In this document: positions 1 through 5,032 of the stretch, one piece after another | Numbering within the stretch: the stretch's first letter is position 1 | Layout of the letters: every line of letters begins with the position of its first letter | Virus record (IMG/VR): IMGVR_UViG_2698536335_000005 | Location: 1-5,032 of that record | Length of the DNA stretch: 5,032 nucleotides | Source: a virus | Taxonomy: Duplodnaviria; Heunggongvirae; Uroviricota; Caudoviricetes | Direction: 5' to 3' (one strand) | Made by a program: the position numbers and the translations under genes | The notes under the pieces: generated by a model | The model's database searches: none | Told to the model about the DNA's origin: nothing | The model's input: only the letters and a program-made list of their open reading frames with translations

Positions 1-1629
1 GGTGCAGACTTTTTCCACTTCCTGTTGCGCCACTGGTTCAGGCTGTTTCGTTTCTGGCTCGTTTTGTAACGCATTTGGGCTGTTTTGTTCCGCTTTTTGG
101 TAGTTCCGTTCCGATTCATGCTGGTTCTGGTTTACAGAATCGCGGGTCTGGATCCCCTTAACCCATTTCGGATCATTCGGGTCGCTAATCCCTGCAACAA
201 ATTCTCCGCGAGAGGCAGCAAGCAACTTATCGGCGTCAGGCTGGCTGATATTGGCTGCCTGCATAATTTTGTTTACTTCGTCAGCGGTAACTTTTACCGG
301 CTCTGGTTGTGCGGTCGTGTCAGATGCACCAGTATTTTGTTGTGAACCTGAGTATGTACTGTTTTTGCGGGCGAAATATTCTTCTTTCGTGATTTCAGTA
401 GCCCCGGCAGCCAGTGCCTTATCCAGACCAGAAAGTTTGTTTGCGCGACCGTATTTTTCGCCATCCTTGTCGGTGAAGAGGAAGTAGAACGGCCCCTCAC
501 GCTCTACAGATGGTTCGACTTCCACTTTGCATTCGGTTTTTTCGTTGTCCGGAATTGCCGTTTCCACTGCATCAGTTTCTGGTACTGGCGACGAGAGAGT
601 ATCAGTTGCGCTCTGATTTGTTCCTTCATCTTCAAACACGCCCTTTGTAGTCAGGTATTCAGTAATGTATTTGTTCAGTGCCACAGGGTCTTTGTGAATG
701 TCGATCGGACGTTCACGGACAAGGCCAAAAATAGTCTGGCGGTCGTAGCGAAGGGCATCAGGCTGTTTGCGCATTGATGAGTTGTCGATAACTTCATTTT
801 TTGCCCAGCGATGGATGCTGCCGTCAATGTTTCCGGCATCCACATCACCAGGCCAGAGAGCGTAGGCCAGTTCGTCATCCAGTGTTTTCCATGTCTGCTT
901 GTATTCGCGATGAATGGCAGCAATGACCAGGCTGATTTTTCCTGTTGAATTTTCAGTGTGCTGTTGATTGACTCTGGCGCGGGCGAGATCAACAACAGAC
1001 GTGTATTTTCCGGTTTCCTTGCGTTCACCTTCGCGACGTTTTTTCCAGATGCGCATCTCTGCCTGAATTTCGGGCCATTTGGCACCAGGCTTACATTTAT
1101 GCTTAACCCACCCGATGGCATGCAGCTTAAGCTCCGGATACATGGCGTTAACTTCTGGCATTTTCATCAACGCTTCAACGATATGTCCGTTGAATGTTGC
1201 CATGTCTTCCTGCAACAATTCCTGTGCGCTAATAACCATATCAACGGTGATGTTTTCACATGTGTCGAACTTAACCATGAGAGCGTTCTGTACTTCAGGG
1301 GCCAGCTTGTCAAAAGTGACGTTCATCAGATCGGATTCAGTCTCAACCGGGACAAAAGAAGCAGAATCCTCATCCCAGCGGTTTTCCTGCATATATTCAG
1401 CATCCCATGAATCGAGGGCAGGGCGGGGTATGCCAGGTTTATCCTCGCAGATAATAAATTTATAAGCGCAGTCCTGAGCAGCCGGATAATGTTCCAGGAA
1501 TTGCCAGTGAAATTTTGCTCGAGCACGGCGTTCGTCGCCAGCTTCAATAGCTGTGGCTACAGCCACAGCGCCTTCTTCCCTTGTTGCCAGTTCGTCAGGA
1601 ATGGCGGCGCAAATAAAGACTTTACTCAT
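1..1629 (-). CDS. recE: RecE-like exodeoxyribonuclease VIII, N-terminal 543 codons; 3' end lies beyond the window start
   Basis: ATG at 1629..1627 (MSKVFICAAIPDELATREEG...) is preceded by GAGG 10 nt upstream and an in-frame TAA just upstream. The frame is open to position 1; I spot-checked it by hand at 1-60, 121-240, 301-360, 481-540, 601-660, 841-900, 1201-1260 and 1601-1629. The ORF track omits it, presumably because it has no stop in the window. The stretch PDADKLLAASRGEFVAGISDPNDPKWVKGIQTRD (about 121-240) matches my recollection of the E. coli RecE middle region, and an acidic Pro/Glu/Gln-rich linker (TAQPEPVKV, ETKQPEPVAQQEVEKV) fits RecE. Position at the distal end of the early-left operon is as expected for a recombination module. 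Confidence 0.75.
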   Translation of the reverse strand, partial: MSKVFICAAIPDELATREEGAVAVATAIEAGDERRARAKFHWQFLEHYPAAQDCAYKFIICEDKPGIPRPALDSWDAEYMQENRWDEDSASFVPVETESDLMNVTFDKLAPEVQNALMVKFDTCENITVDMVISAQELLQEDMATFNGHIVEALMKMPEVNAMYPELKLHAIGWVKHKCKPGAKWPEIQAEMRIWKKRREGERKETGKYTSVVDLARARVNQQHTENSTGKISLVIAAIHREYKQTWKTLDDELAYALWPGDVDAGNIDGSIHRWAKNEVIDNSSMRKQPDALRYDRQTIFGLVRERPIDIHKDPVALNKYITEYLTTKGVFEDEGTNQSATDTLSSPVPETDAVETAIPDNEKTECKVEVEPSVEREGPFYFLFTDKDGEKYGRANKLSGLDKALAAGATEITKEEYFARKNSTYSGSQQNTGASDTTAQPEPVKVTADEVNKIMQAANISQPDADKLLAASRGEFVAGISDPNDPKWVKGIQTRDSVNQNQHESERNYQKAEQNSPNALQNEPETKQPEPVAQQEVEKVCT

Positions 1630-1724
1630 TTTGTTTTAACCTCATGACAGATTTCAAGGTGAACGAATCCCTGCCATTGCTGGCATTTTTAATCCGTTGG
1701 TATGGTGTTAATATGGCTGGAGGG

Positions 1725-1913
1725 TTATCCAGCCGGTGTTTCGTTATTCAGGTACAGCGATACTTTTTTTAGCGGGAGGCATTCACCAGAAATTTTTTGC
1801 TCGTCTCTTGCCTGGAGGCAGGATTCTTTACTTGCATAAATTCCGGTAATCACATTCTGTGATTCACCCGTTATAAGAAAAACCGTCATCATCAGTGCAA
1901 ATGCTGAAGTCAT
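1725..1913 (-). CDS. ydfD: YdfD-like small membrane (lysis-type) protein, 62 aa
   Basis: ORF-track ORF MTSAFALMMTVFLITGESQ... with a hydrophobic N-terminal segment. Its ATG (1913..1911) overlaps the dicB stop as ATGA, and GGAG lies 7 nt upstream. Size and position immediately after dicB match ydfD of the Qin dicB operon (63 aa). The symbol is assigned by synteny and size, not by recognised sequence. Confidence 0.6.
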   Translation of the reverse strand: MTSAFALMMTVFLITGESQNVITGIYASKESCLQARDEQKISGECLPLKKVSLYLNNETPAG

Positions 1914-2098
1914 TGACGTTCTCCGAAAATACCAAGTTCAAGAAGAGCAATTCGGGAAAGTATGGAATTATCATTGAGCAGATAAGGCTCATATTTCCTC
2001 ATATTAATGGCATCTTCAGTAAACTCCCGGTTACTGAGCAGAACACCAATATCAAAACAACCTTCAGACGTATTAACGTTTGGTAATAACGTTTCCAT
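1910..2098 (-). CDS. dicB: cell division inhibitor DicB (MinC-activating), 62 aa
   Basis: ORF-track ORF METLLPNVNTSEGCFDIGVLLSNREFTEDAIN...; the N-terminus matches my recollection of E. coli DicB (METLLPNVNTSEGCF...) and the length is exactly 62 aa. GAGGA lies 7 nt upstream of the ATG. It sits about 180 nt downstream of the DicF-like terminator, as in the Qin dicB operon. Confidence 0.85.
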   Translation of the reverse strand: METLLPNVNTSEGCFDIGVLLSNREFTEDAINMRKYEPYLLNDNSILSRIALLELGIFGERQ

Positions 2099-2276
2099 TA
2101 TCGCGTCCTCAACAATGAATTTTGTGATGCAGTGCCTGGTGCCTCCAGGTGACGTTAACCAGTTAACAATTAACGCCGGATTAGTTGATGCTCGTTACGC
2201 CCGTAAAATACCGCCTTACTGCTTTAACTGTTCCGCGTGCGCATAGCCGCATTCACCGCATCACAAAATTCACTTT

Positions 2277-2302
2277 AAAAAGGGCGGATATCCGTTTCCG
2301 CC
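2277..2302 (-). terminator. Rho-independent terminator (DicF 3' end), partial terminator inside the leftward operon
   Basis: On the minus strand a 6-bp GC-rich stem GGCGGA/TCCGCC (plus 2283-2288 and 2297-2302) with an 8-nt loop is followed directly by CUUUUU (plus 2277-2281 is AAAAA). There is no U-tract on the plus-strand side, so it is orientation-specific for leftward transcription. Confidence 0.6.
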
Positions 2303-2316
2303 GAATCACCAGAAAA
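2277..2316 (-). ncRNA. dicF: DicF-like small RNA (ftsZ-targeting family) embedded in the dicB operon
   Basis: Minus-strand RNA reads UUUUCUGGUGAUUCGGCGGAAACGGAUAUCCGCCCUUUUU. The 5' UUUCUGGUGA and the 3' CCGCCCUUUUU terminator match what I recall of E. coli DicF. No ORF is present, and the location (upstream of dicB, downstream of ydfC) is that of dicF. The 5' boundary is approximate because the RNA is processed from a longer transcript. Confidence 0.55.
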
Positions 2317-2617
2317 GTGATAACAGAGGGCGTTGCAGCGGGGTTGTCACTTAAGCGTATGGTCAACCTGACAACCCGGTGTCCTCAGCGGGGAAGGAAT
2401 AACCCCGCCATACTTACCGCCGCGCCATTTCGCGGATTGCCACAACCGGAAGCGCACGGTCGAATTAAATTTAACGACTACCTACAGAGAGACGAACTTC
2501 GCCGTGCGCTTTCGCGTTATGCCCTGACTTTTCAGGGATATATCCTTTTCAGTAAACTGTCAGTGCCGGATTCTTATCCGTGTCCGGCGCACGCACTCTA
2601 CCTCACCTGTGAATAAA

Positions 2618-2992
2618 TTAATGATTAATTGATATTTTGTTGTTTGATTCAACTTTCCCATCGGATGTGTGATGCTTTAAATCACAGGAATTAATACTGC
2701 TTGCTGTAAAATGATTTTCAAGGGGAGCTATTCGAATCCCTTTCTTTTTCATTAACAAGCCAAATCCTTTATTAATGATGTTCATTAATTCCAGGAAGTA
2801 TTTTTCATGTAAATTCTGGTTATCAGAGAGCTGCTTCTCTTCGCACAGACCGATAAAGGCACGACGCACGTTACCGGATATAGTATCGATGGTTTCTTTT
2901 TCTACGGTACTCAGGTCAAGAGTCGCCAGTTGGGAACGAACTATATTCGCTGCCATTTCCTGGAATTGCATTGGTAAATCTTTAAATTCCAT
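2618..2992 (-). CDS. hypothetical protein, 124 aa, with AT-rich 3' half; possible moron inserted between ydfC and DicF
   Basis: ORF-track ORF MEFKDLPMQFQEMAANIVRSQLATLDLSTVEKETIDTISGNVRRAFIGLCEEKQ... GAGG lies 6 nt upstream of the ATG at 2992, and the gene is co-oriented with the operon. The 5' part has ordinary GC content, while the 3' roughly 180 nt is very AT-rich and encodes a low-complexity tail (KKKGIRIAPLENHF...NNKISINH). I recognise no family. Confidence 0.5.
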   Translation of the reverse strand: MEFKDLPMQFQEMAANIVRSQLATLDLSTVEKETIDTISGNVRRAFIGLCEEKQLSDNQNLHEKYFLELMNIINKGFGLLMKKKGIRIAPLENHFTASSINSCDLKHHTSDGKVESNNKISINH

Positions 2993-3014
2993 TATTAGCC
3001 TCGTTGGTTAGCTA

Positions 3015-3233
3015 TTAACGCGGGTATGTAATCATTCTGGCAATGCTTAATGCCGCTGCTTTTTCCAGATTAGTGATATCCTGCTCCAGAGCGGACAGAT
3101 TTTCAGCCTGCTTAGCCCTGGCTTCATTGGCCCATTTCAGATCCTGCGCTGCATTAATTTTCTGGTGCATCCACTCATAAAGTTCATCATCGGTATAGTC
3201 TGGCGCGATGATGACGGGTTCTCGTTTCTGCAT
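3015..3233 (-). CDS. ydfC: YdfC-like small protein, 72 aa
   Basis: ORF-track ORF MQKREPVIIAPDYTDDELYEWMHQKINAAQDLKWANEARAKQ... with GAGGAA 6 nt upstream of the ATG. Length (72 aa) and the 29-nt gap after the preceding ydfB-like ORF match the Qin ydfA-ydfB-ydfC arrangement as I recall it. Symbol by synteny and size. Confidence 0.65.
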   Translation of the reverse strand: MQKREPVIIAPDYTDDELYEWMHQKINAAQDLKWANEARAKQAENLSALEQDITNLEKAAALSIARMITYPR

Positions 3234-3262
3234 ACTGATTCCTCGCGGTGCTGTTTCGCTTA

Positions 3263-3391
3263 TCAGCCGTTAGATTTTGCCGAACTGGAAAGCGCCTGTT
3301 TAAATTCGTTGAAGCTGAGAGCTTCTTCGCCTTCGGCAAGACCTTCGAAGTATTCTTCGTAAGCCTTTTCCATGATTGTGTCGAAATCCAT
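3263..3391 (-). CDS. ydfB: YdfB-like small acidic protein, 42 aa (below the ORF-track size cutoff)
   Basis: Hand translation of the minus strand: ATG at 3391..3389, MDFDTIMEKAYEEYFEGLAEGEEALSFNEFKQALSSSAKSNG, stop TGA at 3265..3263. AGGTGA lies 5-6 nt upstream, and the ATG is 1 nt after the ydfA-like stop (TGAtATG), indicating translational coupling. The 42-aa length matches Qin ydfB. Confidence 0.55.
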   Translation of the reverse strand: MDFDTIMEKAYEEYFEGLAEGEEALSFNEFKQALSSSAKSNG

Positions 3392-3392
3392 A

Positions 3393-3548
3393 TCACTCAC
3401 CTGAGTTTCTTTCCAGCCAGCGACGGGCACCATTTTCGGTTTTAAACGTTTTGCTTTTGGTATACGTCATCGCGGTGAACGTACCGTCCTGGTTGGGGAA
3501 CACGCCACATACCAGAGATTCGCTGTTGCCAAGATCGATAGTATCCAT
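3393..3548 (-). CDS. ydfA: YdfA-like small protein, 51 aa; alternative upstream start at 3629 would give 78 aa
   Basis: The ORF-track ORF 3393..3629 is 78 aa, but the internal ATG at 3548..3546 (MDTIDLGNSESLVCGVFPNQDGTF...) has GAGG 5 nt upstream and yields exactly 51 aa, the Qin ydfA length. The 3629 start has GAGG about 9 nt upstream and cannot be excluded from sequence alone. Confidence 0.6.
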   Translation of the reverse strand: MDTIDLGNSESLVCGVFPNQDGTFTAMTYTKSKTFKTENGARRWLERNSGE

Positions 3549-3730
3549 GCTGACCTCATTTCCCCTTAACGCCGGGGTAGCGGAACAAAAACCTGCTGCA
3601 TAGTTATTAAAGTTGAACCCTGCCGTCATGTTCTTACGCCTCGGGCTGGCTACTTAACCCCTGACCACTGCCTGGTAACTCGAAGTATTGCCCTGCATTC
3701 TGTGGGGCGGGGTGGGTTGGTATGAAAAGA

Positions 3731-3759
3731 AGGATACCCATAGGTATTTAAAAAGTAAA
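3731..3759 (-). promoter_or_regulatory. candidate sigma70 promoter for the leftward operon (pL/pdicB-like)
   Basis: On the minus strand: -35 TTTACT (plus 3754-3759), 17-nt spacer, -10 TATCCT (plus 3731-3736). The predicted start near 3723-3725 leaves a leader of roughly 95 to 175 nt depending on the ydfA start. Both flanking operator copies overlap the -35 side and the spacer/-10. Confidence 0.4.
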
Positions 3760-3771
3760 TACCCATGGGTA
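3735..3771. promoter_or_regulatory. OL-like operator pair: TACCCATAGGTA (3735-3746) and perfect palindrome TACCCATGGGTA (3760-3771)
   Basis: Two 12-bp dyad-symmetric sites with centres about 25 bp apart overlap the leftward promoter. The same motif recurs in the repressor/cro intergenic region. Confidence 0.55.
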
Positions 3772-3813
3772 AATTTTTGCGGTGTCTTAACTGGTGACTA
3801 GTTGTTTGGTGAG

Positions 3814-4233
3814 CTATGATGCGTTTTGTGCTTTCTTTTTACGGATTTCTTCGTAGATCATATTGTAATACTGTTTTTTCTCTTCAAGAGTTTTTAATAA
3901 TTTATCCGCTTCACTTTCTGGCAGTTCGTCTAAGAGATCTAAAAAAATACGTTGTCGTGGCGTTAGAACCCTTGTTTCATAACTGGAGGCTGTGTTCGTT
4001 GATGATGAAACGATACCATCCATCCATCCCCGGGGTAACCCAAAGGACTCTTCGATAATCTCCACCATATCATCAGCGATCCGTTTTTTTCCCTTTTTCC
4101 CCTCTGGGTACAACATTCTTGATACATAAGAAGGCTCGCGCCCGATCTTTCTGGCCACGTTAACCGCTTTACCATCGCATTTCTCATCACGAATTTTGAT
4201 GAGTTGCTGTCGTCTAAATTCATATTTGTCCAT
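3814..4233 (-). CDS. prophage immunity repressor, XRE/cI-type N-terminal HTH, 139 aa, no LexA-like peptidase domain
   Basis: ORF-track ORF MDKYEFRRQQLIKIRDEKCDGKAVNVARKIGREPSYVSRMLYPEG... with an HTH-like segment near residues 20-40. It is divergent from the cro-like gene and co-oriented with the leftward operon, which is the cI/DicA/RacR position. At 139 aa it is too short for an S24 autocleavage domain. No SD precedes the ATG, consistent with a leaderless transcript. Confidence 0.75.
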   Translation of the reverse strand: MDKYEFRRQQLIKIRDEKCDGKAVNVARKIGREPSYVSRMLYPEGKKGKKRIADDMVEIIEESFGLPRGWMDGIVSSSTNTASSYETRVLTPRQRIFLDLLDELPESEADKLLKTLEEKKQYYNMIYEEIRKKKAQNAS

Positions 4234-4304
4234 AGGTAAATAATAGATGCGATTACCGCAAGGTAAACAACCTGTGGGTATTGACTTTTGTTTACCTGTG
4301 GGTA
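4227..4304. promoter_or_regulatory. OR-like tripartite operator: TGTCCATAGGTA (4227-4238), AACCTGTGGGTA (4269-4280), TACCTGTGGGTA (4293-4304)
   Basis: Three copies of the OL motif (9-10 of 12 matches to TACCCATGGGTA) lie between the divergent repressor and cro-like genes. The 4227-4238 copy overlaps the repressor start codon. The other two flank and overlap the rightward -35 and -10. Confidence 0.5.
4240..4267 (-). promoter_or_regulatory. candidate pRM-like promoter producing a leaderless repressor mRNA
   Basis: On the minus strand: -35 TTTACC (plus 4262-4267), 16-nt spacer, -10 TATTAT (plus 4240-4245). The -10 ends 6 nt before the repressor ATG at 4233, so the predicted start falls at or next to the ATG, and no SD is present. 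Confidence 0.4.
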
Positions 4305-4308
4305 TTCT
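4282..4308 (+). promoter_or_regulatory. candidate pR-like promoter for the cro-like/ydaT operon
   Basis: -35 TTGACT at 4282-4287. The best -10 is TATTCT at 4303-4308 with a short 15-nt spacer, so the -10 assignment is uncertain. It lies between and over the two right-hand operator copies, about 25 nt upstream of the ydaS-like RBS. Confidence 0.35.
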
Positions 4309-4333
4309 TTGCTGTGTTTACTAAGGAGTAGCT

Positions 4334-4615
4334 ATGGAAGAATTAAGAATATTTCTCAATTCTCTTTCGTCAGATGAACAGCGTATGTTTGCATGCGAGT
4401 GTGGTACCAGCATCGGTTATCTAAGAAAGGCATTGAGTAAAGGTCAAGTGTTAGGGGCATCGTTATGTGTCCTTATTGAGCGAGCCAGTAATGGTGAAGT
4501 TACACGTCAGCAACTAAGGCCTTTTGATTGGATGAATATTTGGCCCGAGCTGGAAGATACCAAAACGTTAACACAACCACTTTCTAGGAGCTTGATTCAT
4601 GAAAATCAAGCATGA
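4334..4615 (+). CDS. ydaS: Cro-like HTH regulator, YdaS family, 93 aa
   Basis: ORF-track ORF MEELRIFLNSLSSDEQRMFACECGTSIGYLRKALSKGQVLGASLCVLIERASNGEVTRQQLRPFDWMNIWPELED... AAGGAG lies 5 nt upstream of the ATG. The motif IERASNGEVTRQQLRP...WPEL resembles the YdaS/Cro family as I recall it. It is divergent from the repressor, in the cro position. Confidence 0.75.
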   Translation: MEELRIFLNSLSSDEQRMFACECGTSIGYLRKALSKGQVLGASLCVLIERASNGEVTRQQLRPFDWMNIWPELEDTKTLTQPLSRSLIHENQA

Positions 4616-5024
4616 ACACATCCGCATGGCGATGAATGCCTGGGCGCGTCCTGATGGCGAAAAAGTTCCAGCAGCTGGAATAACCCAGGCTTATTTTGAG
4701 TTGGGTATGACGTTCCCAGAACTGTATGACGACAGCCATCCGGAAGCCCTGGCTCGCAATACCCAGAAAATTTTCCGCTGGGTAGAGAAAGACACCCCTG
4801 ATGCTGTTGAAAAAATGCAGGCTCTGTTACCGGCGATCGAAAAGGCGATGCCGCCTTTGCTGGTGGCCCGTATGCGCAGCCACAGTTCTGAATATTACCG
4901 TGAGATCGTCGAACGGAGGGATCGGCTGGTGAAGGATGTCGATGATTTTGTTGCGTCAGCGGTTGTTTTGTATGACCAGATGAATCGCGGCGGCCCGGCA
5001 GGGAATGCTGTGGTGATGCACTAA
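4599..5024 (+). CDS. ydaT: YdaT-family protein (cII-position early regulator, toxic on overexpression in Rac), 141 aa
   Basis: ORF-track ORF MKIKHEHIRMAMNAWARPDGEKVPAAGITQAYFELGMTF... AGGAG lies 8 nt upstream of the ATG, and the gene overlaps the 3' end of the ydaS-like gene by 17 nt. The MKIKHEHI start and roughly 140-aa size match my recollection of E. coli YdaT. Stop TAA at 5022-5024. Confidence 0.75.
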   Translation: MKIKHEHIRMAMNAWARPDGEKVPAAGITQAYFELGMTFPELYDDSHPEALARNTQKIFRWVEKDTPDAVEKMQALLPAIEKAMPPLLVARMRSHSSEYYREIVERRDRLVKDVDDFVASAVVLYDQMNRGGPAGNAVVMH

Positions 5025-5032
5025 AAGCACGG

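Follow-up and report, generated by a model that had tools for sequence, protein, structure and literature searches.

The leftward early operon and immunity region of a Qin-like lambdoid prophage of Escherichia coli

Genes and features of the early region

The window, which denotes here the whole 5,032-nucleotide stretch that was analysed (IMG/VR record IMGVR_UViG_2698536335_000005), is spanned entirely by a contiguous lambdoid early and immunity region, and all of its open reading frames are intact. Three substitutions and one 27-bp deletion separate it from the ~51-kb prophage of STEC strain 2013C-4991 (NZ_CP027355.1), which is integrated at serT, between serT and yccA, with the integrase adjoining yccA and the tRNA-Ser at the opposite end. 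The host of the window's prophage is a Shiga-toxin-type E. coli. The prophage of strain 2013C-4991 has complete modules for replication, lysis, head, and tail, but its portal gene is frameshifted, an IS66 lies within the tail-fibre region, and other parts carry partial ORFs, so that particle production may be absent. Of the complete E. coli genomes searched (5,426), 382 carry at least 80% of the window. The window contains the following features.

1..1629, minus strand: 5' part of an exonuclease gene (aa 1-543 of ~814-823, from translation), which leaves the window at the left end
1725..1913, minus strand: YdfD-like DUF1482 protein (62 aa; PF07358, 54 bits; 44% identical to K-12 YdfD)
1910..2098, minus strand: dicB, cell-division inhibitor (62 aa; PF05358, 125.5 bits; NF049927, 114.2 bits)
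2099..2276, minus strand: untranslated dicF-dicB spacer/leader, nearly identical to Qin across most of the alignment
2277..2315, minus strand: short DicF-like allele (39 nt; alignment to K-12 dicF, predicted fold and terminator)
2316..2617, minus strand: untranslated leader lying upstream of dicF and conserved, with at least ~90% identity to Qin (L002, 17085-17382)
2618..2992, minus strand: extra gene of unknown function (124 aa; PHROG 6937; lower G+C, 0.40)
3015..3233, minus strand: ydfC (72 aa; 98.6% identical to K-12 YdfC)
3263..3391, minus strand: ydfB (42 aa; 97.6% identical to K-12 YdfB)
3393..3548, minus strand: ydfA/DUF1391 (51 aa; PF07151, 96 bits; identity 96% with Qin YdfA, 86% with Rac YdaF)
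3735..3771, no strand: OL, two predicted 12-bp palindromic operators (TACCCATAGGTA, TACCCATGGGTA), found as repeats and overlapping the inferred leftward pL
3814..4233, minus strand: prophage repressor (139 aa; PHROG 5736, "transcriptional regulator"; CI-type HTH N-domain and DicA-like helical C-tail)
4240..4308, no strand: OR region with predicted operators at 4269-4280 and 4293-4304 (repeats and pattern search)
4334..4615, plus strand: Cro-like regulator (93 aa; PDB 8c7k/8co2 "Cro", E = 1e-10; PHROG 35)
4592..4609, no strand: YdaT box TTGATTCATGAAAATCAA, the spacer of which contains the ydaT start codon
4599..5024, plus strand: ydaT, CII-like tetrameric regulator (141 aa; PF06254, 37.8 bits; PHROG 163, "CII-like")

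The earlier note's identification of dicB is confirmed by two models that matched over their full length and above their cut-offs (100 for the NCBIfam model), with an identity to K-12 DicB of only 67%. The ydfD-like gene and the dicB stop overlap by 4 nt, the same as in Qin. The spacer between dicF and dicB shares 77% identity with the one between kilR and kilS in Rac, and a sub-threshold match to STnc100 covers 2066-2284 (31.2 bits against a gathering score of 47; the K-12 Qin control reaches 34.4). What had been called DicF is indeed an allele at the DicF position, composed of a 5' segment (UUUCUGGUGA), a 6-bp GC hairpin (2283-2302), and a U-tail, but it scores only 16.6 bits with RF00039, below the gathering score of 48 (K-12 control, 76.7), and the ftsZ-pairing loop is missing. 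This short allele occurs in 43 of the 5,426 genomes as against 3,969 for canonical DicF and, failing the Rfam model, may be non-functional. The leader at 2316..2617 is the counterpart of the Qin ydfC 3' UTR. The extra 124-aa gene, which is carried by 702-932 of the 5,426 genomes, has no tblastn match in Qin or Rac and nothing in Pfam, NCBIfam, or PADLOC, and its protein gives a three-helix model with no fold match. A longer 78-aa form of ydfA, with a start at 3629, is also possible.

The exonuclease had been read as a Rac-type RecE, which the comparison contradicts. Over aa 1-257 it shares 96% identity with the ydfE pseudogene of K-12 Qin, PHROG 2082 ("exonuclease") matches aa 1-543, and the similarity to Rac RecE is limited to the middle, non-catalytic part, at 33% for aa 290-542 of the portion encoded in the window and 39% for aa 262-625 of the complete protein. 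In the full-length homologue (L001), PF16473 (Rv2179c-like 3'-5' exonuclease) occupies aa 642-813, and in Pfam the RecE domains PF06630 (N-terminal) and PF12684 (PD-(D/E)XK) are absent from the exonuclease, this full-length homologue included. The NCBIfam ExoVIII model gives 284 bits, under its cut-off of 1,269, and the gene is followed by DUF4224 and then int instead of recT. RecE-family identity is contradicted by the YdfE-like N-terminus, the presence of PF16473, the missing RecE domains, and the lack of recT; judged by its sequence, the exonuclease is of Qin's own type and K-12 ydfE is its IS2-truncated remnant. The 27-bp deletion relative to NZ_CP027355.1 lies in this gene, at ~779, and is in frame.

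Immunity genes, operators, and a proposed switch

The N-terminal ~75 aa of the repressor, which form the DNA-binding domain, are 64-82% (~75%) identical to those of 221-242-aa CI repressors containing S24, while the C-tail (aa 89-134) is 33% identical to DicA aa 84-129 in a pairwise alignment (E = 2e-7) and matches positions 81-131 of the NCBIfam DicA model (E = 1.9e-5). The earlier observation that the N-terminus is not that of DicA, with a hint of DicA at the C-terminus, is thus borne out, and the protein is a domain hybrid; similarity to RacR was not found. The S24 peptidase domain is absent, and induction is therefore probably not achieved through direct RecA-stimulated cleavage of the repressor. 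A scan of 27 kb of the prophage showed no consensus LexA box. The AlphaFold model (pLDDT 82) has as its best fold matches phage Rep (5d50), XRE/C-proteins, and lambda repressor, all of them weak. Repressors that lack S24 and are controlled by antirepressors (SPC32H Rep, PDB 5d50; Gifsy-type) are likewise short, with an HTH and a helical oligomerisation region, and SPC32H Rep gives the top fold match, if a weak one (E = 3e-3, TM ~0.46); however, they have no sequence similarity to the window repressor, and a cognate antirepressor of the latter was not found.

To the right of the repressor, the protein previously labelled YdaS has only a 28-residue stretch in common with K-12 YdaS and scores 25.8 bits with PF15943, below the cut-off of 30; no match to DicC was found either. 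The assignment of the next gene to the YdaT family is sound (37.8 bits with PF06254 against a cut-off of 21), but the protein is of the CP-933P type rather than the Rac type, being ~95% identical to CP-933P YdaT (PDB 8bt1, E = 1e-88), 31% identical to Rac YdaT, and 38% identical to Qin YdfX. The box at its start codon is an exact copy of the published site 5'-TTGATT-N6-AATCAA-3' (PMC9986795; PMC11879457).

The candidate operators are perfect palindromes, and the pattern TACCCAYRGGTA yields six strand-matches at four sites against a chance expectation of 0.04, a number reached in none of 200 shuffles. Promoter-like hexamers overlap these operators. The leftward pL was inferred by eye (TTTACC-17-TAAATA, minus strand), pR is predicted with its -35 at 4281-4286 and its -10 at 4303-4308, and pRM with its -35 at 4267-4262 and its -10 at 4245-4240. 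The promoter scan was no richer than shuffled sequence (five sites against a mean of 6.1), and the assignment of these promoters consequently rests on position only. The pRM -10 ends 6 nt ahead of the repressor's start codon (ATG, 4233), and a Shine-Dalgarno sequence is lacking; this suggests that the repressor mRNA is leaderless, as has been shown for lambda cI and PaaR2 (PMC8630535).

The systems of lambda, Qin (DicA/DicC), and CP-933P suggest, by analogy, that the 139-aa repressor, probably produced from a leaderless pRM transcript, would bind the 12-bp palindromes at both OR and OL. At OR it would silence pR and thereby keep the cro-like gene, ydaT, and the replication genes off, and at OL it would silence pL and with it the operon ydfA-ydfB-ydfC-orf124-dicF-like-dicB-ydfD-like-exonuclease-xis-int. 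Upon derepression, the choice between lysis and lysogeny would fall to the Cro-like protein and a CII-like YdaT tetramer, the latter predicted to occupy the box at its own start codon, while the pL operon would supply the division inhibitor DicB, the small RNA, and the exonuclease.

Relation to Qin and to other lambdoid prophages

The gene order is collinear with that of K-12 Qin (exonuclease, ydfD-like, dicB, dicF-like, the extra 124-aa gene, ydfC, ydfB, ydfA, repressor, cro-like, ydaT), and the left-arm genes always have their best K-12 match in Qin (Kim; dicC-dicA-ydfA-ydfB-ydfC-dicF-dicB-ydfD-ydfE-intQ), in unchanged order. YdfA, YdfB, and YdfC are 96-99% identical and the dicF and dicB leaders ~85-100% identical between the two, and Qin also has a YdaT-like gene, ydfX, beyond its cro-like gene, the product of which is a truncated YdaT homologue (38% over 95 aa). 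Because Qin keeps this remnant, the whole window is collinear with Qin alone, apart from the insertion of one gene and an exchanged immunity cassette. The differences from Qin are that DicA and DicC are unrelated to the N-domain of the window's repressor and to the Cro-like protein, that Qin lacks the 124-aa gene which follows ydfC ahead of the dicF leader, that DicB (67%) and YdfD (44%) are less conserved, that DicF is the short allele, and that the exonuclease is intact, free of the IS2 truncation of its Qin counterpart, and YdaT has its full length. The window is very probably the leftward early operon and immunity switch of a common lambdoid prophage from the group that carries dicBF; Qin-like and CP-933 prophages belong to this group, as do Tritos, mEp460, and similar phages.

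The earlier note had proposed a recombinant or ancestor-like form in which the Qin dicB/DicF module was joined to the Rac RecE and the Rac ydaS/ydaT immunity genes. Some Rac-related ancestry of the modules is real: short Rac-like DNA patches reach 77-97% identity over about 625 bp, and a YdaV-like protein outside the window is 80% identical to its Rac counterpart. Besides this protein, the proposal has in its favour the match of the exonuclease to RecE, which includes a near-identical stretch (LLAASRGEFV.GISDPNDPKWVKGIQTRD), the 31% identity of YdaT to Rac YdaT, a YdaT box one base off that of Rac (PMC11879457), and a pL leader (3561-3724) 87% identical to Rac's. The Rac early region (recT-recE-racC-ydaE-kilR-kilS-sieB-ydaF-ydaG-racR-ydaS-ydaT) also has a parallel lambdoid layout, with kilS at the DicF position and a homologous terminator stem, but it differs in its catalytic exonuclease, in having RecT and sieB, in its repressor RacR, and in KilR in place of DicB. 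The Qin-type exonuclease, the lack of recT and of any similarity to RacR, the CP-933P-type YdaT, Qin's own YdaT remnant, and the normal occurrence of the same combination in dicF-bearing viral contigs and isolated phages all stand against such a joining, which is extremely unlikely and already largely refuted. Among 80 IMG/VR loci with canonical dicF, this exonuclease type was found in 69 and a YdaT homologue in 57, and together with Tritos they make the combination of exonuclease, dicB/dicF, and YdaT the norm for this phage group; this is essentially the single-lineage outcome that the earlier note had said would tell against it. What remains of its reading is a functional-looking, mosaic lambdoid early region with a Qin-like dicB operon and with YdaT-family and Cro-like genes right of the repressor, and nothing warrants calling the arrangement ancestor-like for the two K-12 prophages; it is that of a Qin-like phage which is more intact and has undergone modular exchange of the ordinary kind. 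The mosaicism is genuine yet routine, in an otherwise standard early-gene and immunity region.

It is also very unlikely that the immunity region belongs to the type of CP-933P (Sp12) of E. coli O157:H7, with the PaaR2 repressor, the paaA2-parE2 toxin-antitoxin pair, YdaS, and YdaT (Jurenas et al., 2021; Prolic-Kalinsek et al., 2023). The near-identical YdaT and its identical box (PMC9986795) favour this, as does the leftward repressor with rightward cro-like and ydaT genes and with dicB downstream of the repressor (PMC8630535). The two regions also have in common the CI/Cro/CII-analogue logic and a likely leaderless repressor mRNA (PMC8630535; PMC9986795). However, the repressor of the window is followed by the OL/pL region and then ydfA instead of toxin-antitoxin genes, the divergent Cro-like protein matches the closest Cro structures in the PDB (8c7k/8co2) no better than at E = 1e-10, and the immunity cassette behaves as a conserved unit of its own, found in 822 of the 5,426 genomes, mostly at 99% identity or more.

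A decaying cryptic remnant, in which the switch and the pL operon would no longer work as a phage programme and any retention of the genes would be due to a benefit to the host, is unlikely in its turn; retention of this kind has reportedly been proposed for Qin dicBF. The damage elsewhere in the prophage (portal, tail-fibre region, partial ORFs), the truncated DicF allele, and the deletion in the exonuclease gene are consistent with decay, but the intact ORFs of the window, the perfectly palindromic operators, and the conservation of the immunity cassette at 99% or more in 704 genomes argue against it. Near-identical modules are, in addition, present in isolated, plaque-forming phages. The lambdoid phages compared were Tritos (OV696610), Evi, mEp460_ev081, HannyBb, and PhiR42_1, of which Tritos has the order int-xis-exo-ydfD-dicB-DicF-ydfC-ydfB-ydfA-CI-Cro-YdaT-O, with a canonical DicF, a CI only 39% identical to the window's repressor, and neither the 124-aa gene nor a homologue of the 93-aa Cro-like protein, while its exonuclease (89%), YdfABC (96-99%), and YdaT (87%) are close to those of the window.

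Composition of the early region

The window belongs to a kind of lambdoid early region that has already been described, and its combination of modules is not unusual. Its features are as follows.

Features of the window (coordinates, strand, identity; source in brackets)
1-1629, minus strand: large exonuclease gene, first 543 codons (ORF listing and translation, RefSeq annotation of the best match)
1725-1913, minus strand: DUF1482 / YdfD-like gene (ORF listing and RefSeq annotation)
1910-2098, minus strand: dicB (ORF listing and RefSeq annotation)
2099-2617, minus strand: untranslated stretch of 519 nt containing a DicF-like element
2618-2992, minus strand: ORF of 124 aa, function unassigned (ORF listing)
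3015-3233, minus strand: ydfC
3263-3391, minus strand: ydfB
3393-3548, minus strand: ydfA
3814-4233, minus strand: repressor gene, 139 aa
4334-4615, plus strand: Cro-like gene, 93 aa
4599-5024, plus strand: ydaT

Against the genome of E. coli 2013C-4991 (NZ_CP027355.1), the window shows three substitutions, and its exonuclease gene is 27 bp shorter through one in-frame deletion. Inspection of the flanks in this genome found integrase, tRNA-Ser, head, tail and lysis genes, the matching region being contained in a ~51-kb prophage that extends from tRNA-Ser (serT) to yccA (NZ_CP027355.1 1811094-1862113). Besides the integrase, the prophage carries a DUF4224 excisionase-like gene, genes for replication, hokD, RusA, a Q-region, three tRNA genes, genes for lysis, terminase, head and tail, and espK, which encodes a T3SS effector. 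The portal gene is frameshifted and an IS66 lies within the tail-fibre region. A tRNA scan beside the integrase found none, the tRNA-Ser being at the opposite end of the prophage. Some part of the window is matched in 4,864 of the 5,426 complete genomes of E. coli, and 382 of them have 80% or more of it at a single locus. No window protein had a defence-system match in PADLOC.

Each window protein and the window DNA were compared against both the Qin and the Rac prophage of K-12. YdfA, YdfB and YdfC are 96-99% identical to their Qin counterparts, DicB 67% and the YdfD-like protein 44%, and at the DNA level positions 863-2611 and 2995-3586 match Qin at 85 and 96.6% identity, respectively. DicB covers residues 1-62 of 62 in both PF05358 (125.5 bits, cut-off 27) and NF049927 (114.2 bits, cut-off 100), and dicB lies in a genomic context syntenic with Qin. 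The Qin-type dicB operon described in the earlier note stands, being collinear with Qin and encoding a DicB that matches the two curated models over its whole length and above their cut-offs, and the left arm as a whole is Qin-like as judged from these alignments. The 124-aa ORF (2618-2992) follows ydfC in a stretch of lower GC and replaces ~23 nt that precede the dicF leader in Qin. Between 702 and 932 of the 5,426 complete genomes carry this gene, and its homologues share a conserved N-terminal part of ~64 aa with variable C-terminal halves. The protein matched nothing in Pfam, NCBIfam or PADLOC; the three-helix core of its model is predicted with confidence, and a fold search gave no match (best E = 1.2).

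Rac-like DNA is present as short patches of 77-97% identity, ~625 bp in total, which include an untranslated leader (3561-3724) that lies between OL/pL and ydfA and shares 87% identity with the ydaG-racR spacer of Rac, but not with Qin. A mosaic joint is placed near 3587, because the leader is Rac-like and the adjoining ydfA Qin-like. Of the proteins encoded beyond the window, a YdaV-like one resembles that of Rac (80% identity), and HokD (98%) and a YdfU-like one (86%) resemble those of Qin. The mosaicism that had been proposed is real, and the Rac-like traces are genuine, as is normal for lambdoid modular exchange. Rac ancestry is not upheld, the exonuclease being of Qin type and YdaT of CP-933P type; CP-933P is a prophage of E. 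coli O157:H7. Taken together, the dicB, YdaT-family and DicA-like-tail assignments of the earlier note survive, and that of RecE does not.

The idea that the arrangement is ancestor-like also falls. The combination is common in isolated phages and viral contigs. Phage Tritos has the order int-xis-exo-ydfD-dicB-DicF-ydfC-ydfB-ydfA-CI-Cro-YdaT-O, and large parts of the window are shared with the isolated phages Evi, mEp460_ev081, HannyBb and PhiR42_1. Among 80 viral contigs with canonical dicF, 69 carry the exonuclease type, 57 a YdaT homologue, 18 the 124-aa gene and 12-13 the exact repressor/Cro cassette, absences being partly due to truncated loci. Repressor, OR and cro form a cassette that is conserved as a whole in 822 genomes, 704 of which have it with at least 99% identity. 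dicBF had already been placed in CP-933M, O and P (PMC5069750), and CP-933P has dicB/kil downstream of its repressor and ydaS-ydaT on its right (PMC8630535). The statement of 2016 that DicB and DicF are absent from all sequenced phage genomes (PMC5069750) is out of date, because the isolated phages OV696610 (Tritos), LR597641, LR597642, PP925841 and PV340562 carry both dicB and DicF. The significance of the region is small, consisting mainly of annotation housekeeping and two specialist points, the repressor and the DicF allele.

The exonuclease and YdaT

The exonuclease had been read as a Rac-type RecE, a reading with some similarity behind it, since Rac RecE aligns with residues 290-542 of the window protein at 33% identity; the similarity is confined to that segment. 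In the 823-aa homologue from the matching genome, aa 262-625 align with RecE 278-591, which is the non-catalytic middle of RecE. The NCBIfam ExoVIII equivalog NF007259 scores 283.9 bits over profile positions 271-602 only, far under its cut-off of 1,269. Residues 1-257 instead match the ydfE pseudogene of Qin, interrupted in K-12 by IS2, at 96% identity. Pfam finds solely PF16473 (Rv2179c-like, DEDD-type 3'-5' exonuclease) in the full-length homologue, at aa 642-813 and thus outside the window; the N-terminal Exonuc_VIII domain (PF06630) and the C-terminal PD-(D/E)XK nuclease domain (PF12684) were not found in it, and the K-12 RecE control returned them at aa 2-178 (327 bits) and aa 615-850, respectively. 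No recT lies downstream of the exonuclease gene, where DUF4224 and the integrase are found instead. Given the YdfE identity, the missing RecE domains and the lack of recT, the protein is an exonuclease of Qin type whose similarity to RecE is limited to a linker region.

The exonuclease gene (19185-21656 in L001, a region of NZ_CP027355.1) is often labelled 'exodeoxyribonuclease VIII' or 'RecE' in RefSeq and GenBank records. On such records the RecE label looks like a propagated mis-annotation, plausible in itself and worth correcting in that the catalytic domain differs and RecT is absent. The deletion relative to NZ_CP027355.1 is at ~779-780, where 29 nt are replaced by AG with the in-frame loss of nine codons; phage homologues of the exonuclease are also nine residues longer (alignments of 552 aa vs 543 in the window).

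YdaT is a member of its named family, with 37.8 bits (cut-off 21) against PF06254, the CII-like POU-domain tetramer family. Its Rac origin is not supported, as Rac YdaT shares only 31% identity with it, compared with ~95% for the crystallised CP-933P YdaT (PDB 8bt1, E = 1e-88; 3c4r, E = 1e-79). The published YdaT operator, 5'-TTGATT-N6-AATCAA-3' (PMC9986795), has a single exact site in the window at 4592-4609, at the cro/ydaT junction, with the ydaT ATG inside the spacer, and the Rac "YdaT-box" ATGATTCATGAAAATCAA is in the same position (PMC11879457). ydaT needs no Rac origin in any case, because Qin itself has a truncated homologue, YdfX (15347-15637 in L002, the K-12 Qin sequence), 38% identical over 95 aa.

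Two K-12 genes can be reassigned from these alignments. By its similarity, ydfE (L002 18079-18999) is the IS2-truncated N-terminus of a PF16473-type exonuclease, and ydfX is likewise a truncated homologue of YdaT (CII-like), so that both Qin genes are remnants, one of the exonuclease and one of a YdaT-type CII analogue. In K-12, ydfE and ydfX are annotated merely as a pseudogene or an uncharacterised protein.

Repressor, Cro-like protein and operators

Database search and alignment divide the relatives of the repressor into close full-length proteins of 135-139 aa in enterobacteria and many "LexA family / S24 peptidase" phage repressors of 221-242 aa. Its N-terminal DNA-binding part is of CI type and is 64-82% identical to the PF00717-containing repressors of 221-242 aa, over ~53-73% of the query; the similarity is limited to the first ~75 residues. 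The protein ends at aa 139 and matches no Pfam family, Peptidase_S24 (PF00717) included; the same search detected that domain at aa 93-214 of P0046, an S24-containing relative. Residues 89-134 align with DicA 84-129 (33% identity, pairwise E = 2e-7), and the NCBIfam DicA model NF007257 matches at positions 81-131 only (E = 1.9e-5, 24.5 bits, cut-off 101). No similarity to DicA is seen in the alignment of the N-terminus, nor any to RacR. In the AlphaFold model (pLDDT 82), four helices make up the N-domain, which a disordered linker joins to a C-terminal hairpin of two helices, and the fold matches of the model are weak but consistent: Salmonella phage Rep (5d50, antirepressor-controlled), XRE/C-proteins and lambda repressor.

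The earlier note was right that the repressor is not DicA at its N-terminus, and its hint of a hybrid is also correct, because a CI-type N-domain is joined to a DicA-aligned tail without an S24 domain. The repressor is predicted to be unable to autocleave in the absence of that domain, so that induction is probably indirect. A common short CI-type repressor with a DicA-like tail and no autocleavage domain is relevant to the induction of such prophages. The prophage has a gene with an antirepressor domain (L001 39053-39622). A scan of 27 kb of the prophage for the consensus LexA box (CTGT-N8-ACAG) found none, the sole match being at sulA, and so gives no support to an SOS-controlled antirepressor.

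On the other side of the switch, the 93-aa protein is Cro-like by its position and its similarity to PDB Cro entries (E = 1e-10), and it falls in PHROG 35. Its naming as YdaS was sound to the extent of one 28-residue stretch shared with K-12 YdaS; its PF15943 score (25.8 bits, residues 35-66 only) is under the gathering score of 30 and compares with 107.7 bits for the K-12 YdaS control. It has no similarity to DicC.

All features of a lambdoid immunity switch are present, with divergent repressor and cro genes, repeated candidate operators at OR and OL, and early operons on both sides. Copies of the 12-bp palindrome TACCCAYRGGTA lie at 3735-3746 and 3760-3771 (putative OL) and at 4269-4280 and 4293-4304 (putative OR), giving six strand-matches at four sites against 0.04 expected by chance, and none of 200 shuffles reached six. 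Promoter-like hexamers overlie the OR sites, rightward (TTGACT-16-TATTCT) and leftward (TTTACC-16-TATTAT); these promoters are assigned by position, because the promoter scan overall was not enriched over shuffled sequence. The predicted pRM -10 (TATTAT, 4245-4240) ends 6 nt before the repressor ATG with no Shine-Dalgarno sequence, which suggests a leaderless, cI-type repressor mRNA, as shown for lambda cI and CP-933P PaaR2 (PMC8630535). A put/nut-like element in the pL leader (3549-3735) is not supported, since its predicted RNA stability is not unusual (z = +1.34).

A short DicF-like allele in the pL operon

No DicF was found by Rfam in the whole window, either at the gathering score or at E <= 10, and a 71-nt search against RF00039 gave 16.6 bits (E = 0.074), compared with a gathering score of 48 and with 76.7 bits for the K-12 dicF control. 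In the alignment of the ydfC-dicB spacer, both flanks of dicF are near-identical to Qin, and the position of dicF is occupied by a shorter element, UUUCUGGUGAUUCGGCGGAAACGGAUAUCCGCCCUUUUU (2277-2315, minus strand), a net 19 nt shorter than K-12 DicF. It retains the first 10 nt (UUUCUGGUGA), a 6-bp GC hairpin, a U5 tail and the location between ydfC and dicB. The loop UUUUACUCCGUGACUG in the 3' region, which pairs with the ftsZ ribosome-binding site, is replaced by AACGGAUA, and the xylR-complementary stretch GGUGACGUUU by GGUGAUUCGG. The DicF of the earlier note is borne out only in part.

In DicF, pairing to ftsZ and pykA involves the 3' region, and pairing to xylR the 5' end (Balasubramanian et al., PMC5069750). 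Duplex predictions for both alleles against the 5' regions of ftsZ, xylR, pykA and manX were over-extended and showed no useful difference from shuffled controls, and target pairing is read directly from the sequence, in which the ACUCCG loop and the AAACGUCACC complement are both lost. It is conceivable, if rather unlikely, that the 39-nt DicF-like allele is a functional sRNA naturally re-targeted to another set of targets; the processing context, the first 10 nt and the Hfq-type terminator of DicF are kept, and the ftsZ/pykA loop and most of the xylR seed are lost. If re-targeting were true, division inhibition upon induction would rest on DicB alone in this prophage lineage.

The specialist interest lies in a rare DicF allele without the ftsZ-pairing loop. 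The short allele occurs in 43 of the 5,426 complete E. coli genomes (canonical DicF in 3,969) and in eight IMG/VR viral contigs (canonical DicF in at least 120), and the scan of species-representative genomes returned one, E. albertii. The 124-aa gene accompanies it in eight of nine loci (viral contigs and E. albertii), that is, wherever the region is present.

A comparable arrangement exists in Rac, where the kilS sRNA (7406-7503, minus strand, in L003, the K-12 Rac sequence) has a position equivalent to that of DicF, upstream of a division-inhibitor gene. The terminator stems of kilS (GGCGGCAUCAG...CUGAUGUCCGCC) and DicF are homologous, and the leader downstream is conserved too; this slot of the pL operon seems to host variable or interchangeable sRNAs. 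In addition, the dicF-dicB spacer (2066-2284, minus strand) scores 31.2 bits against Rfam STnc100, below the gathering score of 47, and the K-12 Qin spacer (L002 17433-17642), at 34.4 bits, is also sub-threshold, similarities which suggest that the dicF-dicB leader is homologous to the Salmonella STnc100 locus.

Follow-up and report, generated by a model that had tools for sequence, protein, structure and literature searches.

A compact natural allele of dicF upstream of dicB in a lambdoid prophage of Escherichia coli O157:H7, probably acting mainly as a terminator and processing module

DicF in K-12 and the corresponding slot in an O157:H7 prophage

DicF is a textbook prophage sRNA and is tied to the virulence of EHEC via pchA, on which Melson and Kendall are said to have validated a DicF pairing site in 2019. 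In Rfam the DicF sRNA is family RF00039, and the form encoded by the Qin prophage of K-12 is 53 nt long. It derives from a dicBp transcript: cleavage by RNase III sets the 5' end of a 190-nt species, cleavage by RNase E that of the 53-nt species, and both end at the dicF terminator; the operon gives terminated (ydfABC-dicF) as well as read-through transcripts (PMC10448788). Compensatory mutations assigned the ftsZ contact to the 3' region of DicF and the xylR contact to its 5' end (Balasubramanian et al. 2016, PMC5069750), and the DicF23 mutation hits both ftsZ and pykA (PMC5069750). Pairing with manX was placed at the DicF 3' end by Azam and Vanderpool (PMC5861419). In reviews, EHEC is credited with four dicF copies.

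The window analysed here is a 5,032-nt stretch of viral DNA (IMG/VR record IMGVR_UViG_2698536335_000005, positions 1 to 5,032), and coordinates refer to it unless another source is named. The original prediction, made from the letters of the window, was that a DicF-like sRNA with a conserved 5' seed and its own terminator, shorter than the K-12 form, lies at 2277-2316 on the minus strand, in the position that dicF holds relative to dicB. The minus-strand sequence is exactly as had been quoted: the plus strand of 2277-2316 reads AAAAAGGGCGGATATCCGTTTCCGCCGAATCACCAGAAAA and its reverse complement UUUUCUGGUGAUUCGGCGGAAACGGAUAUCCGCCCUUUUU. When the K-12 ydfC-dicB interval was aligned with the minus strand of the window, this element (2277..2316, minus; also aligned to K-12 dicF itself) filled the dicF slot, with flanks near-identical to K-12 for upwards of 150 nt in either direction and 183 nt to the dicB start compared with 174 nt in K-12, which bears out the predicted position relative to dicB. 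Because slot and flanks match K-12 in the alignment, the element is, as judged by position and flanking sequence, a true homologue of dicF, and a chance look-alike is excluded on the same grounds.

The 521-nt stretch used for testing is 100% identical to prophages of E. coli O157:H7, mainly from UK cattle isolates. RefSeq annotates an identical locus (L001) in the order repressor, ydfA-like, ydfB, ydfC, a 124-aa hypothetical protein, a 520-nt unannotated gap, dicB, a DUF1482 (ydfD-like) gene, exonuclease, xis and int, and K-12 Qin has the matching order ydfA-ydfB-ydfC-dicF-dicB-ydfD. The element belongs to the early-left (dicB) operon of a lambdoid O157:H7 prophage. Mapped from L001, which is 100% identical, the genes on the minus strand are ydfA-like at 3393-3548, ydfB at 3263-3391, ydfC at 3015-3233 and, between ydfC and the dicF region, the 124-aa hypothetical (WP_000394532.1) at 2618-2992, which has no Pfam match and is missing from K-12 Qin. 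On the other side of the element, a spacer conserved in the alignment (2099..2276, minus) separates the terminator from dicB (62 aa; 1910..2098, minus), the gene directly downstream, which was identified by Pfam DicB at 125.5 bits and by the RefSeq annotation of the identical locus. The ydfD-like DUF1482 gene (62 aa; 1725..1913, minus; Pfam 54 bits, and RefSeq) comes next, and the exonuclease gene that follows it leaves the window at its start. RefSeq treats the DUF1482 gene of L001 (6708-6898) as a frameshifted pseudogene; in the window, the 62-aa ORF at 1725-1913 is uninterrupted and matches the Pfam model over its full length.

Three further observations concern the neighbourhood. The Rfam family STnc100, a Salmonella sRNA candidate family, gave a sub-threshold match at 2066-2284 (minus; 31.2 bits, threshold 47, E=4.6e-4), and this family may possibly be just the dicF-dicB spacer of prophages. 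A 16-bp inverted repeat, TACCCATAGGTATTTA...TAAATACCCATGGGTA (3735-3771), lies in the interval from the repressor gene to ydfA, and the repressor/cro intergenic region holds two direct CCTGTGGGTAT repeats with related half-sites (4262-4300); the inverted repeat and the CCTGTGGGTAT repeats are probably operators of the 139-aa repressor.

Architecture, predicted processing and predicted target pairing of the compact element

The element begins with a free 5' arm, UUUUCUGGUGAUUC (2303..2316, minus), delimited by the K-12 alignment and by folding. A terminator hairpin follows (2283..2302, minus), in which GGCGGA (2302-2297) pairs with UCCGCC (2288-2283) in a 6-bp stem with five G-C pairs, closing an 8-nt loop, AACGGAUA (2296-2289). 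The last segment (2277..2282, minus) is a C and then a U5 tract, the same as in K-12, and marks the 3' end of the transcript as predicted by scan and alignment. RNAfold gave -10.7 kcal/mol for the 39-mer, with the first 13-14 nt free, a single hairpin, and then C and U5, and a simple terminator scan picked up the same hairpin at 2302..2283; between them these support the terminator-like hairpin that had been predicted. Over a 61-nt stretch the fold has a z-score of -2.2 relative to shuffles. The element shares its operon strand with ydfC and dicB, and a GC-rich stem-loop with a U-tract on the transcribed strand, downstream of genes, is what is expected of an intrinsic terminator, here as a prediction.

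A coding explanation was rejected, as the overlapping ORFs on both strands (37 aa and 143 aa) are without a Pfam match and are unannotated in the identical RefSeq locus. The 10-mer TTTCTGGTGA was found three times in the window at one mismatch or fewer, twice exactly, where shuffles expect about 0.4; the second exact copy is at 1783-1792 (minus), in sense orientation within the ydfD-like (DUF1482) CDS of the same operon. Two exact copies in 5 kb are beyond the chance expectation, yet may be a coincidence.

On the annotated K-12 boundaries (UUUCUGG...CCGCCC), the mature RNA would be the 34 nt from 2315 to 2282, with the U-tail extra, compared with 53 nt in K-12; the 19 nt missing correspond to gaps of 2 and 17 nt. 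The element is thus shorter than the K-12 form, as predicted; the length of about 40 nt that had been given for it needs correcting, since it counts one extra 5' U and the U-tail. What the compact and K-12 forms have in common is nt 1-10, UUUCUGGUGA, the stem base GGCGG/CCGCC and the tail CUUUUU. They differ at K-12 nt 11-15, where CGUUU is replaced by UUC, and in the hairpin apex, where the 27 nt UAUCAGUUUUACUCCGUGACUGCUCUG of K-12 are replaced by the 10 nt AAACGGAUAU, and the 20-mer GGCGGAAAUGGAUAUCCGCC is specific to the compact form. The compact hairpin is calculated to be weaker (-10.7 vs -15.9 kcal/mol for K-12), which might change read-through into dicB. The likeness to DicF did not extend to a significant match to the Rfam covariance model: there was none at E<=1 over the full window, and a 171-nt scan gave 16.6 bits (E=0.18) where the gathering threshold is 48. 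Scores with this model are graded, from 76.7 bits for the K-12 control through 43.5 for a third class, described below, to the 16.6 of the compact form.

The processing sites of K-12 DicF can be mapped onto the window from the published K-12 ends, and both processing hairpins are conserved. A hairpin homologous to the K-12 RNase III stem-loop lies at 2422..2455 (minus; from alignment and folds, the cut position being calculated from the 190-nt length), and the U-rich RNase E site maps to 2311-2316. The latter falls in a small predicted precursor hairpin, AUCACU/GGUGAU (2305..2321, minus), whose U-rich loop contains the position homologous to the RNase E-made 5' end of K-12 DicF; that end was taken from annotation and PMC10448788, and we infer cleavage at the homologous site here. 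Because the RNase III hairpin and the RNase E site are both conserved, species of ~171 nt and of 34-40 nt are plausible.

The ~140 nt upstream of dicF (2317-2460, minus; 1740-1882 in the K-12 locus, L002) are almost identical in K-12 and this prophage, fold into several hairpins in prediction and are the body of the 190-nt DicF species of K-12. In another haplotype the hairpin GGCGGGG...CCCCGCU is swapped for CUGGGGC...GCUCCAG, which would preserve the stem, and this swap suggests a conserved RNA structure. In a consensus folding of the precursor over 91 haplotypes, one divergent hairpin was misaligned by MAFFT, and the pair counts were not used. The minimum-energy fold of the long form of K-12 pairs an upstream GGCGGUAAGUAUGGCGGGG with the 3' half of DicF (L002 1776-1796 with 1913-1934), a predicted long-range duplex that is impossible in the compact allele; as an alternative to the terminator hairpin, the GGCGGUAAGUAUGGCGGGG-DicF duplex could be an antiterminator or an RNase III substrate.

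Target pairing was calculated with windowed duplex energies and opening energies for both partners, which is a simplified home-made scheme and not IntaRNA. Plain RNAduplex was dropped because its duplexes were unrealistically long and opened the terminator hairpin. Applied to K-12 DicF, the scheme reproduces the published 3'-region and 5'-end assignments, and it puts pykA at the hairpin apex. For ftsZ, K-12 nt 32-53 pair with the site at -28..-7 at -8.0 kcal/mol, and the best value for the compact form is -2.2 kcal/mol at +15..+26, off the ribosome-binding site. For pykA (K-12 nt 26-43, site -18..+1, -12.3 kcal/mol) the compact form has nothing at the ribosome-binding site, and for manX (K-12 nt 35-54, site +35..+53) the energy goes from -12.0 kcal/mol to -0.4. 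Pairing with xylR is halved, from -13.4 kcal/mol over 10 bp (K-12 nt 6-15, site +9..+20) to -6.6 over 6 bp; xylR is the sole one of the four targets that uses the 5' end, and nt 11-15 of its region are altered here.

In these predictions the compact form has lost the complementarity of the DicF 3' region to the ftsZ ribosome-binding site as well as the complementarity to pykA and manX, with that to xylR reduced. The conserved seed of the original prediction stands in so far as the first 10 nt are kept. It is not the region that pairs with ftsZ, as that part lies in the 3' region and is what has been removed, and the pairing with the ftsZ translation initiation region that had been suggested was not recovered by the calculation. 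Because the replaced apex bears the residues that pair with ftsZ and manX (published) and with pykA (calculated), the compact allele would be unable to repress ftsZ, pykA and manX in the manner of K-12 DicF and is probably no division inhibitor.

Distribution, classes and constraint

With a 52-nt probe centred on the element, the compact form was found at 524 places in 441 of 5426 complete E. coli genomes (94-100% identity), and the canonical form at 6402 places in 3969 of these genomes. Compact copies occur in prophages with different repressors and at different integration sites (ompW, yccA and serU-mtfA). In strain Sakai the serU prophage is Sp14, in which the compact allele, with U in the loop, is located at NC_002695.2 2,707,679-2,707,715 between ECs_2767 and dicB (ECs_2768), and Sp14 also bears pchC, tccP and espJ. 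The compact form is present in E. albertii too. Because it is found in 441/5426 genomes, with differing integration sites and repressors, in Sakai Sp14 and in E. albertii, the compact allele is by this sequence survey an established form and not a one-off error. The isolated phage genomes in INPHARED gave no match to it, and a full-text literature search for the compact sequence found nothing. RefSeq annotation was dropped as evidence, as it has no ncRNA over the compact copy, nor over canonical dicF in nearly all genomes outside K-12. Loose-pattern matches in unrelated viral and bacterial contigs were discarded, being without the flanks.

Scans of IMG/VR that were anchored on the flanks and left the element unconstrained returned exactly three classes, canonical, compact (50 loci, 7 alleles) and one that we call alt. 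The alt class is 51 nt long, UUUCUGGUGACGUUUGGCGGCAUCUGUUUGCCCAUGAACUGAUGUCCGCCC, with 24 IMG/VR loci (including L020 1566-1619 (minus), L008 and L102), and is carried by 290 of the 5426 E. coli genomes, largely O157:H7. Its hairpin loop reads UUUGCCCAUGAA vs UUUUACUCCGUGA, and its Rfam DicF score of 43.5 bits is slightly below threshold. It has the same slot, flanks and stem base as the compact form, and in both the loop with the CUCC for pairing to the ftsZ Shine-Dalgarno is missing; unlike the compact form, alt has its 15-nt 5' arm complete, and with it the entire predicted xylR pairing, and retains a two-tier hairpin architecture. The predicted pairings with ftsZ, pykA and manX are absent from alt, and that with xylR is kept.

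Genomes of O157:H7 have 5-6 dicBF-type loci, and in UK O157:H7 genomes closely related to the window the counts fit six dicF-type sites, of which about three are canonical, one is alt and two are compact. We infer that the compact copies are not among the four recognised dicF copies of EHEC.

No change in the arm UUCUGGUGA, which covers the conserved 5' end UUUCUGGUGA, was seen in 219 of the 222 flank-anchored loci of the three classes. Constraint was examined in 43 unselected compact loci, where none of the 15 nt before the stem (one flanking C and the 14-nt arm) segregates, compared with 2/12 sites in the stem, 2/8 in the loop, 1/6 in the tail and about 40% of sites in the 120-nt flanks. The common alleles AAACGG, AAATGG and AAATGA (then ATAT) differ in the loop only, and two of the three rare stem variants retain a wobble pair. 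This pattern fits selection on arm and hairpin, and does so weakly, as the flanks also hold long invariant stretches; furthermore, the precursor hairpin, in which the arm pairs with the upstream AUCACU, could alone account for the conservation of the arm. Variation among the compact loci was too low to show any covariation in the hairpin. The compact element was found on at least two flank haplotypes.

Possible functions and their meaning for EHEC

We consider that the element is probably, if by no means certainly, a trimmed natural dicF allele that serves mainly as a terminator and processing module upstream of dicB. What remains of dicF would act as an intrinsic terminator or attenuator and as an RNA 3'-end and processing module between the ydfABC-side genes and dicB, releasing at most a 35-40-nt RNA and a ~171-nt precursor, with the 13-14-nt 5' arm as the sole pairing surface. 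An attenuator role is supported because the dicF terminator of K-12 yields both terminated and read-through transcripts (PMC10448788). Against a terminator role, intrinsic terminators with a stem of just 6 bp and a loop of 8 nt tend to be among the weaker ones. The invariant arm, moreover, could reflect selection for a trans-acting function and not for processing. Nothing is listed at this position in the Hfq-crosslinking table for Sakai, an absence that carries little weight because repression is the normal state of the operon.

Two described groups are comparable. The 3'-UTR and intra-operon sRNAs such as SroC and CpxQ (reviewed in PMC9438474) share the predicted logic of a terminator within an operon, a processed 5' end and a short single-stranded seed, but they are experimentally shown and 58-163 nt long, whereas the compact element is shorter, is predicted from sequence and has reduced Hfq-binding features. 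The attenuating terminators of lambdoid early-left operons likewise consist of a GC-rich hairpin and a U-tract, here placed between early genes and dicB, exonuclease, xis and int. A difference from those systems is that the window yielded neither an N-type antiterminator nor a nut site.

A different function for the same RNA is possible, though we hold it to be rather doubtful: RNase E cleavage and termination would release a 35-40-nt Hfq-dependent sRNA that acts via its 13-14-nt arm on fewer targets. Such an RNA would spare ftsZ, pykA and manX, making it a natural separation-of-function DicF, and among its effects might be an activation of PchA/B/C, virulence regulators of EHEC, through pairing over their anti-Shine-Dalgarno site. 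The arm is predicted to be single-stranded, and its invariance (219/222 loci, with no segregating site in 43 compact loci) would be in keeping with this, although that conservation can also be explained by the precursor hairpin. In the predicted structure of the pchC mRNA, the Shine-Dalgarno region pairs with UCACCU at +12..+17 (the anti-Shine-Dalgarno), and the arm pairs over it with UGAUCACC(UGGC)AGAA, +9..+25, at -9.9 kcal/mol compared with -8.8 for the K-12 arm; a second pchC site at +93..106 gives -10.7 vs -8.5 kcal/mol for the K-12 arm. The energy at the pchC anti-Shine-Dalgarno is however weak, -5.2 kcal/mol, once accessibility is counted, and the U-rich stretch before the terminator that aids Hfq binding in K-12, ACGUUU, is cut to AUUC. 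An RNA of 35-40 nt is also unusually short for an Hfq-dependent sRNA. In favour of a link to virulence, pchC, tccP and espJ lie on the same prophage, Sp14, and according to reviews DicF activates pchA via an anti-Shine-Dalgarno in the coding region (PMC7769764). On the modelled pairings, the compact allele might retain pch activation alone.

It is unlikely that the element is a decaying remnant, in which an internal deletion would have disabled dicF, not even the terminator would be under selection, and the neighbouring genes would carry the copy along. The 5-6 dicBF-type loci of each O157:H7 genome provide a redundancy that would permit decay, the toxicity of overexpressed DicF (PMC5069750) could favour loss, and the compact form is absent from the isolated phages of INPHARED. 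Nevertheless, almost all of the ~50 IMG/VR copies retain an intact stem and U-tract, their common variants affect loop or tail, and a wobble pair survives in two of the three rare stem variants. The downstream dicB is intact at every locus inspected, and the presence of at least two flank haplotypes and of two species argues that the form has persisted and recombined and has not eroded. Least probable by far is that the element is equivalent to K-12 DicF and inhibits division via the ftsZ translation initiation region: it shares the slot, the first 10 nt and the terminator base, but the ftsZ-pairing residues (K-12 nt 32-53 as predicted; the '3' region' in PMC5069750) are absent, the best ftsZ energy falls from -8.0 to -2.2 kcal/mol and shifts off the ribosome-binding site, and the Rfam score is 16.6 bits against a threshold of 48.

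If the compact element is the terminator and processing module preferred here, and terminator only, the result is an ordinary one, a toxic sRNA gene trimmed back to a structural role. A wider view, which is speculative and which we think has only a small chance of being correct, is that the apex of the dicF terminator is an exchangeable cassette that sets specificity and exists in three or more natural versions (canonical for ftsZ/pykA/manX, alt, and a compact near-null), and that O157:H7 would carry diversified DicF paralogues and not 'four copies of DicF'. The compact copy (Sakai Sp14, and a second copy in the UK lineage) would then be an unrecognised extra member, consisting of the arm only, that could open the pch anti-Shine-Dalgarno and promote virulence genes without the toxicity associated with ftsZ/pykA/manX.

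The main bearing of the compact allele is on the genetics of DicF in EHEC. Counting of dicF copies by homology or with Rfam would miss the compact class, and deletion of the recognised dicF copies would still leave a strain expressing the shared 5' arm, provided that the compact RNA is made. The compact allele is also a ready natural separation-of-function mutant, with which effects of the 5' arm of DicF may be told from those of the hairpin apex.

Follow-up and report, generated by a model that had tools for sequence, protein, structure and literature searches.

The DNA examined here (the window, 5,032 nt in full) raises the question of what is carried by positions 2317-2617, a segment of a prophage early-left operon that has, on the transcribed strand, a ydfC-like gene on one side and DicF/dicB on the other. 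DicF was one of the earliest bacterial small RNAs to become known, and the operon that encodes it is toxic and under tight control. The window, a Qin-like dicBF operon on the minus strand, is identical (100%) to E. coli 2013C-4991, where the RefSeq gene order runs from a repressor (annotated as hypothetical) through a DUF1391 protein, ydfB, ydfC, a hypothetical protein and a gap to dicB; the DUF1391 (YdfA-family) protein of the operon was also found by Pfam, and the ORFs upstream of the structured domain described below are YdfA/B/C-like. Judged by its sequence, the spacer is homologous to the ydfC-dicF untranslated region of E. coli K-12: a three-way alignment of the ydfC-dicB region from the window, K-12 and O157 had a mean column identity of 90%, positions 2311-2460 were nearly invariant in comparison with K-12 and O157, and a K-12-like strain matched by megablast at 90.3% identity over 88% of the query. 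The window copy differs from K-12 Qin in having a further ORF, of 124 aa, between ydfC and its leader, whereas the operon position, strand, long duplex, junction domain and DicF seed are all shared. With a 401-bp query that covers the junction domain, similar DNA was found in 4566 of 5426 complete E. coli genomes, and at least 3365 of the 5426, K-12 included, have a single place spanning at least 80% of the query.

The segment had previously been described, in an earlier note on this DNA, as an untranslated leader transcribed from the minus strand, and this description was supported: the longest minus-strand ORF within it is 37 aa, and no conserved ORF extends over the segment. On the plus strand, a TTG-initiated frame of 143 codons (2185-2616) stays open throughout the region in the window, K-12, O157 and Tritos, but is broken in four relatives (L025, L032, L127 and L033). 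Additionally, close relatives differ by 1-nt indels, with a matched stretch of 128-134 nt in which 130 and 131 are both common. The broken frame and the 1-nt indels, together with the short minus-strand ORFs, indicate that the segment is non-coding on both strands, and a plus-strand gene for a 143-aa protein was therefore rejected.

All four inverted repeats that had been noticed in the segment are present, their coordinates were correct in a sequence check, and they exceed chance. The long-range repeat pairs AGCGCACGG (2451-2459) with CCGTGCGCT (2502-2510) and is in fact a perfect 10-mer (2450-2459 with 2502-2511), enclosing the palindrome TTAAATTTAA (2465-2474); the others are GGGTTGTCA (2341-2349) with TGACAACCC (2369-2377), GCGGGG (2388-2393) with CCCCGC (2403-2408), and CCCTGA with TCAGGG (within 2522-2537). 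In 1000 dinucleotide-preserving shuffles of 2317-2617, scored for perfect inverted repeats, repeats of 9 bp or more whose loop measures 3-60 nt were expected 0.05 times and observed twice, a number reached by 0 shuffles; those of at least 8 bp numbered 3 against 0.18 expected (P = 0.001), and those of at least 6 bp numbered 7 against 2.9 expected (P = 0.024). The minus-strand fold of the whole segment was also better than that of the shuffles (z = -2.9). That the segment holds nothing functional, being either chance hairpins in decaying prophage DNA or the plus-strand protein gene at 2185-2616, is scarcely credible, despite the open plus frame in the window, K-12, O157 and Tritos and the many copies in defective prophages: the inverted repeats are far above chance, conservation reaches P1/P7 and metagenome variants with fully compensatory stems, the G-U pairs are specific to the minus strand, and the indels and broken frames described above speak against the gene.

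On the minus strand, the distal hairpin HPc (2565-2588; GCCGGA-CACGGAUAAGAA-UCCGGC, with a 6-bp stem) was present in both the MFE and the centroid folds, and its sequence is conserved in Qin-type relatives and in relatives that lack the junction domain (coreless leaders, below). The hairpin HPb (2522-2537; CCCUGA-AAAG-UCAGGG) corresponds to the fourth repeat; O157 has CUCUGA/UCAGAG at this place, with one compensatory change, and pairing of HPb is weak overall, at 70-82% of cells paired in alignment A5. That the DicF 5' seed might pair with HPb (repeat I6, 9 of 10 nt) was considered, and covariation gave no support for it. The next element, a long imperfect hairpin (2441-2521) of about 22 bp including CGAA/UUCG in the MFE fold, has a 5' strand CAUAAC-G-CG-A-AAGCGCACGG (2521 to 2502) and a 3' strand CCGUGCGCUU-C-CG-GUUGUG (2459 to 2441), with a variable apical part (2460-2501) that contains the TTAAATTTAA palindrome. 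The 9-bp repeat described earlier is therefore the centre of a conserved imperfect duplex of about 22 bp, of which the 22-pair helix was 94.9% paired in A5 (25 sequences). Its outer six pairs (a:b) were kept in 24-25 of the 25 sequences, with C-G to U-G changes, although the GUUGUG strand is almost invariant, so that the support for a:b and for the helix P0 described below is mostly one-sided. Rac-type sequences have the compensatory combination AAGGCGCA/UGCGCCUC within the long duplex, and unrelated long duplexes take its place in cdtI and in the metagenome variants V1, V2, V4 and V5.

The hairpin at 2441-2521 is likely an RNase III substrate. In K-12, a DicF species of 190 nt owes its 5' end to RNase III, and the 53-nt DicF is generated by RNase E (Ragunathan et al. 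2023, bioRxiv 10.1101/2023.04.14.536235; Bilusic et al. 2014, PMC4152368). Experimental evidence for the RNase E cut at the DicF 5' end and for the RNase III cut (published position 813/814), which lies about 137 nt upstream of DicF, comes from K-12 only, and the RNase III cut in the present leader was placed by length arithmetic: subtraction (190 minus 53 to 58 nt) would set the end at the slashes in GUGCG/CUUCC/GGUUGUGG, inside the 3' strand of the long-range repeat and 0-5 nt 5' of P0. The window keeps the K-12 duplex and linker, and the K-12 length arithmetic fits. The proposal that the repeats are RNase III/RNase E processing substrates is thus supported for the long-range repeat, which is backed by the K-12 literature, the length fit and the conserved duplex; the hairpins at 2341-2377 and 2388-2408 are not separate nuclease duplexes but arms H3 and H2 of one pseudoknotted four-way junction. 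A stretch upstream of dicF is enriched with Hfq in an earlier survey (Bilusic et al. 2014, PMC4152368), and such an enrichment could be explained simply by Hfq binding to the 190-nt precursor.

The core domain (2332-2446, minus strand) is a four-way junction of about 115 nt with a pseudoknot, matched by the family covariance model at 2319-2448 with a score of 151.6 bits. It is closed by P0 (2446 to 2439 with 2339 to 2332) and contains H1 (2435 to 2431 with 2424 to 2420, loop AAAUGG), P2 (2419 to 2416 with 2380 to 2377), H2 (2407 to 2403 with 2393 to 2389, loop UUAUUCCUU) and H3 (2376 to 2369 with 2349 to 2342, extended by GGU at 2368 to 2366 with GCU at 2356 to 2354). The pseudoknot joins GUAUGG in the P2/H2 internal loop (2408-2413) to CCAUAC in the apical loop of H3 (2362 to 2357). 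P0, H1, H2 and H3 were reproduced by the single-sequence MFE fold of 2277-2448, and P2 was recovered by RNAalifold. The earlier inventory, correct in its four repeats, had missed H1 (2420-2435), P0, P2 and the pseudoknot.

Covariation supports this fold, with the provisos that the pair-count alignments were fitted to a model built from the same proposed structure, that their sequences are closely related and mostly from E. coli prophages, and that H2 is partly out of register: 96.1% of A4 was paired and double-sided changes affected 15 pairs (5.5 +/- 1.6 in shuffles), and in A6 (28 sequences) 96.0% of cells were paired, both partners having changed in 18 of 39 pairs, a number that was 7.6 +/- 1.7 in shuffles and no more than 10 in slid controls. 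All six pseudoknot pairs were 100% paired in A6; the P1-type pseudoknot GCAUGG:CCAUGC is compensatory, and that of F1055 includes a U-G wobble. The P0 and H3 stems of V2 and V3 are wholly different and still pair, and V3 also has a replaced H1 stem. The many G-U pairs identify the RNA strand as the minus strand. In single-sequence folds, a:b and P0 are near iso-energetic, with P0 appearing in the 264-nt fold and a:b in the 356-nt fold.

No Rfam 15 family matched within 2317-2617, and the sole hit in 2200-2700 was a chance match (E = 9.3) outside the spacer. A likeness to tRNA or tmRNA was rejected, as ARAGORN was negative in the window and no Rfam tRNA matched the region at E <= 10; the junction is four-armed, but the arm lengths are not those of a tRNA. 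An anti-Shine-Dalgarno-like H2 loop (UCCUU/CUCC) is common in the domain and absent in V2 (GGAGUCUGA), and the loop was therefore discarded as a candidate seed.

The domain is present well beyond Qin-type loci, and phage P1 and many lambdoid phages share it: it stands in the P1/P7 ban leader just after Pban, in the early-left leaders of cdtI/Stx2c and Salmonella F1055, and in metagenomes (variants V1-V5). In the P1/P7 "dicF-like region" (NC_005856), H1, P2, H2, H3 and the pseudoknot are shared with the window at about 78-83% identity, and an intrinsic terminator and then operon genes follow, as in the window, with tRNA genes coming next in P1. The P1/P7 domain differs in beginning about 35 nt past the Pban start site, with no upstream RNase III duplex, no convincing P0 and no ftsZ-type DicF seed, and the "dicF-like" annotation is limited to the 3' half of H3 plus the terminator; if the present reading is true, the P1 "dicF-like" element is really this junction domain. 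Conservation is higher for the domain than for DicF, and in P1, cdtI and F1055 no DicF seed follows the domain. A strong terminator follows it at 10-50 nt in 19 of the 21 sequence classes with downstream sequence examined, the exceptions being V2 and V3, and the genes downstream are unrelated between contexts (dicB, kil-like, tRNAs, RdgC-like). In coreless leaders, found in 91 IMG/VR loci and in the viable phages phiSTEC1589, PhiR5_2, Rac-SA53 and 666R9, the hairpin GGUUGUG-AAUA-ACAAC replaces the domain in an otherwise identical leader that retains the long duplex and the DicF-like hairpin. The viability of these phages suggests that the domain is optional cargo, and such natural coreless leaders are ready-made deletion controls for readthrough, processing and action in trans.

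Combined, the greater conservation of the domain relative to DicF, its occurrences without seed or terminator and its clean absences are read here as marks of an optional, autonomous cargo. The favoured reading, to which we give a probability of about one in two, is that the segment is the conserved non-coding leader of the DicF precursor in a Qin-type dicBF operon, composed of two RNA modules of which the second is excised and autonomous. The first module (2441-2521) would serve as the RNase III substrate from which the 5' end of the 190-nt species arises, as in K-12, and the second (2332-2446) would fold independently through P0, H1, P2-H2 and H3 and be locked by the 6-bp pseudoknot. The GUUGUG stretch (2446 to 2441) may have two partners, with the upstream CAUAAC extending the RNase III duplex and the downstream CUGCAAC forming P0, and RNase III cleavage would then free it to close the junction. 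RNase E would next cut about 16 nt 3' of the second module and release DicF, so that the module, as the body of the 190-nt species, would be left over as a structured RNA of about 135 nt. The second module would thus be cargo with a function of its own, a stable excised RNA that probably binds protein, rather than a servant of DicF maturation. If the leader does hold an excised independent RNA, the "190-nt DicF" becomes a two-domain RNA and dicF loci encode two RNAs. The 190-nt "long DicF" of the K-12 dicF locus reportedly goes back to Faubladier et al. in 1990. Of the earlier proposals, a second small RNA hidden in the spacer is the one judged likeliest to be right, and that RNA would be the domain between the RNase III site expected from length and the DicF 5' end; the published probes targeted DicF.

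The same position between the expected RNase III site and the DicF 5' end would also suit a pure processing or stability scaffold, in which the junction presents the RNase III and RNase E sites, protects the 190-nt precursor and is functionless once cut off. The sharing of GUUGUG by the RNase III duplex and P0 fits such a scaffold, as does the behaviour of the 190-nt species in K-12, which is stable and accumulates when RNase E is inactive (bioRxiv 10.1101/2023.04.14.536235). We nevertheless consider a scaffold quite doubtful: the domain's conservation exceeds that of DicF and the domain is present where the DicF seed (P1, cdtI, F1055) or the terminator (V2, V3) is missing, coreless leaders keep the duplex and the DicF-like hairpin and processing therefore seems not to need the domain, and a 6-bp pseudoknot with compensatory change is more elaborate than a spacer requires.

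The main rival to the excised-cargo reading is cis-acting readthrough, in which the nascent junction, working in the manner of HK022 put or the Bacillus EAR RNA, would attach to the RNA polymerase during elongation and carry it past the DicF terminator into dicB, an exonuclease and int, or in P1 into the tRNAs and ban. The context of the domain is suggestive here, with the strong intrinsic terminator 10-50 nt after P0 in 19 of 21 examined classes and operon genes beyond it, and with repressor-controlled early leaders (P1 Pban, cdtI PL) as its setting; the order of element, terminator, long duplex and ribosome-binding site also resembles that of lambda nutL and the N-leader. A search for one N family, the phiSTEC1589 type, found a homologue upstream of 0 of 102 domain-bearing and 14 of 62 coreless loci, a further point in favour of readthrough. 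Mutual exclusion of the domain and N was rejected, however, since it is not clean: 30 of the 62 coreless loci are ydfA-type and without N, and the viable Rac-type phages lack both. Further evidence against readthrough comes from the divergent V2 and V3, which have no terminator after the domain; from Rac-SA53 and 666R9, which are viable without N and the domain and retain the same terminator; and from the single copy per phage, with none on the rightward operon. In K-12, moreover, transcripts longer than ydfABC-dicF were not detected (bioRxiv 10.1101/2023.04.14.536235). Overall, readthrough is unlikely as the role of the domain.

The comparison with HK022 bears directly on this point. HK022 is a phage without N, and its putL and putR resemble the domain in being structured early-transcript RNAs upstream of terminators that have to be passed, so that a like action is a possible analogy. 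The put RNAs suppress termination without other factors, via the zinc-binding domain of the RNA polymerase beta' subunit. They measure about 70 nt, however, consist of two stems and a triplex, and occur in two copies per phage beside PL and PR, whereas the window domain is a 115-nt pseudoknotted four-way junction in single copy, about 1.3 kb into the operon and downstream of the repressor gene. The family covariance model found no match to putL or putR at E <= 10 with filters off, a MAFFT alignment of the domain with put gave nothing credible, and the model returned one match per locus with none on the rightward operon. A put homology drawn from motifs found by eye (CCGCGAAAUGGCGCGG/GACGAACGGCGCGUC and GGGUUGUCAGGUUGA/GGGUUCAGGAUGA) was rejected because the model was negative and the architectures differ.

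A lambda-type nut site consists of boxA and a boxB hairpin (5-bp stem, GNRA-like pentaloop) with the N gene in the same operon, and the lambda N-leader carries nutL and an RNase III-sensitive hairpin before the N start. The present locus resembles that leader in its early-left position and in its RNA element, after which comes a long RNase III-type duplex ending at a ribosome-binding site, but it has neither boxA nor boxB, its HPb has a 6-bp stem and an AAAG loop, and no N gene was found in the search for the phiSTEC1589-type family. The likeness of HPb to lambda boxB is only superficial and was set aside, the loop and stem geometry being wrong and no such N gene being present. The boxA-like stretches GUGCUCUC (cdtI, F1055) and GUGCGCUUCC (window) were also rejected, as they are the 3' strand of the long duplex.

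It is very improbable that the domain is a ligand-sensing riboswitch or attenuator controlling termination at the DicF terminator. Folds of this kind, pseudoknotted four-way junctions, are typical of aptamers, a terminator lies close behind in most members, and other partners are available to the P0 3' strand in some variants (e.g., CAACA...UGUUG in L127). However, inspection by eye found no conserved pairing between the 3' part of the domain and the 5' arm of the terminator, V2 and V3 have no terminator, no Rfam riboswitch matched, and the downstream genes are unrelated.

The junction domain is previously undescribed, whereas processing of the leader is essentially published for K-12. No description of the domain was found in the searchable literature, Rfam holds no entry for it, and a literature search with the sequence itself matched only unrelated primers. 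A scan of genome contigs with a 16-mer gave chance hits almost exclusively. The accessible part of the K-12 dicF work (Ragunathan et al. 2023) describes cleavage sites, not a four-way junction, a pseudoknot or an occurrence outside dicF. Tentatively, and with less confidence than in the favoured reading, the domain may represent a new class of structured phage RNA, an optional cargo of early transcripts in temperate enterobacterial phages (Qin-type and other lambdoid phages and P1/P7) that acts on its own after excision, for example through a host-protein partner, for which RNA polymerase, Hfq and a nuclease are candidates, or as an RNA-only readthrough element unrelated to put.

Downstream of P0, a single-stranded linker GCCCUCUGUUAUCACU (2316-2331, minus strand; K-12 alignment) leads to the DicF 5' end, and the RNase E cut is presumed, by homology, to fall within it; in K-12, the 53-nt DicF 5' end is RNase E-dependent (bioRxiv 10.1101/2023.04.14.536235). 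The gene that had been called DicF does have the UUUCUGGUGA seed and an intrinsic terminator (stem GGCGGA/UCCGCC, 2302 to 2283, then a U-tract, by terminator scan), but it is a shortened 39-nt variant (2277-2315, minus strand) that the Rfam DicF model does not detect. In alignment with K-12 DicF, the seed and the terminator are retained and the internal stem-loop has been lost. With the Rfam model (RF00039, gathering score 48 bits), K-12 DicF scores 76.7 bits, whereas there was no match at E <= 10 in 2200-2700 nor at E <= 1 across the window. The same shortened variant is present in two other loci (L033 and L046). Beyond it, a second long-range duplex (2114-2276, minus strand) pairs AAAGUGAAUUUUGUGAUG (2276 to 2259) with CAUCACAAAAUUCAUU (2129 to 2114), surrounds a structured insert that is conserved, and stops immediately ahead of the dicB ribosome-binding site; a 3' end generated by RNase III has been published for a 72-nt DicF. 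Rfam STnc100 (RF02076) matched at 2066-2284 with 31.2 bits, below its gathering score of 47, and overlaps this second duplex; the match concerns a neighbouring conserved RNA between DicF and dicB, and the spacer lies outside it.

The window's open reading frames, read alongside the RefSeq annotation of a locus with the same sequence (E. coli 2013C-4991), identify a Qin-like lambdoid prophage with its early-left operon on the minus strand. In transcription order, the operon encodes a repressor resembling DicA (3814-4233), a YdfA-family (DUF1391) protein (3393-3548), ydfB and ydfC (3015-3233) and a 124-aa phage protein of unknown function (PHROG 6937, 2618-2992) just before the spacer (2317-2617); dicB (1910-2098) follows the spacer and a DicF-like sRNA, with genes for a DUF1482 protein and an exonuclease beyond it. 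Immediately past the repressor gene and ahead of the ydfA-like one, a 16-bp inverted repeat (TACCCATAGGTATTTA...TAAATACCCATGGGTA, 3735-3771) surfaced as a spurious miRNA match, and CCTGTGGGTA motifs are repeated at approximately 4262-4310, in the interval separating the divergent genes for the repressor and a cro-like protein; these are likely to be operators. The spacer can be aligned along its length to the DNA between ydfC and dicB both in Qin (the E. coli K-12 prophage that carries a dicBF operon) and in an O157:H7 prophage, and approximately 2311-2460 is almost invariant across this alignment, exceeding DicF itself in conservation. Of 5426 complete E. coli genomes, 4566 contain spacer-like DNA, at a median of two places each, and in 3365 a single place covers at least 80% of the query.

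The spacer is concluded to be non-coding because its longest minus-strand ORF is at most 37 aa, in agreement with the earlier note, and because a 143-codon open frame on the plus strand is disrupted in several relatives, with single-base indels between close relatives. All of the inverted repeats listed in that note are present where it placed them, although its 9-bp long-range repeat is really a perfect 10-mer (2450-2459 with 2502-2511). Two perfect inverted repeats of at least 9 bp were observed against 0.05 expected, and three of at least 8 bp against 0.18 (1000 dinucleotide-preserving shuffles); the minus-strand fold is also more stable than shuffles (z = -2.9). In the whole-segment fold the 10-mer extends outward to approximately 22 bp with small bulges, forming an imperfect hairpin, the long duplex (2441-2521, minus strand), whose outer part pairs CAUAAC (2521->2516) with GUUGUG (2446->2441). 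Across an alignment of 25 diverse leaders, the 22-pair helix is 94.9% paired, 24-25 of the 25 sequences retain its outer six pairs via C-G to U-G changes, and Rac-type leaders carry compensatory AAGGCGCA/UGCGCCUC. In cdtI-type phages and several metagenome variants, this position is occupied by other, quite dissimilar long duplexes, which likewise end ...UCGUUGUG.

The long duplex agrees with published processing of the K-12 copy. Ragunathan et al. (2023, bioRxiv 10.1101/2023.04.14.536235) describe a 190-nt DicF species with an RNase III-dependent 5' end that accumulates when RNase E is inactive, and a 53-nt DicF that requires RNase E (also quoted by Bilusic et al. 2014, PMC4152368). Subtracting 53-58 nt from 190 sets the RNase III end at GUGCG|CUUCC|GGUUGUGG, within the 3' strand of the long duplex; therefore, the earlier proposal that the repeats are RNase III/RNase E substrates is right for the long-range repeat, where such processing is already published for K-12, but not for the other hairpins, which form one domain. 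Viewed simply as a spacer for processing ahead of DicF, the segment adds one more copy of a feature already known in 1990.

Comparison with distant copies (P1, P7, cdtI, Salmonella phage F1055, IMG/VR contigs and metagenomes) revealed that these other hairpins belong to a single minus-strand structure running from 2446 to 2332, referred to here as the junction domain. A closing helix, P0 (GUUGUGGC/GCUGCAAC), encloses H1 (CCGCG-AAAUGG-CGCGG), P2 (CGGU/ACCG, from RNAalifold), H2 (GCGGGG/CCCCGC) and H3 (GGGTTGTCA/TGACAACCC with a 3-bp extension), the last two being repeats from the earlier note, and a 6-bp pseudoknot joins GUAUGG in the P2/H2 internal loop to CCAUAC in the H3 loop. Almost no linkers separate the helices, so the four-way junction is compact, and P0, H1, H2 and H3 are recovered by folding 2277-2448 alone. 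A covariance model of 24 sequences scored 151.6 bits on the window and found one copy in each of 76 loci. In 76 distinct sequences, pairing holds for 96.1% of cells and both sides vary in 15 pairs (5.5 +/- 1.6 in shuffles), and a more diverse set of 28 gives 96.0% and 18 of 39 pairs (7.6 +/- 1.7 in shuffles, at most 10 in slid controls), counted on alignments of mostly close relatives fitted to a model of our own structure, with H2 partly out of register. Individual substitutions were observed in H2 (CGGGG/CCCCG, CUGGGG/CUCCAG, CAGGUG/CACCUG, CGAGG/CCUCG, UGGUG/CACCA) and in the pseudoknot (GCAUGG:CCAUGC in P1). Among the divergent metagenome variants V1-V5, the H3 stem GGUUGUCA/UGACAACC becomes GGAUCACCA/UGGUGAUCC in V2 and GUAACGCG/CGCGUUAC in V3, P0 becomes UGCUGU/ACAGCG in V2 and GCAGUAG/CUACUGC in V3, and H1 becomes GCC-GAAA-GGC in V3. 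Frequent G-U pairs establish the minus strand as the RNA strand.

Within the P2/H2 internal loop, (G/C)UGAGGAC (2381-2390, minus strand) nearly repeats the dicB ribosome-binding region GUUGAGGAC (2103-2112, minus strand), a 9-mer identical at both sites in K-12; this likeness may be mimicry or chance. In most copies the adjacent H2 loop is rich in pyrimidines and resembles an anti-Shine-Dalgarno sequence (UCCUU, CUCC).

No Rfam family matches the spacer, and no tRNA-like call was made on it. A nut site was rejected, as the boxA-like string is a strand of the long duplex and the loop of HPb, the 2522-2537 hairpin, is wrong for boxB. The put antiterminator RNAs of HK022, initially suspected from motifs by eye, gave no match to the domain covariance model even with filters off, and their architecture is unlike that of the junction domain.

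The domain occurs in several leader contexts. In P1 and P7 it starts approximately 35 nt past the C1-controlled Pban start, followed by a terminator, tRNA genes and ban, and the "dicF-like region" of the P1 record is part of it; in cdtI-type and Stx2c phages it lies approximately 280 nt past a PL-like promoter, and in F1055 upstream of an RdgC-like gene. Divergent metagenome members with fully compensatory stems were seen at L483 ~3850-4000 (original plus strand), L424 1505-1636 and L448 1757-1877; the L483 copy, which precedes a 168-aa ORF by approximately 1 kb and has a lysozyme-like ORF approximately 2.8 kb downstream, differs in context from the early-left operon. A match in phage vB_Apl-pPE4 (PP818812.1, 6151-6262; recorded host Actinobacillus; 85.7% identity over 88% of the 121-nt query) could reflect wider host range or host mis-assignment. 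On the rightward side of the cdtI phage locus L008 (4896-5084, plus strand), isrK and C4 antisense RNA matches above the Rfam gathering score are unrelated to the domain.

Some natural leaders are coreless, with a loop of 4-5 nt (GGUUGUG-AAUA-ACAAC) in place of the interior of the junction and the upstream duplex, DicF-like terminator and downstream duplex kept. This form was found in 91 IMG/VR loci (L270-L360) and in viable phages with N (phiSTEC1589, PhiR5_2) and without it (Rac-SA53, vB_EcoS-666R9), with L009 2495-2512 and L363 3508-3528 among its positions. The phages that carry it are Rac-type or encode N, and a kil-like gene usually lies downstream. The leader is thus conserved, and the domain sits inside one of its hairpins as optional cargo, for which coreless leaders provide a ready-made deletion control. 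An N homologue of the phiSTEC1589 type was encoded in 0 of 102 domain-bearing loci with enough upstream DNA versus 14 of 62 coreless loci; since 30 of the 62 are ydfA-type without N, this association is suggestive only.

A strong intrinsic terminator of highly variable sequence lies 10-50 nt after the domain in 19 of 21 sequence classes with downstream sequence examined, and next comes a second long-range duplex ending at the following gene's ribosome-binding site. Together with the position in early leaders, this would suit an element that promotes readthrough in cis in the manner of put or the Bacillus RNA EAR. However, V2 and V3 have no terminator after the domain (V2 continues directly into the second duplex), coreless phages can lack N, and Ragunathan et al. 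(2023) did not detect K-12 transcripts extending beyond ydfABC-dicF. Readthrough is the leading alternative, at a low probability. In the window, the second duplex (2114-2276, minus strand) pairs AAAGUGAAUUUUGUGAUG with CAUCACAAAAUUCAUU around a structured insert that hardly varies, reaching as far as the dicB ribosome-binding site, with a sub-threshold Rfam STnc100 match at 2066-2284 (minus strand; 31.2 bits, threshold 47); cdtI-type phages have an unrelated duplex there (ACAAAACAGAGAAGAGCA with UGUUCUUCUCUGUUUUGU).

We give a probability of roughly 0.5 to an autonomous function, the "second small RNA" of the earlier note, together with its processing frame. This reading is favored because the domain is better conserved than DicF, need not be accompanied by the DicF seed or, in V2 and V3, by a terminator, and because working leaders can lack it. 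The analysis establishes the fold of the domain, how well it is conserved and where it occurs, whereas the nuclease dependence of both DicF species is taken from work on K-12; the course of events proposed from these is as follows. RNase III would cut the long duplex a few bases 5' of P0, freeing the GUUGUG strand, first paired upstream, to close P0; RNase E would then cut the single-stranded linker 16 nt 3' of P0, releasing DicF and leaving the domain as an RNA of approximately 135 nt. That the domain is purely a processing scaffold is slightly less probable than readthrough, and a riboswitch is very improbable. Neither the four-way junction with pseudoknot, nor its presence in P1/P7 and other phages, nor the fact that it is optional appeared in Rfam 15 or the literature searched; a prior description in older work is possible.

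Downstream, DicF is a 39-nt variant (2277-2315, minus strand), shared with L033 and L046, that retains the 5' seed UUUCUGGUGA and the terminator (stem 2302-2283) and is missing the internal stem-loop. The seed region ACUUUUCUGG (2309-2318) is complementary to HPb CCUGAAAAGU (2527-2536) at 9 of 10 positions, a pairing that encloses the entire leader in a 264-nt fold, lacks covariation evidence and may be chance. The Rfam DicF model, which scores K-12 DicF at 76.7 bits, did not match the variant in the window. In K-12, pairing with ftsZ is reported for the 3' part of DicF, and thus the variant may have a different target set.

Follow-up and report, generated by a model that had tools for sequence, protein, structure and literature searches.

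A candidate modular accessory gene between ydfC and dicF in the early-left operon of an Escherichia coli Qin/Rac-type prophage

Between ydfC and a DicF-like RNA in the early-left operon of an Escherichia coli prophage lies a 124-codon open reading frame (ORF124) that, going by its sequence and those of its relatives, is very probably a genuine accessory gene and a member of a modular, uncharacterised family. The window (the whole stretch of 5,032 nucleotides that was analysed) represents the immunity and early-left region in a lambdoid prophage of the Qin/Rac type, and the AT-rich 3′ module of ORF124 is, as judged from DNA alignments, exchanged by recombination. Our preferred reading, to which we assign a probability of about 0.5, is that ORF124 is a genuine accessory gene of such prophages that occupies a recombination-prone slot, would be expressed with the early-left operon, and may act by protein-protein binding through a modular hairpin together with a C-terminal module.

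Table 1 Features of the window, with positions counted from its first letter
Feature	Position	Strand	Comment
DUF1482/ydfD gene	1725-1913	minus	Pfam DUF1482
dicB	1910-2098	minus	Pfam DicB
Short DicF-like RNA, downstream of ORF124	2277..2315	minus	39-nt span; 5′ seed UUUCUGGUGA plus terminator hairpin
Untranslated leader	2316..2617	minus	302 nt, from the ORF124 stop to the DicF 5′ end; conserved; common to K-12
Cassette limits versus K-12 Qin	about 2612..2996		From alignment; ~385 nt here, 22 nt (GGTTAGTAATTAAGGAGTTCTC) in K-12
ORF124	2618..2992	minus	ATG start, TAA stop included; 124 aa; phrog_6937; WP_000394532.1
ORF124 codons 54-124 plus stop, exchangeable 'type A' C-terminal module	2618..2833	minus	GC 0.32
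ORF124 codons 1-53, conserved N-terminal module	2834..2992	minus	GC 0.44; predicted acidic two-helix hairpin
Ribosome-binding site of ORF124	2999..3002	minus	GAGG, 6 nt before the ATG; read directly in the sequence
ydfC	3015..3233	minus	Upstream neighbour of ORF124
ydfB	3263-3391	minus	
DUF1391/ydfA gene	3393-3548	minus	RefSeq call; Pfam DUF1391
Repressor-like gene	3814-4233	minus	
Large RecE-type exonuclease gene		minus	
cro-like (YdaS-type) gene and YdaT gene		plus	

Locus, operon context and base composition

The window carries the Qin-type dicBF gene order, ydfA-ydfB-ydfC-dicF-dicB-ydfD under a DicA-type repressor, as recognised from Pfam matches to DUF1391, DicB and DUF1482 together with RefSeq annotation (Table 1). 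The RefSeq annotation of an identical locus has the same layout, with ORF124 entered as 'hypothetical protein' WP_000394532.1. Only strain 2013C-4991 was 100% identical to the window over its full length, and the 601 nt around ORF124 were found at 100% identity in many O157:H7 genomes as well. The ATG of ORF124 follows the ydfC stop codon at a distance of 22 nt, and an earlier interpretation made from the DNA letters (the sequence-only reading) was right to place ORF124 inside the leftward operon behind a good ribosome-binding site, the GAGG 6 nt before its start.

That reading had also held that the leftward operon mirrors the dicB operon of Qin, that ORF124 has no counterpart there, and that it might be an insertion relative to a shorter ydfC-dicF spacer, and alignment with E. 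coli K-12 bore out all three points. The dicBF operon of K-12 Qin resembles that of the window gene for gene in its order, in its DNA to either side of the cassette (~90% identity), and in its leader upstream of DicF. It differs in that it lacks ORF124, which is extra to the reference operon: 22 nt replace the ~385-nt cassette, and the ydfC-to-DicF spacer is 340 nt in K-12 versus 699 nt here, as expected of an insertion or replacement. (Note that the DicF copy in the window is a short variant relative to that of K-12.) The cassette is bounded by conserved flanks, ...GAGGCTAA on the left and CAC(A/G)GGTGAGGT... on the right, and in sister cassettes the right flank (CACCCTCCTGAGGGTTGGTAATTAAGGAGTTCTCC) holds the ribosome-binding site of partner genes on the opposite strand. 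Because K-12 retains part of this right flank, it looks like an empty site. The alternative that K-12 holds a decayed ribosome-binding site and start of ORF124 was rejected, since the partner-carrying cassettes show the K-12 sequence to be the homolog of the right flank. Empty sites are common, and the existence of K-12-type elements that lack ORF124 argues that it is dispensable for the prophage.

A consensus scan found neither a promoter nor a terminator belonging to ORF124, inside the frame or flanking it. Promoter-like sites at ORF124 numbered 2, as compared with 3.2 expected, the counts being at or below those of shuffled sequence, and the sole upstream promoter-like site on the ORF124 strand was one weak 9-of-12 match that overlaps the ribosome-binding site. 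An Rfam scan of the window returned nothing within ORF124. Given its place within the leftward operon and the absence of a consensus promoter or terminator dedicated to it, co-transcription of ORF124 with dicF and dicB is plausible.

The AT-rich 3′ half to which the sequence-only reading had drawn attention is evident, GC being 0.311 over positions 2618-2800 versus 0.422 over positions 2801-2992, with the break refined from 2800 to ~2833. On either side of that point GC is 0.44 in codons 1-53 and 0.32 in codons 54-124 (Fisher p = 0.023), and it is lower in the 3′ part at all three codon positions (GC3 is 0.43 before the break and 0.34 after it, and GC1 is 0.55 before and 0.37 after). The lowest-GC 213-nt stretch of the 5032-nt window is 2610-2822, with a GC of 0.296. 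Moreover, one class of genomes aligns only to query positions 216-375, and the edge at 216 corresponds to window position 2833, one base after codon 53. The coincidence of the drop in GC with this DNA homology breakpoint argues that the AT-rich part is an exchangeable module and that the compositional clue marks a real recombination joint.

Coding signature, distribution and modular architecture

Had ORF124 been a conserved non-coding spacer, which was the contrary outcome named by the sequence-only reading, stop codons or frameshifts should interrupt this frame in related prophages. Instead, the frame was intact at exactly 124 codons in 75 of the 80 IMG/VR loci with relatives at 78-99% identity, the remaining five being a distinct 106/109-codon form; note that these loci were picked by protein similarity, a selection that favours intact copies. 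Among the 36 unique 124-codon alleles, dN/dS (Nei-Gojobori, computed pairwise with phylogeny and recombination ignored) was 0.25 overall and 0.18, 0.23 and 0.31 for codons 1-53, 54-94 and 95-124, respectively, with codon-bootstrap upper bounds of 0.46 for codons 54-94 and 0.50 for codons 95-124, and of no more than 0.50 in any of the three segments. The true frame gave the lowest value of the six, the other five ranging from 0.34 to 1.97, and variable sites were distributed 40/24/55 over the three codon positions, which is a third-position excess. For the C-terminal module of type B (described below) dN/dS was 0.28. Selection on the C-module is purifying rather than diversifying, and variation arises by module replacement only. 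In RefSeq, all 60 of 60 evenly spaced matches sampled carry an intact coding sequence annotated as a 'hypothetical protein'.

The leader between ORF124 and DicF served as an internal control. Its variable sites fell 28/24/25 by plus-strand codon position, without bias, and it contained many indels of 1, 2 and 4 nt at a mean pairwise identity of ~94% among 29 unique leaders. Two plus-strand frames were considered as genes and rejected: one at 2185-2616 (143 aa), which shows no codon-position bias, contains indels and is frameshifted in K-12, and a shadow frame at 2775-3011 (78 codons), in which 22 of 37 alleles have stop codons. The low ω of 0.34 in the shadow frame results from its sharing third codon positions with the true frame.

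ORF124 is widespread. A megablast search gave matches to it in 932 of 5426 complete E. coli genomes (about one in six, including O157:H7 and other Shiga-toxin strains), with at least 80% covered in 702, and the exact protein occurs on more than 1000 contigs of a large protein collection, always unnamed. At a 90% identity cut-off the whole family amounts to 239 clusters, nearly all of Escherichia origin, and an exhaustive profile search of 1.84 billion proteins found only 55 family representatives. The phrog_6937 profile matches ORF124 over its full length (residues 1-124 against profile positions 1-124 of 124, E = 4.5e-76), and phrog_1363, phrog_2151 and phrog_9419 match N-terminal residues only (1-64, 1-54 and 1-50, respectively). 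Because ORF124 is common and already belongs to phrog_6937, it is less exceptional than the sequence-only reading had implied.

Residues 1-53 (MEFKDLP...RNVRRAFIGLxEEK, with the motif RNVRxAFxGLY) are nearly invariant across C-terminal types. We use them to define a MEFKDLP N-module family, which has no database name and for which neither Pfam nor NCBIfam holds a model; its signature is a module of ~53 aa with an MxFKDLP start and (R/K)xV(R/K)xAFxxL(Y/F) in helix 2, and ORF124 displays both the signature and the predicted two-helix hairpin. Joined to this N-module are at least five unrelated types of C-terminal end, namely type A (124 aa, the form in the window, and also a truncated form of 106/109 aa), type B (133 aa), type C (122-125 aa), type D (135 or 201 aa), and an Stx-phage type (147 aa); more distant relatives add several forms of 140-208 aa. 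The N-module also occurs on its own, in proteins of 65-70 aa. In a few members, among them P0071 and P0081, a divergent N-module is combined with a type-A C-module, which argues that both halves recombine. ORF124 also has the location typical of the family, close to where the early-left operon begins in a Qin/Rac-type prophage and upstream of DicB/KilR and a RecE-type exonuclease; the Stx-phage homolog is an exception, lying between DUF2303 and PAPS reductase genes.

Several of these types are accompanied by a convergent gene. A 91-aa gene is always present with the 106/109-aa form of type A, a 92-aa opposite-strand gene is found with type B-133 in 47 of 59 distinct segments, and a 77-aa opposite-strand gene accompanies type D-135. 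The partner genes share 22-40 nt with the 3′ end of the MEFKDLP gene. The 91-aa partner is a homolog of the 92-aa one (28% identity, E = 1.6e-5), and the others are mutually unrelated; searches with these partners gave sub-threshold noise only in Pfam and function-unknown families only in PHROGs. Type A-124 is without a partner in all of ~80 distinct segments, the window has no convergent or adjacent small partner gene at ORF124, and the last ~95 nt of ORF124 have no homolog in partner-carrying cassettes.

The upstream neighbour of type A-124 is ydfC or ydfA (DUF1391) about equally often, on which ground an obligatory link to ydfC was rejected and no fixed co-encoded partner is apparent. (A fusion of YdfC to an N-module, P0162, was seen as a single case on one 1.8-kb contig.) The distant relatives P0148, P0159 and P0167, at 23-25% overall identity, all follow a repressor gene; two of them come after DUF1391, and two also precede KilR or DicB together with a RecE-type exonuclease. 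A convergent small gene was present at the 3′ end in three of the four contigs examined, these being the contigs of the three distant relatives and the fusion. We read the slot as a recombination or insertion hotspot rather than as a conserved two-gene system.

Two AlphaFold2 runs agreed in predicting helices at residues 8-23, 32-52/55 and 59/62-84 and a tail that is disordered from residue ~88 onwards. All five models of the second run, for which the alignment was more diverse, gave a confident N-terminal hairpin, its pLDDT being 87-93 per 10-residue block in the best of them, and helix 3 (residues 59-84, ~2741-2818) reached only 52-61 per block, which makes its placement one of low confidence; of the five models from the first run, only one was good. 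A pI of 4.65 makes the N-module acidic, and the middle segment with helix 3 is basic (pI 9.7). The tail (residues ~88-124, ~2621-2731) is polar and rich in Ser, Asn, His and Asp. With a maximum Kyte-Doolittle 19-mer value of 0.53, ORF124 has no hydrophobic segment, and its product is predicted to be a small soluble cytoplasmic protein without a signal peptide or membrane segment.

Consistent with the earlier view that ORF124 has no described function, database searches returned nothing informative. Pfam gave 0 families at E <= 0.1, NCBIfam no match, and PADLOC-DB, which covers defence and not anti-defence proteins, 0 families at E <= 1. Ten longer relatives and the Stx-phage homolog likewise gave only sub-threshold noise in Pfam. 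The best match from a profile search of the PDB had E = 0.15, and the best Foldseek matches of the ORF124 model had E = 1.1 in the PDB and E = 0.75 in BFVD, the latter to an E. coli phage protein of 52 aa, probably itself a member of the ORF124 family. A literature search found no paper mentioning ORF124 or its accession.

Proposed role and competing explanations

According to our preferred reading, ORF124 would occupy a slot between the promoter-proximal small genes (ydfA, ydfB and ydfC) and the dicF-dicB division-inhibitor module. Lacking a promoter or terminator of its own, it would be transcribed with the early-left operon only on derepression, when the DicA-type repressor is lifted, and would be translated from its own GAGG site. 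The conserved acidic two-helix hairpin would constitute the autonomous domain of the family, the basic third helix probably packs onto it, and a disordered tail of ~35 residues would complete the product. We infer that the protein acts by protein-protein binding and not by catalysis: the invariant hairpin (the MEFKDLP N-terminus together with RNVRxAFxGLY) would dock onto one conserved partner, of phage or host origin, and the exchangeable C-module would set a second, variable specificity or tune activity. This binding-adaptor mechanism is put forward tentatively, as something possible rather than probable, and 'binding protein' is the default inference for small helical phage early proteins. 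Note that conservation of the N-module could stem partly from a role as a recombination homology arm; its conservation in the most distant relatives, at 23-34% overall identity, argues for constraint at the level of the protein.

The early-left operon of lambda and P22 is home to ral, cIII, kil, gam and abc. The position of ORF124 in such an operon, its small, acidic and helical product, the cassette-like diversification of one end and its patchy occurrence across E. coli would all suit a factor in anti-defence or inter-phage competition (acting in restriction alleviation, against abortive infection or in superinfection exclusion) whose C-modules track an arms race. We consider this unlikely, though it has a real chance of being right, given that the product is similar to none of the known anti-defence, defence or lambda pL proteins and that selection on the C-module is purifying, not diversifying. 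The anti-defence, exclusion and host-takeover roles that the sequence-only reading had suggested fit the genomic address and are conjecture, the PADLOC, homology and fold searches having offered nothing in their favour.

There is a smaller chance that the slot from ydfA/ydfC to dicF/dicB (or kilR) is a dedicated diversity hotspot in which a conserved docking hairpin is carried on many C-terminal effector modules, often beside reverse-oriented genes expressed in the lysogen. The whole would then be a polymorphic system for host manipulation, inter-phage competition or effector and antidote functions that is switched on together with the DicB/DicF division block, and ORF124 would be its common partner-less allele.

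Slightly less probable is the idea that ORF124 is the solo survivor of a cassette of two genes, like a polymorphic effector with a variable C-terminus and its co-varying cognate partner, in which the opposite-strand gene provided immunity or an antidote in the lysogen and the 124-aa form lost that partner. The constancy of the partner with A-106/109, its presence with B-133 (47/59) and D-135, the 22-40-nt overlaps with the 3′ end, the homology of the 91-aa and 92-aa partners (28%, E = 1.6e-5) and the convergent small gene in 3/4 of the distant contigs would be accounted for in this way. However, the other partners are mutually unrelated, and linkage by itself should make type and partner co-vary, since the whole stretch between the conserved flanks is exchanged in one piece. 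Moreover, A-124 is partner-less in ~80 distinct segments and is yet common and under purifying selection, and no toxin or immunity domain was detected. The partner-carrying forms are also shorter than the solo forms (106 versus 124 aa and 135 versus 201 aa), which fits reverse-oriented morons inserting into the 3′ end.

We give slightly less credence still to the proposition that only the N-module of ~55 aa is functional and that the C-terminal 70 residues are incidental read-through into recombined AT-rich DNA. Stand-alone N-modules of 65-70 aa, C-termini that are unrelated and of very different lengths, a tail predicted to be disordered and of low complexity, and the frequency of truncated 106-109-aa forms all speak for it. 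Set against these are the dN/dS values of 0.23 (codons 54-94) and 0.31 (codons 95-124), with bounds of at most 0.50, the value of 0.28 for the type-B C-module, the 124-codon length held in 36 distinct alleles, and the prediction of helix 3 in both AlphaFold2 runs. Finally, that ORF124 is a chance open frame in a long untranslated leader feeding DicF processing is highly improbable and already contradicted by the selection tests, for although K-12 Qin works without ORF124, our literature search found no expression data for it, and a long untranslated region carrying dicF has been described (PMC5069750), purifying selection is specific to the frame, its length is kept across 36 alleles behind a good ribosome-binding site, the family counts 239 clusters and has relatives of as little as 23% identity in the same slot, and the adjacent true leader lacks a coding signature under the same tests.

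ORF124, as a likely accessory gene, is placed for production alongside the DicB/DicF cell-division inhibitors on prophage awakening; it occurs widely in pathogenic E. coli and lends itself to testing, and small hypothetical ORFs are what specialists expect at this position. What this analysis defines is the domain boundary at codon 53, the signature, the natural domain swaps, the stand-alone N-modules and the empty sites, which amount to ready-made experimental controls. If the hairpin has a single conserved partner, the identity of that partner would assign a role to many 'hypothetical' early genes of Qin/Rac-type prophages, and if no phenotype is found, ORF124 would be just another ordinary accessory ORF within a mosaic region of phage DNA.

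Comparison with known systems

The small proteins of the lambdoid pL operon (lambda Ral, cIII, Kil and Gam, DicB of Qin and KilR of Rac) are like ORF124 in operon position, small size, helical non-enzymatic character and dispensability, a comparison that leans on established knowledge of these phages. They are unlike it in that no sequence or profile similarity links them to ORF124 (Pfam, 0 families at E <= 0.1) and in that an architecture of conserved N-terminus and variable C-terminus is not a feature of these proteins. That architecture, with its swappable C-terminus and often a convergent 3′ gene, makes the family resemble polymorphic toxin/immunity loci and pore-forming colicin operons; in contrast to these, ORF124 has no toxin, immunity or secretion domain, and the partners in sister cassettes are mostly unrelated. 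Measured against toxin-antitoxin or effector-immunity pairs, ORF124 lacks both a cognate partner and, in Pfam, NCBIfam and PADLOC, a toxin or immunity domain, and the partner genes of sister cassettes gave no such domain either.

The sequence-only reading had proposed a horizontally acquired moron, and this stands in part. As in a classical moron, ORF124 is present or absent between the same flanks and AT-rich relative to its neighbours, and its 3′ part is distinct and appears to be exchanged by recombination. Unlike one, ORF124 has no promoter and terminator of its own by consensus scan, is oriented with the operon, and has only its 3′ part exchanged, the 5′ 159 nt encoding a domain conserved in the family. 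The reverse-oriented small genes of the sister cassettes fit the definition of a moron better than ORF124 does. The nearest described groupings, phrog_6937, phrog_1363, phrog_2151 and phrog_9419, are all of unknown function and contain no annotated or tested member. Beside them, the family with the modular MEFKDLP N-domain is a modest new description, within which ORF124 is an uncharacterised accessory gene of a mosaic prophage early region.

A shortened DicF-like RNA and its leader

Between ydfC and dicB, downstream of ORF124 (the 124-codon ORF), the leftward operon carries a short variant of DicF that spans 39 nt, compared to 58 nt for the canonical RNA; approximately 19 internal nt are missing. 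The 5' seed and the terminator hairpin are both kept. Because the missing portion includes the 3' region known to pair with ftsZ and pykA (PMC5069750), regulation by this copy may be limited to targets of the 5' seed, such as xylR. Note that the copy is not annotated by RefSeq and that an Rfam search of the window returned no DicF match to it at E < 1. Of 5426 E. coli genomes, 442 (many of them O157:H7) cover at least 80% of a 91-nt query around it.

The DicF-to-dicB leader (window 2066-2284, minus strand) matched STnc100, a Salmonella sRNA family, at 31 bits (E = 4.6e-4), below the gathering score of 47. This similarity suggests that STnc100 is a homologous prophage leader region, the counterpart of the leader in the window.

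Start codons and putative operators

Longer frames than those called by RefSeq are present for two genes of the operon. For ydfB, a 56-aa frame (window 3263-3433, minus strand; 42 aa in RefSeq) matches phrog_2061 from end to end, and for ydfA, residues 10-77 of a 78-aa frame (window 3393-3629, minus strand; 51 aa in RefSeq) match phrog_751. Judging from these matches, the longer frames may be real and the RefSeq start codons may be mis-set.

Two elements probably serve as operators: a palindrome with 16-bp arms and a direct repeat of ACCTGTGGGTAT. (The palindrome also gave a terminator-like call, and it produced an Rfam match to mir-2041 that we regard as spurious.)

Coordinates of the DicF copy, the putative operators and the small genes opposite MEFKDLP-family genes; L numbers denote loci of related prophages, phages or contigs
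Feature	Location	Strand or position	Sequence
DicF copy, short variant	window 2277-2315	minus	TTTCTGGTGATTCGGCGGAAACGGATATCCGCCCTTTTT
Palindrome, 16-bp arms	window 3735-3771	between ydfA and repressor gene	TACCCATAGGTATTTA..TAAATACCCATGGGTA
Direct repeat	window about 4268-4305	between divergent repressor and cro-like genes	ACCTGTGGGTAT
Small gene	L085 1210-1485	opposite to MEFKDLP gene	
Small gene	L088 1207-1485	opposite to MEFKDLP gene	
Small gene	L087 1206-1439	opposite to MEFKDLP gene	
Small gene	L084 2886-3119	opposite to MEFKDLP gene	
Small gene	L170 5377-5595	opposite to MEFKDLP gene	
Small gene	L172 5628-5837	opposite to MEFKDLP gene	
Small gene	L173 1500-1772	opposite to MEFKDLP gene	

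Variation around ORF124 and its N-module

Sister prophages carry small genes (69-92 aa) on the strand opposite to the MEFKDLP gene, the relative of ORF124 that shares its conserved N-module. They abut or overlap the 3' end of that MEFKDLP gene. These genes are mostly unrelated to one another and belong to the function-unknown families phrog_18692 or phrog_10348, or to no family; their RBS sits in the conserved flank, part of which K-12 keeps.

The operon varies elsewhere too. In strain Ecol_AZ146 (L086 660-1627) the DUF1391 gene is followed directly by ORF124, and a Rha-family regulator gene is inserted beside a partial dicB duplicate downstream of the DicF region; this is a further rearrangement of the dicBF operon seen in the window. 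A related prophage carries a HigB-toxin/HTH antitoxin pair between its repressor and DUF1391 genes (L172 3899-4563), and thus the start of the operon also accepts toxin-antitoxin cargo.

The 149-aa protein P0162 (L173 1037-1486) joins YdfC-like residues 1-90 to an N-module (residues 92-140) in a single reading frame. This fusion, which occurs once, on a 1.8-kb metagenomic contig, may hint that YdfC and the N-module are functionally connected. Lastly, gp22 of phage ArgO145 (L083 2501-2944; 147 aa) has an N-module that is 45% identical, and this protein is found also in about 40 other Stx-converting phages. Within the exo-side early region, its gene has a DUF2303 gene on one side and a PAPS-reductase gene on the other; the N-module therefore occurs outside the dicBF context too.

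Follow-up and report, generated by a model that had tools for sequence, protein, structure and literature searches.

The window, by which we mean the whole 5,032-nucleotide stretch of E. coli prophage DNA that was analysed, encodes two divergent regulatory genes: a 139-aa repressor on the minus strand and a 93-aa Cro-like (YdaS-type) regulator on the plus strand, separated by a 100-bp gap that holds both of their promoters. The Cro-like gene is followed by ydaT (PF06254 match, E = 2.6e-9), and the ydaS/ydaT junction (4592-4609) contains an exact copy of TTGATT-N6-AATCAA, the YdaT site defined in earlier work (PMC9986795). On the other side of the repressor is a ydfA-ydfB-ydfC-dicB-exonuclease operon. 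Rfam gave no match to DicF at the gathering threshold; a shortened DicF-like element was found by alignment to Qin. Copies of a 12-bp dyad motif, TACC-N4-GGTA, lie at the leftward promoter of the dicB operon (PL) and between the repressor and the Cro-like gene. The features are as follows, with site matches given relative to this motif.

3731-3759, minus strand: predicted PL (dicB-operon promoter), with -35 TTTACT (3759..3754), a 17-bp spacer and -10 TATCCT (3736..3731)
3735-3746: OL1, TACCCATAGGTA, an exact match in the PL spacer that gives the first two bases of the PL -10
3760-3771: OL2, TACCCATGGGTA, an exact match and perfect 12-bp palindrome immediately upstream of the PL -35
3814-4233, minus strand: open reading frame of the 139-aa repressor, phrog_5736 transcriptional regulator
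4227-4238: start-codon copy, TGTCCATAGGTA, with two mismatches in eight arm positions, probably not an operator
4240-4267, minus strand: predicted repressor promoter (PRM-like) from the promoter scan, with -35 TTTACC (4267..4262), a 16-bp spacer and -10 TATTAT (4245..4240)
4254-4265: OR3 equivalent, TACCGCAAGGTA, an exact match lying across the -35 and spacer of the repressor promoter
4269-4280: OR2 equivalent, AACCTGTGGGTA, with one arm mismatch, abutting the PR -35 hexamer
4281-4308, plus strand: predicted PR (cro/ydaT promoter) from the promoter scan, with -35 TTGACT (4281-4286), a 16-bp spacer, -10 TATTCT (4303-4308) and a predicted start near 4315
4293-4304: OR1 equivalent, TACCTGTGGGTA, an exact match in the PR spacer that gives the first two bases of the PR -10
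4334-4615, plus strand: open reading frame of the 93-aa Cro-like (YdaS-type) regulator, with Shine-Dalgarno AAGGAG, a weak PF15943 match and phrog_35

Four exact copies of TACC-N4-GGTA occur in the window, where 0.03 would be expected, and none of 200 shuffles contained four or more. Within the 29 kb of source genome around the window there are no further exact copies. A chance origin of the copies was ruled out by the shuffles together with this 29-kb context. The preliminary description had counted five copies, two of them over the leftward promoter and the other three between the repressor gene and cro. We recover that number as four exact sites and one with a single mismatch, and the two-plus-three count is right because the fifth site (4269-4280) sits at a conserved position: a site with at most two arm mismatches is found there in 21 of 28 related loci. 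The consensus given previously was essentially right as well, and tTACC-YRYR-GGTAa is a sharper version of it. All three of the well-supported intergenic sites (OR1, OR2, and OR3) lie upstream of the repressor ATG, with OR2 and OR3 only 15 bp apart, centre to centre. OR2 reads TACCCACAGGTT in the orientation of the repressor, and its centre is 41.5 bp upstream of the predicted repressor mRNA start. A search by eye for a third OL site returned just a lone GGTA half-site (3719-3722), 24 bp from OL1, which is missing from 92%-identical relatives.

We compared 28 loci (168.7 kb) that encode the same repressor N-terminal domain. They contain 95 exact sites, versus 2.6 expected. The stretch 25-90 bp upstream of the repressor start codon accounts for 48 of them, a further 46 come downstream of the repressor gene or operon, and a single one falls elsewhere. 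Counted from the repressor ATG, nearly every locus has sites close to -72 (O1), -48 (O2), and -32 (O3). O1, at -72/-73, is exact in 24 of 26 loci, and O3, at -32/-33, in 22 of 27. At O2 (-47/-48) a degenerate arm, GGTT, recurs in 15 of 21. Most of the downstream sites are paired, 24-26 bp apart, and an OL-type pair is present in 24 of the 28 loci. The repressor N-terminal domain occurs at 45-96% identity in prophages and phages of hosts ranging from Escherichia to Mannheimia, Aeromonas, Xanthomonas, and Ferrovum. The operator layout holds in E. coli, Edwardsiella, Pantoea, Yersinia, Aeromonas, Ferrovum, and Oxalobacter, and also in the cultured phages mEp043, CharmingMan, and Mannheimia 587AP2 (domain 45% identical). 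Xanthomonas phage Rb1 has exact sites at other offsets, and three loci with a repressor domain merely 31-38% identical have no site.

PL was read from the sequence, with a predicted start near 3724. Its hexamers match 8 of 12 sigma-70 consensus positions, which is under the threshold of the promoter scan, so it was not called. A different assignment, with the -35 (TTTACC) inside OL2 and TAAATA as the -10, was dropped for TTTACT/TATCCT, the one layout of the two that relatives conserve and that parallels PR. In PL the order is site, -35, site, and -10, as it is in PR and in the OL regions of 24 related loci. In these relatives the six bases past OL2 have the consensus TTGACA, a conserved TTGACA also follows O2, and the TTG of the PR -35 next to O2 is conserved. 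The T at position 6 of the -10 beside OL1 is invariant (24 of 24 loci), and the corresponding PR position beside O1 is kept in 22 of 26. Hexamers and sites interleave alike at the leftward and rightward promoters. The lambda-like OL/OR logic proposed earlier for this region is supported by these comparisons: the motif tracks the repressor domain at fixed offsets and is interleaved with the hexamers of PL, PR, and the repressor promoter. For the last of these, the A of the repressor ATG comes only 7 nt past the -10 TATTAT, and the mRNA is therefore predicted to be leaderless. In 27 of 32 related loci a TAnnnT hexamer ends 5-7 nt before the repressor ATG, and most of these loci lack a Shine-Dalgarno sequence.

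In the repressor, residues 1-75 form an N-terminal helix-turn-helix (HTH) domain, with the putative recognition helix at 34-40; residues 77-87 are a disordered linker, and residues 89-138 a helical C-terminal domain like that of DicA. It matches phrog_5736 with E = 6e-70; searches against Pfam and PDB sequences gave no significant match. An AF2 model (pLDDT 84.5) consists of an HTH domain, linker, and helical hairpin, and the fold of the N-terminal domain resembles XRE and C-protein HTH domains (TM about 0.7, normalised to the target). Residues 86-136 align with positions 81-131 of the NCBIfam DicA model at E = 1.9e-5, below the family cut-off, and BLASTP aligns the repressor with residues 84-129 of K-12 DicA (33% identity over 46 residues, E = 2e-7). 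The S24 peptidase domain (PF00717), present in many homologues of the N-terminal domain, was not found in the 139-aa protein, which ends in the DicA-like hairpin. Given a C-terminal domain that is DicA-like and not an S24 autopeptidase, induction would be expected to proceed via an antirepressor rather than by RecA-stimulated cleavage.

The arms and core of the motif vary differently. A scan of IMG/VR gave only copies that are 99-100% identical, which serve as a sample of micro-variation rather than for comparison at depth. Among 79 near-identical copies 9 of 20 core positions are variable versus 2 of 40 arm positions (Fisher p = 4e-4). Across the related loci the core is YRYR in 25 of 26 O1 sites versus 1 of 27 O3 sites (p = 7e-13). 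The OR3 arm is mutated from GGTA to AGTA in 8 of the 79 near-identical loci, indicating that OR3 is less constrained than OR1.

The OL sites could also, or instead, act as an intrinsic terminator of the repressor transcript. On the minus strand OL1 and OL2 form a 16-bp hairpin followed by UCCUUCUUUU, 43 nt past the repressor stop codon; it is called by the terminator scan, and its RNA fold has an energy of -22.2 kcal/mol (z = -5.8). However, pairing is to some extent expected from any two near-palindromic sites, and in relatives the OL segment folds at -5 to -17 kcal/mol, with tails of as few as 1-4 T. What is conserved at OL is instead the arms and the interleaved -35 and -10 hexamers, and many relatives have other genes separating the repressor from OL. 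We regard a terminator role as unlikely, and rejected the hairpin as the primary function of these sites because its strength is not conserved; it may have a secondary terminator role in this lineage.

The preliminary description placed an operator copy over the repressor start codon and suggested autoregulation from it in the manner of lambda OR3. The site in question (4227-4238) does have a perfect left arm (TACC, in the orientation of the repressor) and a YRYR core (TATG), is located at the predicted transcription start of the repressor, and has a similar two-mismatch version in a Salmonella relative that is 85% identical. But its two arm mismatches make it one of 25 sites of equal quality in the window, about one per 200 bp, which is the chance level. 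Its right arm is coding sequence, made up of the first two codons and the initial base of the third (ATG GAC A). Its left arm is missing outside close E. coli and Salmonella relatives, being absent from mEp043 and all of loci L002-L027 in the comparison set, including the short-form Yersinia and Arsenophonus relatives. In addition, its centre is 27 bp from that of OR3, versus the conserved 24-25 bp. We did not retain it as an operator copy, and consider it improbable that it serves as a real fourth operator for negative autoregulation, whether instead of or alongside 4254-4265. Negative autoregulation is more likely to act at 4254-4265, the OR3 equivalent, which is kept in nearly all relatives and overlaps the -35 and spacer of the predicted repressor promoter.

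It is very hard to credit that only the Cro-like/YdaS protein or a host factor binds the sites while the 139-aa protein binds elsewhere. A homologous 76-aa Cro adjoins the repressor, and co-occurs with the motif, in most related loci, but in seven loci that have the repressor domain, and the motif at the same offsets, none of the genes within 3 kb belongs to the Cro family. The sites also keep a fixed position with respect to the repressor ATG, and the breadth of hosts, from several gammaproteobacterial orders and some Betaproteobacteria, argues against a host factor. Across about 30 diverged loci the motif goes with the repressor DNA-binding domain, and the seven loci just mentioned show that it follows this domain and not Cro.

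Judged from the sequence comparisons, the prophage's own 139-aa repressor very likely uses the five TACC-N4-GGTA sites as its operators. They are probably bound by the Cro-like protein as well, in competition with the repressor. The earlier proposal that one repressor governs both the dicB and the cro/ydaT operons via a shared operator has strong comparative evidence behind it, from which we infer the binding itself. Literature searches returned no binding, footprint, transcription start site, or reporter data for the repressor or any family member; queries with the motif strings, protein accessions, and mEp043 operators returned nothing relevant.

We propose that a repressor dimer reads both 4-bp arms via its N-terminal HTH domain. 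The 4-bp core would not be read base by base and would tune affinity. Filling of OR1 (in the spacer and -10) and OR2 (abutting the -35) would shut off PR, silencing cro, ydaT, and the replication genes. OL1 and OL2, with a geometry like that of PR, would turn off the ydfA-ydfB-ydfC-dicB-exonuclease operon. OR2, about 41.5 bp upstream of the start of the putative leaderless transcript, is placed such that it could activate the repressor promoter; lambda CI activates PRM from a site at a comparable position. Since the OR3 core is not YRYR, this site, over the repressor promoter, is predicted to fill last and to cap repressor synthesis.

Of 5,426 complete E. coli genomes, 822 (15%) carry the module, and their annotation gives the repressor no more than the label of hypothetical protein. 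The presumed effect of the module is to silence DicB, a cell-division inhibitor, together with the exonuclease/recombination genes and those for YdaS and YdaT. A lambda-like switch is of an ordinary kind, and the general picture of lambdoid regulation is unchanged; the operator of this one, however, seems not to have been described before. The operator is concrete (five sites, three promoters, and a base rule), and its predictions are directly testable. It would let the repressor family be annotated and its regulon predicted in many genera. The OR1 and OR3 cores, with their conserved difference, offer a clean natural case in which to study indirect readout.

More tentatively, and with rather less than even confidence, these loci could represent a very widespread family of temperate-phage repressors in which the operator arms are all alike, strength is encoded in the core and the OR2 arm, and two induction modules are used. 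The range of such a family would be the Gammaproteobacteria and some Betaproteobacteria, and its DNA-binding domain is unannotated in Pfam. The strength code would lie in an uncontacted core, YRYR at OR1 and non-YRYR at OR3, and in a degenerate OR2 arm, amounting to indirect readout. The two induction modules, joined to the same domain, would be an S24 autopeptidase or a DicA-like antirepressor target. If the arms alone set specificity, prophages across genera and in 15% of complete E. coli genomes would be cross-immune to mEp043-like phages.

The arrangement resembles that of phage lambda: the repressor and cro genes diverge, one dyad operator occurs three times among the elements of PR and the repressor promoter, and more copies of it are found at PL. 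As in lambda, one site is centred at about -42 from a repressor transcript that is leaderless (predicted so here), and the promoter-proximal site overlaps the repressor promoter. The OR1-OR2 and OL1-OL2 centre spacings here are 24-25 bp, the same as in lambda. In contrast, the operator measures 12 bp, with a free 4-bp core between 4-bp arms, where that of lambda measures 17 bp; the OR2-OR3 spacing is 15 bp as against 23 in lambda, and there are just two detectable OL sites. The repressor DNA-binding domain is unrelated in sequence to that of lambda, the S24 autocleavage domain is lacking, and YdaT occupies the position of cII.

Control of two promoters by a short repressor has been described for DicA of the E. 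coli K-12 prophage Qin (PMC10448788) and for PaaR2/YdaS of CP-933P in E. coli O157:H7 (PMC8630535). Like DicA, the repressor is short (135-139 aa) and without a RecA cleavage site, it lies between a cro-like gene and a ydfA-ydfB-ydfC-dicF-dicB operon, and its C-terminal domain is homologous to that of DicA. Two parts of the operon were compared with Qin, PL to ydfA and ydfC to dicB; high similarity sets in about 40 bp before ydfA, and the mean column identity across ydfC-dicB is 89%. In contrast, the N-terminal DNA-binding domains fail to align, all operator and promoter DNA is unrelated (including the PL region, compared with the Qin dicA-ydfA spacer), and ydaT comes after the cro-like gene. 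Unlike in Qin, no homologue of the Rem antirepressor was found when K-12 Rem was compared by tblastn with the 29-kb region and with all fetched loci.

CP-933P likewise has a CI-like repressor and divergent genes for YdaS (Cro-like) and YdaT (CII-like) (PMC8630535, PMC9986795). In both systems operators are common to PR/PRM and a PL-like promoter, and the repressor gene is leaderless (as predicted here); the YdaT site noted above at the ydaS/ydaT junction is a further likeness. However, CP-933P uses 18-bp palindromic operators, whose half-site consensus is GTTTAGTAA, as opposed to TACC-N4-GGTA. The paaA2-parE2 toxin-antitoxin genes that follow PaaR2 have no counterpart after the repressor, and the searches run detected no similarity between PaaR2 and the 139-aa protein.

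For the modelled DNA-binding domain, the closest solved fold is that of C.Esp1396I, a restriction-modification C protein (PDB 3clc), with an rmsd of 2.6-2.7 A over about 70 residues and a TM of about 0.7 normalised to the target. C proteins bind short palindromes with a flexible pyrimidine-purine core and use two adjacent sites about 15 bp apart, the distal activating and the proximal repressing. The resemblance in operator geometry may be treated as a lead. Unlike the repressor, C proteins lack a separate oligomerisation domain and act on a restriction-modification operon rather than on phage promoters, and no sequence similarity to them is detectable. The best Foldseek match to the whole model is Rep of Salmonella phage SPC32H (PDB 5d4z and 5d50; compare Gifsy-type short repressors), a weak match (E about 1e-3, TM 0.47, 16-22% identity). 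Both have an N-terminal HTH domain and a helical C-terminal domain, and it is an antirepressor, not cleavage, that controls SPC32H Rep.

No published analysis of the operators of the lambdoid phage mEp043, which stands here for related S24-type repressors too, was found in the literature. Its cI (228 aa) differs in carrying an S24 (LexA-type) C-terminal domain, an extra gene lies between cI and OL, and classical cII and N genes flank cI. The likeness is in the N-terminal domain, 76% identical to that of the repressor, in O1, O2, and O3 at -72, -47, and -32, in an OL pair 25 bp apart, and in a Cro of the same family. The N-terminal signature MDKYE...GWMDG and TACC-N4-GGTA at fixed offsets place the 139-aa repressor in the mEp043-type CI family (unnamed; phrog_5736).

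Four exact copies of the sequence TACC-N4-GGTA (4-bp arms around a 4-bp core) occur in the window, and a fifth copy carries one arm mismatch. Shuffled sequence is expected to hold 0.03 exact sites, four were reached in 0 of 200 shuffles, and no other exact copies occur across 29 kb of source genome. On sequence grounds, we consider the motif a real feature whose function is well supported. The sites, very probably operators of the 139-aa repressor, and the surrounding genes are as follows.

Leftmost, minus strand: exonuclease gene, 5' part only
Left of ydfC, minus strand: 124-aa ORF, dicB (1910-2098), and a DUF1482 gene
Left of the 139-aa ORF, minus strand: DUF1391/ydfA-like gene, then ydfB and ydfC
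3735-3746: OL1, exact
3760-3771: OL2, exact
3814-4233, minus strand: 139-aa ORF (repressor), rightmost of the minus-strand genes
4254-4265: OR3, exact
4269-4280: OR2, one arm mismatch
4293-4304: OR1, exact
4334-4615, plus strand: YdaS/Cro-like gene, 93 aa
4599-5024, plus strand: YdaT gene

A lambdoid prophage of E. coli 2013C-4991, adjoining yccA, contains the window sequence at 100% identity. This match to the source genome (NZ_CP027355.1; the relevant part is window 1-1630) falls in two pieces and covers 5,059 source bases for 5,032 window bases, implying a 27-bp length difference or a repeat within the exonuclease gene. More broadly, 822 of 5,426 complete E. coli genomes carry the module, and their annotations list the repressor as a hypothetical protein.

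No Pfam family was identified for the 139-aa protein, which matches a PHROG of transcriptional regulators and has 317 relatives by database search. Residues 1-75 (MDKYE...GWMDG) recur at 50-80% identity in two protein types: one is short (135-140 aa) and ends in the same helical C-terminus, and the other comprises 220-242-aa repressors bearing an S24/LexA peptidase domain. The AlphaFold model (pLDDT 84.5) has a helix-turn-helix domain (helices 3-18, 23-30, 34-40, and 54-63), a disordered linker (residues 77-87), and a helical hairpin (92-138); the C-terminus can be aligned to that of Qin DicA. Among solved structures, the nearest folds belong to XRE-type HTH proteins, in particular the controller proteins of restriction-modification systems. 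Over the whole chain the best match, a weak one, is to Rep of Salmonella phage SPC32H, which is controlled by an antirepressor.

We compared 29 genomic loci encoding relatives of the N-terminal domain, adding phages mEp043, CharmingMan, Mannheimia 587AP2, and Xanthomonas Rb1 and two closer relatives. Exact sites in 28 loci (168.7 kb) numbered 95 versus 2.6 expected: 48 lie 25-90 bp upstream of the repressor ATG, 46 downstream of the repressor gene or operon (mostly in pairs 24-26 bp apart), and only one elsewhere. Measured from the ATG, the sites keep constant offsets of about -72, -48, and -32, equivalent to OR1, OR2, and OR3 of the window. The pattern is kept in Aeromonas, Ferrovum, and Oxalobacter and, at 45% domain identity, in Mannheimia phage 587AP2; it is missing in three loci with domains just 31-38% identical. 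The motif tracks the repressor domain, as seven loci retain domain and sites with no Cro-family gene nearby. The relatives encoded by Klebsiella loci L005, L007, and L009-L011 are 233 aa long and seem to belong to the S24-carrying type. They share the DNA-binding domain, and two sites separated by 40 bp lie upstream. These loci lack an OR2-like site and a nearby Cro-family gene, and may employ this repressor and operator for something other than a switch.

Comparing loci shows invariant arms around a four-base core that varies. Among 79 nearly identical metagenomic copies, 9/20 core positions are polymorphic versus 2/40 arm positions (p = 4e-4). A YRYR core is present in 25/26 of the -72 sites, 19/21 of the -48 sites, about half of the OL sites, and 1/27 of the -32 sites (p = 7e-13 versus the -72 site). 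The right arm of the -48 site is systematically degenerate (GGTT in 15/21). From the core rule and this degenerate arm we infer a built-in affinity hierarchy, OR1 > OR2 > OR3. The OR3 arm is mutated from GGTA to AGTA (repressor orientation) at the equivalent of window position 4257 in 8/79 near-identical IMG/VR copies (L031-L110), and the PR -35 hexamer is altered in a few others; such changes may represent regulatory variants of this switch.

Three promoters were predicted.

-35 TTGACT 4281-4286, 16-bp spacer, -10 TATTCT 4303-4308, plus strand: PR (rightward, cro/ydaT), promoter scan
-35 TTTACC 4267..4262, 16-bp spacer, -10 TATTAT 4245..4240, leftward: repressor promoter, promoter scan
-35 TTTACT 3759..3754, 17-bp spacer, -10 TATCCT 3736..3731, minus strand: PL (leftward, dicB operon), layout of relatives applied to the window

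In relatives, a -35 TTG directly follows O2 and the -10 hexamer starts with the last TA of O1; likewise at OL, the consensus after OL2 is TTGACA, and the TAnnnT hexamer that begins inside OL1 has its T6 in 24/24 loci. OR1 and OL1 have their centers about 16.5 bp ahead of the predicted PR and PL starts, respectively, OR3 overlaps the -35 hexamer and spacer of the predicted repressor promoter, and the center of OR2 lies 41.5 bp upstream of where the repressor mRNA is predicted to start. This interleaving, with the fixed offsets in relatives, supports the lambda-like OL/OR logic proposed in the preliminary description. The repressor -10 ends 6 nt ahead of the ATG, and 27/32 loci have a TAnnnT hexamer ending 5-7 nt short of the ATG, in most cases with no Shine-Dalgarno sequence; a leaderless repressor mRNA is therefore predicted. 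The lambda cI and paaR2 mRNAs are reported to be leaderless (PMC8630535).

On the minus strand, OL1 and OL2 fold as a 16-bp hairpin with a T-rich run after it, possibly a secondary terminator in this lineage. The equivalent segment of relatives folds at only -5 to -17 kcal/mol, often with no T-run, so the conserved OL feature is the predicted protein-binding arms. An operator over the repressor start codon, also proposed earlier (4227-4238, TGTCCATAGGTA), is very unlikely and was taken as chance: it has two arm mismatches, a quality matched by 25 sites in the window, its right arm is the codons ATG GAC A, and its left arm, partly present in E. coli and Salmonella copies only, is absent from mEp043 and all 26 deeper loci, short-form relatives included.

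The predicted PL leader (ccaccccgccccacagaatgcagggcaatacttcgagttacc..., 3640-3715, minus strand) is well conserved where the repressor is 85-92% identical. Farther along the operon, Rfam did not detect DicF at 2277-2315 (minus strand), where alignment to Qin reveals a shortened DicF-like element (UUUCUGGUGAUUCGGCGGAAACGGAUAUCCGCCCUUUUU) that keeps the 5' end and terminator and is missing about 17 nt of internal stem-loop. Between this element and dicB, Rfam matches the sRNA STnc100 below threshold (2121-2270, minus strand; 31 bits versus a gathering score of 47, E = 7e-5).

Three sources contribute to the window, which is a mosaic. The dicB operon, starting about 40 bp before ydfA, is close to that of Qin. 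The PL/OL region, repressor, and OR are unrelated to Qin; the junction lies at about 3585-3600, and the DNA leftward of it closely resembles Qin of K-12. The mEp043 type is seen in the repressor domain, Cro, and operators. An exact CP-933P YdaT site, TTGATT-N6-AATCAA (TTGATTCATGAAAATCAA), at 4592-4609 overlaps the 3' end of the cro-like gene together with the start codon of ydaT, a place equivalent to the footprinted OM site of CP-933P (PMC9986795). The Cro-like protein has 93 aa here versus 76 aa in most relatives; its extra C-terminal tail of about 17 residues (4562-4615) overlaps with the start of ydaT and resembles a joint formed by recombination of an mEp043-type cro with a CP-933P-type ydaT. 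A literature search found no published description of this operator or repressor. The switch follows the logic of lambda OL/OR and of two E. coli prophage switches already described, DicA/DicC/dicBp of Qin (PMC10448788) and PaaR2/YdaS/YdaT of CP-933P (PMC8630535, PMC9986795).
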